Shown: in pieces, positions 1 to 64,000 of the stretch | Numbering within the stretch: position 1 is the stretch's first letter | Layout of the letters: every line of letters starts with the position of its first letter | NCBI GenBank assembly: GCA_040776945.1 | Contig: JAXGZN010000002.1 | Location: 416,001-480,000 of the forward strand | DNA: 64,000 bases | Direction: 5' to 3' | Origin: Methanomassiliicoccaceae archaeon | Lineage (GTDB): Archaea; Thermoplasmatota; Thermoplasmata; Methanomassiliicoccales; Methanomassiliicoccaceae | The notes under the pieces: model-generated | Databases searched by the model: none | The model's input: the letters and a program-made list of their open reading frames with translations, nothing else | Told to the model about the DNA's origin: nothing | Program-made: the position numbers and the translations under genes

Positions 1-32
1 GCAAGGCCGCGGTTCCTTCCTGAGCGTCCGAA

Positions 33-1190
33 CTAGGCGCGCTCGATCATCCGATCGTAGGCCGAAGCGAGATCGGAGGCAAGCCGGTCCCACGAGTACC
101 GCAGAGCGTGGGCGGCGATCTCGGCAGCATCCCACTCACGCTCCAGCGCCTCATCGATCGCCGCGGCGAGCGCCTCGGCGTCGCCCGGAGGGCAGAGCAG
201 GCCCAAGCGGTCAGAGCAAATAACGTCCGGCACCCCGCCGACCTCCGTTCCGACGAACGGGCGGCCGCATCCCAGGCACTCGAACATCACCGTTGGGTTG
301 CCCTCTCCAAGGCTTGGAAGGACGAACACGTCGGCGGCGCTCATCCACCGCGCGATGCCGGAGGAAGGGAACGGCTCGGTGACCAGCCTAACCACCTTCT
401 CCAGCCCCAGCTGTCCTATCCGGTCCTGAAGCTGGCGCCGCAGCGAGCCGTCCCCCAGTATATAGAGCAAAATATCCTCGTGATGGCTGGCCACCTTGAC
501 CATGGCCTCCATGAGATGTGCGTGGCCTTTTACCGGCTCGAGGTACCCTACGGTTACCAGGACCTTACTTCCCCTGGGCATGCCAAGCTCTTCCCTGGCA
601 TCTCCCTTGTCCATGGGACGGAAGACCTTCGAGTCGAACCCGTTGGGGAGAGAGATGACCTCTGGACCCTCCCCCGCGATGCGGGTTATGGGGCCGATCC
701 ATGAGGGCGAGGTGACGATGACCGTCCCCGACCGTCCTAGGGCCATACGGACCATGGACCGTACAAGGGGTGACGCTCTGTCGTAGAACTCAACGAACAT
801 GCCGCCGTGGATGTGGAGCGCGACCTTGGAGCCGAGCCCATGCCGGGCCCACAGAACGTAAGGGATGTTCCGCAGGAAGCTGTAATAGGAAGAGGTATGG
901 ACGTGCGTGATGTCCGCTCGGTCCCCCCTCGACCGAAGAACGAACCTGAGCGCCGCCGTTAGGTCCCTGATCGGCTGAACCACCGCGTTGGATGCGCCGA
1001 ACCCTCCGGTGCGGTGGACGGTCACCTCGAAGCCCTCGCTTGGGAGCCGCTCCATCATGTTGCGCACGAAGTTGGCGACCCCTCCGTTGGGTGGGGGAAG
1101 AGGCCCTATCATCACAACCCTGCCGCCCCTGTGCCGCTCAACATCGGCGGCCATTACCAAATCCCTCCCGTCCGCATAATCGACGCTCAC
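33..1190 (-). CDS. Glycosyltransferase family 4 (GT-B)
   Basis: N-terminal PPPNGG motif, VGYLEPVKG, and C-terminal FVLPSLGEGNPTVMFEC (E-x7-E) signature. Confidence 0.92.
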   Translation of the reverse strand: MSVDYADGRDLVMAADVERHRGGRVVMIGPLPPPNGGVANFVRNMMERLPSEGFEVTVHRTGGFGASNAVVQPIRDLTAALRFVLRSRGDRADITHVHTSSYYSFLRNIPYVLWARHGLGSKVALHIHGGMFVEFYDRASPLVRSMVRMALGRSGTVIVTSPSWIGPITRIAGEGPEVISLPNGFDSKVFRPMDKGDAREELGMPRGSKVLVTVGYLEPVKGHAHLMEAMVKVASHHEDILLYILGDGSLRRQLQDRIGQLGLEKVVRLVTEPFPSSGIARWMSAADVFVLPSLGEGNPTVMFECLGCGRPFVGTEVGGVPDVICSDRLGLLCPPGDAEALAAAIDEALEREWDAAEIAAHALRYSWDRLASDLASAYDRMIERA

Positions 1191-1229
1191 CGCTCGGAGG
1201 GCGTGTCCCTTCGGACCTTCCTCCGACGG

Positions 1230-2993
1230 TCATCCAGGCGACCTCGCGTAGACCTTGAAGTCGCCACCGATGTACACGTGATCGACCGTGGTCCCGTAGT
1301 TCAACAGGACGAAGTCCTGTGGACCGAACTTCCCGGTCTGCGCCCAGGTCCGGGAGTACGCCTGCTCCTCGTATTCCGTGATCACCAAATAGACGCTGCT
1401 CAGCCCGCTGGTGTTGGACCTCAGGAAGGAACCGAAGTGGGCGGAGGTCTCCCGGTCGTTGGTGTAGATGTCGTAGTCCGTCCGCTTGTACGCCGAACCG
1501 TATATCAGATCGGCGTACCTCCACGGGTTCGTCCGGACCGTGTAGAGAGTATAGTCAATTGCGTCCTTGTCGGTGACCAACCAGTTCGATCCGGTCACTT
1601 CCGAACGGCTGATCGAGCCGTTGGGGAAAACAGTGTTGGGATCCTGATATGCCGTGAACACGGTGGACACCAGGGCAAAGACGATCACCACGGACACCAC
1701 GCGGGCGAGGGCCGTCCTCCCGGTGGTCCTGAGGACGTACAGCGCGTAACCCACCAGGGGTACGGTGAATATGACTATGAAGTTCAGATTGATCAGGCGG
1801 AACGGGTTGTGGGCATAGGTCATGAAGACGATGGCCATGAGGTACGCTCCGCCCACCAGGAACAGCCCCACCACCAGGGTCATGGGGTGCGTCCTCCAAC
1901 CCCGCCTGAATATCATGACGGCCGCCACCATCCCCATCAGGACGAACGCCAGGTCATCGGCCACGCACATGAGGACCGATCGTATGGTGGACAGGATGCC
2001 CATCCTGGACGCTTGGGACGACGCGCTGCCGAAGGTGGTGAAACCATCAGCAAAGCCGAGGAGCTGCTCCACGATGTTGCGCAGGTCCTTGACGAGCAGC
2101 GCGTGGAAGACTATCCAGCCGAAAAGGAGCACGAAGCCGTAGGCGATCATGTATGGGGAGATCGACCTGATCCTCCTCTTGGTGACGAGATCGTTGATCA
2201 GGACGACCCCCAGGAACAGCAGGACGGTCATCGCCACCAGGGGGTGGCCGATCACGAAGAATACGATGAACAGGGCCACCAGGCCCTTGTACCTGGCATC
2301 GCCGTCCATGCTCTTCCAGAGGATGAAGAAGAAGAGGGGAAGCATGAGGACGCACAGAGTCTCGTTGAACAGAGTGGGGATGAACCAAGCGAAGAAGATG
2401 GGCATGGAGGCCAGCATCGTGGAGGTTACGAACATCGGCCGCGATATGATCGTCCGGGCCCAGCACAGGATGCCGACGGTGTAGGCGGAGAAGAAAAGGG
2501 CCGGAAGGAACTGTGACATGGCGATCATGCCCTGCCCTGCCGCCTCGCCGGCCATGGACATGATGATGGAGGCGAACGGGTAGAAATTGAAGGACGGGAA
2601 ATGGCCCAAGTTGACGATGTCCTTGGCGTATCCCACGTAGGACAGGGAGTCCGTCCTCTCCAGATAGATGAAGCCCTTGTACACGTACAGGGTCATGAGC
2701 ACGAAGTTGGAGAGTATTATCTGGAACAGGCCTACGGACCAGAGGCGGGACCTCGTACCATAATAGGTGTAGAAGAGCAGGATGCCAGTGAGTTGGCAGA
2801 AGACGATGGAGAGCCAGAAGATCAAGGGCGTGCTGTTGTAGATCGAATACTCGTATCCCTTCATGGGATCAGAGTAGACGGCCAGTACAGCGATGGTCAG
2901 GGCCAGGAACCCCAGCGAGGAGATGAGGACGACGTACCGTTGCAGCCTGCGGTTCTCTGATATCTCCCTCATGGTCTCGAAGGTACCGGCCAT
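1230..2993 (-). CDS. Polytopic membrane protein of archaeal glycosylation loci (GT-C/polymerase-like)
   Basis: 587 aa with roughly 12 hydrophobic segments, an Asp-containing loop (ERTDSLSY...FYP) and a C-terminal soluble domain. It lies between a GT4 and a Wzm-like permease. Confidence 0.65.
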   Translation of the reverse strand: MAGTFETMREISENRRLQRYVVLISSLGFLALTIAVLAVYSDPMKGYEYSIYNSTPLIFWLSIVFCQLTGILLFYTYYGTRSRLWSVGLFQIILSNFVLMTLYVYKGFIYLERTDSLSYVGYAKDIVNLGHFPSFNFYPFASIIMSMAGEAAGQGMIAMSQFLPALFFSAYTVGILCWARTIISRPMFVTSTMLASMPIFFAWFIPTLFNETLCVLMLPLFFFILWKSMDGDARYKGLVALFIVFFVIGHPLVAMTVLLFLGVVLINDLVTKRRIRSISPYMIAYGFVLLFGWIVFHALLVKDLRNIVEQLLGFADGFTTFGSASSQASRMGILSTIRSVLMCVADDLAFVLMGMVAAVMIFRRGWRTHPMTLVVGLFLVGGAYLMAIVFMTYAHNPFRLINLNFIVIFTVPLVGYALYVLRTTGRTALARVVSVVIVFALVSTVFTAYQDPNTVFPNGSISRSEVTGSNWLVTDKDAIDYTLYTVRTNPWRYADLIYGSAYKRTDYDIYTNDRETSAHFGSFLRSNTSGLSSVYLVITEYEEQAYSRTWAQTGKFGPQDFVLLNYGTTVDHVYIGGDFKVYARSPG

Positions 2994-3097
2994 CGCTCTC
3001 CGGCCCCAAGATAGGATAGGACCTATTTATGTCAGTCATGATAATATTATCAGGCCGGTAATGAACCGTAAGAACTTAGCGGCGCGGTCCTCCGACA

Positions 3098-3925
3098 TCA
3101 TATCACATCGGCGAGCCGGCGCTCGTATGCCTTGAAGTAGAGCAGGCCTAGGAAGAACACGACCATCGTCAGGGGTATGGACACCAGGAACATCCCGATG
3201 TCCAGGACGGAGTCGAATATGAACGCGCGCTGGGCCGACATTATCCCCGCCAGAGGGTTCAGCGGCAGGATCCATCGAAGGCTCTCGTTCTGCACCCAGG
3301 ACGAAGGATAGAGGACCGGGGTTGCGTAGAGCAGTATGGTGATGAAGAACGGGACGATGTACTGGACATCGCGGTACTTGGCAGCCATGGCCGACATGAG
3401 GAACGACAGGCCGCACGATAACAGGAACGTAAGCACCAGGGGTATGATCGTCAGGGGCAGGAGGACGGACAGTGACTCACCGGTTAACAGCACGATGCCG
3501 AAGAACAGGCCCCATGCTATGGCATAGTCCAGGAGGGCGGCGATGACCAAGCTCAGAGGCAGCAGAATGCGGGGAAAGTACACCTTGGTCACCATGGCGA
3601 CGTTGGTGATCAGGCTCATCGACGCTCCGTTAAGGCCTGTGGAAAAGAAGGTCCACAGCATGAGACCAGCGTAGAGGAACGGGATCGGCTTCACGCCGCC
3701 GGTGCTCAGTCCGGCGACCTCGTAGAAGATGACCGCGAAGATGATGGTGGTCAGCATCGGCTGCAGGACGGCCCACCCGACCCCGATAGCGGTCTGCTTG
3801 TACTTGGTCTGGATCTGCTTCAAGGTCAGGAAGTACAGCAGCTCGCGGTAGTCCCAGACCTCCTTTAGGCCAAGCTCCCACCGGGAGGCCTTGGGGCGGA
3901 TGATCTTTTCCTTGACGGCAGCCAT
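3098..3925 (-). CDS. ABC-2 polysaccharide export permease (Wzm/RfbA-like)
   Basis: ELLYFLTLKQIQTKYKQTAIGVGWAVLQP, KVYFPR, YRDVQY, LNPL motifs. Start moved to MAAVKEK at 3925, downstream of a TATATA box. Confidence 0.9.
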   Translation of the reverse strand: MAAVKEKIIRPKASRWELGLKEVWDYRELLYFLTLKQIQTKYKQTAIGVGWAVLQPMLTTIIFAVIFYEVAGLSTGGVKPIPFLYAGLMLWTFFSTGLNGASMSLITNVAMVTKVYFPRILLPLSLVIAALLDYAIAWGLFFGIVLLTGESLSVLLPLTIIPLVLTFLLSCGLSFLMSAMAAKYRDVQYIVPFFITILLYATPVLYPSSWVQNESLRWILPLNPLAGIMSAQRAFIFDSVLDIGMFLVSIPLTMVVFFLGLLYFKAYERRLADVI

Positions 3926-4032
3926 CGATGTCCCTGTTCGAGAACCCACAAATGCGAGGCATCTATATATCGTTGGGTTCCCCGGAAGGCTTAGAGCAAT
4001 CATAATTAGCTCGCTGCGCCTCTTTCACTGAC

Positions 4033-4449
4033 ATGCCCCTAGGAGACCCCATGGGCGGGGAGACCCCGGAGACCGATAGAGGTAAGCTGCTGAGTATCGC
4101 GCAGGTGTGGGTGCCGGTCAGCGACCTGCCCCGGGCCGTGGAGGTGTACATCAAGGTGTTCGGCCTGGTCCTGGTCGCCACGGACGTGGAGAACGGGTTC
4201 GTGAGGCTGGGGACGAAGGACGCAGGCCCGGAGTTGGTCCTGCATATGCCGAGAGCGGGGGGCGAGGAGCCGGGCATACGCACCGGAATAACATTCATGA
4301 CCGACTCCATCTACGACTTCCACAAGGTCATGGTCGATGAGGCGGTCGACTTCACGCTGAAGCCGATGCGGGACCCCTCCGGCCGCCTGGTGGCCAGGTT
4401 CACTGACGAGGACGGGAACGAGTTCGAGGTCATGGAGGCCGCCAAGTAG
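4033..4449 (+). CDS. VOC/glyoxalase family protein
   Basis: VWVPVSDLPRAVEVY..VFG and ARFTDEDGNEFEV motifs. Start could be 4051. Confidence 0.85.
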   Translation: MPLGDPMGGETPETDRGKLLSIAQVWVPVSDLPRAVEVYIKVFGLVLVATDVENGFVRLGTKDAGPELVLHMPRAGGEEPGIRTGITFMTDSIYDFHKVMVDEAVDFTLKPMRDPSGRLVARFTDEDGNEFEVMEAAK

Positions 4450-4456
4450 AGCGGGG

Positions 4457-7168
4457 CTAGGGCCTTGAGCGGTACCGTTGGGCGACAAGGAACACGATGG
4501 CCGCGGCCGCCCCAGTGATCCCCAGAACGGCGATCATAAGGACGGTGGTGGGATCGGAGAGCAATCCCCCTCCCGCCGCCGTCGTGCTTGACTTGCCCAA
4601 AGGCGTGAAGCTCTGGGCCACCTTGTCGAAGATCTGCGCGTAGGCCGGATACGCCTCCTCCGGCGACTCGCAGGTGAAGAGCCAGTACTGGTGTTTCCCT
4701 TCGTCCACTATGTAGAATATCTCCTGCACCAGAGACATGTCGCTGAGCAGGTCGGTCCATTTGATGGAGAACACCAGAGCAGTGTGGTTGGAGATGCTCA
4801 GTATCCTCGGCTCCTCATAAAGTGAGGCCTCGATGCCCTTGGCCTCCAGCTCAGGGAGGAACTTGCTCTGGACCAGGCCAATCAGCCAGGCGCGGTCATC
4901 CCGCACGGCAGGATCGGTGCCGTTCTGCAGCAGGATGGTCACATGGTACTCGCCGACCTTGGGCCCGGTGAGCTTCAAGGAGATCCTCACATCGCCGCTG
5001 GGGAAATCCCTCTTGATCGTCCAGTTGTCTGGTATGATGAGCTGGTAATCGTTCAGCATGCGGTAGTAGGCGTAACCCTGGGTGGGCGGGGGTGTGTCCA
5101 CGGGGATAGTTCCCTGAGCGATGATGGCCACACCGGTGATCATATGCTCGAAGATGGGCCACACATCGATGAAGCTGACATCGGACGCGGAGCACTTGAT
5201 GAGCCAGCGATATCCGTTGGTCTCGTCAACGATAAGCGCGTAGGCCTCCTGGACCCCTGTGTCCGGCAGCCTGATCTTCCATACGCCGGCGGTGAGGTTG
5301 GAGATCGCAGTATAGTTGATGTCCCCGACCATCTCCGCCCTGTTGCCGGCCTCTATCGCGCTGGTCAGGACGGTCTGGGCATAGGTGTTGATGTAGGCCT
5401 GGTTCGCCCTCACCGAGGCATCGTGAGAGATGTCCACGAACACATTGGTGCTGATCCCGTTATGCGATGGCCCAGTAATGACCAGCTCCCATGTGGCGAG
5501 GTCCCGTTGTTCCACCCAGGCGGCCGGGGAAGGGATGCTGAAGTTCTCCCCGTAGGCGATGGTCCGGTAGGATACCGGAGGAGGGGCGTCCTCTACGACC
5601 TCGAAGGTCCACGACCCGGTGACGGAGAACCCGTCCACGGAGGCGTTGGCAGAGATGGTGTTAGAGCCGATGAGGTCGAGACCTGAGGGCAGGGTGGCCA
5701 CATATCTGGAGGAGTTGGCCGTGTCCGCGACGGCGATAACAGTGAGGTTGTTGACCTTTACCGTGATGGAGGTCTGGAAGGGCGGAGGCGCCGGCATGCC
5801 GACCCCAAGGACGACGCGGCTCGGGCTGACATTGGTGCTGCTGTCGGCCAGCGGTTCGATGAGGCTAAGCGCGGGCCGCAGGGCGGATGGGGCGGAGGAG
5901 CCACTGGTGTACGACCAGGTCCTTTTCACCGGGACCCCGCCCCAGTCGACCGAAACGGACACCTCGTGCGACCCCGCCGCAAGCGCGGATGTGAGGTTGA
6001 CCTGATACTCTCCGGGACCGATCTCAGCGACCGGATATGAAACGCCGTCTACCGACGCAGCCACGGGCGCTAGCGCCGAGGCCGGTTCATGGGCGATGCT
6101 GAAACGAACGTATCCCGGGGAATAGACGTAGGCCGATCCTTCCGCAGGGGAGATGGCCTCGATGCTCGGACCGACGTCGACGATCTGGAGGGGCGGCGCG
6201 ATCGCCACCTTGCGATCGTCCAAGGTCGGAGCTATAGGTCCTTCCCCGGCTGCCACGTACACCGTGGATATGAGGTCGGATAGATCGAACGCGCATATGG
6301 CCCCCGACCGGCCCTGGGGATATGTGCCTCCGGAGCTCATCGCGTAGACGATTCCGCCGCTTCTGGAGACCGTCACTCCGGAGACCGTTCCGACCGGCAG
6401 GTGCAGAACGCCCTCGAGCCCCATCGATGCCAGGGAGATGATCTGGACGTCAGCGCTGCCGGTAAGCGCGGCATAGATGCGGTCGGACCTTGGCTCGAAC
6501 TGCACGAGCTTGCCCGCCGGGAATGTGTAGCGCCCTATCTCCTCCAGGGCGGCCGAAGGTTCCGTGAGCAGGTGATATTTGACTATGGAGGGACCGCCGG
6601 GTCCCTCGATGCTGCCCGCCAGGAGGAAGTTCCTGGCGTCGTCGGCCCTCAGGATGGAGGGCGGGACGTCATCGGCGACCGTTGCGGTCCTGCCGCTCGA
6701 ACCGTACGCGTCGATCACGCTGCCGCTCTCGTAGGTGACGTAGATATGCTCCCCTGGGCCGAAGCAAAGGCTAAGGATGTTCCCGCCTTCGGAGGGGATG
6801 ATGGAGGCGATCGCAGGCGCGCCGTCCAATTGGTCAATGAGGAACAGCGAAGCGCCGCAGGCCACCGCCAGGAGGTCCCCGTCCGCGCTGATGTCCATGG
6901 ATGACACCAGCGAACCGTTCGCCCCGGTCAAGGCCACGCTCGACCTCGCTCCGCTCGTTTGATCGTGGACGGTCACCTCTGCATTTCCGCCGAAGTAGAC
7001 ATAGGGCAGGGATGGATGGGAGATCAGCTCTTGGTTGCCGTTCACCGGCTCGTCGTTGTCAAGCCTCGCTTCCGCCGGCGCGGTGGCCATGATGATCGGG
7101 GACAGTGAACATACCAGCAGGATAATGGCGATCGCGACACCTAACGGCCTATGACCATCAAGCGACAT
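4457..7168 (-). CDS. Large secreted, C-terminally membrane-anchored surface protein (beta-propeller-like N-terminus, two Ig-like repeats, two PsbP-like repeats)
   Basis: Signal peptide, a beta-strand-rich region, two internal ~150-aa repeats, and a C-terminal TM helix followed by a basic tail (QRYRSRP). Confidence 0.7.
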   Translation of the reverse strand: MSLDGHRPLGVAIAIILLVCSLSPIIMATAPAEARLDNDEPVNGNQELISHPSLPYVYFGGNAEVTVHDQTSGARSSVALTGANGSLVSSMDISADGDLLAVACGASLFLIDQLDGAPAIASIIPSEGGNILSLCFGPGEHIYVTYESGSVIDAYGSSGRTATVADDVPPSILRADDARNFLLAGSIEGPGGPSIVKYHLLTEPSAALEEIGRYTFPAGKLVQFEPRSDRIYAALTGSADVQIISLASMGLEGVLHLPVGTVSGVTVSRSGGIVYAMSSGGTYPQGRSGAICAFDLSDLISTVYVAAGEGPIAPTLDDRKVAIAPPLQIVDVGPSIEAISPAEGSAYVYSPGYVRFSIAHEPASALAPVAASVDGVSYPVAEIGPGEYQVNLTSALAAGSHEVSVSVDWGGVPVKRTWSYTSGSSAPSALRPALSLIEPLADSSTNVSPSRVVLGVGMPAPPPFQTSITVKVNNLTVIAVADTANSSRYVATLPSGLDLIGSNTISANASVDGFSVTGSWTFEVVEDAPPPVSYRTIAYGENFSIPSPAAWVEQRDLATWELVITGPSHNGISTNVFVDISHDASVRANQAYINTYAQTVLTSAIEAGNRAEMVGDINYTAISNLTAGVWKIRLPDTGVQEAYALIVDETNGYRWLIKCSASDVSFIDVWPIFEHMITGVAIIAQGTIPVDTPPPTQGYAYYRMLNDYQLIIPDNWTIKRDFPSGDVRISLKLTGPKVGEYHVTILLQNGTDPAVRDDRAWLIGLVQSKFLPELEAKGIEASLYEEPRILSISNHTALVFSIKWTDLLSDMSLVQEIFYIVDEGKHQYWLFTCESPEEAYPAYAQIFDKVAQSFTPLGKSSTTAAGGGLLSDPTTVLMIAVLGITGAAAAIVFLVAQRYRSRP

Positions 7169-7370
7169 GGGAACTCCTCATCGACGGAGCCCCTTGAGGA
7201 TATATGTTATTTGCTAACGGGGGAACAAGGTGATTGATCATGAACAGACGCCGCTGGACCGATGGAATGGATGAAGTCGGGGTCGCCAGAACCGCCTAGC
7301 GATAGCGCGCTGATCGGCGGTCTCGGGCCCTGGAGCGGCCAAAAAATGCGCGAGCGATGCGGCTTTACAA

Positions 7371-7817
7371 TCACTTGGACGTCATGCTCTCGATCTCACC
7401 GCTGGCGACGATGTCGCCCGCCGCGATGCTGAAGCATACTTCCCTGGTCAGGTTCATGGTCTGACCGTTCTTCCAGACTATGCTTATCTCGATGATCCCG
7501 TTGGAGACGTCGACGGCGAACGTCCGCATCGAAGAACTGTACATCGAGGCCTTCCCCCTGGTCGATGTCCTTATCTTCCCGGTCTCGGCGAGGAGCCCGA
7601 TCCCGGCCATCTTCTCGACCAACTTGTAGCAGGTGGCAAGAGGGATGGTGGTTATGGTCGAGATCTCTCTCACGGTGAGGTCCCTCCTGGCGGTCGCGGC
7701 CATGATGATGAGCACCGAGTTGTCCACCAAGGACTCGGCCAGCTCATCCCGATGAGCGTTTGCTGTCCTTATCGCCTCAAGGATGCAAAGTTCTTCCTGG
7801 TCTGCAGAAATTCTCAT
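7371..7817 (-). CDS. Winged helix-turn-helix transcription regulator (archaeal ArsR-like)
   Basis: LTVREIS...IPLATCYKLVEKMAGIGLL...GKASMY. Paralogous to 47377-47745. Confidence 0.8.
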   Translation of the reverse strand: MRISADQEELCILEAIRTANAHRDELAESLVDNSVLIIMAATARRDLTVREISTITTIPLATCYKLVEKMAGIGLLAETGKIRTSTRGKASMYSSSMRTFAVDVSNGIIEISIVWKNGQTMNLTREVCFSIAAGDIVASGEIESMTSK

Positions 7818-7972
7818 TAAAGAGTGCCTCCATTCTGATAATTCCGGAAGTATAGAGACTTTATTAATCTTTTTACGGTCATAACCTATTTCTCCAAGAT
7901 ATTGGAATGAGGCCAGTCGGTTAAAATATATCGGCAGGAGAGCGAATGCCGCATGAAAATCGATGTTTTTAC

Positions 7973-8005
7973 AAAAAATAAGGGGTTTGGAGGCCAGGAG
8001 CCCCT
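7973..8005 (-). terminator. Terminator-like hairpin plus T-tract after sufB
   Basis: Minus strand AGGGG...AAACCCCT followed by TATTTTTT immediately after the stop codon. Confidence 0.5.
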
Positions 8006-9230
8006 ATCCCTTCGACAGCTCGCTTTGGGCTATCGTGCGGTCGATCTCCGCCTTGAGTTCATCGGGGATATTGCGGATCCCGACCTCGAGGAAGCCTCGG
8101 ACGATCATGCCGATCGCCTCGTCCTCGTTTAGGCCGCGGGACATGATGTACTCGACCTGGTCCCTAGCTATCTTTCCAAGCGATGCCTCGTGTGTCATCT
8201 CCACATCCGGCACCCTTGCCTCCAGCTCGGGGATGGCGACGTTCACCCCGTTGTGCCCTAGGATCAGCCCGCGGCATTCCAGATGGGCCTTGATGTCCGG
8301 CGCCTCTCCGACCAGCCGGCCGCGGTTGATGACCGTGCCTCCAGTGGTTATGGACCGGGAGATGATCTCCGCCTTGGTCTCCGGGGCGCTCAGGACCGCC
8401 CGGGACCCCAGGTCAAGCTCCGCGCCCGGCTGCGCCACGGCAACGGTGTTGAAATGTGCGATCGCCCCTCTGCCTACCAGTCTTGCGGTGGGATACGTCT
8501 GCACGCTGCGCACCTTTTTCAGAATGACGTAGTTGTTGACGTACGATCCCCCCTCCTCGATGACCACGCCGGTGCGCGGACGAACGCCGACCTGCTCAGC
8601 CCAGTTATGGATCATCGTGAAGGTGAGCTTTCCCCCCTTCTTGATGTAGAACTCCGAGATCCCCATATGGATCGCCTTCTCCACATGTGGGCTTGTGGTG
8701 CATCCCGTCACCACCTCGAGGGATGCGTTCTCCTCCACGATGATTATATTATGGATGGTCTGGGCCGTGTTCTCACTGCCTACCATCAGGCATGTCTGCA
8801 CCGGCAGCTTCACCTTTTGCCCCGGCAGGGCCCGGATATAATATCCCGTCGCGTTGGCCAAGTAAGTGTTGGCAGTGTACTTGTCCGCGTCAGGCTGCAC
8901 CGCCTGCCACGCGTACTCTTTCAGCCAATCATGTTTTCTCAGCGCGTCCTGGGTGCCCATAAGCTCGAAGCCCTTCCCCACTTGAGAGGCCGATATCACC
9001 GAGTTATCGAGCACGACGAGGCTGCCCTCCCTCCCCTCTTCCGTGGGAACGACGCCCGAGCGCAGCAGGGCGCTCTGCAGCTCATCCGGGAGCTTCGACA
9101 GGTCGGGCTCTCTAGGAATGTCCCCGGCGCCTTCCTTGAAGGAGGACAGGTCGATGTCCTCGCCGAAAGCCGCCTTCTTGCCAAGGGCGGTCTCCGCGCG
9201 CCTCTTCAGGTCATCCTTACTAGCCGACAT
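8004..9230 (-). CDS. sufB: Fe-S cluster assembly scaffold SufB/SufD family (SmsB)
   Basis: VTGCT, GISEFY, HNW, AHLECRGL, THEASLGKI, YIMSRGL motifs. Adjacent to sufC. Confidence 0.92.
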   Translation of the reverse strand: MSASKDDLKRRAETALGKKAAFGEDIDLSSFKEGAGDIPREPDLSKLPDELQSALLRSGVVPTEEGREGSLVVLDNSVISASQVGKGFELMGTQDALRKHDWLKEYAWQAVQPDADKYTANTYLANATGYYIRALPGQKVKLPVQTCLMVGSENTAQTIHNIIIVEENASLEVVTGCTTSPHVEKAIHMGISEFYIKKGGKLTFTMIHNWAEQVGVRPRTGVVIEEGGSYVNNYVILKKVRSVQTYPTARLVGRGAIAHFNTVAVAQPGAELDLGSRAVLSAPETKAEIISRSITTGGTVINRGRLVGEAPDIKAHLECRGLILGHNGVNVAIPELEARVPDVEMTHEASLGKIARDQVEYIMSRGLNEDEAIGMIVRGFLEVGIRNIPDELKAEIDRTIAQSELSKG

Positions 9231-9955
9231 TTGACACACTCCTCGTATCCCTTCGCGCGGATCTCTCTAAGCAGCTCCCTCGGGTTCCCGGCGCATGAGA
9301 TGGTGCCGTTGCACAGAACATACCCGCGGTCCGCTTCGATGTAATCTAATATCTGGCCAGTGTGAGTGATGACAAGGGCGCTCTTGCCCTCCCTCTCCCT
9401 CCTCCCGGCGCAGGTTATGCCTCCGGAGATGAGTTCGCGGATCATCTTGCCGACCCTCTCTATGCTCTCCAGGTCGACCCCTGATTCAGGTTCGTCGAGC
9501 AGGTACATGCAGGGGTTCTGGGCCGCCAGCTGCAGCAGCTCCGATCTTTTTATCTCCCCTCCAGAGAACCCCACGTTCACGTCCCGATCCAGGAACCTTT
9601 CCATTCCCAGTGTGCCGGCCAGGTTGGCGGGGTCCACCCTGCCGTGCCCGGTGACCTGCAGCATGGTCCTCAGCTGCACGCCCACAAGATTGGGCGGCCT
9701 CTGGGACATCATGCCTATGCCCAGCTTGGCCCGCTCATGGATAGGCATGTAGGTTATGTCCTGGCCGTCCATGATGATCTGGCCGCTCACGACCCTAAAG
9801 TTGCCCAATCCCATGATGGTGGAGAGAAGGGTCGATTTCCCTGAGCCGTTGGGTCCGAACAGAACGCTGGTGGAACCCGACATGACCGAAAGGCTGATGT
9901 CCTTCAGCACTCTGCGGTTGCCTACTTCCACAGTGAGGTTCTTAATTTCTAACAT
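9206..9955 (-). CDS. sufC: Fe-S cluster assembly ATPase SufC (SmsC)
   Basis: GPNGSGKS, NVGFSGGEIKRSE, LLDEPESGVD motifs and C-terminal GYEECVKC. Start at MLEIKNL. Confidence 0.92.
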   Translation of the reverse strand: MLEIKNLTVEVGNRRVLKDISLSVMSGSTSVLFGPNGSGKSTLLSTIMGLGNFRVVSGQIIMDGQDITYMPIHERAKLGIGMMSQRPPNLVGVQLRTMLQVTGHGRVDPANLAGTLGMERFLDRDVNVGFSGGEIKRSELLQLAAQNPCMYLLDEPESGVDLESIERVGKMIRELISGGITCAGRREREGKSALVITHTGQILDYIEADRGYVLCNGTISCAGNPRELLREIRAKGYEECVKCRLVRMT

Positions 9956-10049
9956 GGTCCTCCCGTTACTTAGAACTGAATCGCTGATAATAATCCTTTC
10001 ATAGACCAAGGGCGACGGGACGAAGTTCCGGGGCCATTCGTCGTCCCTC

Positions 10050-11180
10050 TCAGCCCTGGGCCTCCGTTCTCTGGGCAAGCAGGCCCCGGCGTTTACCGTC
10101 CCTCCCCCTCACTCCGGAGAACATCGGGCCATATGGCAGCAGGTTCAGAACGAAGAGCGAGAGGACGCTGACCACTATCGCGATGATGTACAGCAGCACA
10201 TAGAACACCGCGTCCTCGGCGTCAAGTCCGATCGCCCAGAGACGGTTCGATGCGAACGCAAGGGCCAGGATGTGCACCATGTATATGCCGAAGGAGTACC
10301 GCCCCAGCAGGTCCATCACGGAAAACGCCCGGCCGGGCCTGGATACCAGGCGCGCGGACGCGCGGTACACCAGTGATGAGGCCAGGACCGAGTATGGGAC
10401 CACGGCCATTGCCCACCAGAACTCCGATTCGATCATCTGCAGGCCGATGGGGACCACCAGCACCAGGGCCGTCACAGGGACCGGCCCAGTCTCAGCAAGC
10501 CCGCGCAAGAAGGTTGAGGGCGTTCGTGAGATATGCATCCCCAACGCAAAGAAGATCAGGTAGCCTGGGAACAGGAAACCGGAAAGGCGCTCACCCATAT
10601 CGACGACCGGCAACCCCAGGGAATCGATGCCGCCGGCAACCGCGCCCTCGAGGAAAGCGTACCAAGCGATGTACAGGGCGGCGGCAGCGGCCAGGAACAT
10701 CCAGGACCGGCCCTTGGCGGCAAGGCGGTCCAGCCAAGCAGAGAGGAACGGGAAGAGAAGGTACATCTGGACCATCGCACCGAGGAACCAGAACACCCCC
10801 ACGGAATCGAACAGGAGGTAGGACCATGCCGCCTGGACGAGATCGGTCCTTCCCAGCACCCAATAGTTATATCCGGCGTAGATGGTGGAAAAGAACAGGT
10901 ATGGGGGCACCACGGTCATCAGGCGGCGGCGGTAGAAACCCCACGTTCCCCCCGGACTTATCGGCCGGGCGGCCAGGAGGAAACCGGAGATCATGAAGAA
11001 CAGGGGAACGCCGAAATCAGCGAGATGAGCGATGTAATCCGTGACCCCCGGTATCCAACTTGGCCCTGAGATCGCTTCGGAGAAGCTCCCGGCATGGATG
11101 GCCACTATGCCGAGGATGGCGAACCCACGCATCAGGTCCAGTTCCTTGATCCTCCCCCGGGGGGGCAGTTCAGCGCTCAC
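10050..11180 (-). CDS. Acyltransferase family 3 (OafA-like) membrane protein
   Basis: ELDLMRGFAILGIVAIH, VPLFFMISGFLL, FYRRR...PPY, GRYSFGIYMVH motifs. Confidence 0.9.
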   Translation of the reverse strand: MSAELPPRGRIKELDLMRGFAILGIVAIHAGSFSEAISGPSWIPGVTDYIAHLADFGVPLFFMISGFLLAARPISPGGTWGFYRRRLMTVVPPYLFFSTIYAGYNYWVLGRTDLVQAAWSYLLFDSVGVFWFLGAMVQMYLLFPFLSAWLDRLAAKGRSWMFLAAAAALYIAWYAFLEGAVAGGIDSLGLPVVDMGERLSGFLFPGYLIFFALGMHISRTPSTFLRGLAETGPVPVTALVLVVPIGLQMIESEFWWAMAVVPYSVLASSLVYRASARLVSRPGRAFSVMDLLGRYSFGIYMVHILALAFASNRLWAIGLDAEDAVFYVLLYIIAIVVSVLSLFVLNLLPYGPMFSGVRGRDGKRRGLLAQRTEAQG

Positions 11181-11258
11181 AGTGTTTAATCTATTCTAGA
11201 TGAATATAATTGTTAGCTCGAACGCACATTTTTAATTTGGTCATCGGCATCCCCGCCC

Positions 11259-11939
11259 GTGCTCGTCTTCTGCCACATGGTGATCGGGGCCATCCTCGGG
11301 CTCATGCTGTACCGCAGGCTGGACATAAGGTCAGCGGTGCCAGTGGGGGCACTAGGGGCGATCCTCCCCGACATCATCGACAAGCCGCTGGGACACCTGC
11401 TGCTCCAGAGCACTCTCGACTCCGGGAGGATATATGCGCACACCCTGCTGTTCCTGGCAATGGTGACAGCGGTAGGCGCGGCCGCCTGGAGATACAAGCT
11501 GACCCCTCTCGTCCTTGTCCTTGCCCTGGGCATCGCCAGTCACCTGTTCCTGGATGCCATGTGGGACAATCCAGTGACCCTGTTCTGGCCGGCCCTGGGC
11601 CCCTTCATCCCGTTCCATTACCCGGATTACTTCGAGGCCTCGTTCATAGTCGAGATCACCTCCCCCCTCGAATGGCTGTTCGGAGCGTCCCTGCTCATCA
11701 TCCTGGGGACCATATACAAGGAGGAGATGGGAGCATGGGGGCATCTCGCCGTTAGGTCCAGGTCGTTCCGCCTGCCGCTGTTCGGCCTGTTGGCCTTGGC
11801 CGGTGTACTGACCGTGGCCGCCCTGGCCCTCAGCTCAGTCGATGCGATGGAGGCCCCGGTCAAGGTCATGACCGGGGGATGCGCCTTCGCCGCCGGCAGC
11901 TTCCTGTTCGTCCGAGAGAGGCGAGGAGCGCTCCTTTAG
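11259..11939 (+). CDS. Membrane-bound metal-dependent hydrolase (YdjM-like)
   Basis: H..GAILPDIIDK, AHTLLF, SHLFLD, LFWP motifs. Confidence 0.85.
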   Translation: MLVFCHMVIGAILGLMLYRRLDIRSAVPVGALGAILPDIIDKPLGHLLLQSTLDSGRIYAHTLLFLAMVTAVGAAAWRYKLTPLVLVLALGIASHLFLDAMWDNPVTLFWPALGPFIPFHYPDYFEASFIVEITSPLEWLFGASLLIILGTIYKEEMGAWGHLAVRSRSFRLPLFGLLALAGVLTVAALALSSVDAMEAPVKVMTGGCAFAAGSFLFVRERRGALL

Positions 11940-12108
11940 TTTCTGGAGAAAGCTTGGATATTGAAGTATGAAGGACAATATCGGTCAAAGGAGGCTCCTT
12001 CTTCAAGGAGACATCAATGGCGTCGATGGGAACGAGATGGTCGTGCCGCCGGCCGTCGACCCGGTGGCCTCATCTCGCGGCTCGAGGCGATGGTTTGGGA
12101 AGGTGCGC

Positions 12109-12270
12109 TCAATCCGCCGGAGGGATGAGCAGGTAATCCGTGAACTTTTTTGGCTCGGGGTCGTTGCTGAGCCTGCTGATGACCAGGCCTATCACGAACA
12201 GCGGTATGGCCAGGACCACGGCGGCGACGCCCAGCAGGGAAAGGCTCTGTAAGGGAGTGGGCAACTTCAT
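12109..12270 (-). CDS. Small single-TM protein (53 aa) translationally coupled to the MFS gene
   Basis: MKLPTPLQSLSLLGVAAVVLAIPLFVIGLVISRLSNDPEPKKFTDYLLIPPAD. Its ATG overlaps the MFS TGA (TGATG). Confidence 0.55.
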   Translation of the reverse strand: MKLPTPLQSLSLLGVAAVVLAIPLFVIGLVISRLSNDPEPKKFTDYLLIPPAD

Positions 12271-13712
12271 CAGGACCTCCGGAAGAACAGCGCAGTACCA
12301 GAGGCCCGACGGTCGGCGAACCGGCCCCTGTGGCGGCCTGCGGTGGCCTGGGCCAGCCCTGCGGTGGCGCGATGGATCCCCTTCCGGATATGGGAGGCCG
12401 AACAACCCCTCCTCATCTCCAAGAGCATCTCTTTCACCACCACGCTCTCTTGCACTTCGCCATCCTCCTTTACAAGGGTAAGCCTGTGCAAGGAGAAAAA
12501 GCCTAGCATGGACGCGACGAGGAAGAAGTACTCCCAATTCGGAAGGAACATAGCGATGGCGCCTCCCAGCAGCGGGGCCGTCCCGGTTGCCAGCGCGGCG
12601 AACAGCGAGGTCGAGGCCAGATAGGAGGTTGCCTCTCCGCTCGGCGCGAGCTTCAGGCTTATGTTCCCCGAGACCAGGCCTACTCCGGAGGTGGCCATCC
12701 CCATAAGCACCTCGGCCATCACCACCAGCAGGACCAATACAGGCGTGGTGTGGAACAGCACCGTGGAGGCCCACAACAGGAAGCAGCCGATGAGCATCGG
12801 TCCAGAGACTCGGAGCACCGATTTGTTGGAGAACTGGTCCGAAAGCCTTCCCCACATCTTGAAGAAGGCGAGGCTGGAGGCCTGTCCGACGACCGTGAAC
12901 ACCATGACCGTGGAGGTGTCCATGCCCAGGCTGGTGAGCATGTACACGCTCAGGAACGGCAGCGCGAGATTGATCGCGAAGCTCCAGGATGTTAGGAACA
13001 CTATGAGGTTCTTGAAGTTGCGGTCCTCGAACGGCTTCTTCAGCAGTGCTCCGAACCGCGGCACGCTTTGACCGCCGCCCATCCTGGGCTCCGGAATGGC
13101 CGATATGCAAAGCACGCCTATCATCCCCACGATGAAGCCGGCGATGAAAAGAATGGAGTAACCCTCGATGACCATGCCGGGGAACGCCGATCCCCACCAG
13201 GTGATGAAGAACCCCGCCCCCAGTCCCATTGGTATGCTGGACGCCGTGCTTAGCAGCATCCTTTTCGAGAAGAACCTTCCCAGCTCATTTGTGGGCAGGA
13301 GGTCGTGCATCCATGAGTTCCAGCTGCATCCTCCGATGGAGCCAAGGATCGAGTTCGGCACCATGGCCAGCAGGACCAACGGCAGTGCCATCTCGAAAGG
13401 CACAGCCAGTGGGACCATCGCTATGACCAGCCAGAACGACCGGCTCAACGCTGCGGCGGGCACGGTTATCGACCTCCGCACACGCACCTTCTCGATAAGG
13501 TATGTGGTGGGCAGCTGGATGATATTGGCCAAGGCCGGTATCATGGCCATGAGCCCTATGACAAGTTCAGAGGCGCCCAAGGCTAGGGCGAAGGCGATGA
13601 GGAACGTGCTCCCCGTCAACGTGGACATGACCGAGGTGGCCACCCCATCATTGATAACGCCCCGGAAGCCTCTCGAGACCTCCGTCTCAGTAAGTTCGCT
13701 CCTGCATCCCAT
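12270..13712 (-). CDS. MFS transporter
   Basis: About 12 TM segments, with WNSWMHDLLP..LGRFFSKR and WGRLSDQFSNK loop motifs. Confidence 0.88.
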   Translation of the reverse strand: MGCRSELTETEVSRGFRGVINDGVATSVMSTLTGSTFLIAFALALGASELVIGLMAMIPALANIIQLPTTYLIEKVRVRRSITVPAAALSRSFWLVIAMVPLAVPFEMALPLVLLAMVPNSILGSIGGCSWNSWMHDLLPTNELGRFFSKRMLLSTASSIPMGLGAGFFITWWGSAFPGMVIEGYSILFIAGFIVGMIGVLCISAIPEPRMGGGQSVPRFGALLKKPFEDRNFKNLIVFLTSWSFAINLALPFLSVYMLTSLGMDTSTVMVFTVVGQASSLAFFKMWGRLSDQFSNKSVLRVSGPMLIGCFLLWASTVLFHTTPVLVLLVVMAEVLMGMATSGVGLVSGNISLKLAPSGEATSYLASTSLFAALATGTAPLLGGAIAMFLPNWEYFFLVASMLGFFSLHRLTLVKEDGEVQESVVVKEMLLEMRRGCSASHIRKGIHRATAGLAQATAGRHRGRFADRRASGTALFFRRS

Positions 13713-13962
13713 CTAACATCACTTGGACCGAGGTCCTGTTCTATGCCACTAGAAAGAGGTTATAAACGAATTATCACGTGGTTATCATCAACGATACCAC
13801 TAACGGAAGGAACAGGGCCGACCCACAGCGATAAGATGACTGGCTAGGCCGCCGTAAGCTCTACATGATGAAGCACCCGCTCCTCCGTCCCCTCGGGAAT
13901 GCGGCATCGGGGACAGGAGAAGATGCGATAGTTTGATGAAACCCGCTGACGATAAGGACAAT

Positions 13963-15006
13963 GTGAGCGGAATGGGATGTGGAGAAGGAGGGCGGAACGA
14001 TATCGTCGTGATCGGCGGAGGCATCGCCGGAATGACGGCGTCCCTGGCATTGGCGTCACTGGGCCATAAGGTCGCCCTCATAGAGAAGAGCGACAAGCTG
14101 GGGGGCAGAGCAGGGCGCTTGGGGACAATGCTCCCGCAGATGCTCCGCTGCTCCGAGATCATCGGACCAATGGTGTTCCGCGTCCTAGGGGATCGGAACA
14201 TTAAGGTCCTTCTGTCCAGCGAGATATCGTCCATAGGAAGGGACGACAGCGGCCATTTCGTGGAGATGGACAACGGCCGCCGCGAGACCGGTTCCGCGAT
14301 CATCATCGCCACCGGACTGGACACGGTCCCTGCCGGCGCGGTGCCGGAGTATGGGCACGGGCTGCGCAAGGGAGTGATGACGCTCGAGGAACTGGAGGAG
14401 CGCATCGCGTCGGGCGGCCCTCTGAGCGATGAGGTGCCTAGGGCCATCGTGTTCGTTCAGTGCGTCGGCTCCAGGACCGAGAGGCGCGGGGTCCCGTACT
14501 GCAGCGCCCTATGCTGCGCCAACGCCATAAAGAACGCCCTGCTTTTAAAGCGAGAGGACCCTGGCAGGGACGTCACGGTGCTGTACATCGACATCAGGAC
14601 CACAGGAAAGGGGCAGGAGGAGCTGTACCGCGAGGCCAGAAGGAGCGGGGTGCGGTTCATCCGGGGGCAGCCGTCCCTCGTGACGGAAAGGGAAGGCCGC
14701 CTGCTCGTGTGCGGTGAGAACACCCTGCTTCGGGAACTGTACGAGCTCCCCGCTGACCTCGTGGTGTTGGCCACCGGACTGAGGCAGCCGCCTTCCAACC
14801 TTCTTCTGATGGACGAGCTGGAGATCGCGGAAGGAACGACAGGTTTCCCCCTGGCCTTCGGCTCCCACACGACCGCCGAGGGCGTGTTCCTAGCCGGTTC
14901 GGTCAAGGGCCCCATGGACATGCCCACGGCGGAGCGTGACGCCAGGGCCTGCGCCCTGGATGTCCATGAGCATCTCGTCAAAGGACCGAGGACCGCTTCG
15001 CCCTGA
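13963..15006 (+). CDS. Short HdrA-family FAD/Fe-S oxidoreductase lacking ferredoxin domains
   Basis: VIGGGIAG, IIIATG, EYGHG, VQCVGSR..YCSALCC, YIDIRT, GVFLAG..GPMD motifs as in HdrA. Start uncertain (13933-13972). Confidence 0.8.
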   Translation: MSGMGCGEGGRNDIVVIGGGIAGMTASLALASLGHKVALIEKSDKLGGRAGRLGTMLPQMLRCSEIIGPMVFRVLGDRNIKVLLSSEISSIGRDDSGHFVEMDNGRRETGSAIIIATGLDTVPAGAVPEYGHGLRKGVMTLEELEERIASGGPLSDEVPRAIVFVQCVGSRTERRGVPYCSALCCANAIKNALLLKREDPGRDVTVLYIDIRTTGKGQEELYREARRSGVRFIRGQPSLVTEREGRLLVCGENTLLRELYELPADLVVLATGLRQPPSNLLLMDELEIAEGTTGFPLAFGSHTTAEGVFLAGSVKGPMDMPTAERDARACALDVHEHLVKGPRTASP

Positions 15007-15021
15007 TCGGGCCGGCCGAGG

Positions 15022-16374
15022 TCATTCGGCGGCAGCGTGGACCACGGACGTGCCCCATGCCGGGTTGGCGATGGCATGCTGGTGCATATAGGTCCCCATC
15101 GATCGGCGCACCATGATGCCATCAAGGGCCTCTCCTATGCCCGTACCTCGCAGGATGGAGAACCCGTAGGGGCCGGAGGGAAGCGGCTCCAGGCGGGAAT
15201 AATGGAACTCGTGGGCCCTGATCTCGGCCCCGGGGAACAGGAAGTTGTCCGGGGTCCCCACGGCCTTCACGTAAGCGAGGCCTTGTCGGTCACGTGTCAG
15301 CGTGGCCTGGGTGTCAAATATCCCGGCCATGTCATGCACCTTTCCGAAGGCATTTATGGATCGGCACATCGCCATGAGGCCTCCGCATTCGCCGTATACC
15401 AGCCGGCCTTCCTGGGAGAGCTGCCTGATGCCCTCGCGGAAATCACCATTGGCCTCCAAGGCCTCGGCATGGACCTCTGGATAACCGCCCCCTAGATAGG
15501 CCGCATCGCAGTCTGGGAGAGGCTCCCCCTCCGCAGGGCGGAAGGTCACCACCTTGGCGCCGGCGGCCTCCAGCGCCTCAAGGTTCTCTCTGTAATAGAA
15601 GCAGAAGGCGCGGTCACGAGGCACGGCGATGGTCACGCCCTTGCTCTCCTCCTCAACGTAGGGCACGCTCGTCTCGAACTCGGCCTGAGGTGCGGACCTG
15701 GCAACGTCCATCAGTCGCCCGAGGTCGATATCGGCAATAAGCTCCTCGATCTGGGCCATTAGGCCGGCGGGGTTGCTGGCATCATCTATCGTAAGGAGGC
15801 CGAGATGCCTCTCTGGAAGGCGCTCCCTCTGTCTCTCGATGGTGCCCAGGACCTCCGTGCCGGTGAGGGATTCGACCGCCTGCACGGCCTTCCGTCGGTG
15901 CCGGTCCCCGCTAACGTTGTTCAGTATGACCCCTGCGATGTCGACCTCTCGGTCCAGCATCTTGAAGCCCAGAACATGGGCCGCCGCGCTCTTGGCCAGA
16001 CTGCGGGCGTTCACTACCAGTACGACCGGGGCCCGGATGAACTTGGCTATCTCCGCGGTGGACCCGGTGTCCCCGGTGGCGGTCAGGCCGTCATATAGTC
16101 CTCTGACGCCCTCCACGATGGCGACGTTCGCTCCCTGGGACGACCATCCGAAGAGGTGTGTCAGCTTCTCCCGCTCCATGAAGAAGGAGTCCAGGTTCCT
16201 CGACGGCCGTCCAGTGGCAGCGGTGTGGTACATCGGATCGATGAAATCAGGCCCCACCTTATACCCCTGGACCTTCATGGAGCGGGCCAGTCTGGACATC
16301 AGGCCGGTGGCGATGACGGTCTTTCCCACCCCGCTGCCCGAGCCCGCTATCACCAGGCGAGGCGGGGCGATCAT
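15022..16374 (-). CDS. cfbB: Ni-sirohydrochlorin a,c-diamide synthase
   Basis: CbiA/CobB family (GSGVGKT, KVGPDFIDP, GECGG, HEFHYS) and last gene of the cfb operon. Confidence 0.92.
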   Translation of the reverse strand: MIAPPRLVIAGSGSGVGKTVIATGLMSRLARSMKVQGYKVGPDFIDPMYHTAATGRPSRNLDSFFMEREKLTHLFGWSSQGANVAIVEGVRGLYDGLTATGDTGSTAEIAKFIRAPVVLVVNARSLAKSAAAHVLGFKMLDREVDIAGVILNNVSGDRHRRKAVQAVESLTGTEVLGTIERQRERLPERHLGLLTIDDASNPAGLMAQIEELIADIDLGRLMDVARSAPQAEFETSVPYVEEESKGVTIAVPRDRAFCFYYRENLEALEAAGAKVVTFRPAEGEPLPDCDAAYLGGGYPEVHAEALEANGDFREGIRQLSQEGRLVYGECGGLMAMCRSINAFGKVHDMAGIFDTQATLTRDRQGLAYVKAVGTPDNFLFPGAEIRAHEFHYSRLEPLPSGPYGFSILRGTGIGEALDGIMVRRSMGTYMHQHAIANPAWGTSVVHAAAE

Positions 16375-17150
16375 CCGAACTCCCGAAGCAGCGCCCGGAT
16401 ATCGTCAGGCTCCATCGGGACCGGGACCGACATCTGGTCATTGGCCAGTATCGCTCGGCCAAGCTGGCGGTAGGCATCGGCCTGGGGATCGTTGGGAGCA
16501 CACTCTATCACGGTCATCCCTTGGTTCTCGCACTCGCGGACAACTGCGCTGCGGGGCACGAAGCCGATCAGGCGGGATCCGATGCGCCGGGCGTACTCTT
16601 CCACCGCTTCCTCCTCGTTGTTGACCTCGCGCGAGTTGCAGATGAGGCCTCCCAAAGGAACACCGAGGTTGGCGAGCCCCCGGGCGATGTTGTTCGCCGC
16701 GTACAGAGCGAGATACTCCCCGCTGGTGACGATGTACACCTCATTTGCGAACTTCTCCCGGATGGGGGCGGCGAACCCTCCGCACACCACGTCCCCCGGC
16801 ACGTCATAGATCAGGACATCGTCCTCTTGGCGGAAATGGTCTCGGGCCAATCTCTGGACGGCGACGATTATGCCCCTTCCGGCGCATCCTACTCCGGCCA
16901 GCGGACCCCCGGTCTCCACGCAGTTGACCCCTTTGAACCCTGAGAACACGACCTCTCCCTCCTCGTCCTTCATCTGCTCAAGGAAGGTCGGTATCTTTCT
17001 CCCGTGGAGAAGGGTCATGCTGCCATCGGACTTGGGGTCGCATCCGATGTACCAGGTCCGGAGGCCCGATTCGGCGAAGAAGGCCGCCAGGTTCGCGGAC
17101 ACTGTGGACTTTCCTATGCCTCCCTTGCCATAGATCGCCATCTGTCTCAT
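16371..17150 (-). CDS. cfbC: Ni-sirohydrochlorin a,c-diamide reductive cyclase, ATPase/reductase subunit (NifH-like)
   Basis: YGKGGIGKST, GCDPK, GVGCAGRG, GDVVCGGFA motifs, in cfb context. Confidence 0.93.
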   Translation of the reverse strand: MRQMAIYGKGGIGKSTVSANLAAFFAESGLRTWYIGCDPKSDGSMTLLHGRKIPTFLEQMKDEEGEVVFSGFKGVNCVETGGPLAGVGCAGRGIIVAVQRLARDHFRQEDDVLIYDVPGDVVCGGFAAPIREKFANEVYIVTSGEYLALYAANNIARGLANLGVPLGGLICNSREVNNEEEAVEEYARRIGSRLIGFVPRSAVVRECENQGMTVIECAPNDPQADAYRQLGRAILANDQMSVPVPMEPDDIRALLREFG

Positions 17151-18232
17151 GCCAGTCCCCCGTCGACGATCTCGCGGATGGTGTTCCCCAGCTCGCTGAA
17201 CAGCACATGTTCGGTGCTCATGACCTCCGCGTGGGTATTGATCTCGCCGACAGAGAGGCGGAAGCCCCTGTCAATATAGTTACGGAGCTCCCTTGGCTGG
17301 TCGGTGACCAGGATGTCCTGCGGCCTCAGGCCGGGCACGGCATGCGGCAGGCCTGCCACGATGCGCAGGTCGGCCCCCGATTCCTCGAGCGCCCTGGAGG
17401 CGATCTCCCCGGCCACTGGATACTCGTCCAGTCCACCGGTCAGTATGGAGGGGACGGCGCCCGCCTCTTTCAGGTCACGGAGTATGTTCGATGCATACCT
17501 CCTGATCCTGGGGAGCCCGACCTGAGGGTCGAGATTCCCGATATGGACGACATCTCCCCCGATCCGGTCGCGCGCATACTGGACCGCCCGCATTATGTCC
17601 GCGAATCCGTAGGCGGTCTCCTTCTTGGCGTTGAGCGCCACCGACACCTTTCCTCCTTGGCGGAGCACCTTGATAATCTCCAGGCCCACGGAGAGCTTCG
17701 TGACCCCGGAATGAGGCTCCAGATATTCCTGGCTGGTAAGGCCTCGTTCCCGCTCGATGGCTGTGGCCCTTTTCAACATGAACTTCTGGCGGTCCCGCTC
17801 CTCCTCGGAGATCACTCCCATCTCGGCCGCCACCTCAAGGGTCCTGATCGCTCCGGTGGTGTTCGGTCCTGAGCATCCGTGAACGTCCACCGGCAGAACG
17901 GTCGCCTTTACCCCAGCCTTCTTGACCGCTCCGTCCAGGTTCTCCCCGATGATCATAGATGCGCAGGTGCCGACCACGCCTATGAGGCGGGGGCGGAACC
18001 GGTCATCGATGTTCTTCAGGATGCGGACCAGCTTCTCCTCCGCTCCGAAGATGAGGTCGTTCTCCTGCATCCCGGTGGTCATGACCCGAACGCCCGCCTC
18101 TTCCAGCCTGCGGGCGGCCATGAACCCGCATCCCGCAGGGCCGTGCATGAGGATAACATCGGCGTCAAGGTCTCTCAGGGTGTACATCGCGGCGATGATG
18201 GGGTTGGGCCGCGGGTGGAGGATGTCCTTCAC
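17147..18232 (-). CDS. cfbD: Ni-sirohydrochlorin a,c-diamide reductive cyclase, catalytic subunit (NflD)
   Basis: HPRPNPIIAAMYTLRDL, HGPAGC, GTCASMIIGE, LNAKKET, GGLDEYP motifs. Confidence 0.93.
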   Translation of the reverse strand: MKDILHPRPNPIIAAMYTLRDLDADVILMHGPAGCGFMAARRLEEAGVRVMTTGMQENDLIFGAEEKLVRILKNIDDRFRPRLIGVVGTCASMIIGENLDGAVKKAGVKATVLPVDVHGCSGPNTTGAIRTLEVAAEMGVISEEERDRQKFMLKRATAIERERGLTSQEYLEPHSGVTKLSVGLEIIKVLRQGGKVSVALNAKKETAYGFADIMRAVQYARDRIGGDVVHIGNLDPQVGLPRIRRYASNILRDLKEAGAVPSILTGGLDEYPVAGEIASRALEESGADLRIVAGLPHAVPGLRPQDILVTDQPRELRNYIDRGFRLSVGEINTHAEVMSTEHVLFSELGNTIREIVDGGLA

Positions 18233-19521
18233 AGGTACCCCTCCTTGATGCAGTGGACGAGCACTTTGTGCTTCTTCCTGACGTCCATCGGCCCTTCTAT
18301 CCTCAGGAACCCGGCGGCCTGGCGGTCAAGACCGGGCATGTTGATGATATACTGCCCCTTGATCGACGGGTGCTTGGAGAGCACCTTGTGAACGTCCTCA
18401 ATGACCAGTTTCTCGCAGACCTTCAGGTTTACAGGGTCCAGGGCCACTCCGATGTCCTCTTGCCCGTAGTTCCGCTCAAGGACGGTGATGTTCCAATCAA
18501 TGGACCCTGCGCTGACACCGGGGTTGCGCTCGCGGATGAGGAACGCGCCACCTTCGCGTGCGACGTCCCCTCGGCCGGGGACGCCCTTGAACGTTGAAAG
18601 GGAGCTCACCGCCTGCTCCATATCAAGACCCATCGCCCCCGCGGCGGCCAGGCCGGCCAATAGGGCGGTGGCGTAGCTCGGAGCCAGGAAGGTCCCCGGA
18701 AGCTGGACCGACGATACTCTCCCCTTCCACATCACCGTTAACAAGGCGCCCTTTCCCAGGACCAGCTTATCTGGGAGAGAGACGTCAAGGTCTCCTCCAG
18801 GGCCGAAGGTTATGGTCCTCGCTCCCTCCGGGACATGCGGCCCCCATAGGTCCCTTTCCTTCTCTGGACAGACCAGCACCTTGGCGGTCTGCGCCATCTG
18901 CAGCTTTCCGTGGAATGCCCGGCGGGTCCCGGCCGCTATGGGATAGTCGTCATCGAGGCCCGTGATCACCGAGACATCGGCAAGGCCGGTCCCTCCCAAG
19001 CTGACCTCGAACACTCCAACGTCGCAAGGCGGATGGTCGCGGGAGATCGAGAGGACCGATGGCGGGGCAATGCTCACCTTGTCAGCAAGGGCCCTCCACT
19101 CCCCATCAAAGTAGTGCCTCCCACGGCTGGTGTGCATCAGTGTTCGCTTTCCGGAAGAGGCCAGCATATGTCCCAGGACATGGCAGGCGGAGGTCTTCCC
19201 CCGAACCCCGGTGAGCTCGATCACCGGAAAGTCGAAGGAGGCGAGCTCTCCCACCGCCTGATGCGCGGTGATCCTGCGCCCCAGGTCCGCCGGTCCGATG
19301 AACCTGTCGGGACAGTGGACCGGGACAACGCCAAGATCGAAATGTTCTCCAGGCGAGTCATCGAGCACCCGTACTCCTTTGGCAGCGAGGCTCGCTTTCT
19401 TCTCGGCAGGGGCAGTGTGATATATGTCGACGGCGGTCACACTCGCTCCCCTCGAGGCGTACTCTAGCGCCAGAACCTCACCGCCGTGAGTGAGGTCCAG
19501 CACCAGGACCTTTTCATTCAT
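18229..19521 (-). CDS. cfbE: Coenzyme F430 synthase (Mur-ligase-like)
   Basis: VLDLTHGG, PVHCP, ELTGVRGKTS, FEVSLGGTG, DDYPIA, VCE motifs. Confidence 0.92.
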   Translation of the reverse strand: MNEKVLVLDLTHGGEVLALEYASRGASVTAVDIYHTAPAEKKASLAAKGVRVLDDSPGEHFDLGVVPVHCPDRFIGPADLGRRITAHQAVGELASFDFPVIELTGVRGKTSACHVLGHMLASSGKRTLMHTSRGRHYFDGEWRALADKVSIAPPSVLSISRDHPPCDVGVFEVSLGGTGLADVSVITGLDDDYPIAAGTRRAFHGKLQMAQTAKVLVCPEKERDLWGPHVPEGARTITFGPGGDLDVSLPDKLVLGKGALLTVMWKGRVSSVQLPGTFLAPSYATALLAGLAAAGAMGLDMEQAVSSLSTFKGVPGRGDVAREGGAFLIRERNPGVSAGSIDWNITVLERNYGQEDIGVALDPVNLKVCEKLVIEDVHKVLSKHPSIKGQYIINMPGLDRQAAGFLRIEGPMDVRKKHKVLVHCIKEGYL

Positions 19522-19523
19522 GC

Positions 19524-19922
19524 CTATGCCTGCTTCATCCGGGACCTGACCCTGTCGGCCAGGATCTGGGCGATGCGGTCATCGTCGCCTATGGGGTCGC
19601 AGTAGCGGAGAGTGACGGTCTTGCCATCTACGACCATCTTGGTCTCCCTCTCCCCCTTCTTCAGCCCGATCTCCCCGGGTATGTCCTCGGTGAGGTGGAT
19701 GCCCGATGCGAGGAAGCATGGCTGCACGTAGATCATGTCCACGCCCTGGTCGACCAAGGTCTTGATCCCGGTCTTGATGTCCGGCTCGTTCAGCTGCATG
19801 AACGCGGCCTCTACCGGTCCGAACTCATGGGACTTTGCCAACCGCGCGGCGGCCTTGGTCACGATCTCTTTGTTGAACTGCAGCTTGCTTCCATGCCCTA
19901 CTACAAGTACTCCGTTCTTCAT
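19524..19922 (-). CDS. cfbA: Sirohydrochlorin nickel chelatase (CbiX-S type)
   Basis: VGHGS, AFM..EP, PCFLASGIHLTEDIP, DPIG motifs and first gene of the cfb operon. Confidence 0.9.
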   Translation of the reverse strand: MKNGVLVVGHGSKLQFNKEIVTKAAARLAKSHEFGPVEAAFMQLNEPDIKTGIKTLVDQGVDMIYVQPCFLASGIHLTEDIPGEIGLKKGERETKMVVDGKTVTLRYCDPIGDDDRIAQILADRVRSRMKQA

Positions 19923-20226
19923 GTTCGAAATCCCCTTTGTCACTGACCGCCGAAGCGGCCAGGTCAGGATGACAATCTCTGATTATATAGCTTTCCTGAA
20001 ATCCTTGCCGATATCGGCGATGAGGTACTGACGAAAGGCCGGTCAGGCCCGCCCTTGTTCAATCGCCAGGTCAGTTTGATATCGGACCGGATCTACGCTT
20101 CGGTCCCATCCCCTCCTGTAAGGTCAGGATGCGCACGGCTGGTATCAGAGAGCATAACTATGGTCCGTGCCCCGGCGAAAGATCGAGAACATGTTCTAAA
20201 TAAATGATATGCTAAAAGCAACATGC

Positions 20227-20418
20227 ATGAACGACCATCATGCTCATACGCACAAGCATGAGCGGACCAAGCATACTCATGAGCACCATGAGGACGAGCA
20301 CCACACCCATGCACACTCCGGCGAGGAGGGCAGTGAGCCGCACACACACGAGCACGAGCATGCCGAGATCACCCACTCTCACCCTCATAAAGAGGGTAAA
20401 CATCACGGTAAAGAGTGA
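20227..20418 (+). CDS. Histidine-rich small protein (63 aa, 22 His), putative Ni/Co storage protein or chaperone
   Basis: MNDHHAHTHKHERTKHTHEHHEDEHHTHAHSGEEGSEPHTHEHEHAEITHSHPHKEGKHHGKE. TAAATAAA box ~25 nt upstream. Alternative start 20209. Confidence 0.8.
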   Translation: MNDHHAHTHKHERTKHTHEHHEDEHHTHAHSGEEGSEPHTHEHEHAEITHSHPHKEGKHHGKE

Positions 20419-20538
20419 TATACGAACCCTTCATCTGCGCTCAATCCCTTCCTTAGCGACAATAATGGTCTGAGGCACGGTACGGTCCAACACATATGCC
20501 GTTGCAGCTATCGATATGGCCTGAAGGCCTAGAACGAT

Positions 20539-20609
20539 AAAAAAAGATGGAGAGGAAACGGGCGGAGGAAACAATATGGCGATAGTTGACAGGTCTCCCG
20601 TTTCCCGTC
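20539..20609 (-). ncRNA. Candidate small regulatory RNA (~70 nt) with anti-RBS/anti-AUG loop
   Basis: TTTATAAA box at 20630-20637, 9-bp stem GGAAACGGG/CCCGUUUCC, loop containing GCCAUAUUGUUUCCUCC, and a U7 tract at the 3' end. Confidence 0.55.
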
Positions 20610-20620
20610 ATAGGTATTTC

Positions 20621-20647
20621 TTGCTACGATTTATAAATTCGTAATAC
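20621..20647. promoter_or_regulatory. NikR-type operator overlapping a TATA box
   Basis: Minus strand GTATTAC-gaatttataaatc-GTAGCAA (7-13-7 palindrome), with the same geometry as 37597-37623. Confidence 0.6.
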
Positions 20648-21191
20648 TAATTCATCGAAACAATGGCCTTCGCTTATAAGCACGACATCGTCCCCGATCA
20701 TCGCCCGGCGATCTACTTTCCGCTGCACCGGTCGCGTCGTCGGTTTCGTCCCCACACCGCTCCTCACGGCCCGTCGGCGAGATGTTGGACGAATATTGGA
20801 AAACCTCCTGCCGCGTTATAAAGGCGGCCTTTGTGAAGGCGGGGAAAGGATCGCGCCAAGTTCTCAGCGGATGCAGCCGCCCAGCAACATCATCATCCAT
20901 TCCGCATTATTCGACATCAGCATAATTGGCCTAGGAGCATGATAATTGAGAGGTACGCAGGCCCCATGTCACTCATAGGCAGGCATCGGGGCAGTCCGTG
21001 GAGAGGGCGGTTGCCGGCCTGGGTAGCGGAAGGCCGCTCCGGACAACGTTCTGGGTCCACGGTCCATCTTCGGATGCCGCGGAGAGATCGCCATCAGGCG
21101 GCCGAGGTCATACGCCATCCGACCCCGGCCCCATCAGTTCTCGCGGCCTTTTTAAATTCAAAGAAAGCTTCCGAACGGATCTCTTCCCCTC

Positions 21192-21213
21192 ATAAGTTGG
21201 ATGTTGCATCCAA
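21192..21213. promoter_or_regulatory. Palindromic operator TTGGATG-N3-CATCCAA upstream of the hem operon
   Basis: ATAAG-TTGGATG-TTG-CATCCAA next to an AAATAAATA element. A matching copy is at 34862-34883. Confidence 0.7.
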
Positions 21214-21271
21214 ATAAATAAGGGCATTATCTTATTACCGAGCTGAAATACGGTCGTGACAAGGGGATCAA

Positions 21272-21880
21272 ATGCTGCCGATATGGTTAGATCTGCATGC
21301 TCGGAAGGCGGCTGTCTTCGGAGGGGGCGCAGTGGGCAGGAGGAAGGCGAACTACCTGGCGGGAGAGGCCGAGGTCAAGGTGATCTCCAAAAAGTTCGTG
21401 GACGGTTTCCTCCCCCAGGTTCAGCTAGTAGAGGGAGAGATAAATGAACATCTTGTTCACACCATCGGTTGGGCAGACCTTGTTATCGCTGCGACCAACG
21501 ATCGGGACCTGAACGATGCCATCGCCGCGGAGGCGGCCGTCCAAGGCAAGTACTGCAACCGCGCTGACGGCGTGTCTACGTTCCTAATCCCATCATTGGT
21601 GGAGCGTGATAATTATAAGGTGGCGATCTCCACAGAGGGGCGAAGCCCAGGCATGTCCAAATACCTCCGCCTGGAGCTGGACAGGTTCCTTGGACGGAAA
21701 TACGACCTCATGGTGTCCTTGCAGGAGGAGCTGCGGGAGGCCGCCAAACGCAGCATACCTTCTCAGATGGAGAGGGAGAAGAAGCTCTGGCAGGTGCTCG
21801 AGGACCGTGATGTGTGGAGCGCCTTGGAGAACGATCTCCCGCGGGCCCGCGAACTGGCCATGCAGAAGTTGGTGGGATGA
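21272..21880 (+). CDS. sirC: Precorrin-2 dehydrogenase (SirC / CysG N-terminal / Met8-like)
   Basis: MLPIWLDL, VFGGGAVGRRK, IAATND, AISTEGRSP motifs. Confidence 0.88.
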   Translation: MLPIWLDLHARKAAVFGGGAVGRRKANYLAGEAEVKVISKKFVDGFLPQVQLVEGEINEHLVHTIGWADLVIAATNDRDLNDAIAAEAAVQGKYCNRADGVSTFLIPSLVERDNYKVAISTEGRSPGMSKYLRLELDRFLGRKYDLMVSLQEELREAAKRSIPSQMEREKKLWQVLEDRDVWSALENDLPRARELAMQKLVG

Positions 21881-23157
21881 TGGACTCTATCCTGAGCGCT
21901 CACATCACCCACAAACAGGCGCTGATGTCGGACATCGAAAAACTGGCCGAACTGGACCCATCAAGGCTCCTGAGGTCGGCGATCGGCCTGCCCGGGGCCA
22001 CCGAATGCGTCGCCCTTCGGACCTGCAACCGGGTGGAGATCTACTTGGCGACCAGCGAGCCGGTGAGGACCAGGAAGGCTCTTGAGGATCTCATCAACGG
22101 GTTGGTCCCCTTCGACGCGGACCAGAGCCTGGTGCAGTACCTGGCTAACAGGGACTCGGTGAAACACATCCTCAGGGTGGCAAGTGGCCTGGAGTCCATG
22201 ATCATCGGGGAGGACCAGATACAGTCTCAAGTGAAGGAGGCGTTCGAACATGCCGAGAAGGAGGGCACGGTGGGGCCGATGCTCTCGATAGTGTTCCGGA
22301 AGGCGATCTCCACCGGCAAGAAGGTACGCAGCGAGACCAGGGTCAACAAGGGCTGCGTTTCCGTTGGCTCCGCAGCGGTCGAGCTGGCCGAGGAGAAATT
22401 GGGGACGCTTGCGGGAAAGAACATCCTGGTCGTCGGGGCCGGGGAGATGGCCACCCTCATAGCTAAGCACCTGGTAGGGAAGGAGCCAAAGGCGATCTTC
22501 GTCTCAAACCGCACCTATGCAAGGGCGGTGGAGCTGGCATGGGTCCTTCACGGGAAAGCTGTAAGGTTCGACAACTTCATCGAGTTCATATCCCAGGCCG
22601 ACGTGGTTCTGGTGGCGACCTCGGCCACTCACATGATCCTCACCAAGGACCATATGGAGAAGGCGATGAAAGGGCGAAAGGGGAACTCCAAGATTATGGT
22701 CATCGACGTCAGCTTCCCGCGTAATGTCGAGCCCCAGGTCTCTGGCGTTCCCGGAGTGGAACTGTTCGATATAGACGGCCTGCGCGGGAAGGCGGAGGAG
22801 AACCTCCTGAGGCGCCGGGCGGAGATCCGCAACGCCGAGGCCATAATCGCCTCGGAGCTGAGCTCACTGGGCAAGCGCATCAAGGAGATGAAAGCGGACG
22901 AGATCTTGGCGCGCCTATACGGAAAATACTCGGAGATCAGGGAACGGGAGGTACAGAAGGCCTTGAACCGCCTCGCTTCCGGCAGCGAGCCGGCCGAGGA
23001 GGTCCTCAGGGACCTCGCGCAGGCAATGATGAAACGCTTCCTGGCCGATCCTACCAAGGTGCTGAAGGACGCGTGCCGGGAGGGTGAGATCGACATCATC
23101 GAGATCATGCAGGAGATATTCAGACTGGAGGGTGCGCTCGATGTATCCAGCAAATAG
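21877..23157 (+). CDS. hemA: Glutamyl-tRNA reductase
   Basis: [38 protein letters not shown] motifs. ATGA overlap with sirC. Confidence 0.95.
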
Positions 23158-24115
23158 GGGGAGAAGACTGAGGGCAACAGCTGCCCTGAGGGATATGGTG
23201 AGAGAGAACGACCTGTCGTGCGGGGACCTTATCTATCCGCTTTTCGTGAACGAGGGCCTGGGCACTCCCAAGGGGATTGGGTCCATGCCGGGTGTAAGCG
23301 CTCATCCCCTGAGCGGCATTGCCAGGGAAGCGGAGGAGGTCGAGGGCCTGGGGGTCCCCGCGGTGCTGGTGTTCGGCGTGCCCAAGGCAAAGGATGCGAA
23401 GGGGAGCGGAGCGTGGGCCAGGGACGGGATCGCCCAGAGAGCGATGCGCGAGATAGCATCAGCGACCGACCTTACGATAATCGCCGATCTATGCCTGTGC
23501 GAGTACACCGACCACGGGCACTGCGGGGTCCTTCAAGGCGATATCGTGGACAACGATCCCACATTGGAACTGTACGGGCTCACCGCCGTCAGCCAGGCCG
23601 AGGCCGGCGCGGACATCATAGCGCCGTCGGGCATGATGGACGGACAGGTGCGGGCGATAAGGGAGGCCTTGGACAAGGCCGGCTTCCAGAACGTGGCCAT
23701 AATGTCCTATGCCGCCAAGTACGCCTCGGCGTTCTACGGTCCGTTCCGCGATGCCGCCGAGAGCGCGCCCAAGACCGGGGACAGGAGAACGCACCAGATG
23801 GACCCTGGCAACTCCAGGGAAGCCATCAGGGAGATGCGCCAGGACGTGGAGGAGGGCGCCGACATGCTGATGGTCAAGCCCGCCATGACCTATCTTGACA
23901 TCGTCCGGGAGGCCCGGAGGACGTTCGACGTGCCCCTCGCCGCATACAATGTCAGCGGGGAATACTCGATGATCAAGGCCGCCGCGGCCAATGGATGGCT
24001 GGACCATGACCGGGCTATGATGGAAACGCTGCTATCTATAAAGAGGGCCGGCGCGGACATGATCGTGACCTACTTCGCTAAGGAGGCCGCCTCCCTGCTG
24101 GAGGGTGGGAGATGA
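23141..24115 (+). CDS. hemB: Porphobilinogen synthase
   Basis: [43 protein letters not shown] motifs. Confidence 0.96.
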
Positions 24116-25389
24116 GCGCTGATCGGTCCTCGAGGCTTTATAAGCGGGCCAAGGAGCTGATGCCTGGAGGCGTGTCCTCTCCGGTCCGCGCCTTCCGACC
24201 ATATCCCAGATATATATCGTCGGGAAAGGGCTCGCACATCACCGATGTTGACGGACGAGAGTACATCGATCTCTGCATGGCCTTCGGCCCCCTGGTGCTC
24301 GGTCATGCCCATCCCGCAGTGGTCCGGGCGCTCCAGCGGCAGGCGGAGAGGGGAACGCTCTACGGCGCCCCGGTGGAGGCCGAGATAGAGTATGCCGAGA
24401 TGATACGGAGGAGCTTCCCCTCGATGGAGATGATGCGCATGGTGAGCACCGGCACCGAGGCCACCATGCACGCCCTGCGGCTGGCCCGCGGATATACTGG
24501 ACGCAAGAAGATAATCAAGTTCGAAGGATGCTTCCACGGGGCCCACGACGCCGTCCTGGTTAAGGCCGGCTCGGGAGCGACGACGCACAGCGCCCCCAAT
24601 TCCCTAGGGGTGCTCGAGGAAGTGGCCGGCAACACTCTGCTGGCAAGGTACAACGACCTGTCATCGGTGCGGGCGGCGCTGGAGGCCAACAAGGGAGAGG
24701 TGGCGGCATTGATCGTAGAACCGGTAATGGGGAACGTCGGCCCCATCCTCCCCCGCCCGGGGTTCCTGCAGGGCCTTAGGGACATGGCCGACGAGCACGG
24801 CTCCCTGCTGGTCTTCGACGAGGTGATCACCGGCTTCAGGCTGAGCATGGGAGGCGCGCAGGGCCTCTATGGCATCATGCCAGACATCACCACGTTGGGC
24901 AAGATCGCCGGCGGAGGCATGCCCATCGGGGTTTTCGGCGCAAGGGAGGAGATAATGCGGTTGGTGTCTCCGCTCGGCAAGGTCTATCAGGCCGGTACCT
25001 TCTCGGGTAACCCTATGTCACTGGCCGCGGGAATGGCGACCGTCAAGGAGCTGGAGCGACAGGGACATGGCGAGCTTGACCGAAAGGGGGCCGCACTGCG
25101 GGATGGCCTAAAGGAAGCACTGCAAGAATGCAAGGTCCCCCACCAGGTGGCCGGAGTCGGCTCAATGTTCCAGCTGTTCCTAGGTCCGGCCGAGGTGGTT
25201 AACTACCAGGACGCCCTGAGGGCCGACACCGCGCTCTTCGACAGGATGTTCCTGCGCCTTCTGGATGCCGGTATCTACCTGGCGCCGTCTCAGTTCGAGA
25301 CGAACTTCCTGTCAACGGCGCACAGCGACGAGGACGTAAGGCGGACCGTCGACGCGATCTCCGAGGCCTTGACGGAGGCGTCAGCATGA
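24112..25389 (+). CDS. hemL: Glutamate-1-semialdehyde 2,1-aminomutase
   Basis: [44 protein letters not shown] motifs. Confidence 0.96.
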
Positions 25390-26276
25390 TCATCGGCACA
25401 AGAGGGAGCGCCCTGGCCCTGGCCCAGACCGCCCTGGTGGTGAAGGAGCTGGAGAGGCGGTGCCCGGGTGTGGAGCTGGAGGTGCGTGAGATCAGAACGG
25501 TAGGGGACAGGGTCACCGACCGTCCCCTGTCCTCGCTGGGAGGCTATGGCGCGTTCACCAAGGAACTGGACCAGCGCATCGTTTCCGGGGAGGTGGACAT
25601 CGCAGTCAATAGTCTCAAGGACATGCCGGTGGACCTGACACCGGGGACCGAGCTTGCGGCGGTCCTGCCCCGCGCCCCGGTGGAGGACGTGCTGCTGTCA
25701 AAGGTCCCCCTCGACGAGCTTCCGAAGGGAGCGGTGGTCGGATCGTCCAGTGTCCGTCGCCGCTCGCTGCTCCTATGGAAGCGGCCGGACCTGGAGGTAA
25801 GGGACCTAAGGGGCAACGTGCCGACCAGGATCAGGAAATGGAAGGAGGGGGAGTACGACGCGATCGTACTGGCCCGGGCCGGCATCCTCCGTCTGGGCAT
25901 AACGGAGCGGTTCCACGTGCTCGATCCAGAGATTTTCACTCCCGCGCCCGGACAGGGGGCCATCGCAGTGGTGTGCGCCTCTGGGAGCGAGCACCTTCCG
26001 CGCCTCCGCCGGCTTGATGACCACGGCACCAGGGTAGCGGTGGAGGCCGAGAGGAACGTTCTCCGGGCCTTGGGGGGCGGCTGCTCTGTCCCCATAGGCG
26101 TATGGGCCGTCCCGCAAGGCGATGGGCTCAGGGTCCGCGGCTCGGTCATATCCGGGCGTCCGGAGGACAGCGTGTTCGTGGACCGCACGGTGCCGCTTGA
26201 GAGCATGACGGAAGGATTGGCGGCTATCGCTGAAGAGATGCGCCCGGCGGTCAGGGGGTGCGGGCTTGCCCGGTGA
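25386..26276 (+). CDS. hemC: Hydroxymethylbilane synthase
   Basis: IGTRGSALALAQ, SLKDMP, GSSSVRR, LRGNVPTR, GGGCSVPIG motifs. Confidence 0.96.
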   Translation: MIIGTRGSALALAQTALVVKELERRCPGVELEVREIRTVGDRVTDRPLSSLGGYGAFTKELDQRIVSGEVDIAVNSLKDMPVDLTPGTELAAVLPRAPVEDVLLSKVPLDELPKGAVVGSSSVRRRSLLLWKRPDLEVRDLRGNVPTRIRKWKEGEYDAIVLARAGILRLGITERFHVLDPEIFTPAPGQGAIAVVCASGSEHLPRLRRLDDHGTRVAVEAERNVLRALGGGCSVPIGVWAVPQGDGLRVRGSVISGRPEDSVFVDRTVPLESMTEGLAAIAEEMRPAVRGCGLAR

Positions 26277-27009
26277 CGTCTACCTCGTGGGGGCGGGGCC
26301 GGGGGACATCGGCCTGATAACCGTTCGCGGCCTGGAGCTAATAGCCGCCGCGGACGTCATCATCTACGACCAACTGGCGAACCCGGACCTTCTGGGCCAT
26401 GCCAGGAAGGACGCGAAGCTCATCGATGTCGGCAAGCAGGGCGGACTTCACAAGGTTAAGCAGGAAGGCATCAACGAGATGATCATCGAGGAATCGATGA
26501 GGAACCAATTGGTGGTCCGATTGAAGGGGGGCGACCCCTTCTTGTTCGGCCGCGGAGGGGAGGAGGCCGAGGAGCTGCGAAAGGCCGGGGTCAGCGTTCA
26601 TGTAGTTCCCGGGGTCACGTCGGCGATCGCCGCCCCGGCCATGGCCGGGATACCGGTCACGCACAGGGACCACGCGCCAATGGTCACCTTCGTGACCGGG
26701 CACGAGCGGGACGACCGGCCAGACGAGAGGATCGACTGGAACGTTCTGGCCAATACCGGCGGGACCATAGTGATCCTCATGGGGATGGCCCGGCTGGGGC
26801 ACAACATGGCCCGTTTGATCGACGGGGGAATGGACCCCTCGACGCCGGTGGCGGTGGTGCACCGGGGCTCCACGCCATTTCAGAAGGTCGTGCTGTCCAC
26901 CGTCAAGGATGTGGAGGAGGAGTGCCGCCAGAAAGGCGTCGGCTCACCGGCGGTGGTCGTGGTCGGGGGCGTGGCTACGCTGCGCGGGATACTGGGTGAT
27001 CTCCAATGA
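26266..27009 (+). CDS. cobA: Uroporphyrinogen-III C-methyltransferase (SUMT)
   Basis: VGAGPGD, RLKGGDPFLFGRGGEE, VPGVTSA, IPVTHR motifs. Confidence 0.95.
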   Translation: MPGDVYLVGAGPGDIGLITVRGLELIAAADVIIYDQLANPDLLGHARKDAKLIDVGKQGGLHKVKQEGINEMIIEESMRNQLVVRLKGGDPFLFGRGGEEAEELRKAGVSVHVVPGVTSAIAAPAMAGIPVTHRDHAPMVTFVTGHERDDRPDERIDWNVLANTGGTIVILMGMARLGHNMARLIDGGMDPSTPVAVVHRGSTPFQKVVLSTVKDVEEECRQKGVGSPAVVVVGGVATLRGILGDLQ

Positions 27010-27782
27010 GGCTTGCGGTGATGCGCCCGGCGGACAAGCTGGAAGCCTCCGCTCAGTTGGCCAGGGAGATGGGGTTCGATGTTGTGGCCGCCTCTCCCCT
27101 CAGGATCGAGGCCAACGACGGGCCGGAGATCGATTCGTTCGTAAGATCCGCCAAGAAGGGCGAGGTTGACGTGGTCGTACTGGCGAGCTCCACCGGCGTT
27201 GAGGCCCTGACCAAGATGCTTTCGAGGCGGGGGGAGGACGCCGGGGACCTGCTTTCCCGGACCTGGCGCATAGCCATCGGTCCTCTCACGGCAAAGGCGA
27301 TGAGGGCCCACGGTATCGGCGTCGATGCCATCCCCGAAGAGTACTCCTCCGAGGGCCTGGTGCGGCAGATGGCGTGCGAGCTGTCGGGAAAGCGAGTGTA
27401 CCTGCTACGCTCCTCGCATGGGGAGCGTATCCTTTTCGATGGGCTGGCCGAGGCCGGGGCGGACGTGACCGAGATAGTGCTCTATAACCTGGTGCCCGAC
27501 CCCCTCGCCTCGGAAGTCCGGCATCTGGTGGAGGAGAGCTTGGCCGGGAGGATCGATGCCTTCGCGTTCTCCTCCTCGCTCTCGGCAGCGTCGTTCATCG
27601 AGGCCGCGGAGATGGTGGCCCCCAGAGAGAGGATCATCGGCATGCTGAACTCTCGGGTGGTGGGGGCGATGGGCGGACCGACCAGGAGGAACCTGGAGCG
27701 GATGGGCGTACATGTCCATGCCGTTCCTGCCAGCGCGACCTTCCATGCTCTGCTCGAGGCCATGGTCCCTTTGTGCCGTTAG
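27006..27782 (+). CDS. hemD: Uroporphyrinogen-III synthase
   Basis: AVMRP, ASSTGV, AIGPLTAKAM, PEEYSSEGL, FSSSLS motifs and position in the hem operon. Confidence 0.9.
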   Translation: MRLAVMRPADKLEASAQLAREMGFDVVAASPLRIEANDGPEIDSFVRSAKKGEVDVVVLASSTGVEALTKMLSRRGEDAGDLLSRTWRIAIGPLTAKAMRAHGIGVDAIPEEYSSEGLVRQMACELSGKRVYLLRSSHGERILFDGLAEAGADVTEIVLYNLVPDPLASEVRHLVEESLAGRIDAFAFSSSLSAASFIEAAEMVAPRERIIGMLNSRVVGAMGGPTRRNLERMGVHVHAVPASATFHALLEAMVPLCR

Positions 27783-27820
27783 CAGGGCTCCGTTCCGATC
27801 CCTGCCTAGCGCCCCCGACG

Positions 27821-29173
27821 TCAATAGACCTCTCCGAGGCATGTCCGGGACATGTTCCGCGCAAGGTCCAGGTCGCTTCCGAAGTGGAGGTGCATGTATG
27901 AGGCCATGGCTGCCTTCCTGATCATGCCGTCCATCGACCCATCGGCCCCCTTGGGCCTCGACAGCTCATAGCACATGTCCTGGCGGTGCGAGATTATCCT
28001 GGAATAGTGGAACACATGGCCCCTTGTCCTGCCTCCGGCAGTTGAAAGTAAGCAATCCTTGGTGAAGCGTGCCTCCACGTAGCCTAGCGCCTGCAGCTTC
28101 GAGGTCATCTCCACCTCGGCATCGAAGACACCGACCATCTTCCTGACCTCGCCGCCGAGGCCTCTCACAGACCGGCACAGGTACATCAGTCCACCGCACT
28201 CCGCGTAAACAGGCGTTCCTTCCTTTGCTCTCCTAAGCAGCGACTCGCGCATAGGGGCGTTCGATTCCAGCGCGTCCAGGTGAAGTTCGGGGTAACCCCC
28301 GCCGATATAATAGCCGTCAGCGTCCGGCAGGTCGCCCGCCAACGGGGAGAACTCCACTATATCGGCTCCCAAGGACCTCAGGATGTCTAGGTTGTCCTCA
28401 TAGTAGAAGTTGAAGGCAGCATCCCTTGCCACCCCCAGTTTGAAATCGCCTATTCTCTCAATGGGCGGCCCCTCCGTCGTCTCCCAATCTGGGGATTCGG
28501 TAGCGATGCTGACCAGGAGGTCGAGGTCCAGGTTGTCCTCCACCGTCTCCCTGATGACCTCGTACCTCTGGACGTTGTCCATCTCACCCGCCGGTACGAG
28601 GCCCAGATGCCTGCTCTCCAGACCGATCCCCTTGTTCTTGGGTATCCCCCCCAGGCTCACCAGGCCAGACCCTTCGATGGCCTCCTCGAGCATCTGCAGG
28701 TGACGCGGCCCGGCCACCCGATTGAATATGACCCCCCGGAGGTCGACCGCGGGGTCGAAGGAGCTGAAGCCTTTGGCGACCGCTGCCACGCTCCTTGCCG
28801 CGGAGGCCGCGTCCAGCACCAGTATAACCGGGCAACCGAGGGCCTTCGCCAGGTGGGCGGAGCTTCCCACCTCGTTCCTTCCGTCCAGACCGTCGTACAG
28901 GCCCATCGCCCCCTCCACGACGCTGACGTCCGCGCCCTCTGACGCTGCCTGGAACGAAACGGACACCCAATCCGGAAACATCCACGTGTCCAGGTTGCGG
29001 GACGCCCTTCCGGCGGCCTTTGTATGGTGCATGGGGTCCAGGAAGTCCGGGCCGGATTTGAACGGCTGGACCGCAAGCCCTCTTGCCTTCAGGGCCAAGA
29101 GCGTTCCGATGGTGATGGTGGACTTCCCTGTACCGCTCCTTTCCCCGGCGAGCATGAGCCTTGGCCGGAGCAC
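27821..29173 (-). CDS. cbiA: Cobyrinate a,c-diamide synthase
   Basis: SGTGKS, FKSGPDFLDP, EGAMGLYDG, AECGGLMYL motifs. End of the cbi operon and paralog of cfbB. Confidence 0.92.
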   Translation of the reverse strand: MLRPRLMLAGERSGTGKSTITIGTLLALKARGLAVQPFKSGPDFLDPMHHTKAAGRASRNLDTWMFPDWVSVSFQAASEGADVSVVEGAMGLYDGLDGRNEVGSSAHLAKALGCPVILVLDAASAARSVAAVAKGFSSFDPAVDLRGVIFNRVAGPRHLQMLEEAIEGSGLVSLGGIPKNKGIGLESRHLGLVPAGEMDNVQRYEVIRETVEDNLDLDLLVSIATESPDWETTEGPPIERIGDFKLGVARDAAFNFYYEDNLDILRSLGADIVEFSPLAGDLPDADGYYIGGGYPELHLDALESNAPMRESLLRRAKEGTPVYAECGGLMYLCRSVRGLGGEVRKMVGVFDAEVEMTSKLQALGYVEARFTKDCLLSTAGGRTRGHVFHYSRIISHRQDMCYELSRPKGADGSMDGMIRKAAMASYMHLHFGSDLDLARNMSRTCLGEVY

Positions 29174-29177
29174 GAGA

Positions 29178-29762
29178 TCACGGCTCCCTGATCAGTACGA
29201 GGGAGAACAGGCGGGATGAGACAGAAGGCGGCCTGCGGGCGGTGCCGAAGGAGATGGACTCATTAGGGTAGCCTAGGTTCTCCAGAACGATCACGGTGCA
29301 TTCATGGTCCTTGTCAGCGATGAACGAGGCCAGGGCGTCGAGGTCGAAGCCTGGCCCGGTAAGCACGTAAGGTATGCGGCCTCTGGCTAGCTCATCAGCG
29401 ATCTCATGCCTGGCCGTCTTCTCGTCCTTCCCATGGGCATCCACCACGACCGCCTTGGCCAGCGGCAGGCGGAGGCGGGAGAATGCACATTGCATCGATG
29501 ATATTCCGGGAACGACCTCCGTTCCCAGGTGGCCCAATCCGGCGAGCATGGGGTCTCCGGTGGACAATAGCACGGCATCGTCGGGCAAATCGCCAAGCGT
29601 GGAGTAGTTGGTTATCCTGTTCACCTGGCAGGACGCAGGGATGAAGGGGCGGGCGATGGCGATGGCACGTTCGGAACCGAAGACCTTGGTGGCGGCACGC
29701 AGGCGGTCTATGGCATCCACGGTCAGCATGCCAGGTCCGCAACCTACTCCCACCACGATCAT
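29178..29762 (-). CDS. cbiE: Cobalt-precorrin-7 C5-methyltransferase
   Basis: VGVGCGPG, LSTGDPMLAGLG, PGISS, ENLGYPNE motifs. Confidence 0.88.
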   Translation of the reverse strand: MIVVGVGCGPGMLTVDAIDRLRAATKVFGSERAIAIARPFIPASCQVNRITNYSTLGDLPDDAVLLSTGDPMLAGLGHLGTEVVPGISSMQCAFSRLRLPLAKAVVVDAHGKDEKTARHEIADELARGRIPYVLTGPGFDLDALASFIADKDHECTVIVLENLGYPNESISFGTARRPPSVSSRLFSLVLIREP

Positions 29763-30766
29763 GTCGCGGCCTCCATCACCCGTCCGGACCGGTCAATGAT
29801 GGCGATGCCGTGCCCGGGGTACATGGATTTGAACTTCCGCACCGCCGCCTGGACCACGGAAGGGCCCTCCTCCGACATGACCAGGTCCTCTATCGTCCGG
29901 AACCCTCGTCCCGTAAGGACAGAAGGCTCTATGAACTTGATGATTAGGGCGGGAAGGCCGAAGAGGATAAGGCCATCCTCCCGGGAATCCAGCGCTCTCT
30001 TGATGTTCGCGCCTACCAGGACCACCTCCCTATCAGGGTATTGGAGCCGCGCGTGCCTAAGGCCCACCCTCCCGGTGGTGATGACCGCCCTATCCGCTCG
30101 CCGCGCTCTTTCAACGGCATCCTGGCCGAGATGATCGTCCCAAGGCTCCACCATTCCAGTGGACCCCAGCACCGACACGCCGCCCATCACTCCCACCCGA
30201 GGGTTCAAGGTTCTGACGGCCACCTTCTCACCTTCCGGCGCCTCAAGGTAGACAAGCGCCCCTTCCTGCCCCCGGGCGCGGCAAGCGGCGGTGATCGAGG
30301 ACAAAATGCAATCCATGGCCGTTGTGCTTATGGCCGGCTCGCCCCTGCGATATCTCGGAGTATCATGGTCCCATCTGCCTATCCCCGGCCCGGCGTCCAC
30401 CTCGGCCGTGCTCTGGAACCTGATGAACATGGCCCTGAGCTCCAGACCCGCGGTGGCATCGCCGGGGTAATCTCCCGAGTACTTGAAACATGCCGAGCTT
30501 CCATAGCTGGCAGCGACCTCGACCTCAACGGTGATGCCGCAGGCGGTGATGACCTCCACCGCTCTCAGGTCGTGCGAGCCCAGGGACTCAACGGCCGCCT
30601 TGCAGGCCGCCGCCGCGGTAGTTCCGGTGGTATGTCCACGCCTCAGCACCCTGCCGCTGGATGTCAGGACGCCCAGCCCGCTTTGGGCCAGGGCCAGCAT
30701 CGACGGGTCCTCGCAACGGAACGCCCACTCTTCGGGATAGGCGAACCCGGACACCGGATCGATCAT
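29759..30766 (-). CDS. cbiD: Cobalt-precorrin-5B C1-methyltransferase
   Basis: LRRGHTTGTTAAAACKAA, TLNPRVGVMGGVSVLGSTG motifs. Start at MIDPVSG (ATGA overlap). Confidence 0.92.
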   Translation of the reverse strand: MIDPVSGFAYPEEWAFRCEDPSMLALAQSGLGVLTSSGRVLRRGHTTGTTAAAACKAAVESLGSHDLRAVEVITACGITVEVEVAASYGSSACFKYSGDYPGDATAGLELRAMFIRFQSTAEVDAGPGIGRWDHDTPRYRRGEPAISTTAMDCILSSITAACRARGQEGALVYLEAPEGEKVAVRTLNPRVGVMGGVSVLGSTGMVEPWDDHLGQDAVERARRADRAVITTGRVGLRHARLQYPDREVVLVGANIKRALDSREDGLILFGLPALIIKFIEPSVLTGRGFRTIEDLVMSEEGPSVVQAAVRKFKSMYPGHGIAIIDRSGRVMEAAT

Positions 30767-31425
30767 GCTCCTTTCTCCGCGAACATGGTTATTATCTCGT
30801 TGATCGCCGCCACCGCCACCGGCGATCCTCCCCTGGTGCCCTCGGTCGAGACCGAGGGAACGTCGAGCTTCCTCAGGGCCTCCTTGGATTCCGCGGCGTT
30901 GACGAAACCTACCGGGCAGCCTATGACCAGGGCGGGGCGCGCTCCCTCCTCGATAAGGTGGCAAAGCGAAAGGAGGCAGGAAGGGGCGTTGCCGATGACA
31001 ACTATGGTCCCGTTAAGCTCGCTCCCCATGGCGAGCATGCCCGCGCTGGTCCTGGTGATCCCTTTGGCTGCCGCTATATCGGCGCCATGGTCCAGCAGGC
31101 AATCCACCTTGGACCGGTGCCCTTTCTTCTGGACCCCGACCTGGACCATTCGTATGTCGGCAACGATCGGCGCTCCGGCCGCCAGAGCGTCGAGGCCGGC
31201 CTTCACCGGTCGGCCCACGAACCGCATGAGGCCGGCCATGTCAAAGTCCCCGACAGCGATGGAGCAACGCTGCCGTATTCTGTCCTCCACCGTTAGGTCG
31301 CCCACAACATCCCTTGCAAGCAGCCGGCTGCGGCAGGAGATGCTGAACCCTTCGGCGGTGTCCGCTCCCAGATCAGTATACGTACTTGCGGTGGTAGCCC
31401 CTAGGCGTGATGATCCCTCTGACAT
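30763..31425 (-). CDS. cbiC: Cobalt-precorrin-8 methylmutase
   Basis: TRTSAG, IGNAPSCL, GCPVGFVNAAESKEAL, GTRGGSPVAVA motifs. Confidence 0.92.
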   Translation of the reverse strand: MSEGSSRLGATTASTYTDLGADTAEGFSISCRSRLLARDVVGDLTVEDRIRQRCSIAVGDFDMAGLMRFVGRPVKAGLDALAAGAPIVADIRMVQVGVQKKGHRSKVDCLLDHGADIAAAKGITRTSAGMLAMGSELNGTIVVIGNAPSCLLSLCHLIEEGARPALVIGCPVGFVNAAESKEALRKLDVPSVSTEGTRGGSPVAVAAINEIITMFAEKGA

Positions 31426-32167
31426 TATCTCCCTCCTTGAGCAGGGCCGAGGTCTCGCCCCCGATTATGACCATCGAATGCATGTCGACCATGCTGTCGT
31501 TCTCGAACAGCGACCTCAGGTCGGTGACCTCATGGCTTTCGCCATCCCCGCGGTAAGCGTTCCTGACTATCCCCACCGGGGTCTCCGGGCGGGCATGGCG
31601 CAATCCGATCTCCAGTGCCTTCCTCAGGTTGCCGGGACGATTGTGGCTGCGGGGGTTGTACAGCGCTATAGGTATTCCCAACTGGAATCCAAGGTCAAGG
31701 CGCCGCTCGATGACCTCCCATGGAGTAAGGAGATCGCTGAGCGAGATGACCAGGAAGTCCCCGGAGAGCGGCGAGCCGAGTACCGACGCGGCGGCGGTGG
31801 CGGCCGTGACCCCCGGCACGATCTTGACGTCCAGTCCCGGAGCCTCGCGCTGAGCGACCTCGAGCACGATGCTGGCCATGCCGTAGACCCCCGCGTCTCC
31901 TCCGCTGACCATCGCCACCCGTTCATCCCTTGCCAAACTCACGGCCTCCTTGGCCCGCTCGACCTCCTTGCCCATATGGGAGAAGATGACCCTCTTCCCG
32001 TCCAGCAGCGGACGCATCTGGTCCAGATAGAACCGGTTGCCGATCACGATGTCCGATCCCTCGATGGTCTTGCGCGCCAAGGGCGTTAGATTATCAAGGT
32101 CGCCCGGTCCGATGCTTACTACCGACAACCGGCCCTTGGGCTCATCTGGCGATGGCAACGGTGACAT
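31373..32167 (-). CDS. cbiH: Cobalt-precorrin-3B C17-methyltransferase
   Basis: SIGPG, VSGGDAGVYGMA, ISLSDLLTPW, LYNPRS, TPRGY motifs. Confidence 0.93.
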   Translation of the reverse strand: MSPLPSPDEPKGRLSVVSIGPGDLDNLTPLARKTIEGSDIVIGNRFYLDQMRPLLDGKRVIFSHMGKEVERAKEAVSLARDERVAMVSGGDAGVYGMASIVLEVAQREAPGLDVKIVPGVTAATAAASVLGSPLSGDFLVISLSDLLTPWEVIERRLDLGFQLGIPIALYNPRSHNRPGNLRKALEIGLRHARPETPVGIVRNAYRGDGESHEVTDLRSLFENDSMVDMHSMVIIGGETSALLKEGDNVRGIITPRGYHRKYVY

Positions 32168-33008
32168 TTCCGTAGGTCCTCCTTTTCATGACTATCTCCT
32201 TCCTTTTTGAGAGCGCGAGGGCGGATGGCTCGGCCACACCCACGAGTCCGATCATCGTCGCCTTCGAGGGCGAGGTCCCTTTTTGGGAATTGATGGTCTC
32301 GTCATCGACCAGGAAGAGCGGCCCGTTCAGGTCCCGGACCGCCTCCAGCAGACCCCCCTCATCCCATTTCTTGACGGTCGAGGAGAACGCCAGCACCTCG
32401 CGCGGTTCTATATCCGCCTCGCGCAGCGCATCTTTGACCGCTCGGGCGATCTCTTCCGCCGTAGTGCCCCTGTTGCAACCGATGCCCACGATGAACTCGC
32501 CCTTCACCGCCAGAACGGACACGCCGGGCGACACCATCACCACCGCTGGACCATCCACGCGGTATACTGGCACATCGCCTTGCAGGAATGCCTTGTTGAC
32601 CGTCACGGTCGAGCTCTTGTTGATGACCTCCATATCGTTCCGGGTGGCGATCCCCTCGACCGAATCCTTCCCCAGAACGTCCGTGGCGGTCGATATGACC
32701 GGAATAATGCCCTTGTTCGACAGCCGGCGGGCCAGTTCGTTGGCCCCATGGTGCCCCCCGAGCAAGGGCACGCAGAACCTCAGATCCGGAGTGACAGCAA
32801 TGACCGGGGGGTCCGTCCACTTGTCCCTGAGAAGTGGAGCGATCTTCCTTACCACGATCCCCAGGGCCATGACCGCCACGATGCCGTCCCGGTCACGGAA
32901 GGCTTCCTCGAACGCCCGTTCGGAATAGCCGACGACCTCTCCCCCCAGCCAATCCGCCAGGGCGGCCGCCTGTTCCCCATGTCCGGAATGGATGATCGCG
33001 ATGTTCAT
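32142..33008 (-). CDS. cbiG: Cobalt-precorrin-5A hydrolase
   Basis: MALGIVVRKIAP..DKWTDPPV, LLGGHHGAN, GIGCNRG, GVAEPSAL motifs. Confidence 0.92.
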   Translation of the reverse strand: MNIAIIHSGHGEQAAALADWLGGEVVGYSERAFEEAFRDRDGIVAVMALGIVVRKIAPLLRDKWTDPPVIAVTPDLRFCVPLLGGHHGANELARRLSNKGIIPVISTATDVLGKDSVEGIATRNDMEVINKSSTVTVNKAFLQGDVPVYRVDGPAVVMVSPGVSVLAVKGEFIVGIGCNRGTTAEEIARAVKDALREADIEPREVLAFSSTVKKWDEGGLLEAVRDLNGPLFLVDDETINSQKGTSPSKATMIGLVGVAEPSALALSKRKEIVMKRRTYGNVTVAIAR

Positions 33009-33724
33009 GAGTACAGCACCGAACGATGATAGCGCTCCATCGGTTCCACGATATCGCCTATCACTATGAGGGCGGTCTTATGGATGCCGGCCTCGGAGGC
33101 CTTCCGGGCTATGTCACCGACGCATCCGCGCACGATCTTCTGGTCCGGCCATGAGGCGTGGTAGATGACCGCGGCCGGTGTTTCCCGAGGGCATCGCAGC
33201 TTGTCCACGATGGCCGGCAGCTTGTCCGTGCCCAGGAATATCACCATGGACGCGCCAGATTCGGACAGGCGAGCAATATCGTCCTCCTCAAGGGTATCCC
33301 CCGCCGGTCTGGTGACGATGAGGGTTTCCGACACTCCTTTCAGGGTATACTGGGTCTTCAGCGCTGCGGACGCCGCGAACAGAGAGCTCACTCCTGGAAC
33401 GATCTGCACTTCCACGCCATGCCGCTCTATCTCGACGATCTGCTCGACAATGGACCCATACAGCGAGGGATCGCCGCTGTGGAGCCGGACCACCTTCTTT
33501 CCGGCGAGGGCGGCATCGACCATGATCGAGACCATGCTCTCGATGTTCATTCCCCAGCTGTCCAGCTTCACCAGGGCCGAGGAACGCTCGACCAGCAAAG
33601 GGTTTACCAGTGAGCCGGCATAGATGAGGACGTCAGCGGTGGTTAGAAGCTCGTTCCCCTTCAAGGTGATGAGATCGGGATCTCCGGGACCAGCGCCCAC
33701 GAACCACACCGTCGGCAAGCCCAT
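33005..33724 (-). CDS. cbiF: Cobalt-precorrin-4 C11-methyltransferase
   Basis: VGAGPGDPDLIT, YAGSLV, RLHSGDPSLYG, ASWPDQ motifs. Confidence 0.93.
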   Translation of the reverse strand: MGLPTVWFVGAGPGDPDLITLKGNELLTTADVLIYAGSLVNPLLVERSSALVKLDSWGMNIESMVSIMVDAALAGKKVVRLHSGDPSLYGSIVEQIVEIERHGVEVQIVPGVSSLFAASAALKTQYTLKGVSETLIVTRPAGDTLEEDDIARLSESGASMVIFLGTDKLPAIVDKLRCPRETPAAVIYHASWPDQKIVRGCVGDIARKASEAGIHKTALIVIGDIVEPMERYHRSVLYS

Positions 33725-33725
33725 C

Positions 33726-34334
33726 TCATTGCCTCCGGGCGAACATGACGCTCATATAATCGCTGCTTTCCGGCATACTCTCCTCGTCGTACACCTTCTC
33801 ATTGTCCAGGAACATCCTCTCCACCAGATGGAACCTTGTATATCCGGAGGAGCGGAGCTGGGCCATGGTCTTGCGGGGAGAGCGGACCTTCAGCAACACC
33901 AGGCACTCGTTGTCCGAACCGTCGGTGACCGTGAAGCCCGAGTTCACCGGCATCCGCAGGCGGGAAGCGAACGCGGTGATGGAGCTTATGCCCGGCTCTA
34001 CCGCCATCTCTACCTCCGGGTACCTTCTTTTAAGCACCTCGCACTGCCTGGAGAAGGTCGAGTAGAAGTTAGGGTCCCCTAGGATCGCCAGGACCGCCAT
34101 TCCCTGGATGGCGACCGGGGCGATGACCTCGGCGTTGCGCTCCAGGGCCTTCTCGATGACGTCCTCGTCGTTCACCATCGGGAACTCCAGCACCACGGGG
34201 TCGCAATAGTCCCTGACCAGTTCCCTGGCCATCTTTCCCGGGACGAACACCTTGTCCGCCGTTCGGAGCAGGCGGACGGCCTTCAAGGTCAGAAGCTCCT
34301 TGTCCCCCGGTCCGAGGCCAACGCCGATGAGCAT
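33726..34334 (-). CDS. cbiL: Cobalt-precorrin-2 (factor II) C20-methyltransferase
   Basis: GVGLGPGDKELLTLKA, FPM, LGDPNFYSTF, PGISS motifs. Confidence 0.92.
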   Translation of the reverse strand: MLIGVGLGPGDKELLTLKAVRLLRTADKVFVPGKMARELVRDYCDPVVLEFPMVNDEDVIEKALERNAEVIAPVAIQGMAVLAILGDPNFYSTFSRQCEVLKRRYPEVEMAVEPGISSITAFASRLRMPVNSGFTVTDGSDNECLVLLKVRSPRKTMAQLRSSGYTRFHLVERMFLDNEKVYDEESMPESSDYMSVMFARRQ

Positions 34335-34858
34335 CAGCTCACCTCCCCGACGATGATGAACACCGGGTCGATTGGCTTGAACATGATGCTGCCAGCGAGG
34401 GGATGGGACCGGCCCACCTGCACCATGGTCGCCTCCTTGAAGATGCCCAGTTCGACCATTGCATCTACCGCCAGGGTCATCGACCTGAGGAGGACGGTGT
34501 TCACCACGATGCGCCCCCGGACCTTGTCCTTCAGGAGGAACAGCATCTCTCGTAGATGCTTCGTGCCTCCCACGAACGCGCCGTCCAGCTTATCGCACCC
34601 TTTGATAAATTCGACCCCGTCCGCCTGCTTGACCTCGATGTTGTTGCGTCCCCAGGCCTTTATGTTGACGCGGGTGGCCTCTATGGCCTCCTTCCTAATG
34701 TCCACAGCGTACACCTTCTGCGCGGTCTCGGCCATCGCGATCGCCACCTTGCCGGTCCCGCAGCCGATATCGGCGGCAATATCTCCGTTCCTAAGCTCCA
34801 GCTTGTGGAGGGAGATGGCCATGATCTCGTCCTGAGTAGGTCCACCTTTGAATCTCAT
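34334..34858 (-). CDS. cbiT: Cobalt-precorrin-6B C15-methyltransferase (decarboxylating)
   Basis: GPTQDEI, DIGCGTG, FVGGT, IVVN, PVFI motifs. Confidence 0.9.
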   Translation of the reverse strand: MRFKGGPTQDEIMAISLHKLELRNGDIAADIGCGTGKVAIAMAETAQKVYAVDIRKEAIEATRVNIKAWGRNNIEVKQADGVEFIKGCDKLDGAFVGGTKHLREMLFLLKDKVRGRIVVNTVLLRSMTLAVDAMVELGIFKEATMVQVGRSHPLAGSIMFKPIDPVFIIVGEVS

Positions 34859-34861
34859 CTA

Positions 34862-34883
34862 TTGGATGTATCATCCAACTTAT
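34862..34883. promoter_or_regulatory. Palindromic operator TTGGATG-N3-CATCCAA between the TATA box and the start of the cbi operon
   Basis: Minus strand reads TTAAATATAAG-TTGGATG-ATA-CATCCAA-TAG-ATG(cbiT). An extra half-site CATCCAA is at 34901-34907. Confidence 0.72.
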
Positions 34884-35010
34884 ATTTAAGATGAAAATAG
34901 CATCCAACTGCATCCCATAGAGGACAGAACGGTCCGGTGGTTGATGACGGCCAGGCATGATCCTGTTCGATGGCTCCGGCCGGTTCTTTAGGGCAATTAG
35001 GGGATCGCAG

Positions 35011-35841
35011 CTATCGGACCGGCCTAGTTCCTGCGGTCTCCCTTTCCAGAAGGTCCAGGGCCTCCTCCATGGTAGTGGGGACCTCGAAATCACGGCCGCT
35101 GCGGGCCTTCCATTCGGTCATAAGCCGAGGAATGGACGGAAGCTCCAGGTTGGCCTCCGCCAAGATGTCCGGACGGCCCATTAGGCCACGGAGGTCCCCA
35201 TCATAGAGGACGGTCCGCTTCAGCACTATGACCCGCCTCGTAAGCTCGAACGCCACAGTGAGGTCATGGGTGGCCAGGACGATGCTCTTGTCGAGCGAGC
35301 GCAGAACGTCCACCAGCGCCCTCCGGCTCACCGGGTCCAGATTAGCGGTCGGCTCGTCCAGGAGGTAGATCTCCGGGTCCATGGCCAGCAGGCCGGCGAT
35401 GGCTATGCGCTTCTTCTCCCCGAAGCTAAGGTGGTGAGGCACTCTCTCCGCGTACTCCGTCACCCCGGCCAGCGCCATGCTCCTTTCCACTCTCCTGCGC
35501 ACCTCCCGCTCCTCGAGCCTCATGTTGATCGGCCCGAAGGCAACATCGTCCCAAACCCGGGGCATGAAGATCTGGTCGTCAGGGTCCTGGAAGAGCAGGC
35601 CGGCCTTCATGGTGGCCTGTTGCGCGGTCCTCTTATCCACCTTTATCCCGGCAACCTCCAGCTCCCCCTCGGTAGGCAGATAGAGCGAGTCCAGCATGTG
35701 CAGCAGCGTGCTCTTTCCGGCCCCGTTGGGGCCGACCAGCGACACGCGCTCACCATAGCCGATGGTAATATTGACATCGTCCAGAGCGCGCGTGCCGTCC
35801 GAATATCGGTAGCCGACCTTCCTAAGCTTCAGAGCATCCAC
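35011..35841 (-). CDS. cbiO: ECF Ni/Co transporter ATPase (CbiO/NikO)
   Basis: GPNGAGKST, FQDPDDQIF, LSFGEKKR, LLDEPT motifs. Confidence 0.9.
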   Translation of the reverse strand: MDALKLRKVGYRYSDGTRALDDVNITIGYGERVSLVGPNGAGKSTLLHMLDSLYLPTEGELEVAGIKVDKRTAQQATMKAGLLFQDPDDQIFMPRVWDDVAFGPINMRLEEREVRRRVERSMALAGVTEYAERVPHHLSFGEKKRIAIAGLLAMDPEIYLLDEPTANLDPVSRRALVDVLRSLDKSIVLATHDLTVAFELTRRVIVLKRTVLYDGDLRGLMGRPDILAEANLELPSIPRLMTEWKARSGRDFEVPTTMEEALDLLERETAGTRPVR

Positions 35842-36563
35842 TGGACAACCCCCAATTGAATTGACAGGATGATAGTTATGACAGACGCGAACGCGGCCAC
35901 ATATGCCAGGTCCCTGGGCCTGGCCGATAGGCCTCGGAGAGTGTGGATCTCGCCTTGGAACCCTCTCGATAAAAGGCCGTTGTGAGTCCTCTTAGAGCGT
36001 TCGTATGAACGGACAAGTACCATCCCCCCGGTGAAGGAGATGGTCTGAAATACGTCCTTCGAGAGCAGGCTGCCCTTGAGAGAGAAGCCCCGCGACCTCC
36101 TGGCCTTGTTCATAAGCTCCAGCTCCTCCAGGATGACGAAGATGTACCGGTAGGTGAACAAAAGGAGCGCGCAGAAGACATATGGGACGCGGAACCATCT
36201 TAGTGCCTTCAGGACGTCGAAGAAAGGAGTGGTGGTGACGAGCAGGAGCAGAGAGATCACCGAAGCCGAGACCCTTAGTGCCATGGCCAGGGCGGGCTGG
36301 GGACCTGAGGTGAACAACATGGCCAATGACGTTACTGCTATGAACGGAAGGGCTAGAGAGAAGACCCTAAGGAAATGCAGGACCGGCAGCCGGGAGATGG
36401 CGAGCAGAGCCAGAACGAAGAACAAGGCCACCATAAGGGCTCTCAGGTCCTTCATGAACGAGAGGGCGGCCACCAGCGCGACGGTGGAGGCGAGCTTAAT
36501 GCGCGGATCGAAGCCATAGAGGGTGCATGACCGGCTATATCGATCTATCTCTATGGTCTCCAT
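35829..36563 (-). CDS. cbiQ: ECF Ni/Co transporter T component (CbiQ/NikQ)
   Basis: DPRIKL, FTYRYI, ARRSRG, RSYERS..LSRGF motifs. Confidence 0.9.
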   Translation of the reverse strand: METIEIDRYSRSCTLYGFDPRIKLASTVALVAALSFMKDLRALMVALFFVLALLAISRLPVLHFLRVFSLALPFIAVTSLAMLFTSGPQPALAMALRVSASVISLLLLVTTTPFFDVLKALRWFRVPYVFCALLLFTYRYIFVILEELELMNKARRSRGFSLKGSLLSKDVFQTISFTGGMVLVRSYERSKRTHNGLLSRGFQGEIHTLRGLSARPRDLAYVAAFASVITIILSIQLGVVQWML

Positions 36564-36651
36564 GGTTCTCTCCCCAAGATCGTCCCGACCTGAACTCGGC
36601 AGTAAAATGGGAATGAAAAGGGTTTATTGAACTCTTCGCCCGACAGGCCCT

Positions 36652-36933
36652 TCAGGCCTTTATGGACTTCCTGAGCATGACCAGGCCATACACGACGAGC
36701 AGGGTGACGAAGAACCCGACGATCCCCATCAGAAGGGAGCTGAAGTAATTGGAGCCATAGTCCAAGGGAGCGGTCCAGACGGGCTCGCTCTCCTCGCCGG
36801 ACCCGTGCTCCTCCAGCGTCTTGTCCAGTCCGTCGGGCACACCGTCCGACACCAGGAAGAATCCGACAAGCCCGACGGCGAACAGCAGCAGGATCCCGAC
36901 AGAAGCGATGATGTATCGGCGGTCCACGTTCAC
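36652..36933 (-). CDS. PDGLE-domain ECF accessory protein (NikN-type)
   Basis: Two TM helices flanking PDGLDKTLE...APLDY. GTG start overlaps the cbiM TGA. Confidence 0.82.
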   Translation of the reverse strand: MNVDRRYIIASVGILLLFAVGLVGFFLVSDGVPDGLDKTLEEHGSGEESEPVWTAPLDYGSNYFSSLLMGIVGFFVTLLVVYGLVMLRKSIKA

Positions 36934-37580
36934 GCCCCCGCAGGCTTGAGGTTCAGTTCCAGCATCTCCGGCGAGACCTTGGCCAGGAAGAGCACCACTC
37001 CGGTAGTGACGATGGCCTCGCCGACACCGATCAGGGCGTGGTATCCCATCATGGCCGGGAACGCAAGCGCGCCAGTGATCCCGTACGTCCCATCTGAGAT
37101 GGAATAGCTTAAGGCCAGCTGGGCCGCGCACACCGTGGCCGCAATGAACACCGCGGCCCACGCCGCTACCGGCGTGCCCAGGGTGCGGTTCTTTCCGAAG
37201 AGCATCATCACCCCATAGGTCACCAGGGGCGCGATGATCGCCATGTTCAGTATGTTGAGGCCCAGCGAGGTGATCCCGCCATCGCCGAAAACAAGGCATT
37301 GGATGGTCAGGATGGCGGTGATTATCAACATGGCCGCGTACGGCCCCAGCAGTATGGTCGCCAACGCGGCCCCGATAAGATGGCCGGTGGTCCCCCCGCC
37401 TATTGGAAAGTTCAACATCTGGGCCACGAAAATGCCGGCGGCCAATATGGCCATCATGGGCATCGTTCTTTCGTCCAACCGCTTGCCTAGCTTCCAGAAC
37501 ATCAGACCCAGCCCGATGAGGGCCAAGATCCAACCGGCGATCCAGAGCTCGGGCGCCATTATTCCGTCCGCAATATGCAT
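36930..37580 (-). CDS. cbiM: ECF Ni/Co transporter S component (CbiM/NikM)
   Basis: N-terminal MHIADG metal-binding motif, plus GTTGHLIG, DGGITSLGLN, HALIGVGEA. Confidence 0.92.
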   Translation of the reverse strand: MHIADGIMAPELWIAGWILALIGLGLMFWKLGKRLDERTMPMMAILAAGIFVAQMLNFPIGGGTTGHLIGAALATILLGPYAAMLIITAILTIQCLVFGDGGITSLGLNILNMAIIAPLVTYGVMMLFGKNRTLGTPVAAWAAVFIAATVCAAQLALSYSISDGTYGITGALAFPAMMGYHALIGVGEAIVTTGVVLFLAKVSPEMLELNLKPAGA

Positions 37581-37596
37581 GAGCAACCCCTTACCC

Positions 37597-37623
37597 TTAT
37601 AACGAATAATTCTTTCGTGCTAC
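37597..37623. promoter_or_regulatory. NikR-type operator downstream of the TATA box of the ECF importer
   Basis: Minus strand TTTATACA, then GTAGCAC-gaaagaattattc-GTTATAA about 14 nt later. Same 7-13-7 geometry as 20621-20647. Confidence 0.6.
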
Positions 37624-37737
37624 GCAATCAGTCCCATTGTATAAATCCCTTTAGCAACAAAACCCCCGCGAGCGGGGCTTTTCGAACACGGGGAGAACGC
37701 GATAGAGCTTTTACCGCCGCGCGCGCTCCTCATCCTC

Positions 37738-38316
37738 ATGAAGGTCATCGCGTTCAACGGAAGCCCGAGGAAGAACGGGAACACCAACCGGGCGCTGGAA
37801 GTGGTCCTCGAGGAACTGGCCGCGGAAGGGTTCGAAACCGAACTGGTGCAGATGGGAAGCGAGGAGGTCGCCCCGTGCCAGGCGTGCGGGGAATGCGGCA
37901 GGAAGAAGGACCGCAGGTGCAAGAGGGAGGAGGACAAGGTCAACGAGTGGATAGAGCGCATGGCCGAAGCGGACGGCATTATAATCGGCTCGCCCGTGTA
38001 CTTCGGCAGCATGAGCGCACAGACCAAGGCGTTCATCGACCGCGTCGGCTATGTCAGCCGCGCAAATGGCGACCTGTTCAAGCGCAAGGTCGGGGCCTCA
38101 GTGGCAGTGAACCGCAGGGCAGGGGCCTTGGCGGCCTTCCAGGAGATGAACAACTTCTTCCTCATCGGGCAGATGATCGTCATCGGCTCATCATATTGGA
38201 ACGTGGCCACCGCCCTCCGGCGCGGGGACATCGAGAACGATGATGAAGGCATCACCACCATGCGTGACCTCGGCAGGAACATGGCATGGGTGCTCAAGCG
38301 GCTCACCTCTCCCTGA
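37738..38316 (+). CDS. Iron-sulfur flavoprotein (ISF/flavodoxin-like, NADPH-dependent FMN reductase family)
   Basis: NGSPRKNGNT, CQACGEC..C, GSPVYFG, KAFIDR motifs. Confidence 0.9.
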   Translation: MKVIAFNGSPRKNGNTNRALEVVLEELAAEGFETELVQMGSEEVAPCQACGECGRKKDRRCKREEDKVNEWIERMAEADGIIIGSPVYFGSMSAQTKAFIDRVGYVSRANGDLFKRKVGASVAVNRRAGALAAFQEMNNFFLIGQMIVIGSSYWNVATALRRGDIENDDEGITTMRDLGRNMAWVLKRLTSP

Positions 38317-38317
38317 G

Positions 38318-39004
38318 CTATTTCCGGTCCAGGGCGGCCATCCGCAGCAGAGGCAGCATGTTCATGAGCACCTTTCCCTCGGCCTTGCGGAGATGCTCCA
38401 TGGCCGTCGACCTCGACAGCCCGGTGAGCTTGGCCATATCATCCGCGGAGATCCGGGCAGGCGTGTCGTAGTAGCCGCGCTCGATCGCCAGCGTCAGTAT
38501 ATCGGACTGCTTGGCGGTGAGGCCCTCCATCAAGCCCTCGATGGGCACGAGCATCCCCTCGGTCAGGGACGGCAGGCCGACCTGGCGCATGGATTCCAGG
38601 CTGATCGTCCCTCCGTTCTCCTGGACCAGGCTGACCAGCCTCAGTATGTTGCTCTTGCTCCAAGAGAACACACGATACCTCTCCCACCCGCCCTCGGCAA
38701 CTGTGGGCTGGGCGCACCAGCAATCCGACCGAGATATGAGCGAGGTGACCGATCCAGGGTCCACATCGCGGTCCCGTATGACGATCTCCAATCCGCCGCA
38801 TTGGCGGATGACAGTGGCATAAGGAATAAAGGTCGCCAGGTCCTCCTCGAACTTCTCAAGGTCCTCCGTGGACCTGCTGGTGACCACGGCAACATGGGTG
38901 CTCGCATTGTCCCAGGAGCTGATCCGGAGGCCTGGATATCTTTCAGTGAGCATGCAGTACGGGCAGTTGTGATGGATGTCCAATCTGGCCTCGTAGTTGG
39001 GCAT
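38318..39004 (-). CDS. Bacterio-opsin-activator-type HTH_10 transcription regulator
   Basis: C-terminal LTAKQ..L.LAIERGYYDTPAR...EHLRKAE and N-terminal HHNCPYC. Confidence 0.88.
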   Translation of the reverse strand: MPNYEARLDIHHNCPYCMLTERYPGLRISSWDNASTHVAVVTSRSTEDLEKFEEDLATFIPYATVIRQCGGLEIVIRDRDVDPGSVTSLISRSDCWCAQPTVAEGGWERYRVFSWSKSNILRLVSLVQENGGTISLESMRQVGLPSLTEGMLVPIEGLMEGLTAKQSDILTLAIERGYYDTPARISADDMAKLTGLSRSTAMEHLRKAEGKVLMNMLPLLRMAALDRK

Positions 39005-39419
39005 CGGTGCTCGAACGCCGTGCCTGAAGATAATCATTCCTGCGCCCCTTCGTGTCAATCTATGCCATGCTAATGGCTCTCGAAGACTGCCGTCCTACGG
39101 CGGTGCAATTGATATCGCCACCTTGCGCGCTATGATCGTTCGATCGAAATGATATCCAACGCATCACTGCAAGAGACCAAAGTGCAGGTTCAAGATCAAG
39201 AACTGTCGCTCTATGTCCGGACCGAGCTCAGAGGCATTCCCTTAGCAATAATGGGAGGCCACGAGCCCGATAGGTCCATGATGTATCGTCATGGGCCTCG
39301 CCACGGACCCGTGCGCCAGGCGGGACGATGGCTTTACCACGGGCTGATCGTTCTACTTGGATAGAATACATAAGGACCTGACAAAACCCTTTAATGGCCC
39401 CTGTCCATTGACCGGGAGG

Positions 39420-40088
39420 ATGTCCGGAGAGAAAGGGGCCAGCAAACGCCTTCTCATATATTCGTCCTCTGCGGCATCGATGACCGTCGCCGCATGGTGC
39501 TACGGCCTGCTCTTTTCCAGCTATGAGCTGGCCTTTATCATCCTCATTCCCGCTTCCTTCTTGGGCCTGGGCATGATGATCAAGTATGGCGATCAGGCCT
39601 TCGACGCCAACGTCTATTCCAAGAGGAAGGCCCTCCTTCTCGCTCTTCCCGGAGGTGTTTGGATGGGTTCACTGATGGCCGTGGACCCCGGCTCGGCCAC
39701 GATCTTCATGGGCGTCCTGATAGCCCTCCTGCTGGCCGGAAAGCTCGACAATCTGCCGTTCAAGCTCGGCTTCACCGTGGCGCTCGTCCTCTTCGCCATC
39801 TCCTTTCTAGCGGACCTCGGAAGGTTAGAACCCTTCGCCGCCTTGGTGGTCCTGGCCTTCGCGTACCTCGACGAGAAGGCCAATGACCTCCCCCTTGTTG
39901 GCCGCGGAAGCGGATGGGCCGCCGCCTTATTGAGCAATCGGCCGTTCCTCAAGCTCGCCGTCCTCGCCCTATGCTTGGTCGGAGCGCTGCCCTCACTGCT
40001 GTACTTCTTTGCCTTCCTGGCCTTCGACCTGGGGTATTCAGCGGTGGAGGCCTTCAGCCTACGCGGGGAGGTGGCCTTTCTTGGATGA
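39420..40088 (+). CDS. Conserved-looking membrane protein of unknown function
   Basis: About 7 TM segments with polar motifs KYGDQAFD, AGKLDN, YLDEKAND, RPFLK. Overlaps the downstream GGR gene. Confidence 0.7.
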   Translation: MSGEKGASKRLLIYSSSAASMTVAAWCYGLLFSSYELAFIILIPASFLGLGMMIKYGDQAFDANVYSKRKALLLALPGGVWMGSLMAVDPGSATIFMGVLIALLLAGKLDNLPFKLGFTVALVLFAISFLADLGRLEPFAALVVLAFAYLDEKANDLPLVGRGSGWAAALLSNRPFLKLAVLALCLVGALPSLLYFFAFLAFDLGYSAVEAFSLRGEVAFLG

Positions 40089-41136
40089 CCGCGAGGTTGT
40101 GATAATCGGGGCGGGTCCGGCGGGAGCGTCAGCCGGGTTCTTCCTGAAGAGGGGCAAGGGGAACCTCGACGTTCTCATGATAGACCGCCTCGATGAGGCC
40201 AAGTACGCTAGATACCATCGAATGTGCGGCGAGGCGATCTCCCGTGCGGCGTTCCGAGATCTCCACCCCCTGGGGCCCTCCAACGTGGTCCATGAGATAT
40301 CCAAGGTCCGAGAGGTATGGCCGGGGGGAAGGCACATAGAGGCCAAGGCGTTGGGGTACATACTGGACCGGCCGGCCTTCCTGAAAGGCATACTCGATCG
40401 TTTCCGTTCGCTCGGGGGAGAGATGACCATCGACGCGGTGGAGAGGGTCGAAAGGGACAGCAGAGGAACTATCTTGACCTTCACCTCCGGCAGAACGGTC
40501 CTCGCCAGGAACCTGATCGCCGCCGACGGCGCCAATTCCCTGGTCCGCAGGACCTTGTTCGGAGAGGACCCCCCCATCATGCTGTGGACCGAGCAGCATC
40601 TCGTTAAGCGGAAGGTCCCTGAGGACACCATAACGTTCATCCAGGCGGAAAGGTACAAGGGTGCGTACCGGTGGGAGTTCCCCGCCGGGAACCTCAGCCG
40701 CATCGGCTTCCCACGGGGGACCGACAGCATGGAGGGCGAAGAGGTGGTGGAGACCCATCGTCGGGTCATTCCCGCCGGCGGCATGGGCCGCATAGTGTGT
40801 GGGACCGTCTACCTCGCAGGGGACTCGGCCGGAATGGCCAACCCTCTGACCGCCGGAGGCATCAGGGTGGCCATGGTGGCCGGCAGGAGGGCGGCGGAGG
40901 CGGTTATCGATGGCCGGCCATACTCGTACCAGGAATGGTGGTCATCGTCCCCCTACTCATCGAAGGGGTTCATGAGCGCCTATGCCAAACTTAGCACGAT
41001 GACGGACAGCGATTATGAGAGGGCGTCGAGGGGCTTTGGGAGCAATCCGATACGGTTAGCGTGGTGCTACCTGCGGCGACCGGAGTTCAGGGTGATCTAT
41101 GGCACTTACGCCGCATCAGGTCTATACGGGTGGTAA
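40081..41136 (+). CDS. Geranylgeranyl reductase family FAD-dependent oxidoreductase
   Basis: IIGAGPAG, CGEAI, IAADGANS, YRWEFP, AGDSAGMANPLTAGGI motifs. TTG start with GGAGG upstream. Confidence 0.88.
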   Translation: MDDREVVIIGAGPAGASAGFFLKRGKGNLDVLMIDRLDEAKYARYHRMCGEAISRAAFRDLHPLGPSNVVHEISKVREVWPGGRHIEAKALGYILDRPAFLKGILDRFRSLGGEMTIDAVERVERDSRGTILTFTSGRTVLARNLIAADGANSLVRRTLFGEDPPIMLWTEQHLVKRKVPEDTITFIQAERYKGAYRWEFPAGNLSRIGFPRGTDSMEGEEVVETHRRVIPAGGMGRIVCGTVYLAGDSAGMANPLTAGGIRVAMVAGRRAAEAVIDGRPYSYQEWWSSSPYSSKGFMSAYAKLSTMTDSDYERASRGFGSNPIRLAWCYLRRPEFRVIYGTYAASGLYGW

Positions 41137-41137
41137 A

Positions 41138-42370
41138 TTGGAAAGGGACTATGAGGTATTGGTTGTGGGAGCCGGTCCGGCGGGAAGCGCGGCCGCCCTG
41201 GCCGCCGCGGAGGGCGGATGCAAGACGCTTTTGATCGACCGCAAGAACGAGATCGGCACCCCGGTGCAATGCGGCGAGGTGGTCGGGGAATCGCTGGTCC
41301 GTCATCTAGGGATCAAGATACCTCCACAGGCCATTGCCGCGGTCCAGGACCATACCAGATTCCTTCTCGACCGCCGCCTAATGGTGGTCTCCCACGAACC
41401 TTACTGGAGGAGCCTGACCCTCGAGAGGAAGATCTTCGACAAGCTCATGGCCGCCCGTGCCGCGGAGGCCGGGGCTAGTGTGCAGGCCGGCACCCGCCTC
41501 ATGGACGTCTCGCTCCGGGACGATAAGGTGGTCTCGGCGACGCTCATGCACCATGGGAAGGAAGTGGTGGTGAGGCCCAAGGTCGTCATAGCCGCGGACG
41601 GCGCGCACTCGACCGTGGCCAGGCTTCTCGGCCTGAAGCTGTATCCCGAGGACGCCATGGCCAAGGGGATCGAGTACGAGCTGGTGGCCAGGAAGAGGCT
41701 GCCAAGCGGGATGCACATCTTCCTGGAGCCCGAGGTCGGCCTAGGATATGGCTGGATCATACCCAAGGGACCCAGAAGGGCCAACGTGGGCCTGGGGGTC
41801 ATCGGCATGGAAGGTTCCAGGCGAGACGCCATCATCGATTGGGCCGCTGGGAACCCTGTCATATCGGAGCTCTTCGATCTGGACCAGGTGCTGGAGGTTA
41901 AGAGGGGCGACGCTCCCCTCCCTGGCTTCCTAGGCGGGCCCTGCCAGGGCAATGTGCTATTTGCTGGGGACGCTGCCGGGCAGACCTTGGCGTTCGTAGG
42001 CGAGGGCATACTCCCGTCATATGCGTGCGGCACGGGAGCCGGAGCGGTCGCCGCATCCGCCATACGCACAAGGTCCATGAAGAAACTGGACTGCTATGAC
42101 CGAGCGGTCAAGGACCTAATGGGCTCGGAGCTGGAGAAAGGAGCGGCCCTCAAGGATGCGATCCTTGGGGCATGGGCCGACGACTCCATCACCGAGGGCC
42201 AGCGCACCGTGCTGTGCGGCCTAATAATGTCCGAGTGCGTGTTCCCCGAGCACGTGGTGGACCTACTGCCCCTGCTGTCGCGCTCCACGACCCAGATCGC
42301 CAAGCGGGTCAGGCTCGACATGGAGAAGAGACGCATGAGGGCCAGGATATCGGTGATACGCCGCCGTTAG
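41138..42370 (+). CDS. Geranylgeranyl reductase family FAD-dependent oxidoreductase
   Basis: VVGAGPAG, PVQCGE, IAADGAHS, GYGWIIPKG, ANVGLG, AGDAAG motifs. Confidence 0.9.
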   Translation: MERDYEVLVVGAGPAGSAAALAAAEGGCKTLLIDRKNEIGTPVQCGEVVGESLVRHLGIKIPPQAIAAVQDHTRFLLDRRLMVVSHEPYWRSLTLERKIFDKLMAARAAEAGASVQAGTRLMDVSLRDDKVVSATLMHHGKEVVVRPKVVIAADGAHSTVARLLGLKLYPEDAMAKGIEYELVARKRLPSGMHIFLEPEVGLGYGWIIPKGPRRANVGLGVIGMEGSRRDAIIDWAAGNPVISELFDLDQVLEVKRGDAPLPGFLGGPCQGNVLFAGDAAGQTLAFVGEGILPSYACGTGAGAVAASAIRTRSMKKLDCYDRAVKDLMGSELEKGAALKDAILGAWADDSITEGQRTVLCGLIMSECVFPEHVVDLLPLLSRSTTQIAKRVRLDMEKRRMRARISVIRRR

Positions 42371-42414
42371 CTTTTTACCTCATAGTTGGATTATTCATCC
42401 AACAGTGAACTAAC

Positions 42415-42957
42415 ATGAGCGGAAGGAACATTCGCGAGGACCTCGGCCTGATCCACGTATATACCGGGAACGGCAAAGGCAAGACCACAGCGGCGCTGGG
42501 GTTGGCCTTGAGGGCCATGGGCAACGACCTCAATGTCGTCATGGTGCAGTTCATGAAGAGCGACCAGCACTATGGCGAATATCGGATCTCAAGATCATTG
42601 CCGCATTTCACCCTCCTCCCGATGGGGCGCGACTGCCTGGTGAACGAAAAAAAGATCGCCCAGGCCGACATCGACGCTGCCGAGGCCGCCCTCGCGAAAT
42701 GTGAGGAACTGCTCCGATCGGGAAAGTATGACATGCTGATCATGGACGAGATCAATGTCAGCATGCACTTCGGACTGGTCAAGGTCGCTGATGTAGTTGG
42801 ATTGCTCAGGTCCCGGCCGCCCCGCGTAGAGGTGGTCCTTACCGGACGCTACGCGCCGCCCGAGATAGTGGAGATCGCGGACCTGGTCACCGAGATGAGA
42901 TGCCTCAAGCACCCATATGAGAAAGGGGTGCAGGCCCGGGCGGGCATCGAGAGGTGA
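42415..42957 (+). CDS. cobO: Cob(I)yrinic acid a,c-diamide adenosyltransferase (CobO/BtuR)
   Basis: YTGNGKGKTTAALG, QFMK, MDEIN, VLTGR, KHPY..G motifs. Confidence 0.93.
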   Translation: MSGRNIREDLGLIHVYTGNGKGKTTAALGLALRAMGNDLNVVMVQFMKSDQHYGEYRISRSLPHFTLLPMGRDCLVNEKKIAQADIDAAEAALAKCEELLRSGKYDMLIMDEINVSMHFGLVKVADVVGLLRSRPPRVEVVLTGRYAPPEIVEIADLVTEMRCLKHPYEKGVQARAGIER

Positions 42958-43516
42958 CCGCGGTACCGGCCAAGGCCTTGATCGCGAGGACATATGCATG
43001 ATCTCGGCACCGGGCCACTTTCCAGTTCGGTCCGTCCGATCCCATCGCCGCATCATCGAGGTGACTGTCGCCTCTGCGGGGACCGCGGCCGTCTTATGCC
43101 TTGGCGCGCGCTCGGCGTTCGAGAGGCTAGGCACGGCAGTGTCCCCGACCGTGATGGCATGTGCGGCGTTCTAAATGCTCCATGTGGAGAACGCCTTCAG
43201 GCCGGCGAAGGTCGGACGCAGGAAAGGGCGCGGCCCTATTTTGGCCGTTCGGCCCACCGCGACGGCTTTTCCATCATCAAGCGGATGTGATTCCTGAGGC
43301 AGCCGCGCCTCCGACCTTGGCCATCAGGACGTTCTTGACCCTCGCCATGCGCTACCTGCTGCGATAGTGCCCCATGAGAACAATGCCTATTCAATGCATT
43401 CGCCCTGCATGCAGAGAGAATATCCGGGAGATGCGCGCCCCGAATCTCATGATGAACGCATCCGGGATGCAGGGCCGCCGTCAAACGCTATTAACGGGCG
43501 GCGCCAATCAGGTAGC

Positions 43517-44653
43517 ATGAAGGCCTCGCTCCGGGTCGGTCGCTTGATGGGCATCCCGATCAAGATACACGTCTCCTTCCTGCTCATCCTCCCTTTGTTC
43601 GCGTTCTCCTTCGCCTTTGCGTACACTAGATTGCTGGGCTTCACCCTTGGTTATGGCGGACTGCCTCTCGATGACGTCGCGAAGCTTGTTCTAGGGCTCA
43701 TCGCCGCACTGTTGTTCTTCATCGCTGTCCTGCTGCATGAGCTGGCGCATTCCTACGTGGCTATCCGCAACGGATACAAGATATCGGGGATCACCCTCTT
43801 CCTATTTGGCGGGGTGTCGGAGATCGAGAGCCATCCGAAGGATGCTCCCGGTGAGGCACTGATGGCATTCGTCGGTCCAGCCACCAGCTTCGCCATCGGT
43901 CTCGTGTTCCTGCCGGCCTGGTACCTCCTTGAGGGCATGTCCGGTCTTGGATGGAACATCGCGGCCATTACCGCCGGGCTCATCAGCTTTTACAACATCC
44001 TTCTCGGCGCCTTCAATATCATACCCGCCTTTCCAATGGACGGAGGACGGGTGCTCCGTGCCGTCCTGGTAAAAAGGCTGGGGTTCATCCGGGCCACCAC
44101 AGTGGCCGTTCAAGTGGGCAAGATGATGGCCGTCGCCATGGCCGTCCTGGGCTTCATGATTTTCAACCCATGGCTGATGTTCATCGCCCTTTTCATTTAC
44201 ATCGGGGCCGGCGAGGAGGAACGGGGGACCAAGGTGGCACAGGCTCTGGAAGGGCTTACTGTCGGTCAGATCATGACCACGCCGGTCTCCGTCGTCACGC
44301 CGGGCTCAAGCATCAGGGAGCTGCTGGACCGAATGATCACGGAGAAGCACATGGGATATCCGGTCGTGGAAGGCGATAAGCTAGTGGGAATAGTCACACT
44401 GCAGGATGTGCAGAAGGTCCCCGCCAGCAGGCACGATGATGCCACCGTAGGGAGCATCATGACCGCCGATGTTCTCACCGTGACACCGGATACTCCGGCC
44501 ATGGAGGCTATACAGGCACTGTCAAGGAACCGCATCGGACGCCTGGTGGTGTTGGACCAGGGAAGGATCGGGGGCATAGTGAGCAGGTCGGACCTCATTC
44601 ACATACTGGAGGTCCGGGCCGCAGAGAGGCGGGCCATTGGCCCCAAGGAGTAA
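43517..44653 (+). CDS. Site-2 protease (peptidase M50) with CBS domain pair
   Basis: HELAH and FNIIPAFPMDGGRV motifs, plus two C-terminal CBS repeats. Confidence 0.92.
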   Translation: MKASLRVGRLMGIPIKIHVSFLLILPLFAFSFAFAYTRLLGFTLGYGGLPLDDVAKLVLGLIAALLFFIAVLLHELAHSYVAIRNGYKISGITLFLFGGVSEIESHPKDAPGEALMAFVGPATSFAIGLVFLPAWYLLEGMSGLGWNIAAITAGLISFYNILLGAFNIIPAFPMDGGRVLRAVLVKRLGFIRATTVAVQVGKMMAVAMAVLGFMIFNPWLMFIALFIYIGAGEEERGTKVAQALEGLTVGQIMTTPVSVVTPGSSIRELLDRMITEKHMGYPVVEGDKLVGIVTLQDVQKVPASRHDDATVGSIMTADVLTVTPDTPAMEAIQALSRNRIGRLVVLDQGRIGGIVSRSDLIHILEVRAAERRAIGPKE

Positions 44654-44672
44654 ATCTATTACTTGAAGGAAC

Positions 44673-45737
44673 ATGACCCGGGGCATGAAGATAGGGGTGA
44701 TCGTCCACGGGCCTGAGGTCATCGACTCGGGAATGGCGGTCAGGGTCATGGGCGTTCTGGAAAAAAGGGCCGAGGTCCATGCCACTCTCGGTGGGGCCAT
44801 GGGGGCGGCCGCCATCATCGATGCTGGCCTGGAGGGCCGCATATCCATCGTCCCCCGCCAGCTGGTATCCGATGCCATCCGTGCCATGGACGGCAGCTTC
44901 GACGCCGTGGCCGTGCTCAACTGGTCGAAATCCCGCGAATCCGGACTGGGGTTCGCGGCCATTGTCTTCTCCAGGGTCGCGAACACCACGGTTCCGATAA
45001 TCCATCTTGACAGGGACTTCTATGTGGAATGGCGCCCCTCAGTGCCAGAGCTGCTTCGGGCCGCGGCCGAGGACCTCGGACTTGAGGAAGTGCCCTTCCC
45101 GGCCCCAGAGAGAAGGGTGGACGGAGTAAGGTCGGTCCACGGGGTGATCCCCGGAGAGAACATCTGGATCAACGGGAACGTGGTGGGGAGGGCGACCTCC
45201 AGGGATGTCAGGGTCCGGCTGCGGGACGGTGAACTGACTCTCGACAACGTACGGATCAAAGAGCACGGCCTACAGAAGGTCAAGGTCGACGATCTGTCCA
45301 GAGCGGTGATCCGGACCGGGTCGGTCCGGCGGACAAGGTCCGAGCTCCGCCGGGTCCCTCCTGCCACAGGTGAGCGCCTGATACTGATAGATCATCGGGC
45401 AGAGGATGCCATCTTCCGTGCCAAAGGCGCGAGGGCCGCTATAACCGTGGGGGATGACACCACGCGCATCTCCCGCTCTCTCCTTGCAAGGCTGGGCGTC
45501 CCAGTGATCGGGATAATTGACGGGGACGAGGACGGCATATGCCTGGATGACGCATCGGCACCCGGCTCGGCGGCAATACTGCTCAAGCCGGGGAACGACG
45601 ATCAGCTGGGCGAAGAGGTCCGCAGGACCATATTCGGCGGAGGGCAGGAGATAACCTACTCAGGAAGCCTAGGCGAGTTGGTGGAGCGCATTACGGCCAT
45701 GGCGGGGAACGCTCTGGTCGATGTAAAAAGGAACTAG
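44673..45737 (+). CDS. DUF2117-family methanogen protein
   Basis: IGVIVHGPEVIDSG, LGGAMG..A.IDA, PGENI.NG, IDH.AE, TVGDDTT, IIDGD motifs. Confidence 0.75.
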   Translation: MTRGMKIGVIVHGPEVIDSGMAVRVMGVLEKRAEVHATLGGAMGAAAIIDAGLEGRISIVPRQLVSDAIRAMDGSFDAVAVLNWSKSRESGLGFAAIVFSRVANTTVPIIHLDRDFYVEWRPSVPELLRAAAEDLGLEEVPFPAPERRVDGVRSVHGVIPGENIWINGNVVGRATSRDVRVRLRDGELTLDNVRIKEHGLQKVKVDDLSRAVIRTGSVRRTRSELRRVPPATGERLILIDHRAEDAIFRAKGARAAITVGDDTTRISRSLLARLGVPVIGIIDGDEDGICLDDASAPGSAAILLKPGNDDQLGEEVRRTIFGGGQEITYSGSLGELVERITAMAGNALVDVKRN

Positions 45738-45754
45738 CCGGTCCGACATCCAGA

Positions 45755-46078
45755 TCAGATCGGCCCTGCCAGGATCGTGCTCAGGCCGGCCATGTCGATC
45801 TTGAGCTGCACCACGTCGGCTACCTGCTTGACGATCGAGGTCGCCACGCTGACCTTGGCCGTTCGCAGCAGCGGCTTCTTGACGTTCAGCTCGGACACGA
45901 CCTCCTTCCCCAGCTCTATCACGAGAGAGGATATGGTCCAATCACTGGTGTTCACATAAGCTCCGCTCAGGACACCGACGACCCTGCCATCGGTGGTAAT
46001 GACGTTCTTGCTCTCCAGGCACCCCATTTCAAGGGGCTTCGACTGAACCGCGGGCGTGCTTCCCTGCATCATGCTCAC
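45755..46078 (-). CDS. PRC-barrel domain protein
   Basis: KNVITTDGRVVG...WTISSLVI...VADVVQL pattern. Confidence 0.8.
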   Translation of the reverse strand: MSMMQGSTPAVQSKPLEMGCLESKNVITTDGRVVGVLSGAYVNTSDWTISSLVIELGKEVVSELNVKKPLLRTAKVSVATSIVKQVADVVQLKIDMAGLSTILAGPI

Positions 46079-46180
46079 ATCTCCCCGAAGGGCATTCCTT
46101 CCATTGATATATGTCGCTTAGGACGGCGCGCCGTCCCCACCATCCGACGTCGGGGCGTTAAGGGGTGCCGATAGTTCGCT

Positions 46181-46417
46181 CTACCGGCGGTAGGTGATCA
46201 TCATCAAGGTGACCACGATAAAGGCCAAGCCGGAATAGAGCGGACTGGAGGTAAGCAGCCAGATCACCAGGGCGATCGCCGCTCCGGGGATAAGCACGGC
46301 CAGGGCCTTGATGATGGCGATGATGGCCGCCAACGCGAAGATGAGCAGGACGATGCTCATCAAGGATGAGAAGCCTAGCAACTGGGAACCTCCGTCCAGA
46401 TTGATGGTGTAGCTCAT
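46181..46417 (-). CDS. Small membrane protein
   Basis: 78 aa, almost entirely hydrophobic (2-3 TM). Start 46417 or 46432. Confidence 0.6.
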   Translation of the reverse strand: MSYTINLDGGSQLLGFSSLMSIVLLIFALAAIIAIIKALAVLIPGAAIALVIWLLTSSPLYSGLAFIVVTLMMITYRR

Positions 46418-46480
46418 ATTCAATGTTGCCATCGCCGGGAAGGTGCATGATTTAAGAACGGAACACGGCATCTCGGTTCC

Positions 46481-47380
46481 GTGAAAGTGCTGGTCACGGG
46501 AGGGTCCGGACAACTGTCATCCTATTTGTTCGAGGAGCTCGAGAAGGAACATGAGGCACGAGGGGTGGACCTTCGCGAGCCGGTCTTCGATAGTGCCAAG
46601 GGTAAGGTCGACATCGCCGACATCAGGGATGCCGAGGCCATGCTGGATATCTGCAAGGGGGCCGATGCCATCGTCCATACGGCCGCCCAGGTCTCTGTGC
46701 AGAGGTCCACGGAGGACCCCGCCTTCGATGTGGAGACCAATGTTCTGGGCACGGTGAGGACGCTCAAGGCGGCCAGGGATGCAGGCGTTGCTAAGTTCAT
46801 CTTCATCTCCAGCGCGGCCGTCTATGGCGACCCTCATTATGTGCCGGTGGACGAAGAACATCCTGCCGCCCCTCTGTCCATATACGGCTCGAGCAAGCTC
46901 TCGGCAGAATATTTCGTTCGTGCCTTCGGCTCATCGTTCGGGATGAAATGGGCCATAGTGCGGCCGTTCAACTTCTATTCTCCCCGCGCCGATCCGAAGA
47001 GCCCTTATTCAGGGGTGATAACGAAGTTCACCCAGAACGCCGCGTCGGGGTTGCCTTTAAGGATAGAGGGGGACGGTTCGCAGACCCGGGATTTCCTTCA
47101 CGCGGCGGATGTTGCCAGATTGGTCCGCCTGACCCTGGAGTCCAAGCGTGATGGCCTCACGCTCAATGGCGGCTCCGGCCAAGCTACCAGTATTCTGGAC
47201 CTTGCCAAAACTGTGAAGAAGGTCTGCCCTCGGCCGGTAAACATCGAGCATGTGGCGCCCCGGACCGCGGACATAAAGCATTCCGTGGCCAAGGTAGAGC
47301 GCGCCAGGGAGATGGTAGGTTTCTCAACCCGCATCTCCCTGGAGGAGGGTCTCAAGGCGTTCTTCAGTCGAACGGTCTAA
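46481..47380 (+). CDS. NAD-dependent epimerase/dehydratase (GalE-like extended SDR)
   Basis: VLVTGGSG, SSAAVYG, YGSSK, GDGSQTRDF motifs. Confidence 0.92.
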   Translation: MKVLVTGGSGQLSSYLFEELEKEHEARGVDLREPVFDSAKGKVDIADIRDAEAMLDICKGADAIVHTAAQVSVQRSTEDPAFDVETNVLGTVRTLKAARDAGVAKFIFISSAAVYGDPHYVPVDEEHPAAPLSIYGSSKLSAEYFVRAFGSSFGMKWAIVRPFNFYSPRADPKSPYSGVITKFTQNAASGLPLRIEGDGSQTRDFLHAADVARLVRLTLESKRDGLTLNGGSGQATSILDLAKTVKKVCPRPVNIEHVAPRTADIKHSVAKVERAREMVGFSTRISLEEGLKAFFSRTV

Positions 47381-47745
47381 AATTCCAACAGTCTTTCCCC
47401 TTCCTTGACGAAGACGGTCATGTCAACATTGTAGTTGTAGTCCTCAGTGGTGCCGTCTATCATCTCGATCTTGGCCTTGATCTTGTTCTTTTCGAACGTG
47501 ATCTGAGCGTTCTTCACCCTGGCCTTGTAAAGGTTGATCCTCTTGCCTGCCTGAGTGAGCTTGCGCTCATCACAGTAGATCAGACCGGCGGACTCGAGCA
47601 GATTGATCTTGCGGTAGCATGCGGCGATGGGGATGCCTAGCTTTTCGGAAAGCTCGAAGGCGCTCTTTGCCTTTCCCATTGTAGCGAGCAGGATCTTCGC
47701 AGAGTATTCCTCGGTCAACAGCCTTGATGTCTCCAAAGCGTGCAT
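47377..47745 (-). CDS. Winged helix-turn-helix transcription regulator (archaeal ArsR-like)
   Basis: EEYSAKILLAT..KSAFELSEKLGIPIAACYRKINLLESAGLI. Confidence 0.85.
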   Translation of the reverse strand: MHALETSRLLTEEYSAKILLATMGKAKSAFELSEKLGIPIAACYRKINLLESAGLIYCDERKLTQAGKRINLYKARVKNAQITFEKNKIKAKIEMIDGTTEDYNYNVDMTVFVKEGERLLEF

Positions 47746-48115
47746 TTTCTCTACACCTTGTCCGTTGAACCGGCTAGCGGAATATTTAAAATATCTTGGT
47801 TGATTATCAATATTGAAGCTGAGATATTTTTCTAAGCCAGATGTTGATTTTTTCTGAAAAATCGGTCAAAAATAGCGATATCAATAGTCGGAATATAAAT
47901 TCATAATACTTAATATGGCGGCGATAAAGGTCATCGGCGTCCGGCCCGAAAGGAGAGGCAGGTACCGGAGAACGGGTCGACGAGACGGCCGCCAAACCAG
48001 GACCAATGGCCGACAAGGGACCTCTGCCCCGTCGCCCGCCATCATGCTTTTACACATCGATCTTCACGGCGAAATGATTATGAATCCCTTCTCAGTCCCA
48101 TTCTTCAGGTATAAC

Positions 48116-48214
48116 ATGGCCTGCGGTAAGTGCGGAACCAAGAAGGATGTGAAGAAGGACGACAAGAAGGGAGCCAAGAAAGGATCCAAGCCTGAAGCGC
48201 CTAAGAAGAAGTAG
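48116..48214 (+). CDS. Lysine-rich CxxC microprotein (32 aa)
   Basis: MACGKCGTKKDVKKDDKKGAKKGSKPEAPKKK. AGGT upstream, all-AAG Lys codons, and a T-rich terminator downstream. Confidence 0.65.
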   Translation: MACGKCGTKKDVKKDDKKGAKKGSKPEAPKKK

Positions 48215-48244
48215 GCCCCTTTCAGCGTCGAAGCATTAAACCCT

Positions 48245-49174
48245 TTATTTTTCAACCCTCCGCTCTTTTGCTCCTGTTCTGACCACCATGAAGATGGCCA
48301 CGAACATCAGCCCCGCGCCAAGAAGGGTCAGAGGTCCCAGCGGCTCGTTCCTGACCACAGCGCCGAGCAGAACGGCAAAGGCCGATTCGGACAGCAGCAC
48401 GGTCGCCGAGGTGGTGAGGGAGAGCGAGCCAAGGCCGATGGCCCACAGTATCGTGGGGACCGAGGTGCAAAGAAGCCCCACATAGATGATGGAAGGCAAG
48501 GACATCGAGGACGTCTCCCCCGGCCCGCCGGTGAGTAGCATGAGCGCGGCGAGGGCGACAGCGCTTAGCAGATGGAAGGACATCACCCATTCATAGTTGT
48601 CCATGTGCCTTACTGCCAGTTTCGTGATCGGATAGCTCGCTGCGATGGATAGGGAGGCGCCTAGGAGCAGGATATAGCCAAAGAACTCGCTCGAGTTCAG
48701 GGTAGAGAGGTCCCATTGGGTGGTCAGCGTGAACAATCCGAAAAGACCGACCATCACCCCGATCGCTCGGCGGCGGCCGATCACCTCCCTGAAGATGAGC
48801 GCGGACAGAGGGGCCACGAATATCACGTTCCCTCCCACTATGAGGCCTCCGACAGAGGCCGGGGCCAAGGTCAGGCCGACGTACTGAAATGCGATTAGGC
48901 AGGTCGCCGATGCCGTTCCCGCCCAGACCTCCCAGCGCCGGAAGATATTAAGGTCCAGTCCCCCGCGGCGAAAGGCCAGGAGAAGGGCGAAGGTTCCTCC
49001 GATGCCCATGGTGAGGGCGCCGAACAAGAAGGGACTAGCGCCGCCCAGGCCATCTTTGATCACTACGTATTGGGACCCGAACAGGAGGCTGGCGGCCAGC
49101 GACATCAGGAGGGCCGACCGCTCACCCGAAGCCTTCCATTCGACATCAACGCCTCCGCCTCTCACATGGTTCAC
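48245..49174 (-). CDS. EamA/DMT family transporter
   Basis: 10 TM segments in two repeats, with FREVIG..G and EPLGPLTLLGAGL motifs. Confidence 0.9.
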   Translation of the reverse strand: MNHVRGGGVDVEWKASGERSALLMSLAASLLFGSQYVVIKDGLGGASPFLFGALTMGIGGTFALLLAFRRGGLDLNIFRRWEVWAGTASATCLIAFQYVGLTLAPASVGGLIVGGNVIFVAPLSALIFREVIGRRRAIGVMVGLFGLFTLTTQWDLSTLNSSEFFGYILLLGASLSIAASYPITKLAVRHMDNYEWVMSFHLLSAVALAALMLLTGGPGETSSMSLPSIIYVGLLCTSVPTILWAIGLGSLSLTTSATVLLSESAFAVLLGAVVRNEPLGPLTLLGAGLMFVAIFMVVRTGAKERRVEK

Positions 49175-49320
49175 CGGTCAGGGGCGGTAAACAGCTGCCT
49201 GCAAATATCCTTTGCCGCCACCATCGGCCGTTCAAAGCAGCTCGATCGGGAAGGCCGGAAGGATTTAGATATCTGGGAACTGAATAGTAGTTGTGCGGAT
49301 ACCCCGCAGACGCGAGCGCC

Positions 49321-50172
49321 ATGTTCGAAAGGATACTGTTCCCAACGGACTTCTCCGAGCAATCACTTAGGATGTTCGACTGCCTGCTGGAGCTTCACCA
49401 CATGGGGACCAAGGAGGTGATCATCTGCCATGTCGCTCAGGCCGGGACCGCCCTCACCCCTGAGCAGATCTTCACCCTTGACAGGCTGGAGATGAGCTTG
49501 GAGGACATAGGGGTCAAGGCCGTCGAGATGATCGAGGAGGGCGATCCCGTGGACAAGGTGCTTGAGGCGGCCATCAGGGAAAAGGTCAGCCTGATCGCGA
49601 TGGCCTCCAGCGGCAAGGGGCGCGCAAGGGAGTTCCTCCTGGGCTCGACATCCTTCGGCGTGTTGCGCTCTGCCCCCATACCGGTGCTCATCAATAAGTT
49701 CGAGGTCACCGAGAAGGGGGGACGCACCATCGTGACGCCCGCCTGCAGTTCCATATTCCGCAAGGCACTGGTCCCCATCGATTTCTCATCTTGCACTGAG
49801 ATGTGCGCGGAGCTCTTGCCTCAGCTGGCCAGATTGGGGCTTCGGGAGGCCGTGCTCTTCCATGTGGTGGAGGGGGCCCGGGCCAATCTGGACGATGACG
49901 ACAAGTTCAAGCAGGCCATGGACGAGGTCATGTCTAAGATGGACAATCTGAAGCAGAGGCTTACCGAACAGGGTTGTCAGACCACCACCCACGTTCACTT
50001 CGGAACGGTATCTTACAACATCCTGGAGGCCTCCCGCGAGCTCAGCGTTTCCCTGATAATATTGGGCGCGCACCGTAAAAGCCTGCTTCGCGAGATTGCC
50101 TTGGGGGGCAACTCGGAGACCGTGGTGAGGAGGTCCAAGGTCCCGCTTTTGATCATTCCGTGCGAGAGGTAG
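49321..50172 (+). CDS. Universal stress protein (tandem USP)
   Basis: ILFPTDFSE...LLGSTS and LVPIDFS...LGGNSETVVRRSKVPLLII. Confidence 0.92.
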   Translation: MFERILFPTDFSEQSLRMFDCLLELHHMGTKEVIICHVAQAGTALTPEQIFTLDRLEMSLEDIGVKAVEMIEEGDPVDKVLEAAIREKVSLIAMASSGKGRAREFLLGSTSFGVLRSAPIPVLINKFEVTEKGGRTIVTPACSSIFRKALVPIDFSSCTEMCAELLPQLARLGLREAVLFHVVEGARANLDDDDKFKQAMDEVMSKMDNLKQRLTEQGCQTTTHVHFGTVSYNILEASRELSVSLIILGAHRKSLLREIALGGNSETVVRRSKVPLLIIPCER

Positions 50173-50403
50173 GGCTCGCGCACCGGCCGGCCGCCCGCGG
50201 CCACTGACGGCCGGGTCCACATGGCTCGTGAGCGCTCGAAACGAGGGACCAAGGCATGGCAGTTGCGCTCGCGGTCCCCCTTTCTCAATCGGACGCCGAT
50301 GACCAGGGGGCCGGTCATGCAGCGGCGATGCTGGCAAGCTGCCCTCGTGTCCGCCAGGGCTAGGGAAATATTAAGAACAGGTCAGTTGTTGGCTAGGCCG
50401 ACG

Positions 50404-51708
50404 ATGTTCGAGAGGTTGGCCCGATTCATCAACGCCGAGGGAATGGCAGGTCCCGCGTTCGTCATGCTCGTGGCCACCGTTGCCGGCGGAGGATGCAATT
50501 TCCTCTACCAGGTTCTGATGAACAACTACATCCCTGACGACGTTGCCGAGCTGAACACGCTTCTATCCATACTTTACATTGTCACCGTGCCGTCAAGCGC
50601 GGTGCAAAACGTCATCATCCGTTACGTTTCAAAATACAATGCCCTGGGAGAGGCGAGCGTGGTGTCCTGGTTGCTGAAGCGCATCCTGTTCTTCACCACA
50701 GGCGCAGGGGTGGCCATGGCCGTCCTGCTCATTATCATCCTGAGCATCCCGGGGGTCAGCTCGACCCTGAAGCTCACGTCCGCCCTGCCAGTCCTGCTGC
50801 TGGCGATCGGGGTCGTGGTCTCTCTGATATCCCCGGTCGGCCAGGGAACGATGCAGGCCCTCCAGCGTTTCACCGCGTTCGGCGCTATGAACACCGTCAA
50901 CTTCACTCTGAAGCTGACCTTGGGTGTGGGCATGGTCCTGCTCGGATATGGGGTCTCTGGAGCTCTGGGAGGGGTCATAATCGGGCTTGCGTTCGGCTGC
51001 GGAGCCTCGATCCTGTTCGTAAGGAAATTTTTCTTCATGAGGTCCACCGCCATAGAGGCCAAGGAGATCTGGAGGTTCACCGTTCCCGCGACCGTGGCGA
51101 TGCTCGGCTATACCATCATAACCCAGGTGGACATAATCCTCGCCACCAGCCTGCTGGTGAAGGAGCAGGCCAACTACTATGCGGCGGCCTCGTCCCTGGC
51201 CAAGATAATTCTGTTCCTTCCGGGAGCGGTCTCCACGGTCATGTTCCCCAAGCTGTCCAAGGCCCATGCGATAAGGTCCAGGGGTGGTGACGAGAGCAGC
51301 CGCATACTGAAGACGGCGTTCGTTATGACCCTGGCCCTGTCGGTGACCGTTGTCGTAGCATATTTCCTCCTTCCTGACCTGGTGCTCAGCATCCTTCTCC
51401 CGGCCAACCCATACAAGATGCAGATCGCCCCCATCCTGCAATGGCTCGGGGTCGCGATGATGCTACTCGGCCTTGCCAACCTGTTCATGCTCTACGGTCT
51501 GGCTACCGACGGTCATGCTTACACCGTCATCATCAGCCTGTCGGTGATAACTCTGTTCTCTCTAGTGGGGATGGTCATCGGCCTCGGGGTAACGTTCACT
51601 CCCATGTTGGTCGTCATGGTCATGTTCATCACCGGCCTGTTCATCGTCATAATGAGCGGCCTATATCTCTTCGTGGTGGAACGGGAATGGCGGCCTCAAC
51701 GCGCATGA
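50404..51708 (+). CDS. Oligosaccharide flippase (Wzx/MOP superfamily)
   Basis: About 12 TM segments, with NFLYQVLM, QALQRF, QVDIIL..YAAASSLAKIILF..VMFPK motifs. Confidence 0.85.
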   Translation: MFERLARFINAEGMAGPAFVMLVATVAGGGCNFLYQVLMNNYIPDDVAELNTLLSILYIVTVPSSAVQNVIIRYVSKYNALGEASVVSWLLKRILFFTTGAGVAMAVLLIIILSIPGVSSTLKLTSALPVLLLAIGVVVSLISPVGQGTMQALQRFTAFGAMNTVNFTLKLTLGVGMVLLGYGVSGALGGVIIGLAFGCGASILFVRKFFFMRSTAIEAKEIWRFTVPATVAMLGYTIITQVDIILATSLLVKEQANYYAAASSLAKIILFLPGAVSTVMFPKLSKAHAIRSRGGDESSRILKTAFVMTLALSVTVVVAYFLLPDLVLSILLPANPYKMQIAPILQWLGVAMMLLGLANLFMLYGLATDGHAYTVIISLSVITLFSLVGMVIGLGVTFTPMLVVMVMFITGLFIVIMSGLYLFVVEREWRPQRA

Positions 51709-51783
51709 GCTAATAGGCCCGCGGAGGGGAGCGCCACCGCCGGGCTGAAATAGCCGGCGATGGAATGTTCTTGAGCGAGGACG

Positions 51784-53361
51784 ATGACCTTCAAGAACGA
51801 GGACACCTACCATCGTTTATCGGTCCAGGGCAACGGCGAGAGCTTCCACGCAGCCTATGAGCTGGCCGCCGGACGGTTGCTCGAGCAGATAGCCGAGGCG
51901 GAGATCGATTATCCGAACCATATCGACGGCAAGCCACGCTTATCAGAGGCACAATATCATGATCTCAGCCCTGGAGACGAGGACCTTGTGGTCGGCCTCT
52001 TCCAAAAGGGCACCGCTGACGAGGTGGGAGAGGCGGTGAGATCGTCCCGTGAGGCCTTCCGTTGGTGGTCCCGTGAGGACTGGGAGGAGAGGGTGCGCAT
52101 CTTCGAGAGGGCGGCGGACATAATGCGCCGCAAGAAGTACGAACTTGCAGCGGCGATCACTCTGGACAACGGCAAGAACCGCTTCGAGGCCATGGCGGAT
52201 GTGGACGAAGCGCTGGACTTCATAGGGTACTACTGCTCGGAGATGCGCCGCAACAACGGCTTCGAGAGGATGAGCGACCCCCCGTATCCAGAAGAGGACA
52301 TCACCGTCTCACTGCGGCCTTATGGGACATGGGCGATCATCTGTCCGTTCAACTTCCCCCTGGCGATTACCGTGGGCATGACCGCGGGAGCCCTGCTCAC
52401 CGGCAATACGGCGGTGCTCAAGCCCAGCTCCACAGCCCCTCTCCCGGTGCAGCAGTTCTATGAGATCATGTTCCAAGCGGGCATTCCGGACGGAGCGCTG
52501 AACATGATCGCCGGCCCAGGGGATGAGGTCGGAAGCGCCCTGGTCCATCACCCAGGGGTCGACGGAGTGGCGTTCACCGGGTCCCTCAGGGTGGGCCGGG
52601 AGATCATGGCCGCCGCTGCGGGCAGGCAGCGGCCGGTCATCGCCGAGATGGGCAGCAAGAACCCCATCATCGTCACCGCGGAGGCGGACCTTGAGCGGGC
52701 AGCCCGCGGGGTCCTGTCCTCAGCGTTCGGCTATGCGGGACAGAAATGCTCGGCCTGCTCCCGCCTTTATGCCCAGGACCTGATATTCGAAGACCTCATG
52801 GCCCGCCTGGCGGAAGAGGCCGAGGGCCTCAGGGTCGGCGATCCGTTCGAAAGGGACACCTTCATTGGGCCGGTGATAACCAGGAGAGCACTGGATAACT
52901 ATTTGGGATGGGTGAGGAAGGCGGCCGAGGGCGGGAAGGTGCTCACAGGAGGCAAGAGGATAGGAAGCGGCAAGCTGGCAAGGGGGCACTACGCGGCCCC
53001 GACCATCGTGACCGGTCTGCCGGAGGACCACGAGCTGATGAGAACCGAGCTCTTCGTCCCTATCCTATGCGCTCAGAGCTTCTCCTCCCTCCCAGAGGCG
53101 CTGAGGAAGGCCAATGATACCGAGTTCGGCCTGACCGCCGGGATCTTCTCGACCAACGAGGCCGAGCTGAAGTACTTCTTCGACAACATCGAGTTCGGCG
53201 TGGTGTATGCCAACCGGGAGCGAGGGGGGTCGACCGGCGCCATGGTCGGAGGCCAGGCCTTCGCCGGATGGAGAGCGTCGGGATCTACTGGCAAGGGGAC
53301 CGGATCGATGCACTACCTCCAACAGTTCATGCGGGAGCAGAGCCGCACGGTGTGCCGCTGA
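51784..53361 (+). CDS. Aldehyde dehydrogenase, 1-pyrroline-5-carboxylate dehydrogenase-like
   Basis: PFNFPLAI, FTGS, AEMGSKN, FGYAGQKCSACSR, ELFVP motifs. Confidence 0.88.
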   Translation: MTFKNEDTYHRLSVQGNGESFHAAYELAAGRLLEQIAEAEIDYPNHIDGKPRLSEAQYHDLSPGDEDLVVGLFQKGTADEVGEAVRSSREAFRWWSREDWEERVRIFERAADIMRRKKYELAAAITLDNGKNRFEAMADVDEALDFIGYYCSEMRRNNGFERMSDPPYPEEDITVSLRPYGTWAIICPFNFPLAITVGMTAGALLTGNTAVLKPSSTAPLPVQQFYEIMFQAGIPDGALNMIAGPGDEVGSALVHHPGVDGVAFTGSLRVGREIMAAAAGRQRPVIAEMGSKNPIIVTAEADLERAARGVLSSAFGYAGQKCSACSRLYAQDLIFEDLMARLAEEAEGLRVGDPFERDTFIGPVITRRALDNYLGWVRKAAEGGKVLTGGKRIGSGKLARGHYAAPTIVTGLPEDHELMRTELFVPILCAQSFSSLPEALRKANDTEFGLTAGIFSTNEAELKYFFDNIEFGVVYANRERGGSTGAMVGGQAFAGWRASGSTGKGTGSMHYLQQFMREQSRTVCR

Positions 53362-53408
53362 GCTGACTTGAACAAATCATTTAAAGGTGGGGGACGGTAT
53401 CGGCCACG

Positions 53409-53996
53409 ATGCTCGGTCTTGAGGAGATCATTGGCCTGGAGCTAATAAGCTCCGACGCCAGGGTTATCGGCACCATAGAGGGCGTGGGTATGGACCTCGT
53501 CGGCTGGAAGGTCAGGGCCCTGAAGGTCGGCCTCCGCCGAGGCATGGAGGACGCTGCCGGGGCCAGGAAGCGTGTCTTCGGTGTCAGCAAGATATATGTC
53601 AAGACCGGGGAGATGCAATCGGTATCGGACGCCGTCATCATGCGCCGGCCATTATCGGCGCTTGGCGAGATCATTGAACCGGACGGTGACAACCTAACTC
53701 CGGCAGGGGCTTTCATGGGGATGAGAGTGATCTGTGCCAATGCCGCCTTCGTCGGCAATGTTGACAATGTGTTCATAGATACCGACCGCGAGTGGTCCAT
53801 ACCATACGTCCAGGTCAAGCTCGACCGCGACGCCATGGACCAGCTCGCTCTGCAGAGAACGTTCATGGCCTCCTCTCTGATACCCATCCGCACCAGCGAT
53901 GTGGAGGCGATAGGCGAGATGGTCATACTCAGGATCAACATGGACGAGCTAAGAGCCTCCCTCGGCCGCCAGGAGCCTCAGGCGGTCCAGGCCTGA
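53409..53996 (+). CDS. Tandem PRC-barrel domain protein
   Basis: Two repeats of the form G..V...A..VG.V..V.ID...W.V ... IGD/E.VI. Confidence 0.8.
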   Translation: MLGLEEIIGLELISSDARVIGTIEGVGMDLVGWKVRALKVGLRRGMEDAAGARKRVFGVSKIYVKTGEMQSVSDAVIMRRPLSALGEIIEPDGDNLTPAGAFMGMRVICANAAFVGNVDNVFIDTDREWSIPYVQVKLDRDAMDQLALQRTFMASSLIPIRTSDVEAIGEMVILRINMDELRASLGRQEPQAVQA

Positions 53997-54305
53997 GACC
54001 CGGTTCGTTCCCCCCGAGCGGTCCTCGCAAGCCAGGGAGGCGCTCGAGCACTGGCATGGCAATGTTCTTTTACACCCTCTCCCTATGTGGCCGCACGCTA
54101 GGGGCAGGGGCCGGTCTGCGGAAGACCCAATCCGCAAGGGCGATGCCGCAGATGCAAGGCAGGCCGCCGGCGGTCATGCGGACGCGATCGCCCGCTGAGG
54201 CGCTTCCAGACACTGGGCGGAGCGGAGAGCGCCGTCGCCCGCAGGTACCGCTCGAGCCACCGACGGCACGCGTCGGAAGGCACGGAAGAGAACGGAGGGA
54301 CACTA

Positions 54306-55229
54306 ATGATCGAGACCCGGGACCTGACCCGGAAGTTCAATGGAGTGACCGCGGTCGAGAACCTCAACCTGAAGGTCCGGGATGGGGAAGTGTTCGGGTT
54401 CATAGGCCCCAATGGTGCCGGAAAGACGACCACGATAAGGATGATATGCACCCTCATCGCGCCGACCAGCGGCTCCGTGCTGGTGAACGGGCTGGACATC
54501 AACGATCCGAAGGACGCGATCCGGATACGCTCCATGACAGGCTTCCTGCCAGAGGTGCCAGGCCTTTACGAGACGCTGTCGGCCGCCAGGAACCTTGAGT
54601 TCTACGCTTCCCTGTACGATGTGCCGGCGGGCAAGAGGAAAGAGCGCATCAAAGAGCTGCTGGAACTTCTGGGCATCTGGGACCGGAGGGATGACATGGT
54701 CGGCAAGTTCTCCAAGGGAATGAAACAGAAGATCGCCATCGCCCGGGCGCTGGTCCACGATCCCGAGTTCCTGTTCCTTGACGAGCCAACCTCCGGCCTT
54801 GATCCCGTGGCCTCCCTCACCGTCCGCAACTTCCTTCTTGAACTGAAGAAGGGGGGCCGGACCATATTCATCAACACGCACAACCTCGATGACGCGGAGC
54901 GGCTTTGCGATACCATCGGGGTCATGAGGACCCGCCTCCTGGCCTATGGCTCCCCGGAAGAACTGTCGCGGGAGTTCTGGGGCCGGACCACGATCGTCCA
55001 TCTTCGAGCAGTGACCCCGCAGCTGATCGATGCCGCCCGCTCCGTGGAAGGCGTTATGGGCGTCAAGCAGATAGACAACAAGCTCGTGATAGATGTCGTG
55101 GACCCTGAGGCAGCAAACCCTAGGATCGTCAATGCCCTGGTCCGCTCTGGCGGAGAGGTGGAGTTCGTTAACGAGCTGAAGCGCACTCTGGAGGACGTAT
55201 ACGTCCGCCTCCTGGGGGACCGGCAATGA
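54306..55229 (+). CDS. ABC transporter ATP-binding protein
   Basis: GPNGAGKTT, FSKGMKQK, FLDEPTSGLD motifs. Confidence 0.93.
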   Translation: MIETRDLTRKFNGVTAVENLNLKVRDGEVFGFIGPNGAGKTTTIRMICTLIAPTSGSVLVNGLDINDPKDAIRIRSMTGFLPEVPGLYETLSAARNLEFYASLYDVPAGKRKERIKELLELLGIWDRRDDMVGKFSKGMKQKIAIARALVHDPEFLFLDEPTSGLDPVASLTVRNFLLELKKGGRTIFINTHNLDDAERLCDTIGVMRTRLLAYGSPEELSREFWGRTTIVHLRAVTPQLIDAARSVEGVMGVKQIDNKLVIDVVDPEAANPRIVNALVRSGGEVEFVNELKRTLEDVYVRLLGDRQ

Positions 55230-56251
55230 GGCCTGACAAGCTATGGGTGGTGGCCAAGAAGGACCTCGCTGAGTTCCGCACCAACAAGTACGTGATGTAC
55301 TCGATCCTGCTGATGCCTCTCATGTTGGCAGTGGTGCTTCCGGTGATATACCTCATGCCGTTCACCATGACCGGCGGGAGCAGCGAGCCTCTAGATGTAG
55401 GGAATCCGGGGGGCCAGATGGTCCTCGTCGGCGAGACGGTAACCGACGGGACCTATAACGACACGATATTCGACCGGTGCGAACTGGTCAATGTGGTCGC
55501 GGACAACTGCCGCTTCGAGAGCTCCAACCTCAGCAACTGTCTGGTGAGAGGCTCGTTCGTTGGCAATACCACTCTGAACGGTTCGGCGATGTTCCATTCC
55601 AACTACCTGAACATAACGACCATAAACAGCATGTACTCCGACTCGGTGGACATAGGGGACACGTCGCAGGACGAGGCGTTCCTGCTTCAGTTCATCGATT
55701 TCCTGCTGATATTCTTCATCATGATCCCGGTCATCCTCCCGACCGTGATGGCCTCTTACTCTTTTGTCGGAGAGAAACTGAACAAGAGCCTGGAGCCTCT
55801 GCTGGCAACGCCGACCACGGACAGTGAACTGCTTCTAGGCAAGGCCACCTCGATCTTCTTGCCCTGCATGGCGGCCACTTGGGTGGCGTTCGTTCCGTTC
55901 ACGATGGTCGTCGATTACCTGACCGCGGGCACCTTGGGCTACGCTCCCCTGCCTAACGTTGTGTGGATCATAGGGGTGTTCATCCTCGCGCCGCTGTTCT
56001 GCATCATGAGCATCGCGCTCAACGTGGTCGTCTCGTCCAGGGTGAGCGACGTGCGGGCGTCCCAGCAGATAGGCTCGCTGGTCGTCCTTCCGGTGGTGGC
56101 GTTCTTCATCATCTCCCTGGCAGGGTTCTTCGCCCTGGGGCCTGAGATCATGCTGGTGCTCTGCGGGATCGTGCTCATCGCCGACGCAGGGATAATGTCA
56201 TTGAGCCTCAAGACCTTCCAGAGGGAGAACATCCTGGTGCGGTGGAAGTGA
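55226..56251 (+). CDS. ABC-2 permease with an extracellular beta-solenoid-like insertion
   Basis: SFVGEK..SLEPLLATP..ELLLGK motif, with a 5-residue-periodic N/S/T-rich loop after TM1. Confidence 0.85.
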   Translation: MRPDKLWVVAKKDLAEFRTNKYVMYSILLMPLMLAVVLPVIYLMPFTMTGGSSEPLDVGNPGGQMVLVGETVTDGTYNDTIFDRCELVNVVADNCRFESSNLSNCLVRGSFVGNTTLNGSAMFHSNYLNITTINSMYSDSVDIGDTSQDEAFLLQFIDFLLIFFIMIPVILPTVMASYSFVGEKLNKSLEPLLATPTTDSELLLGKATSIFLPCMAATWVAFVPFTMVVDYLTAGTLGYAPLPNVVWIIGVFILAPLFCIMSIALNVVVSSRVSDVRASQQIGSLVVLPVVAFFIISLAGFFALGPEIMLVLCGIVLIADAGIMSLSLKTFQRENILVRWK

Positions 56252-56299
56252 GGGACGCTCCCGCCGCGGAGCGCCCCCGGCGTCCCTTCCGCTCTGACC

Positions 56300-57409
56300 T
56301 CAATCCTGCTTCCAGGTGCTTATCGCCACCCCGGCGATCATCAGCACCACGGTAAGGACGACCACGATCAGCAGGTTGTACATCGCTCCTGAACTGTTGC
56401 CGAATATCATCGCGTCCCTCAATCCGTTGTTGACGTACGTGAGGGGCATGACCTTGGCGATGATCTGCAGATAGTCGGGCATGGACTCCAGAGGGAAGAA
56501 GCTCCCTGCGAGGAACATCATGGGGAAGGTGATGGCTCCCGCCGCCACGCCTCCCGTTTCCTCCTCCTTCACGAACCTGGCTATGATCAGGCCCAGCGCT
56601 GAGAACAACGCGCTGGAAAAGACAATGATCATGACCGAGATCATGTCCAGCCGGAGGTGGACATCGAACATCACGATGCCCACGATCATGATGATGGCCA
56701 CCGACAGGAACACCGTTATGATCTGCCAAAGGATGAGAGAGGTCAACCACTCCATCTGAGTGATGGGCGTGGTGGCTAGTTTCTTGAAGATCCCGTTCTG
56801 CCGATATCTGGTCTGCAGCCCCACCATCCAGTTGACGGTGGTGGTCATCGCCGTGAGGCCTATGACCCCGGGTAGGAAGAAGTCGATGAAATTATACCTG
56901 CTGCTGTCCTCGGACACGCCTTGTATGCTGGTGCCGACAACCATGGTCCCATTGGCCAGATGCAGGTTAATGCTCTGTACCACCGAGTTCACTATCGCGG
57001 CCACGGACAGCGCGGTAGCGCTCGAGTTATCGATCCGCAGCTCCAGCACGGTGCTCTGGCGGTAGGGTTCAGGGGCGAACGCTTTCTCGAAGCCCTCCGG
57101 GATGATCAGGAAAGAAGATATGGAACCATCCTTGATGAAGGCGCTGGCGTCGGTTTCGTTATCGACCATGACGATGTTGAGCACGCGGGTCTGGTTGAAG
57201 CTCTCGATCAGGCCTTGTGAGGCCTCGGAACCGTCCATGTCCTGGACGTACAAAGTGTATGTGGTCGACCCGCTGTTGCTGAAGATCGCTCCGAACAGCA
57301 ATATGAGCAGCACCGGGAACGCAACGGTCCAGAACACCGAACCGGGGCTGCGGAAGAACATCTTGGCCTGGGCGATGAAATTGATCCTGATCCTACGTCC
57401 GGTGGCCAT
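56300..57409 (-). CDS. ABC-2 permease
   Basis: FWTVAFP, FFLPGVIG, KKLATTP, FLAGSFFP, PLTY motifs. Confidence 0.9.
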   Translation of the reverse strand: MATGRRIRINFIAQAKMFFRSPGSVFWTVAFPVLLILLFGAIFSNSGSTTYTLYVQDMDGSEASQGLIESFNQTRVLNIVMVDNETDASAFIKDGSISSFLIIPEGFEKAFAPEPYRQSTVLELRIDNSSATALSVAAIVNSVVQSINLHLANGTMVVGTSIQGVSEDSSRYNFIDFFLPGVIGLTAMTTTVNWMVGLQTRYRQNGIFKKLATTPITQMEWLTSLILWQIITVFLSVAIIMIVGIVMFDVHLRLDMISVMIIVFSSALFSALGLIIARFVKEEETGGVAAGAITFPMMFLAGSFFPLESMPDYLQIIAKVMPLTYVNNGLRDAMIFGNSSGAMYNLLIVVVLTVVLMIAGVAISTWKQD

Positions 57410-57410
57410 G

Positions 57411-58337
57411 TCACTTCGCCTCCCCGTTCTCCTCGAGCCTGCGGCCGGTCAAGGAAAGGAAGACGTCCTCCAGGGTCGACCTGCGTATCTGCACGTCATC
57501 ATAGAACGTGCCGTTGCGCTCCAGGCTCATGATCACATCCGCAAGCACCTGCTTGTTGTCGGCCCGGACGATAACGTCGTTCCCCTTCAGATCCACTCGC
57601 GGTGAGACCTGCTTGAGCTCGGCATAGGCGGCGGCGCCCCCTCCTTGGACCAGGATGACGTTGCCCGACCCGTGCTCCCTAATGATCTCCCGGGGAGTGC
57701 CCAAGGCAATGAACCTCCCGTTATCTATTATGGCCACTCGGTCCGAGAGCACCTCTGCCTCCTCCATGTAGTGAGTGGTGAGGATGATGGTCTTCCCTTT
57801 GGCCTTCAGGCCCTTGATGACCTCCCAGACCTCCCTTCTGGCCTTTGGGTCGAGACCCGTCGTCGGCTCGTCCAGGAAGACTATGTCCGGATCGTTAACC
57901 ATTGATATGGCCACCCCGACCCTCTGCTTCAGTCCCCCTGACAGGTTCTTGAAGTACTCGTCCCGCTTGCTTCCCAGGTCGACCAATGAGATGAGCTCGT
58001 CCGCCGGAAGATGCTCTTGGAACATCCCTCCGAAGTACTCTATGTTCTCCTTTACTGTCAGGAGGTCGAAGGCGTTGAAATCCTGAGGCAGCACCCCGAT
58101 CCGCTTCTTGATCTCCCTGACCTTCTGGTCGATGTCATGTCCGAGCACTCTAACCTCGCCTGAGGTCTTCGTCTTCAGGCACTCGATAATCTCCACCGAG
58201 GTGGTCTTTCCAGCGCCGTTGGGGCCCAGCATGGAGAAGACCTCTCCGCCATGGACATCGAAATCGATACCGTCGACGGCCACGAGATCCCCATAGATCT
58301 TGACCAGACCCCTAACGCTTATGACGCTCTCGGCCAT
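57411..58337 (-). CDS. ABC transporter ATP-binding protein
   Basis: GPNGAGKTT, LSGGLKQR, FLDEPTTGLDP, TTHYMEEAE motifs. Confidence 0.93.
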   Translation of the reverse strand: MAESVISVRGLVKIYGDLVAVDGIDFDVHGGEVFSMLGPNGAGKTTSVEIIECLKTKTSGEVRVLGHDIDQKVREIKKRIGVLPQDFNAFDLLTVKENIEYFGGMFQEHLPADELISLVDLGSKRDEYFKNLSGGLKQRVGVAISMVNDPDIVFLDEPTTGLDPKARREVWEVIKGLKAKGKTIILTTHYMEEAEVLSDRVAIIDNGRFIALGTPREIIREHGSGNVILVQGGGAAAYAELKQVSPRVDLKGNDVIVRADNKQVLADVIMSLERNGTFYDDVQIRRSTLEDVFLSLTGRRLEENGEAK

Positions 58338-58429
58338 ATCCAGTCACCACTAGATGACTCTCGACTTATAATAATGATATGAGGCATATATGGTGTAAGG
58401 GACTACAGGGTCGAAGGCTTGAGGCGGAC

Positions 58430-59158
58430 ATGAACGGTGAAGGCAGGTACGCAAGGCAAGAGATGCTTCCCGGCATGGGGAGCGAAGGGCAGCGCAAGCT
58501 CGCCCAGAGCTGCGTCGGCATCATGGGGATCGGAGGACTGGGCAGCCCGGCCGCCTATTATCTTGCGGGAGCAGGGGTCGGGAAGCTTGTCCTAGCGGAC
58601 CCCCAGGTCCCGGAGATCACCAACCTAAACCGCCAGATACTGCATTGGGAGGAGGACGTGGGCATCGTACCCAAGGCTGCGTCGGCGGCCTGGAAGCTAA
58701 GGCGCTTCAATCCCGGGACCGAGATCGAGGCTCACTGCGTTGAGGTAACGAAGGAAAACATAGCTTGGATGTTCAGGGAGGCGGACATCATCCTCGATTG
58801 CCTGGACAGCCTTCCGCCGAGGTTCGTGCTCAACGAACATGCGATGAGAACCTCCACACCCTTCGTTCATGCAGCGGTGGAAGGGCTGCATGGCCAGGTC
58901 ACGGTCATAGAGCCCGGCCGCACTCCCTGCCTGCGCTGCCTGTTCCCGCGAGTTCCGGAACATGACCGGTCGTTCCCCATCCTCGGCCCGGCAGCCGGGG
59001 TGTTCGGATGCCTGCAGGCGGCGGAGGCCATCAAGATGATCGCCGGCCTAGGCGAGCCTCTGCGCTCAAAGCTGCTCGTCGGAGATCTGGAACATAATCT
59101 CTGGGAAACGATAGAGGTCCGCCCTGCGGAGGGCTGCCCAGCCTGCCGAAGGGATTGA
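58430..59158 (+). CDS. ThiF/MoeB/UbaA-family E1-like adenylyltransferase
   Basis: RYARQ, GIGGLG, TNLNRQ, PCLRCLFP, C-terminal CPAC. Confidence 0.92.
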   Translation: MNGEGRYARQEMLPGMGSEGQRKLAQSCVGIMGIGGLGSPAAYYLAGAGVGKLVLADPQVPEITNLNRQILHWEEDVGIVPKAASAAWKLRRFNPGTEIEAHCVEVTKENIAWMFREADIILDCLDSLPPRFVLNEHAMRTSTPFVHAAVEGLHGQVTVIEPGRTPCLRCLFPRVPEHDRSFPILGPAAGVFGCLQAAEAIKMIAGLGEPLRSKLLVGDLEHNLWETIEVRPAEGCPACRRD

Positions 59159-59160
59159 TC

Positions 59161-59529
59161 TCAATCCACCGGGCCCCGGTGCTCCAAGAGGTTCTCCAGG
59201 TGCATTATGCTGACCTTCAGGTGATCGAGGGCGAACCTCAGCACCTGGTCCCCCTTGGGAGTGATCCTGTATATCCTCCTTCTCCCCATCTGCTCCTGCT
59301 CTATGTAATCGGAACGTTGCAGCTCTTGAAGGGCTGGATAGATGGAGCCAGGGCTGGGCCTCCAGGTCCCTTCGCTCATACGCCCTATCTCCTTCATAAG
59401 AGCGTAGCCGTGGAGAGGGTGACAGGATATCAGCTTGAGGATCGCCAGCTTTAGGAGCCCGGAGTGGAAGCTGGAGAGGTTGAAGGCCTCGCAAGCTTCC
59501 TTGTAGTCCAAGCCCTTCTCGGCCTGCAA
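59161..59529 (-). CDS. PadR family transcription regulator
   Basis: LHGYALM, WRPSPGSIYPAL, RRIYRITPKG motifs. TTG start with GAGGTG upstream. Confidence 0.9.
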   Translation of the reverse strand: MQAEKGLDYKEACEAFNLSSFHSGLLKLAILKLISCHPLHGYALMKEIGRMSEGTWRPSPGSIYPALQELQRSDYIEQEQMGRRRIYRITPKGDQVLRFALDHLKVSIMHLENLLEHRGPVD

Positions 59530-59538
59530 ACCAGCACC

Positions 59539-60264
59539 TCAGAGGAAGTAGAACCTCATGCCGTTCCTGGCACAAAGGTCGGCCATCAGCTCCATCCTTT
59601 CGACGACCCCGCCATAGCGCCTGGCCGGCCCCTTTCCTTCTACCTGGAGCTTTTCCTTGAGCACCTGACACTCCTGCACAAGCCTCTTGGCGTCCTCAGC
59701 CGAGAGCTTCTCCCTGCTCGCTGCCAGAGCTGGAACGCGGGCCACGATGGAGAGGCCATATTTCTTGGCTATCTCCGGGAGCTGGGAGGTCTCCGGCCCG
59801 AAAGAACCAATGCATCCGCGGCCCTTGTCCCAGGACATGGGGCACTTGCCGCATATCACATTGGTCTCCTCCAGCGGGACCGTGTCCCACCTGGTCAGCA
59901 GGTTGTCCGGACCAGCGGTCTTGATGGCTTCCTGAGCCTGAGCGGGGGGCATCTTCTCCAGCACCACCCATCCTGAGTAGGTCCTCTTGGCCACCGGCCT
60001 GAGCTTCGCCGCGTCCTCCTCCTTCTTCACCTTTTCCAAAAGGAACGAGTCCCGCTCGCCGTCCAGGCGGTTCCTCTTGAGGAAGCCTTCCCAGTCCTCT
60101 CCCAAGACCTTCTTGGCATCCTCGGTCAGGACGGTCTCATCGTAATCGGCGCAGACCTCCAGGCCTTGGACGGAAGGCAGTCGTGCCTTGATGATGGTCT
60201 CCTTATCCTTCTTGCAAAGCGAGTTCACGCTGTCAAGTTCGCAAATGGCCATGCTGATTCCCAT
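59539..60264 (-). CDS. Hypothetical soluble protein with CxxC...GCIG motif
   Basis: 241-aa ORF with natural composition, ending 10 nt upstream of padR. Confidence 0.75.
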   Translation of the reverse strand: MGISMAICELDSVNSLCKKDKETIIKARLPSVQGLEVCADYDETVLTEDAKKVLGEDWEGFLKRNRLDGERDSFLLEKVKKEEDAAKLRPVAKRTYSGWVVLEKMPPAQAQEAIKTAGPDNLLTRWDTVPLEETNVICGKCPMSWDKGRGCIGSFGPETSQLPEIAKKYGLSIVARVPALAASREKLSAEDAKRLVQECQVLKEKLQVEGKGPARRYGGVVERMELMADLCARNGMRFYFL

Positions 60265-60345
60265 ATGGCTCCACCGTAGTGGGCCGACTAGTTATAGTAA
60301 GCTATTAAAGTCTTCTTGCACAGCTATTGAGAAAGAATGAAAGGC

Positions 60346-60852
60346 TCAGGCGGTCTCGCTCCCCGCAGGGACCGCCTGAGGCTCCAATGAGGCCAGCCAC
60401 TCCTTGCGATAGGACAGCATCTCCGCCGCGAAGAACGCTCCCCGCAGGGCCGCCGCCAGGATGAAAAGGAGAACGAAACCGAGGTACGATATGGAAAAGC
60501 TCGCCTCCTCCATGGTCAAGGTCATGTTCCCGCCCATGGCGATCACCCAGATCCATATGCAGACCAGGAGGCTCACGGCCACCCCGAACACGCACCGGGA
60601 GAGGGAACCCCGCGGATAGAAGCCTCGGAAGAACGCGAGGAGCGCAATAAGGGTCCCCAGGACCAGGACATTGTCCTTGAGCCGGGCCAGGTCGATCTGT
60701 CCGGTGATCATTGAAGCCCCCTCCATCTGGGAAAGAAATGTGGCGAGAGCGGTGAGCACGAAGATAGGGGCCAGTATGTACTTGGAAGCGGCAAGCACCG
60801 AGGACACGATCCCCTTTCCCGCATTGCCTAGATAGATGGAAAACTCGTTCAT
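60346..60852 (-). CDS. Hypothetical membrane protein (about 4 TM)
   Basis: Start MNEFSIYLG overlaps the upstream stop (ATGA). Hydrophobic segments. Confidence 0.7.
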   Translation of the reverse strand: MNEFSIYLGNAGKGIVSSVLAASKYILAPIFVLTALATFLSQMEGASMITGQIDLARLKDNVLVLGTLIALLAFFRGFYPRGSLSRCVFGVAVSLLVCIWIWVIAMGGNMTLTMEEASFSISYLGFVLLFILAAALRGAFFAAEMLSYRKEWLASLEPQAVPAGSETA

Positions 60853-61670
60853 GTCACGCCCCCTGTCTCCAGCGGCCTCTCCAAGTGCATTGTCGCCCCC
60901 ATCACCGAAATGTCCGCTACCAGGGTGAGCTTCTCTGGATGCTCTTGCAGCCAAAGGTACCGGTCCTGCGGTACCACGAAACGCAGCTCCCCATCGTTCA
61001 CATCTCCAATGATGATGCCGGCGGATGCGGAGCCCAATGCTGAGGTCGAGTTGACGATCTCCGCATCGATGGCCACCCTTTCCCCCCTGAGGATCCCCGA
61101 AGCTTCGAAGTGGTAGGGCACCAGCATGTCCATGTTGGACCCGTTGTTCTCCCACCAGACTTTGCTTGTATCGATTTCCACGCCCTTGACCATCGGCTCC
61201 CAATCCATATGCTCACGGATGCTGATGGACGCTCGTACCAGGCCCAGAGAGTATCCTCCCTCCACGGTCACATCCAGGTCTAGGATGCCGGAGCCGAACA
61301 CCAGTCGCTCGAGGTGCTCCTCGTCGATCTCATCAAGGTCCATCATTATGGAGATGTTCAGATGGTTGATGCGGCCGGCCTTGGCATCAACCGGCTCAGA
61401 GGACCGCTCGCTAAGCACTCGGCCCCCATCGGTTATCTTGAAACGGACCGTGAGACCCTCTATGTCGAAATAACCGTCGTTCGTGATGTCGACCGGGACG
61501 CTCATGGTCACCTTGCGGCCGTCCATGACCGGTCCAGCTCCCTCATCCTCCGGAACGGCGACCTGGACCTTTCCAGTGGCCAGAGGAAGAACGCTCATGA
61601 GGATGATGGCAATGATGATCAGATTCACCGCTACGATGGACAATCGGACGGCGAGCAATCCCCAGCGCAT
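60849..61670 (-). CDS. Hypothetical N-terminally anchored protein with LEA/Ig-like beta domains
   Basis: N-terminal TM followed by a VPVDITNDGYFDIEGL beta-sandwich pattern. Confidence 0.7.
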   Translation of the reverse strand: MRWGLLAVRLSIVAVNLIIIAIILMSVLPLATGKVQVAVPEDEGAGPVMDGRKVTMSVPVDITNDGYFDIEGLTVRFKITDGGRVLSERSSEPVDAKAGRINHLNISIMMDLDEIDEEHLERLVFGSGILDLDVTVEGGYSLGLVRASISIREHMDWEPMVKGVEIDTSKVWWENNGSNMDMLVPYHFEASGILRGERVAIDAEIVNSTSALGSASAGIIIGDVNDGELRFVVPQDRYLWLQEHPEKLTLVADISVMGATMHLERPLETGGVT

Positions 61671-61812
61671 GGCCCTTCATCAAACCGATACCCTTAAGAC
61701 CTTTACCTCATCAAGCTCATCATTTGAGACTGAGCCGAGGCTCCGTGGAGGGCCTGAAGGTTTCCAGTTATCATTATATCCTCATCTGTGAATTGCGGAG
61801 GCCGGGGCAGAT

Positions 61813-62091
61813 ATGGACACTGAGAACGTGGAGATCGAATGCCCGGTTTGCGACCAAAGGATCAAGGCGGACGCACCGCGCTGCCCGCATTGTGGAGCGG
61901 AGTTCACCTTGTCCGGTGTCGATGAGCTTGAAATGGTAGCCCGGGAGATCAACGGCCGGCCCGCGCCTGAGAACCTCAAGGCCAAAGCGGGACCGATAGA
62001 GGCACAACCGGCAGTGGCCGCCAGTGCCGAGAAGGAAGAGGATAAGAACAGCAAAGGGTTCCTCGGCAAGCTGTTCAGGAAGCGCCGATAG
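61813..62091 (+). CDS. Zinc-ribbon domain protein
   Basis: CPVC-x10-CPHCG and C-terminal amphipathic KGFLGKLFRK. Confidence 0.75.
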   Translation: MDTENVEIECPVCDQRIKADAPRCPHCGAEFTLSGVDELEMVAREINGRPAPENLKAKAGPIEAQPAVAASAEKEEDKNSKGFLGKLFRKRR

Positions 62092-62129
62092 CCGAAAATG
62101 TATTTACGGCGCGTGCGGATGGGAGCACG

Positions 62130-62627
62130 ATGAGCGAGATCAGGATCAGGAAGCGCCGGCGCCTCAGGGAGAAGGAGATCAGGGCCCTGGGCGAAGAGAT
62201 CCGCTCTCGATTGGGGGTCGAAGCGTTCACTCCCGGCGAGGCCGTGGACCGGGGGGAGAGCACCGAATACGACGTTCTTTTCATCGGGAACAAGGTGCTC
62301 GGCATAGTCTACAAAGGAAAGGCCTTCCTTACCGTCCGAGGGTTGCTGAAATATCCAGCCGCCAAGGCCCATGTCACAGTGGACATGGGCGCGGTACCGT
62401 TCGTGACCAAGGGAGCGGACGTTATGGGGCCCGGGATCGTGGACGCTGACATCACCATAGCGCCCGGGGACCTCGTATGGGTCAAGGACGTCAAGCACGG
62501 CCGCCCTCTGATGATCGGAGAGGCCTTGGTGTCCGGAGACCACATGATGACCAAATCGCCGGGAAAGGCCATCAAGAGCATCCACCACGTGGCAGACAAG
62601 CTTTGGAAGGTCGACGAGGACAGCTGA
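62130..62627 (+). CDS. PUA-domain RNA-binding protein (MCT-1/Tma20-like)
   Basis: VTVDMGAVPFVTKGADVMGPGIV and GKAIKSIHHVAD.LW motifs. Confidence 0.9.
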   Translation: MSEIRIRKRRRLREKEIRALGEEIRSRLGVEAFTPGEAVDRGESTEYDVLFIGNKVLGIVYKGKAFLTVRGLLKYPAAKAHVTVDMGAVPFVTKGADVMGPGIVDADITIAPGDLVWVKDVKHGRPLMIGEALVSGDHMMTKSPGKAIKSIHHVADKLWKVDEDS

Positions 62628-62722
62628 AGGCCGCCCTGCCCGGACGAGGCTTGCCGGACATCGGACCTATTCATATCACAATATTGCACATCTATCGCCG
62701 GCCAATATGCTTAAGGGGCGCT

Positions 62723-62871
62723 GATAGGTCCCCCCGTTCCTCCATTGGGCCGAGGACATATCACACGTTCCGCACCGAGGGAGAACGACGCGGGCGGGGG
62801 CACCGAGCCCCCATCCTCTCCCGGAACGTTCTAGGGCCATTCGGTCGGTCCAAGGGACAACATCGCCTATC
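62723..62871. ncRNA. Candidate structured RNA (long irregular hairpin)
   Basis: Nested pairings GATAGG/CCTATC, TTGGGCCGA/TCGGTCCAA, ACGTTCC/GGAACGT, GGGAGA/TCTCCC, GGGGGC/GCCCCC. Confidence 0.4.
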
Positions 62872-62949
62872 TGGGACGGCTCAAATATTTGCGTCTTACT
62901 ATGTAAAAGCTAAATATCCCGGACCGCATAACCTCGGAACAGGGATGCC

Positions 62950-63333
62950 ATGGCACTACTCAGCAGAAAGCCTTTTAGCAAGAACAGGGAAGATGTTCCA
63001 GCCGTGGAGACGGACCAGTACATTGACCTAGGGGCCATGTACTTCGAGGAAGAGGGCTCTACGGGTGGGAAGGGAATGATCAAGCTAGCGGAAATATATC
63101 GCTACGAGGACCTTTCCGATCTCACCCAGCCGGTCTACGACGGCAACGTGCTGATCCTTGACTACTCCAACATAGCCAACGACACCGATACCCTGAAGAG
63201 GATCACCAGCGAGCTCAAGGCGGTGGCGAGGGACAACAGCGGTGATGTAGCGGCCATCGGGCATGATCTCATTGTGGTCACCCCCCGGGGCTTGAAGATC
63301 GACCGCAACAAGATACGGGGCGGCTTCCGCTAA
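62950..63333 (+). CDS. sepF: Archaeal cell division protein SepF
   Basis: N-terminal amphipathic segment, YIDL, VYDGNVLILD, GDVAAIG..IVVTP.G.KIDR.KI motifs. Confidence 0.88.
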   Translation: MALLSRKPFSKNREDVPAVETDQYIDLGAMYFEEEGSTGGKGMIKLAEIYRYEDLSDLTQPVYDGNVLILDYSNIANDTDTLKRITSELKAVARDNSGDVAAIGHDLIVVTPRGLKIDRNKIRGGFR

Positions 63334-63405
63334 ACCCCCTTTTTCTTCAACCTCGGTCCTGCCAGCAGGGCCAAATATTATTATCTTGCCGACCGATAGA
63401 TCGCC

Positions 63406-64000
63406 GTGCCCGGTTCCAAGGTCATACATGACTGCGTGCATGGCAGCGTGAAGGTCGAAGGTGCCTTCCTAGAACTGCTGGAACGTCCCGAGCTGCAGCG
63501 GATGCACGGGATCCGCCAGCTCGGCCTGGCCAGCCTGGTCTTTCCCGGAGCGAACCATACCAGGTTCGAGCATTCGCTGGGGACCTATCATATGGCCGGG
63601 CTCATGGGCCGCTCTCTCGATCTCTCGGAGAGCGAGCGGGAAACGCTCCTCGCGGCGGCGATGCTCCACGATGTCGGGCATACCCCTTTCTCGCACACGC
63701 TGGAAGAGATAGTGCATGACCGCACGGGGGAGGACCACATGGGCATCACCATCGCGCTCGTCCGCGGCGATATACCTTCGCTCAGCGCGGAGGGGGAGAG
63801 GACCTTGGGGGCCATTTGCCCGATCGCCGATGTCCTGGAAAGGAACGGCATATCGACCTCCGAGGTGTGCAGGCTCATCGTGTCGTCCAGGTCAGAGCTG
63901 CGTCCGGGGCAGACATTGCTGGTCGAAGGCGGACAGGCGCATTTCGGCAGCCACAGATATCTGAGCCAGATGATCTCCGGACCGCTGGACGTGGACCAGA
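63406..64000 (+). CDS. HD-domain phosphohydrolase (dNTP triphosphohydrolase-like), truncated by window end
   Basis: Read directly from the sequence: KVIHDCVHG...LQRMHGIRQLG...FPGANHTRFEHSLG...AAMLHDVGHTPFSH. Confidence 0.88.
   Translation, partial: MPGSKVIHDCVHGSVKVEGAFLELLERPELQRMHGIRQLGLASLVFPGANHTRFEHSLGTYHMAGLMGRSLDLSESERETLLAAAMLHDVGHTPFSHTLEEIVHDRTGEDHMGITIALVRGDIPSLSAEGERTLGAICPIADVLERNGISTSEVCRLIVSSRSELRPGQTLLVEGGQAHFGSHRYLSQMISGPLDVDQ

Follow-up and report, generated by a model that had tools for sequence, protein, structure and literature searches.

A conserved intergenic element of a Methanomassiliicoccaceae genome, located in the gap between cfbA and a sirC-like gene, was predicted to be a NikR-gated small RNA gene. 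This prediction is well supported, as the element is conserved in relatives, a NikR-type repeat marks nickel-uptake genes, and NikR is encoded in the genome. The reading that we prefer, with confidence a little above even, is a separate minus-strand gene for a small non-coding RNA, with a NikR-type operator lying over its TATA box and a loop that pairs with mRNAs. The analysis covered a 64,000-nucleotide stretch (the window) of the genome designated G000, and five other genomes carry the element (G001, G002, G004, G005, and G006). The parts of the element are as follows.

20621..20647, no strand: predicted 27-bp NikR-type operator, an imperfect inverted repeat reading TTGCTACGA-TTTATAAAT-TCGTAATAC on the plus strand
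20630..20637, minus strand: TATA box TTTATAAA at the operator centre
20539..20608, minus strand: predicted small RNA of ~65-70 nt, with a probable start at ~20606-20609
20597..20605, minus strand: 5' arm of the stem, GGAAACGGG, one half of a 9-nt inverted repeat with 100% complementarity
20563..20596, minus strand: 34-nt loop from the fold prediction, AGACCUGUCAACUAUCGCCAUAUUGUUUCCUCCG
20564..20569, minus strand: UCCUCC, an anti-Shine-Dalgarno-like motif with a CCUCC core
20554..20562, minus strand: 3' arm of the stem, CCCGTTTCC (as RNA CCCGUUUCC), the other half of the 9-nt inverted repeat
20546..20553, minus strand: single-stranded 3' tail UCUCCAUC, which is CCUCCA in G004, G005, and G006
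20539..20545, minus strand: T7 run, the presumed archaeal terminator

The TATA box, the minus-strand string, the 9-bp stem, and the T7 run were found exactly as described in an earlier sequence-only reading of this DNA. That reading had also noted in the loop the exact reverse complement of a Shine-Dalgarno site, spacer, AUG, and GC; the string exists, but it is the opposite strand of the locus itself and does not count as an independent observation. The minus-strand fold of the element had an energy of -17.0 kcal/mol (z -1.84), and 11 of 200 shuffled sequences folded equally well. For the plus strand, the values were -20.9 kcal/mol and z -2.43, with one of 200 shuffles equally good. The hairpin by itself is weak evidence for an RNA gene, its stability being unremarkable for its composition; the element stands above chance because it is conserved in relatives. 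A simple terminator scan did not flag the element because the loop limit of the scan was 3-8 nt. A search of positions 19500-22000 against Rfam 15 (E<=10) returned seven matches, all far under the gathering score, and the one at the element was RF01074 (18 bits, with a threshold of 40).

Within the cfbA to sirC-like gap of 1,328 nt, the element is the sole conserved part besides short gene-proximal stretches at the ends. It aligned at 83% in G002 and at 72% in G005 and G004. A fifth copy was found in G006 and a sixth, diverged copy in G001, which has an 11-bp stem (GGAAATGGCGG/CCGCCATTTCC). A covariance model (E<1e-9) retrieved exactly six copies, including the one in G000 (G000:C2:436539-436608, minus strand, 70.1 bits). 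The minus-strand unit of promoter, hairpin, and T-run, whose retention in relatives had been proposed as a check, was therefore kept in 6 of the 11 genomes of the genus Methanomassiliicoccus. The model found no copy in the 13 other genomes of the family or in the 140 genomes of the order outside the genus (6 of 151 order-wide). The remaining five genus genomes had no detectable copy, though some of them carry the operator on importer genes. Two weak model matches (G000:C1:834089 and G002:C4:49319) were considered as paralogues and rejected, as the upstream operator was absent. In a pattern scan of metagenomes, one of 11 loci was the small RNA, identical to the G006 copy.

The conserved unit comprises the 27-bp inverted repeat that encloses the TATA box, a fixed spacing, a stem of 8-11 bp, the CCUCC loop, and the T-run. 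The operator block was near-invariant or invariant across the four aligned genomes. Its distance to the stem is 19 nt in five genomes and 20 nt in G001, so the length is kept while the letters vary. A run of T5-T7 occurs at the equivalent place in five of the six homologues, and G001 has no T-run of at least five. CCUCC was present in the loop of all six copies, which identifies it as a conserved unpaired seed; CUAUCGCCA was conserved in three copies and near-identical in two more. No reading frame was conserved on either strand, as expected of a non-coding element, and the ATG on the minus strand precedes the predicted start and is absent from G002, G004, and G006.

The closing stem was the minimum-energy fold in five of the six copies. 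One stem position is A-U in G000, G-U in G005, and G-C in G004; G002 has lost one base from each stem arm, and in G001 a C-G pair of the stem is changed to U-A. Four pairs changed on both sides, and the observed score was reached by 3 of 500 shuffles; this covariation comes from six related sequences in an alignment fitted to the structure. In this model-fitted alignment, 83% of the cells paired, compared with 68% when the partners were slid by one column. The genomic surroundings are not retained. The element neighbours cbiT in three genomes, nikR in one (G001, where it is divergent from nikR itself), and sirC in two, and none of 17 relatives' loci had a copy within 3 kb of cfbA. Placement inside an F430/B12 cluster, which the earlier description had noted, is consequently not a conserved property.

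Operator-like sites were compared with the NikR signal predicted in a published analysis, GTGTTAC-[N13/14]-GTAACAC (PMC545781). Two further features of the window belong here.

37597..37623, no strand: another operator of this type, 10 nt upstream of the cbiM/nikM ORF
36930..37586, minus strand: cbiM/nikM (Pfam CbiM, E 2.7e-56), first gene of a cbiMNQO-type Ni/Co importer operon

The TATA box had been described as lying in a 7-13-7 palindrome that recurs at the Ni/Co importer promoter. The recurrence holds at 37597-37623; the palindrome at the element is imperfect. Read as 9-9-9 (GTATTACGA / TCGTAGCAA), it has complementary letters at six of nine arm positions; read as 7-13-7, it is GTATTAC-N13-GTAGCAA, with 4/7 in the second arm, and in G004 it is the perfect GTATTAC-N13-GTAATAC. 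The site has the form of a NikR operator, namely 27-28 bp with 7-nt GT(G/A)TTAC half-sites 13-14 nt apart. In the half-site scan, the operator at the element had three mismatches and a spacer with 9/9 A+T, and that at cbiM had four mismatches and 8/9 A+T. The four best sites in the genome belong to the small RNA, cbiM, an SBP_bac_5 NikA-like gene (2e-74), and a CbiA-family CooC-like ATPase gene, alongside which a periplasmic binding protein is found. An A+T-rich spacer is common to all four sites that have <=4 mismatches. At <=5 mismatches, the raw count did not exceed that of shuffled sequences (19 versus 23-39), and thus only the best sites carry weight.

The core TACGA-W9-TCGTA occurred once in the window against an expectation of 0.01. 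The loose form TACGA-N9-TCGTA with <=1 mismatch was uninformative (17 sites versus 58 in the control). Across 24 genomes of the family, the core pattern gave 44 strand hits in 13 genomes, compared with three for the reversed control. The operator precedes cbiM and CooC-like genes in relatives, where some sites read GTGTTAC or GTAACAC (TGTTAC-N13-GTAACAC in G017). In the RNA direction, the spacer of the element's box in relatives is identical at 14 of 15 positions to the CGA...TCG core of the CooC-like gene's box. Three NikR_C loci were found in the genome, two of which have both RHH_1 and NikR_C (best E 3.2e-29). The proposed link to NikR is borne out to the extent that the architecture of the predicted signal is matched, the nickel-uptake genes of the genome are marked by it, and NikR is encoded. 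That NikR itself acts at the element is suggested by likeness to signals that are computational predictions. Together, these sites map a coherent candidate nickel regulon for Methanomassiliicoccaceae, which includes two small membrane proteins without a known family.

Several observations bear on strand and transcription. The T-run and the G-U pair are compatible with the minus strand only. In the 9-nt spacer read in the RNA direction, A exceeds T in all six copies, and by our own count, A exceeds T in the gene direction in 12 of the 14 boxes tied to a gene. The region of the element is transcribed: metatranscriptome contigs from four runs covered 20233-20667 at a contig depth comparable to that of the cfb operon. 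These contigs are unstranded and continue through the T7 run to ~20233; as they cross the T7 run, they could stem wholly from a convergent mRNA or from read-through. In two studies, contigs stop at 20595 and 20599, close to the predicted start, which is a weak hint. Positions 19950-20230 and 20670-21350, and 20457-20667 in run X4, had no RNA contig cover, which is not evidence of absence. The convergent neighbour is the following.

20209..20418, plus strand: His-rich ORF (22 His in 69 aa; 63 aa when the ATG at 20227 is taken as the start)

This ORF lies outside the conserved element yet on the same RNA contig (20233/20238 to 20595/20667). Its translation matched no Pfam family, it is not beside the element in relatives, and a protein search returned nothing beyond weak matches within larger frames of G004 and G001. 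On the other side, the only minus-strand ORF upstream of the element (20652..20900, 82 aa) is not conserved, and the TATA/operator block separates it from the hairpin. The possibility that the hairpin serves a co-directional gene upstream, as its intrinsic terminator or 3' end, was rejected because there is no real gene directly before it.

We infer the strand and ends of the RNA, its nickel dependence, and its mode of pairing as follows. In archaeal promoters, the centre of the TATA box lies ~26-27 nt upstream of the start. As the TATA box sits in the middle of the 27-bp NikR-type repeat, nickel-loaded NikR would compete with TBP/TFB when bound, and synthesis of the RNA would occur mainly under nickel shortage; nickel importer genes that bear this box would be regulated in the same way. 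Transcription would start at ~20607, right at the foot of the 9-bp stem, which would close the 34-nt unstructured loop, and would stop at U7 to give an RNA of ~65-70 nt. The invariant CCUCC of the loop could then pair with Shine-Dalgarno sites, and base pairing between the loop and mRNAs would most likely lower translation or stability. The element may in this way link nickel supply to translation control.

The hairpin and U-run could alternatively form a leaky terminator in the leader of a longer NikR-controlled minus-strand transcript, a cis-acting attenuator whose read-through would run antisense to the His-rich gene toward the cfb operon, or toward cbiT-cbiL in G004, G005, and G006. We consider this unlikely. 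A co-directional gene does lie downstream in five of the six genomes (cfbA ~600 nt on in G000, cbiT ~140-240 nt on in G004, G005, and G006, and a DUF4198 gene in G001), the RNA contigs pass the T7 run to ~20233, and the G001 stem lacks a following T-run of at least five. However, the downstream genes vary among genomes, G002 has no co-directional gene for >550 nt, and in G001 the DUF4198 gene carries a box and TATA of its own. The cfb contig moreover ends at 19887-19948, at a TATA-like site, and a run of T6-7 is a strong archaeal stop signal.

A less probable explanation, to which we give only a small chance, assigns the hairpin to the plus strand, where it would end or stabilize the convergent His-rich mRNA, with the operator serving another promoter such as that of the sirC-like gene. 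It would account for the better plus-strand fold, for the single RNA contig that links the His-rich ORF with the hairpin and reaches 20667, and for the left contig ends at 20233-20238, which agree with a plus-strand mRNA that has no leader and begins at the ATG at 20227, downstream of an A/T-rich box. On the far side of the operator box in G002, the start of the sirC-like gene is 240 nt away. The explanation is at odds with the relatives, which have no His-rich ORF beside the element, and with the lack of a T-run after the hairpin on the plus strand. Conservation also ends ~5 nt past the box on the sirC side, and in G004 and G005, a co-directional gene ends beyond the box, which leaves nothing to drive there. 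The plus-strand 22-aa ORF (20576..20644) reported earlier does exist behind a strong Shine-Dalgarno site, with GGAGGA 6 nt upstream of its ATG; GGAGGA is kept in the five close homologues, and in G001 only the CCUCC core (complement GGAGG) remains. Translation of the ORF into a peptide is nevertheless highly improbable, as the start is CTG in G002 and TTG in G004, G005, and G006, G001 has no start at that place, indels shift the frames, and the products (22, 13, 12, and 13 aa) have only the first few residues in common. Equally remote is the reading that the hairpin arose by chance next to a genuine NikR box and does nothing as an RNA: the shuffled sequences that fold as well and the lack of a relevant Rfam match would suit it, but the 19-nt stretch between box and stem has varied while the stem, the motifs in the loop, and the T-run have been retained, and in the G001 copy the stem persists with other letters.

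For the preferred reading, a separate small RNA, targets were sought throughout the genome. The search suggested by the sequence-only reading was unproductive: the exact pattern GGAGGAAACAATATGGC matched with zero mismatches only at the locus itself, and the 13 hits at <=3 mismatches (four in the control) included none that was compelling. Ungapped pairing with translation-initiation regions gave a top score of 38, compared with 35.6 +/- 3.3 (maximum 48) for 30 shuffled loops, so that no start region stood above them. Duplex energies over the translation start regions were distributed like those of six shuffled loops, and the energies of a seeded duplex scan were not discriminating. A motif search with the Shine-Dalgarno site and TGGCGATAG returned 140 hits, and the one eye-catching hit was set aside as internal to cbiL. 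The supposed targeting of mRNAs that begin with Met-Ala did not survive comparison: the complement of the start codon is ATG in G000, CTG in G002, and TTG in G004, G005, and G006, and because it varies, such targeting is not a conserved feature.

Ranks combined over five loops gave no target common to both clades, and no above-chance target was kept across species. The best lead in G000 is the [NiFe]-hydrogenase large-subunit mRNA, at an internal site of ~codons 33-48, which ranked 3 and 9 of 2101 in G000 and G002, and >1000 in G004, G005, and G001. The second-ranked partner was rejected, being an internal site of an MCR_C-like ORF and not a start region, with ranks of 100-917 in relatives. 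The mcrB start region ranked 15-45 in G004, G005, and G006, and 459 and 663 in G000 and G002. A more specific version of the preferred reading, which we regard as doubtful, is a genus-specific NikR-gated riboregulator made under nickel shortage, with a loop that would pair with mRNAs of the major nickel enzymes and that was retargeted by clade, to the [NiFe]-hydrogenase large subunit in G000/G002 and to mcrB in G004/G005/G006; in the latter genomes, it would pair with the Shine-Dalgarno site and the UUG start of mcrB. If true, it would be an archaeal nickel counterpart of RyhB with a seed retargeted between sister clades. In the Fur/RyhB type of system, a metalloregulator represses a small RNA that is induced under metal shortage. 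By comparison, the hints of nickel sparing here are clade-specific predicted pairings only, with the [NiFe]-hydrogenase mRNA and mcrB.

The closest known logic is that of NikS (HPnc4160/IsoB) of Helicobacter pylori, whose promoter is reported to be bound by NikR and repressed in response to nickel and which inhibits translation by pairing with mRNA leaders (PMC8322730). The arrangement proposed for the element follows that logic, with a NikR box at the promoter and a loop for pairing. NikS differs in being bacterial, in its sigma-70 promoter with a phase-variable T stretch, and in its virulence-gene targets; the element has no sequence or structural likeness to it, has an archaeal TATA box inside the operator, and is under NikR control by prediction. 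Among archaeal small RNAs, loop 2 of sRNA154 of Methanosarcina mazei is reported to mask the ribosome binding site of glnA2 mRNA, and sRNA41 those in the ACDS polycistronic mRNAs (PMC5867862). Both are likewise intergenic archaeal small RNAs with anti-RBS loops, and the invariant CCUCC loop suggests the same anti-RBS mechanism for the element. They differ in being nitrogen-responsive, from another order, without detectable homology to the element, and with experimentally shown targets, whereas the targets of the element are candidates. The predicted NikR regulons of bacteria, as described, have 27-28 bp repeats with 7-nt half-sites upstream of nikMNQO-type importers (PMC545781), resembling GTATTAC-N13-GTAATAC before cbiM/nikM and the other uptake genes. 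The sites described here depart from them by one symmetric base in most cases and by an A/T spacer that doubles as the TATA box, and a non-coding RNA gene would be a member of the regulon.

The earlier reading's remark that it was not aware of such an archaeal system agrees with our literature search, which found no paper combining NikR with an archaeal small RNA. Cytosolic [NiFe]-hydrogenases of Methanothermobacter are reported to nearly vanish under nickel limitation, and a word search of the available text of that paper found no mention of small RNAs (PMC12350162). Methanogens have a heavy nickel demand for F430/MCR and hydrogenases, and a small RNA gene wired to a NikR-type operator would be a concrete post-transcriptional link from nickel sensing to enzyme synthesis in archaea. 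The locus offers precise parts in this respect, namely a 27-bp operator, an RNA of ~70 nt, and two candidate target sites.

The locus is well supported, from sequence comparisons, as a genus-restricted predicted small RNA (sRNA) gene whose promoter carries a NikR-type operator. In the 2.17-Mb source genome (G000; window G000:C2:416001-480000), the element sits within a 1,328-nt gap between cfbA and a sirC-like gene:

19943..19524, minus strand: cfbA (Pfam CbiX)
20539-20647, minus strand: predicted sRNA element, operator and TATA box included
21272..21880, plus strand: sirC-like gene (NAD_binding_7)

The four minus-strand ORFs after cfbA were read from position and sequence as cfbE, D, C, and B, and the ORFs after the sirC-like gene look like hem genes. 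The window also encodes two 450-aa amidase paralogues of the CbiA/CobB type, at 27821-29173 and 15022-16374 (both minus strand), one in the cfb operon and the other in the cobalamin cluster.

The sequence-only reading had described a terminator-like hairpin unit behind a TATA box, and we recovered its parts: the TATA box TTTATAAA at 20637-20630, an RNA string matching the DNA exactly, two perfectly complementary 9-nt arms (20605-20597 and 20562-20554) separated by 34 nt, T7 at 20545-20539, and a 22-aa ORF on the plus strand. Its reverse complement of SD-AUG-GC (SD, Shine-Dalgarno) is present, merely as the opposite strand of the same DNA. As an archaeal TATA box is centred ~26-27 nt upstream of the transcription start, transcription would begin at ~20607, the base of the stem. 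The hairpin alone is ordinary (-17.0 kcal/mol, z -1.84; equalled by 11 of 200 shuffles), and the plus-strand fold is stronger (-20.9 kcal/mol, z -2.43). An Rfam search at the locus returned no family match.

When the whole gap was searched by blastn against 41 genomes, only query positions 595-709 (window 20538-20652) were conserved, besides short gene-proximal stretches at the ends, with identities of 83% in the related genome G002 and 72% in G005 and G004. A copy in G006 was added with a shorter query, and a diverged copy in G001 was located via its operator. A covariance model built on the six copies returned exactly those six at E<1e-9; the element is thus present in 6 of the 11 genomes of the genus, none of the 13 from the family's other genera, and 6 of 151 sampled across the order. 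A further copy, on one metagenome contig, was identical to the G006 one. Among the copies, the block GTATTACGA-(9 A/T)-TCGTAATAC was nearly invariant (perfect in G004), the spacer from box to stem was fixed in length (19 nt; 20 in G001) and free in sequence, the stem measured 8-11 bp, and the loop kept a CUAUCGCCA-like motif and an invariant CCUCC. A short C/U-rich tail follows the stem, with a second CCUCC in G004, G005, and G006, and a T5-T7 run at the 3' side is missing in G001.

The block was read as a NikR operator. In a published account (PMC545781), predicted NikR signals upstream of nikMNQO are described as inverted repeats of 27-28 bp, GTGTTAC-[N13/14]-GTAACAC in delta-proteobacteria and GTATGAT-[N13/14]-ATCATAC in enterobacteria; the block, GTATTAC-N13-GTAATAC, has a like architecture. 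Scanning the source genome for the two 9-nt half-sites yielded 19 sites with ≤5 mismatches, no excess over shuffles (23-39). All four sites with ≤4 mismatches had A/T-rich spacers:

Site 1: the sRNA element
Site 2: 10 nt before cbiM (CbiM, 2.7e-56), which heads a cbiMNQO-type operon
Site 3: ~70 nt before a SBP_bac_5 NikA-like gene (2e-74)
Site 4: ~60 nt before a CbiA-family CooC-like ATPase gene, followed by a periplasmic binding protein gene

Site 2 bears out the claim that the palindrome recurs at the Ni/Co importer promoter. The core ACGA-W9-THGTR gave 44 strand hits in 13 of the 24 family genomes, compared with 3 when the control was the reversed pattern, and in relatives it precedes cbiM, CooC-like genes, secreted proteins, and a small membrane protein pair. 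Of the three NikR_C proteins encoded in the source genome, two also have an RHH domain, and the G001 copy of the element is oriented divergently to nikR. Because the A/T spacer of the operator would double as the TATA box, bound NikR would exclude TBP/TFB from the promoter; there are good arguments for this predicted regulatory input. An ABC-transporter ATPase gene whose product has a His-rich C-terminal tail (G000:C2:696090-696995; L022:591-1496) follows another box of this kind, a weaker one (site F, 5 mismatches).

Alignment of the cfbA-sirC gap with relatives, which the sequence-only reading had proposed as a check, showed the element and operator to be conserved in several of them. The neighbouring genes vary between genomes, which favours an independent unit rather than the leader of one particular operon. 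In G000 and G002 the element and the sirC-like gene point away from each other; in G004, G005, and G006 the element is flanked by two small membrane-protein genes on one side and cbiT-cbiL on the other; in G001 its neighbours are nikR and a DUF4198 gene with its own box; no copy was found ≤3 kb from cfbA among 17 other relatives. The DUF4198 box (L063:1770-1800) differs from the inverted repeats seen elsewhere, as its half-sites are co-oriented (GTAATAC-N13-GTAATAC) around a T7/TATA stretch.

The stem was the minimum-energy fold in five of the six copies. One pair is A-U in G000, G-U in G005, and G-C in G004; each arm is shorter by one base in G002; and C-G is replaced by U-A inside a longer stem in G001. 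Pairing cells amounted to 83% on the model-fitted alignment versus 68% with partners slid one column, both sides changed in 4 of 9 stem pairs, and the observed score was reached by 3 of 500 shuffles. These data lend the predicted stem modest support; they come from only six related sequences on an alignment fitted to the structure.

The minus strand is favoured on four counts: the T-run lies there; read on the plus strand, the G-U pair of G005 would turn into a C-A mismatch; conservation stops ~5 nt past the box on the side away from the hairpin; and the A/T spacer in the RNA direction resembles that of protein-gene boxes in the gene direction (relatives' spacer CGAAATTATAAATCG versus CGAAATAATAAATCG before the CooC-like gene). 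The spacer held more A than T in all six sRNA boxes (RNA direction) and in 12 of 14 gene-tied boxes (gene direction; only boxes with a gene start ≤125 nt away were counted), which is weak evidence for the strand because the margins are small. Expression of the plus-strand ORF had been named as the alternative; no reading frame is conserved, and on the plus strand the start codons across genomes are ATG, CTG, TTG, and TTG and the peptides have 22, 13, 12, and 13 aa, with frame shifts.

Unstranded Logan contigs from four metatranscriptome runs, mapped to 19400-21900, show that the element region is transcribed. Contig coverage of the cfb operon reaches 19887-19948, and a separate contig of similar depth lies over the element region (X1, 20238-20667; X2, 20233-20595; X4, 20237-20456; X5, 20261-20599), with a weak hint from two studies of an RNA end near 20597. 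The same contigs cover a convergent His-rich ORF (20209-20418, plus strand; 69 aa with 22 His and HxH repeats, or 63 aa if translation starts at the ATG at 20227), and their left edge fits a leaderless mRNA from that ATG. Such unstranded contigs could stem from the sRNA, from the 3' portion of the His-rich mRNA, or from read-through, and cannot tell these apart. A Pfam scan assigned the His-rich protein to no family, and the ORF was not found at the corresponding place in relatives; the only matches, weak ones, were to His-rich stretches within larger frames, one of them in G004, ~2 kb from its sRNA copy. The protein could serve in nickel binding or storage. A TATA-like CTATATAATC lies on the minus strand within 19950-19990, and the cfb RNA contigs end just downstream; this suggests that the F430 operon is transcribed from a promoter of its own, one that lacks a NikR-type box.

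The loop had been proposed to block translation of nickel-protein mRNAs. Across 5,305 candidate start regions of 2,101 genes from a simple codon-usage caller, the target search, which the sequence-only reading had proposed, was negative at this resolution: no region stands out, because the top ungapped loop-pairing score was 38 against 35.6 ± 3.3 (maximum 48) for 30 shuffled loops, and duplex energies were distributed as for six shuffled loops. Two pairings picked post hoc are leads, not findings, with ranks computed for all loops against G000 start regions as background and ignoring accessibility. Almost the whole G000 loop forms a 27-bp duplex (-36.1 kcal/mol; rank 3 of 2101; 1 of 1000 shuffled loops as good) with a site inside the gene for a [NiFe]-hydrogenase large subunit (504 aa; NiFeSe_Hases, 2e-35), at about codons 33-48; this site is the third-best window in that genome. 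In G002, the RNA reaches -35.7 kcal/mol with that genome's own hydrogenase site (rank 9), a value equalled by 2 of 1000 shuffles, and the G004, G005, and G001 loops showed no pairing with the hydrogenase site (rank >1000). The G004, G005, and G006 loops pair with the SD, start codon, and codons 5-6 of mcrB (21-22 bp; -30 to -32 kcal/mol; ranks 15-45; 1 of 1000 shuffles each), the G006 loop being scored on the G004 start region; mcrB was not found in the 67%-complete G006. The mcrB start region ranks 459 for G000 and 663 for G002. Since there are several dozen nickel-related genes, the hydrogenase and mcrB ranks are only borderline. The mcrB gene starts with TTG (UUG) behind GGAGGT in all five genomes examined (L098:359-361, L099-L102), and the start is fixed in G004 by an in-frame TAA directly before it.

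On paper, the element is alike in its proposed working, though not homologous, to NikS of H. pylori, a NikR-repressed sRNA pairing with mRNA leaders (PMC8322730), and to sRNA154 and sRNA41 of M. mazei, which mask ribosome binding sites (PMC5867862). Literature on NikR and archaeal small RNAs, and on Methanomassiliicoccus small RNAs, yielded no prior description; the element would be a variant of a known circuit type, a NikR-type operator on an sRNA promoter, with no earlier archaeal description found.

The small membrane-protein genes that immediately precede the sRNA in G005 and G004 are adjacent (L004:635-937 and 942-1280, plus strand; L005:1826-2471, minus strand) and encode proteins of 100 aa and 112-117 aa that matched no Pfam family. 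The pair is preceded by its own NikR-type box in G004 and G010, and its products are candidates for new nickel-uptake components.
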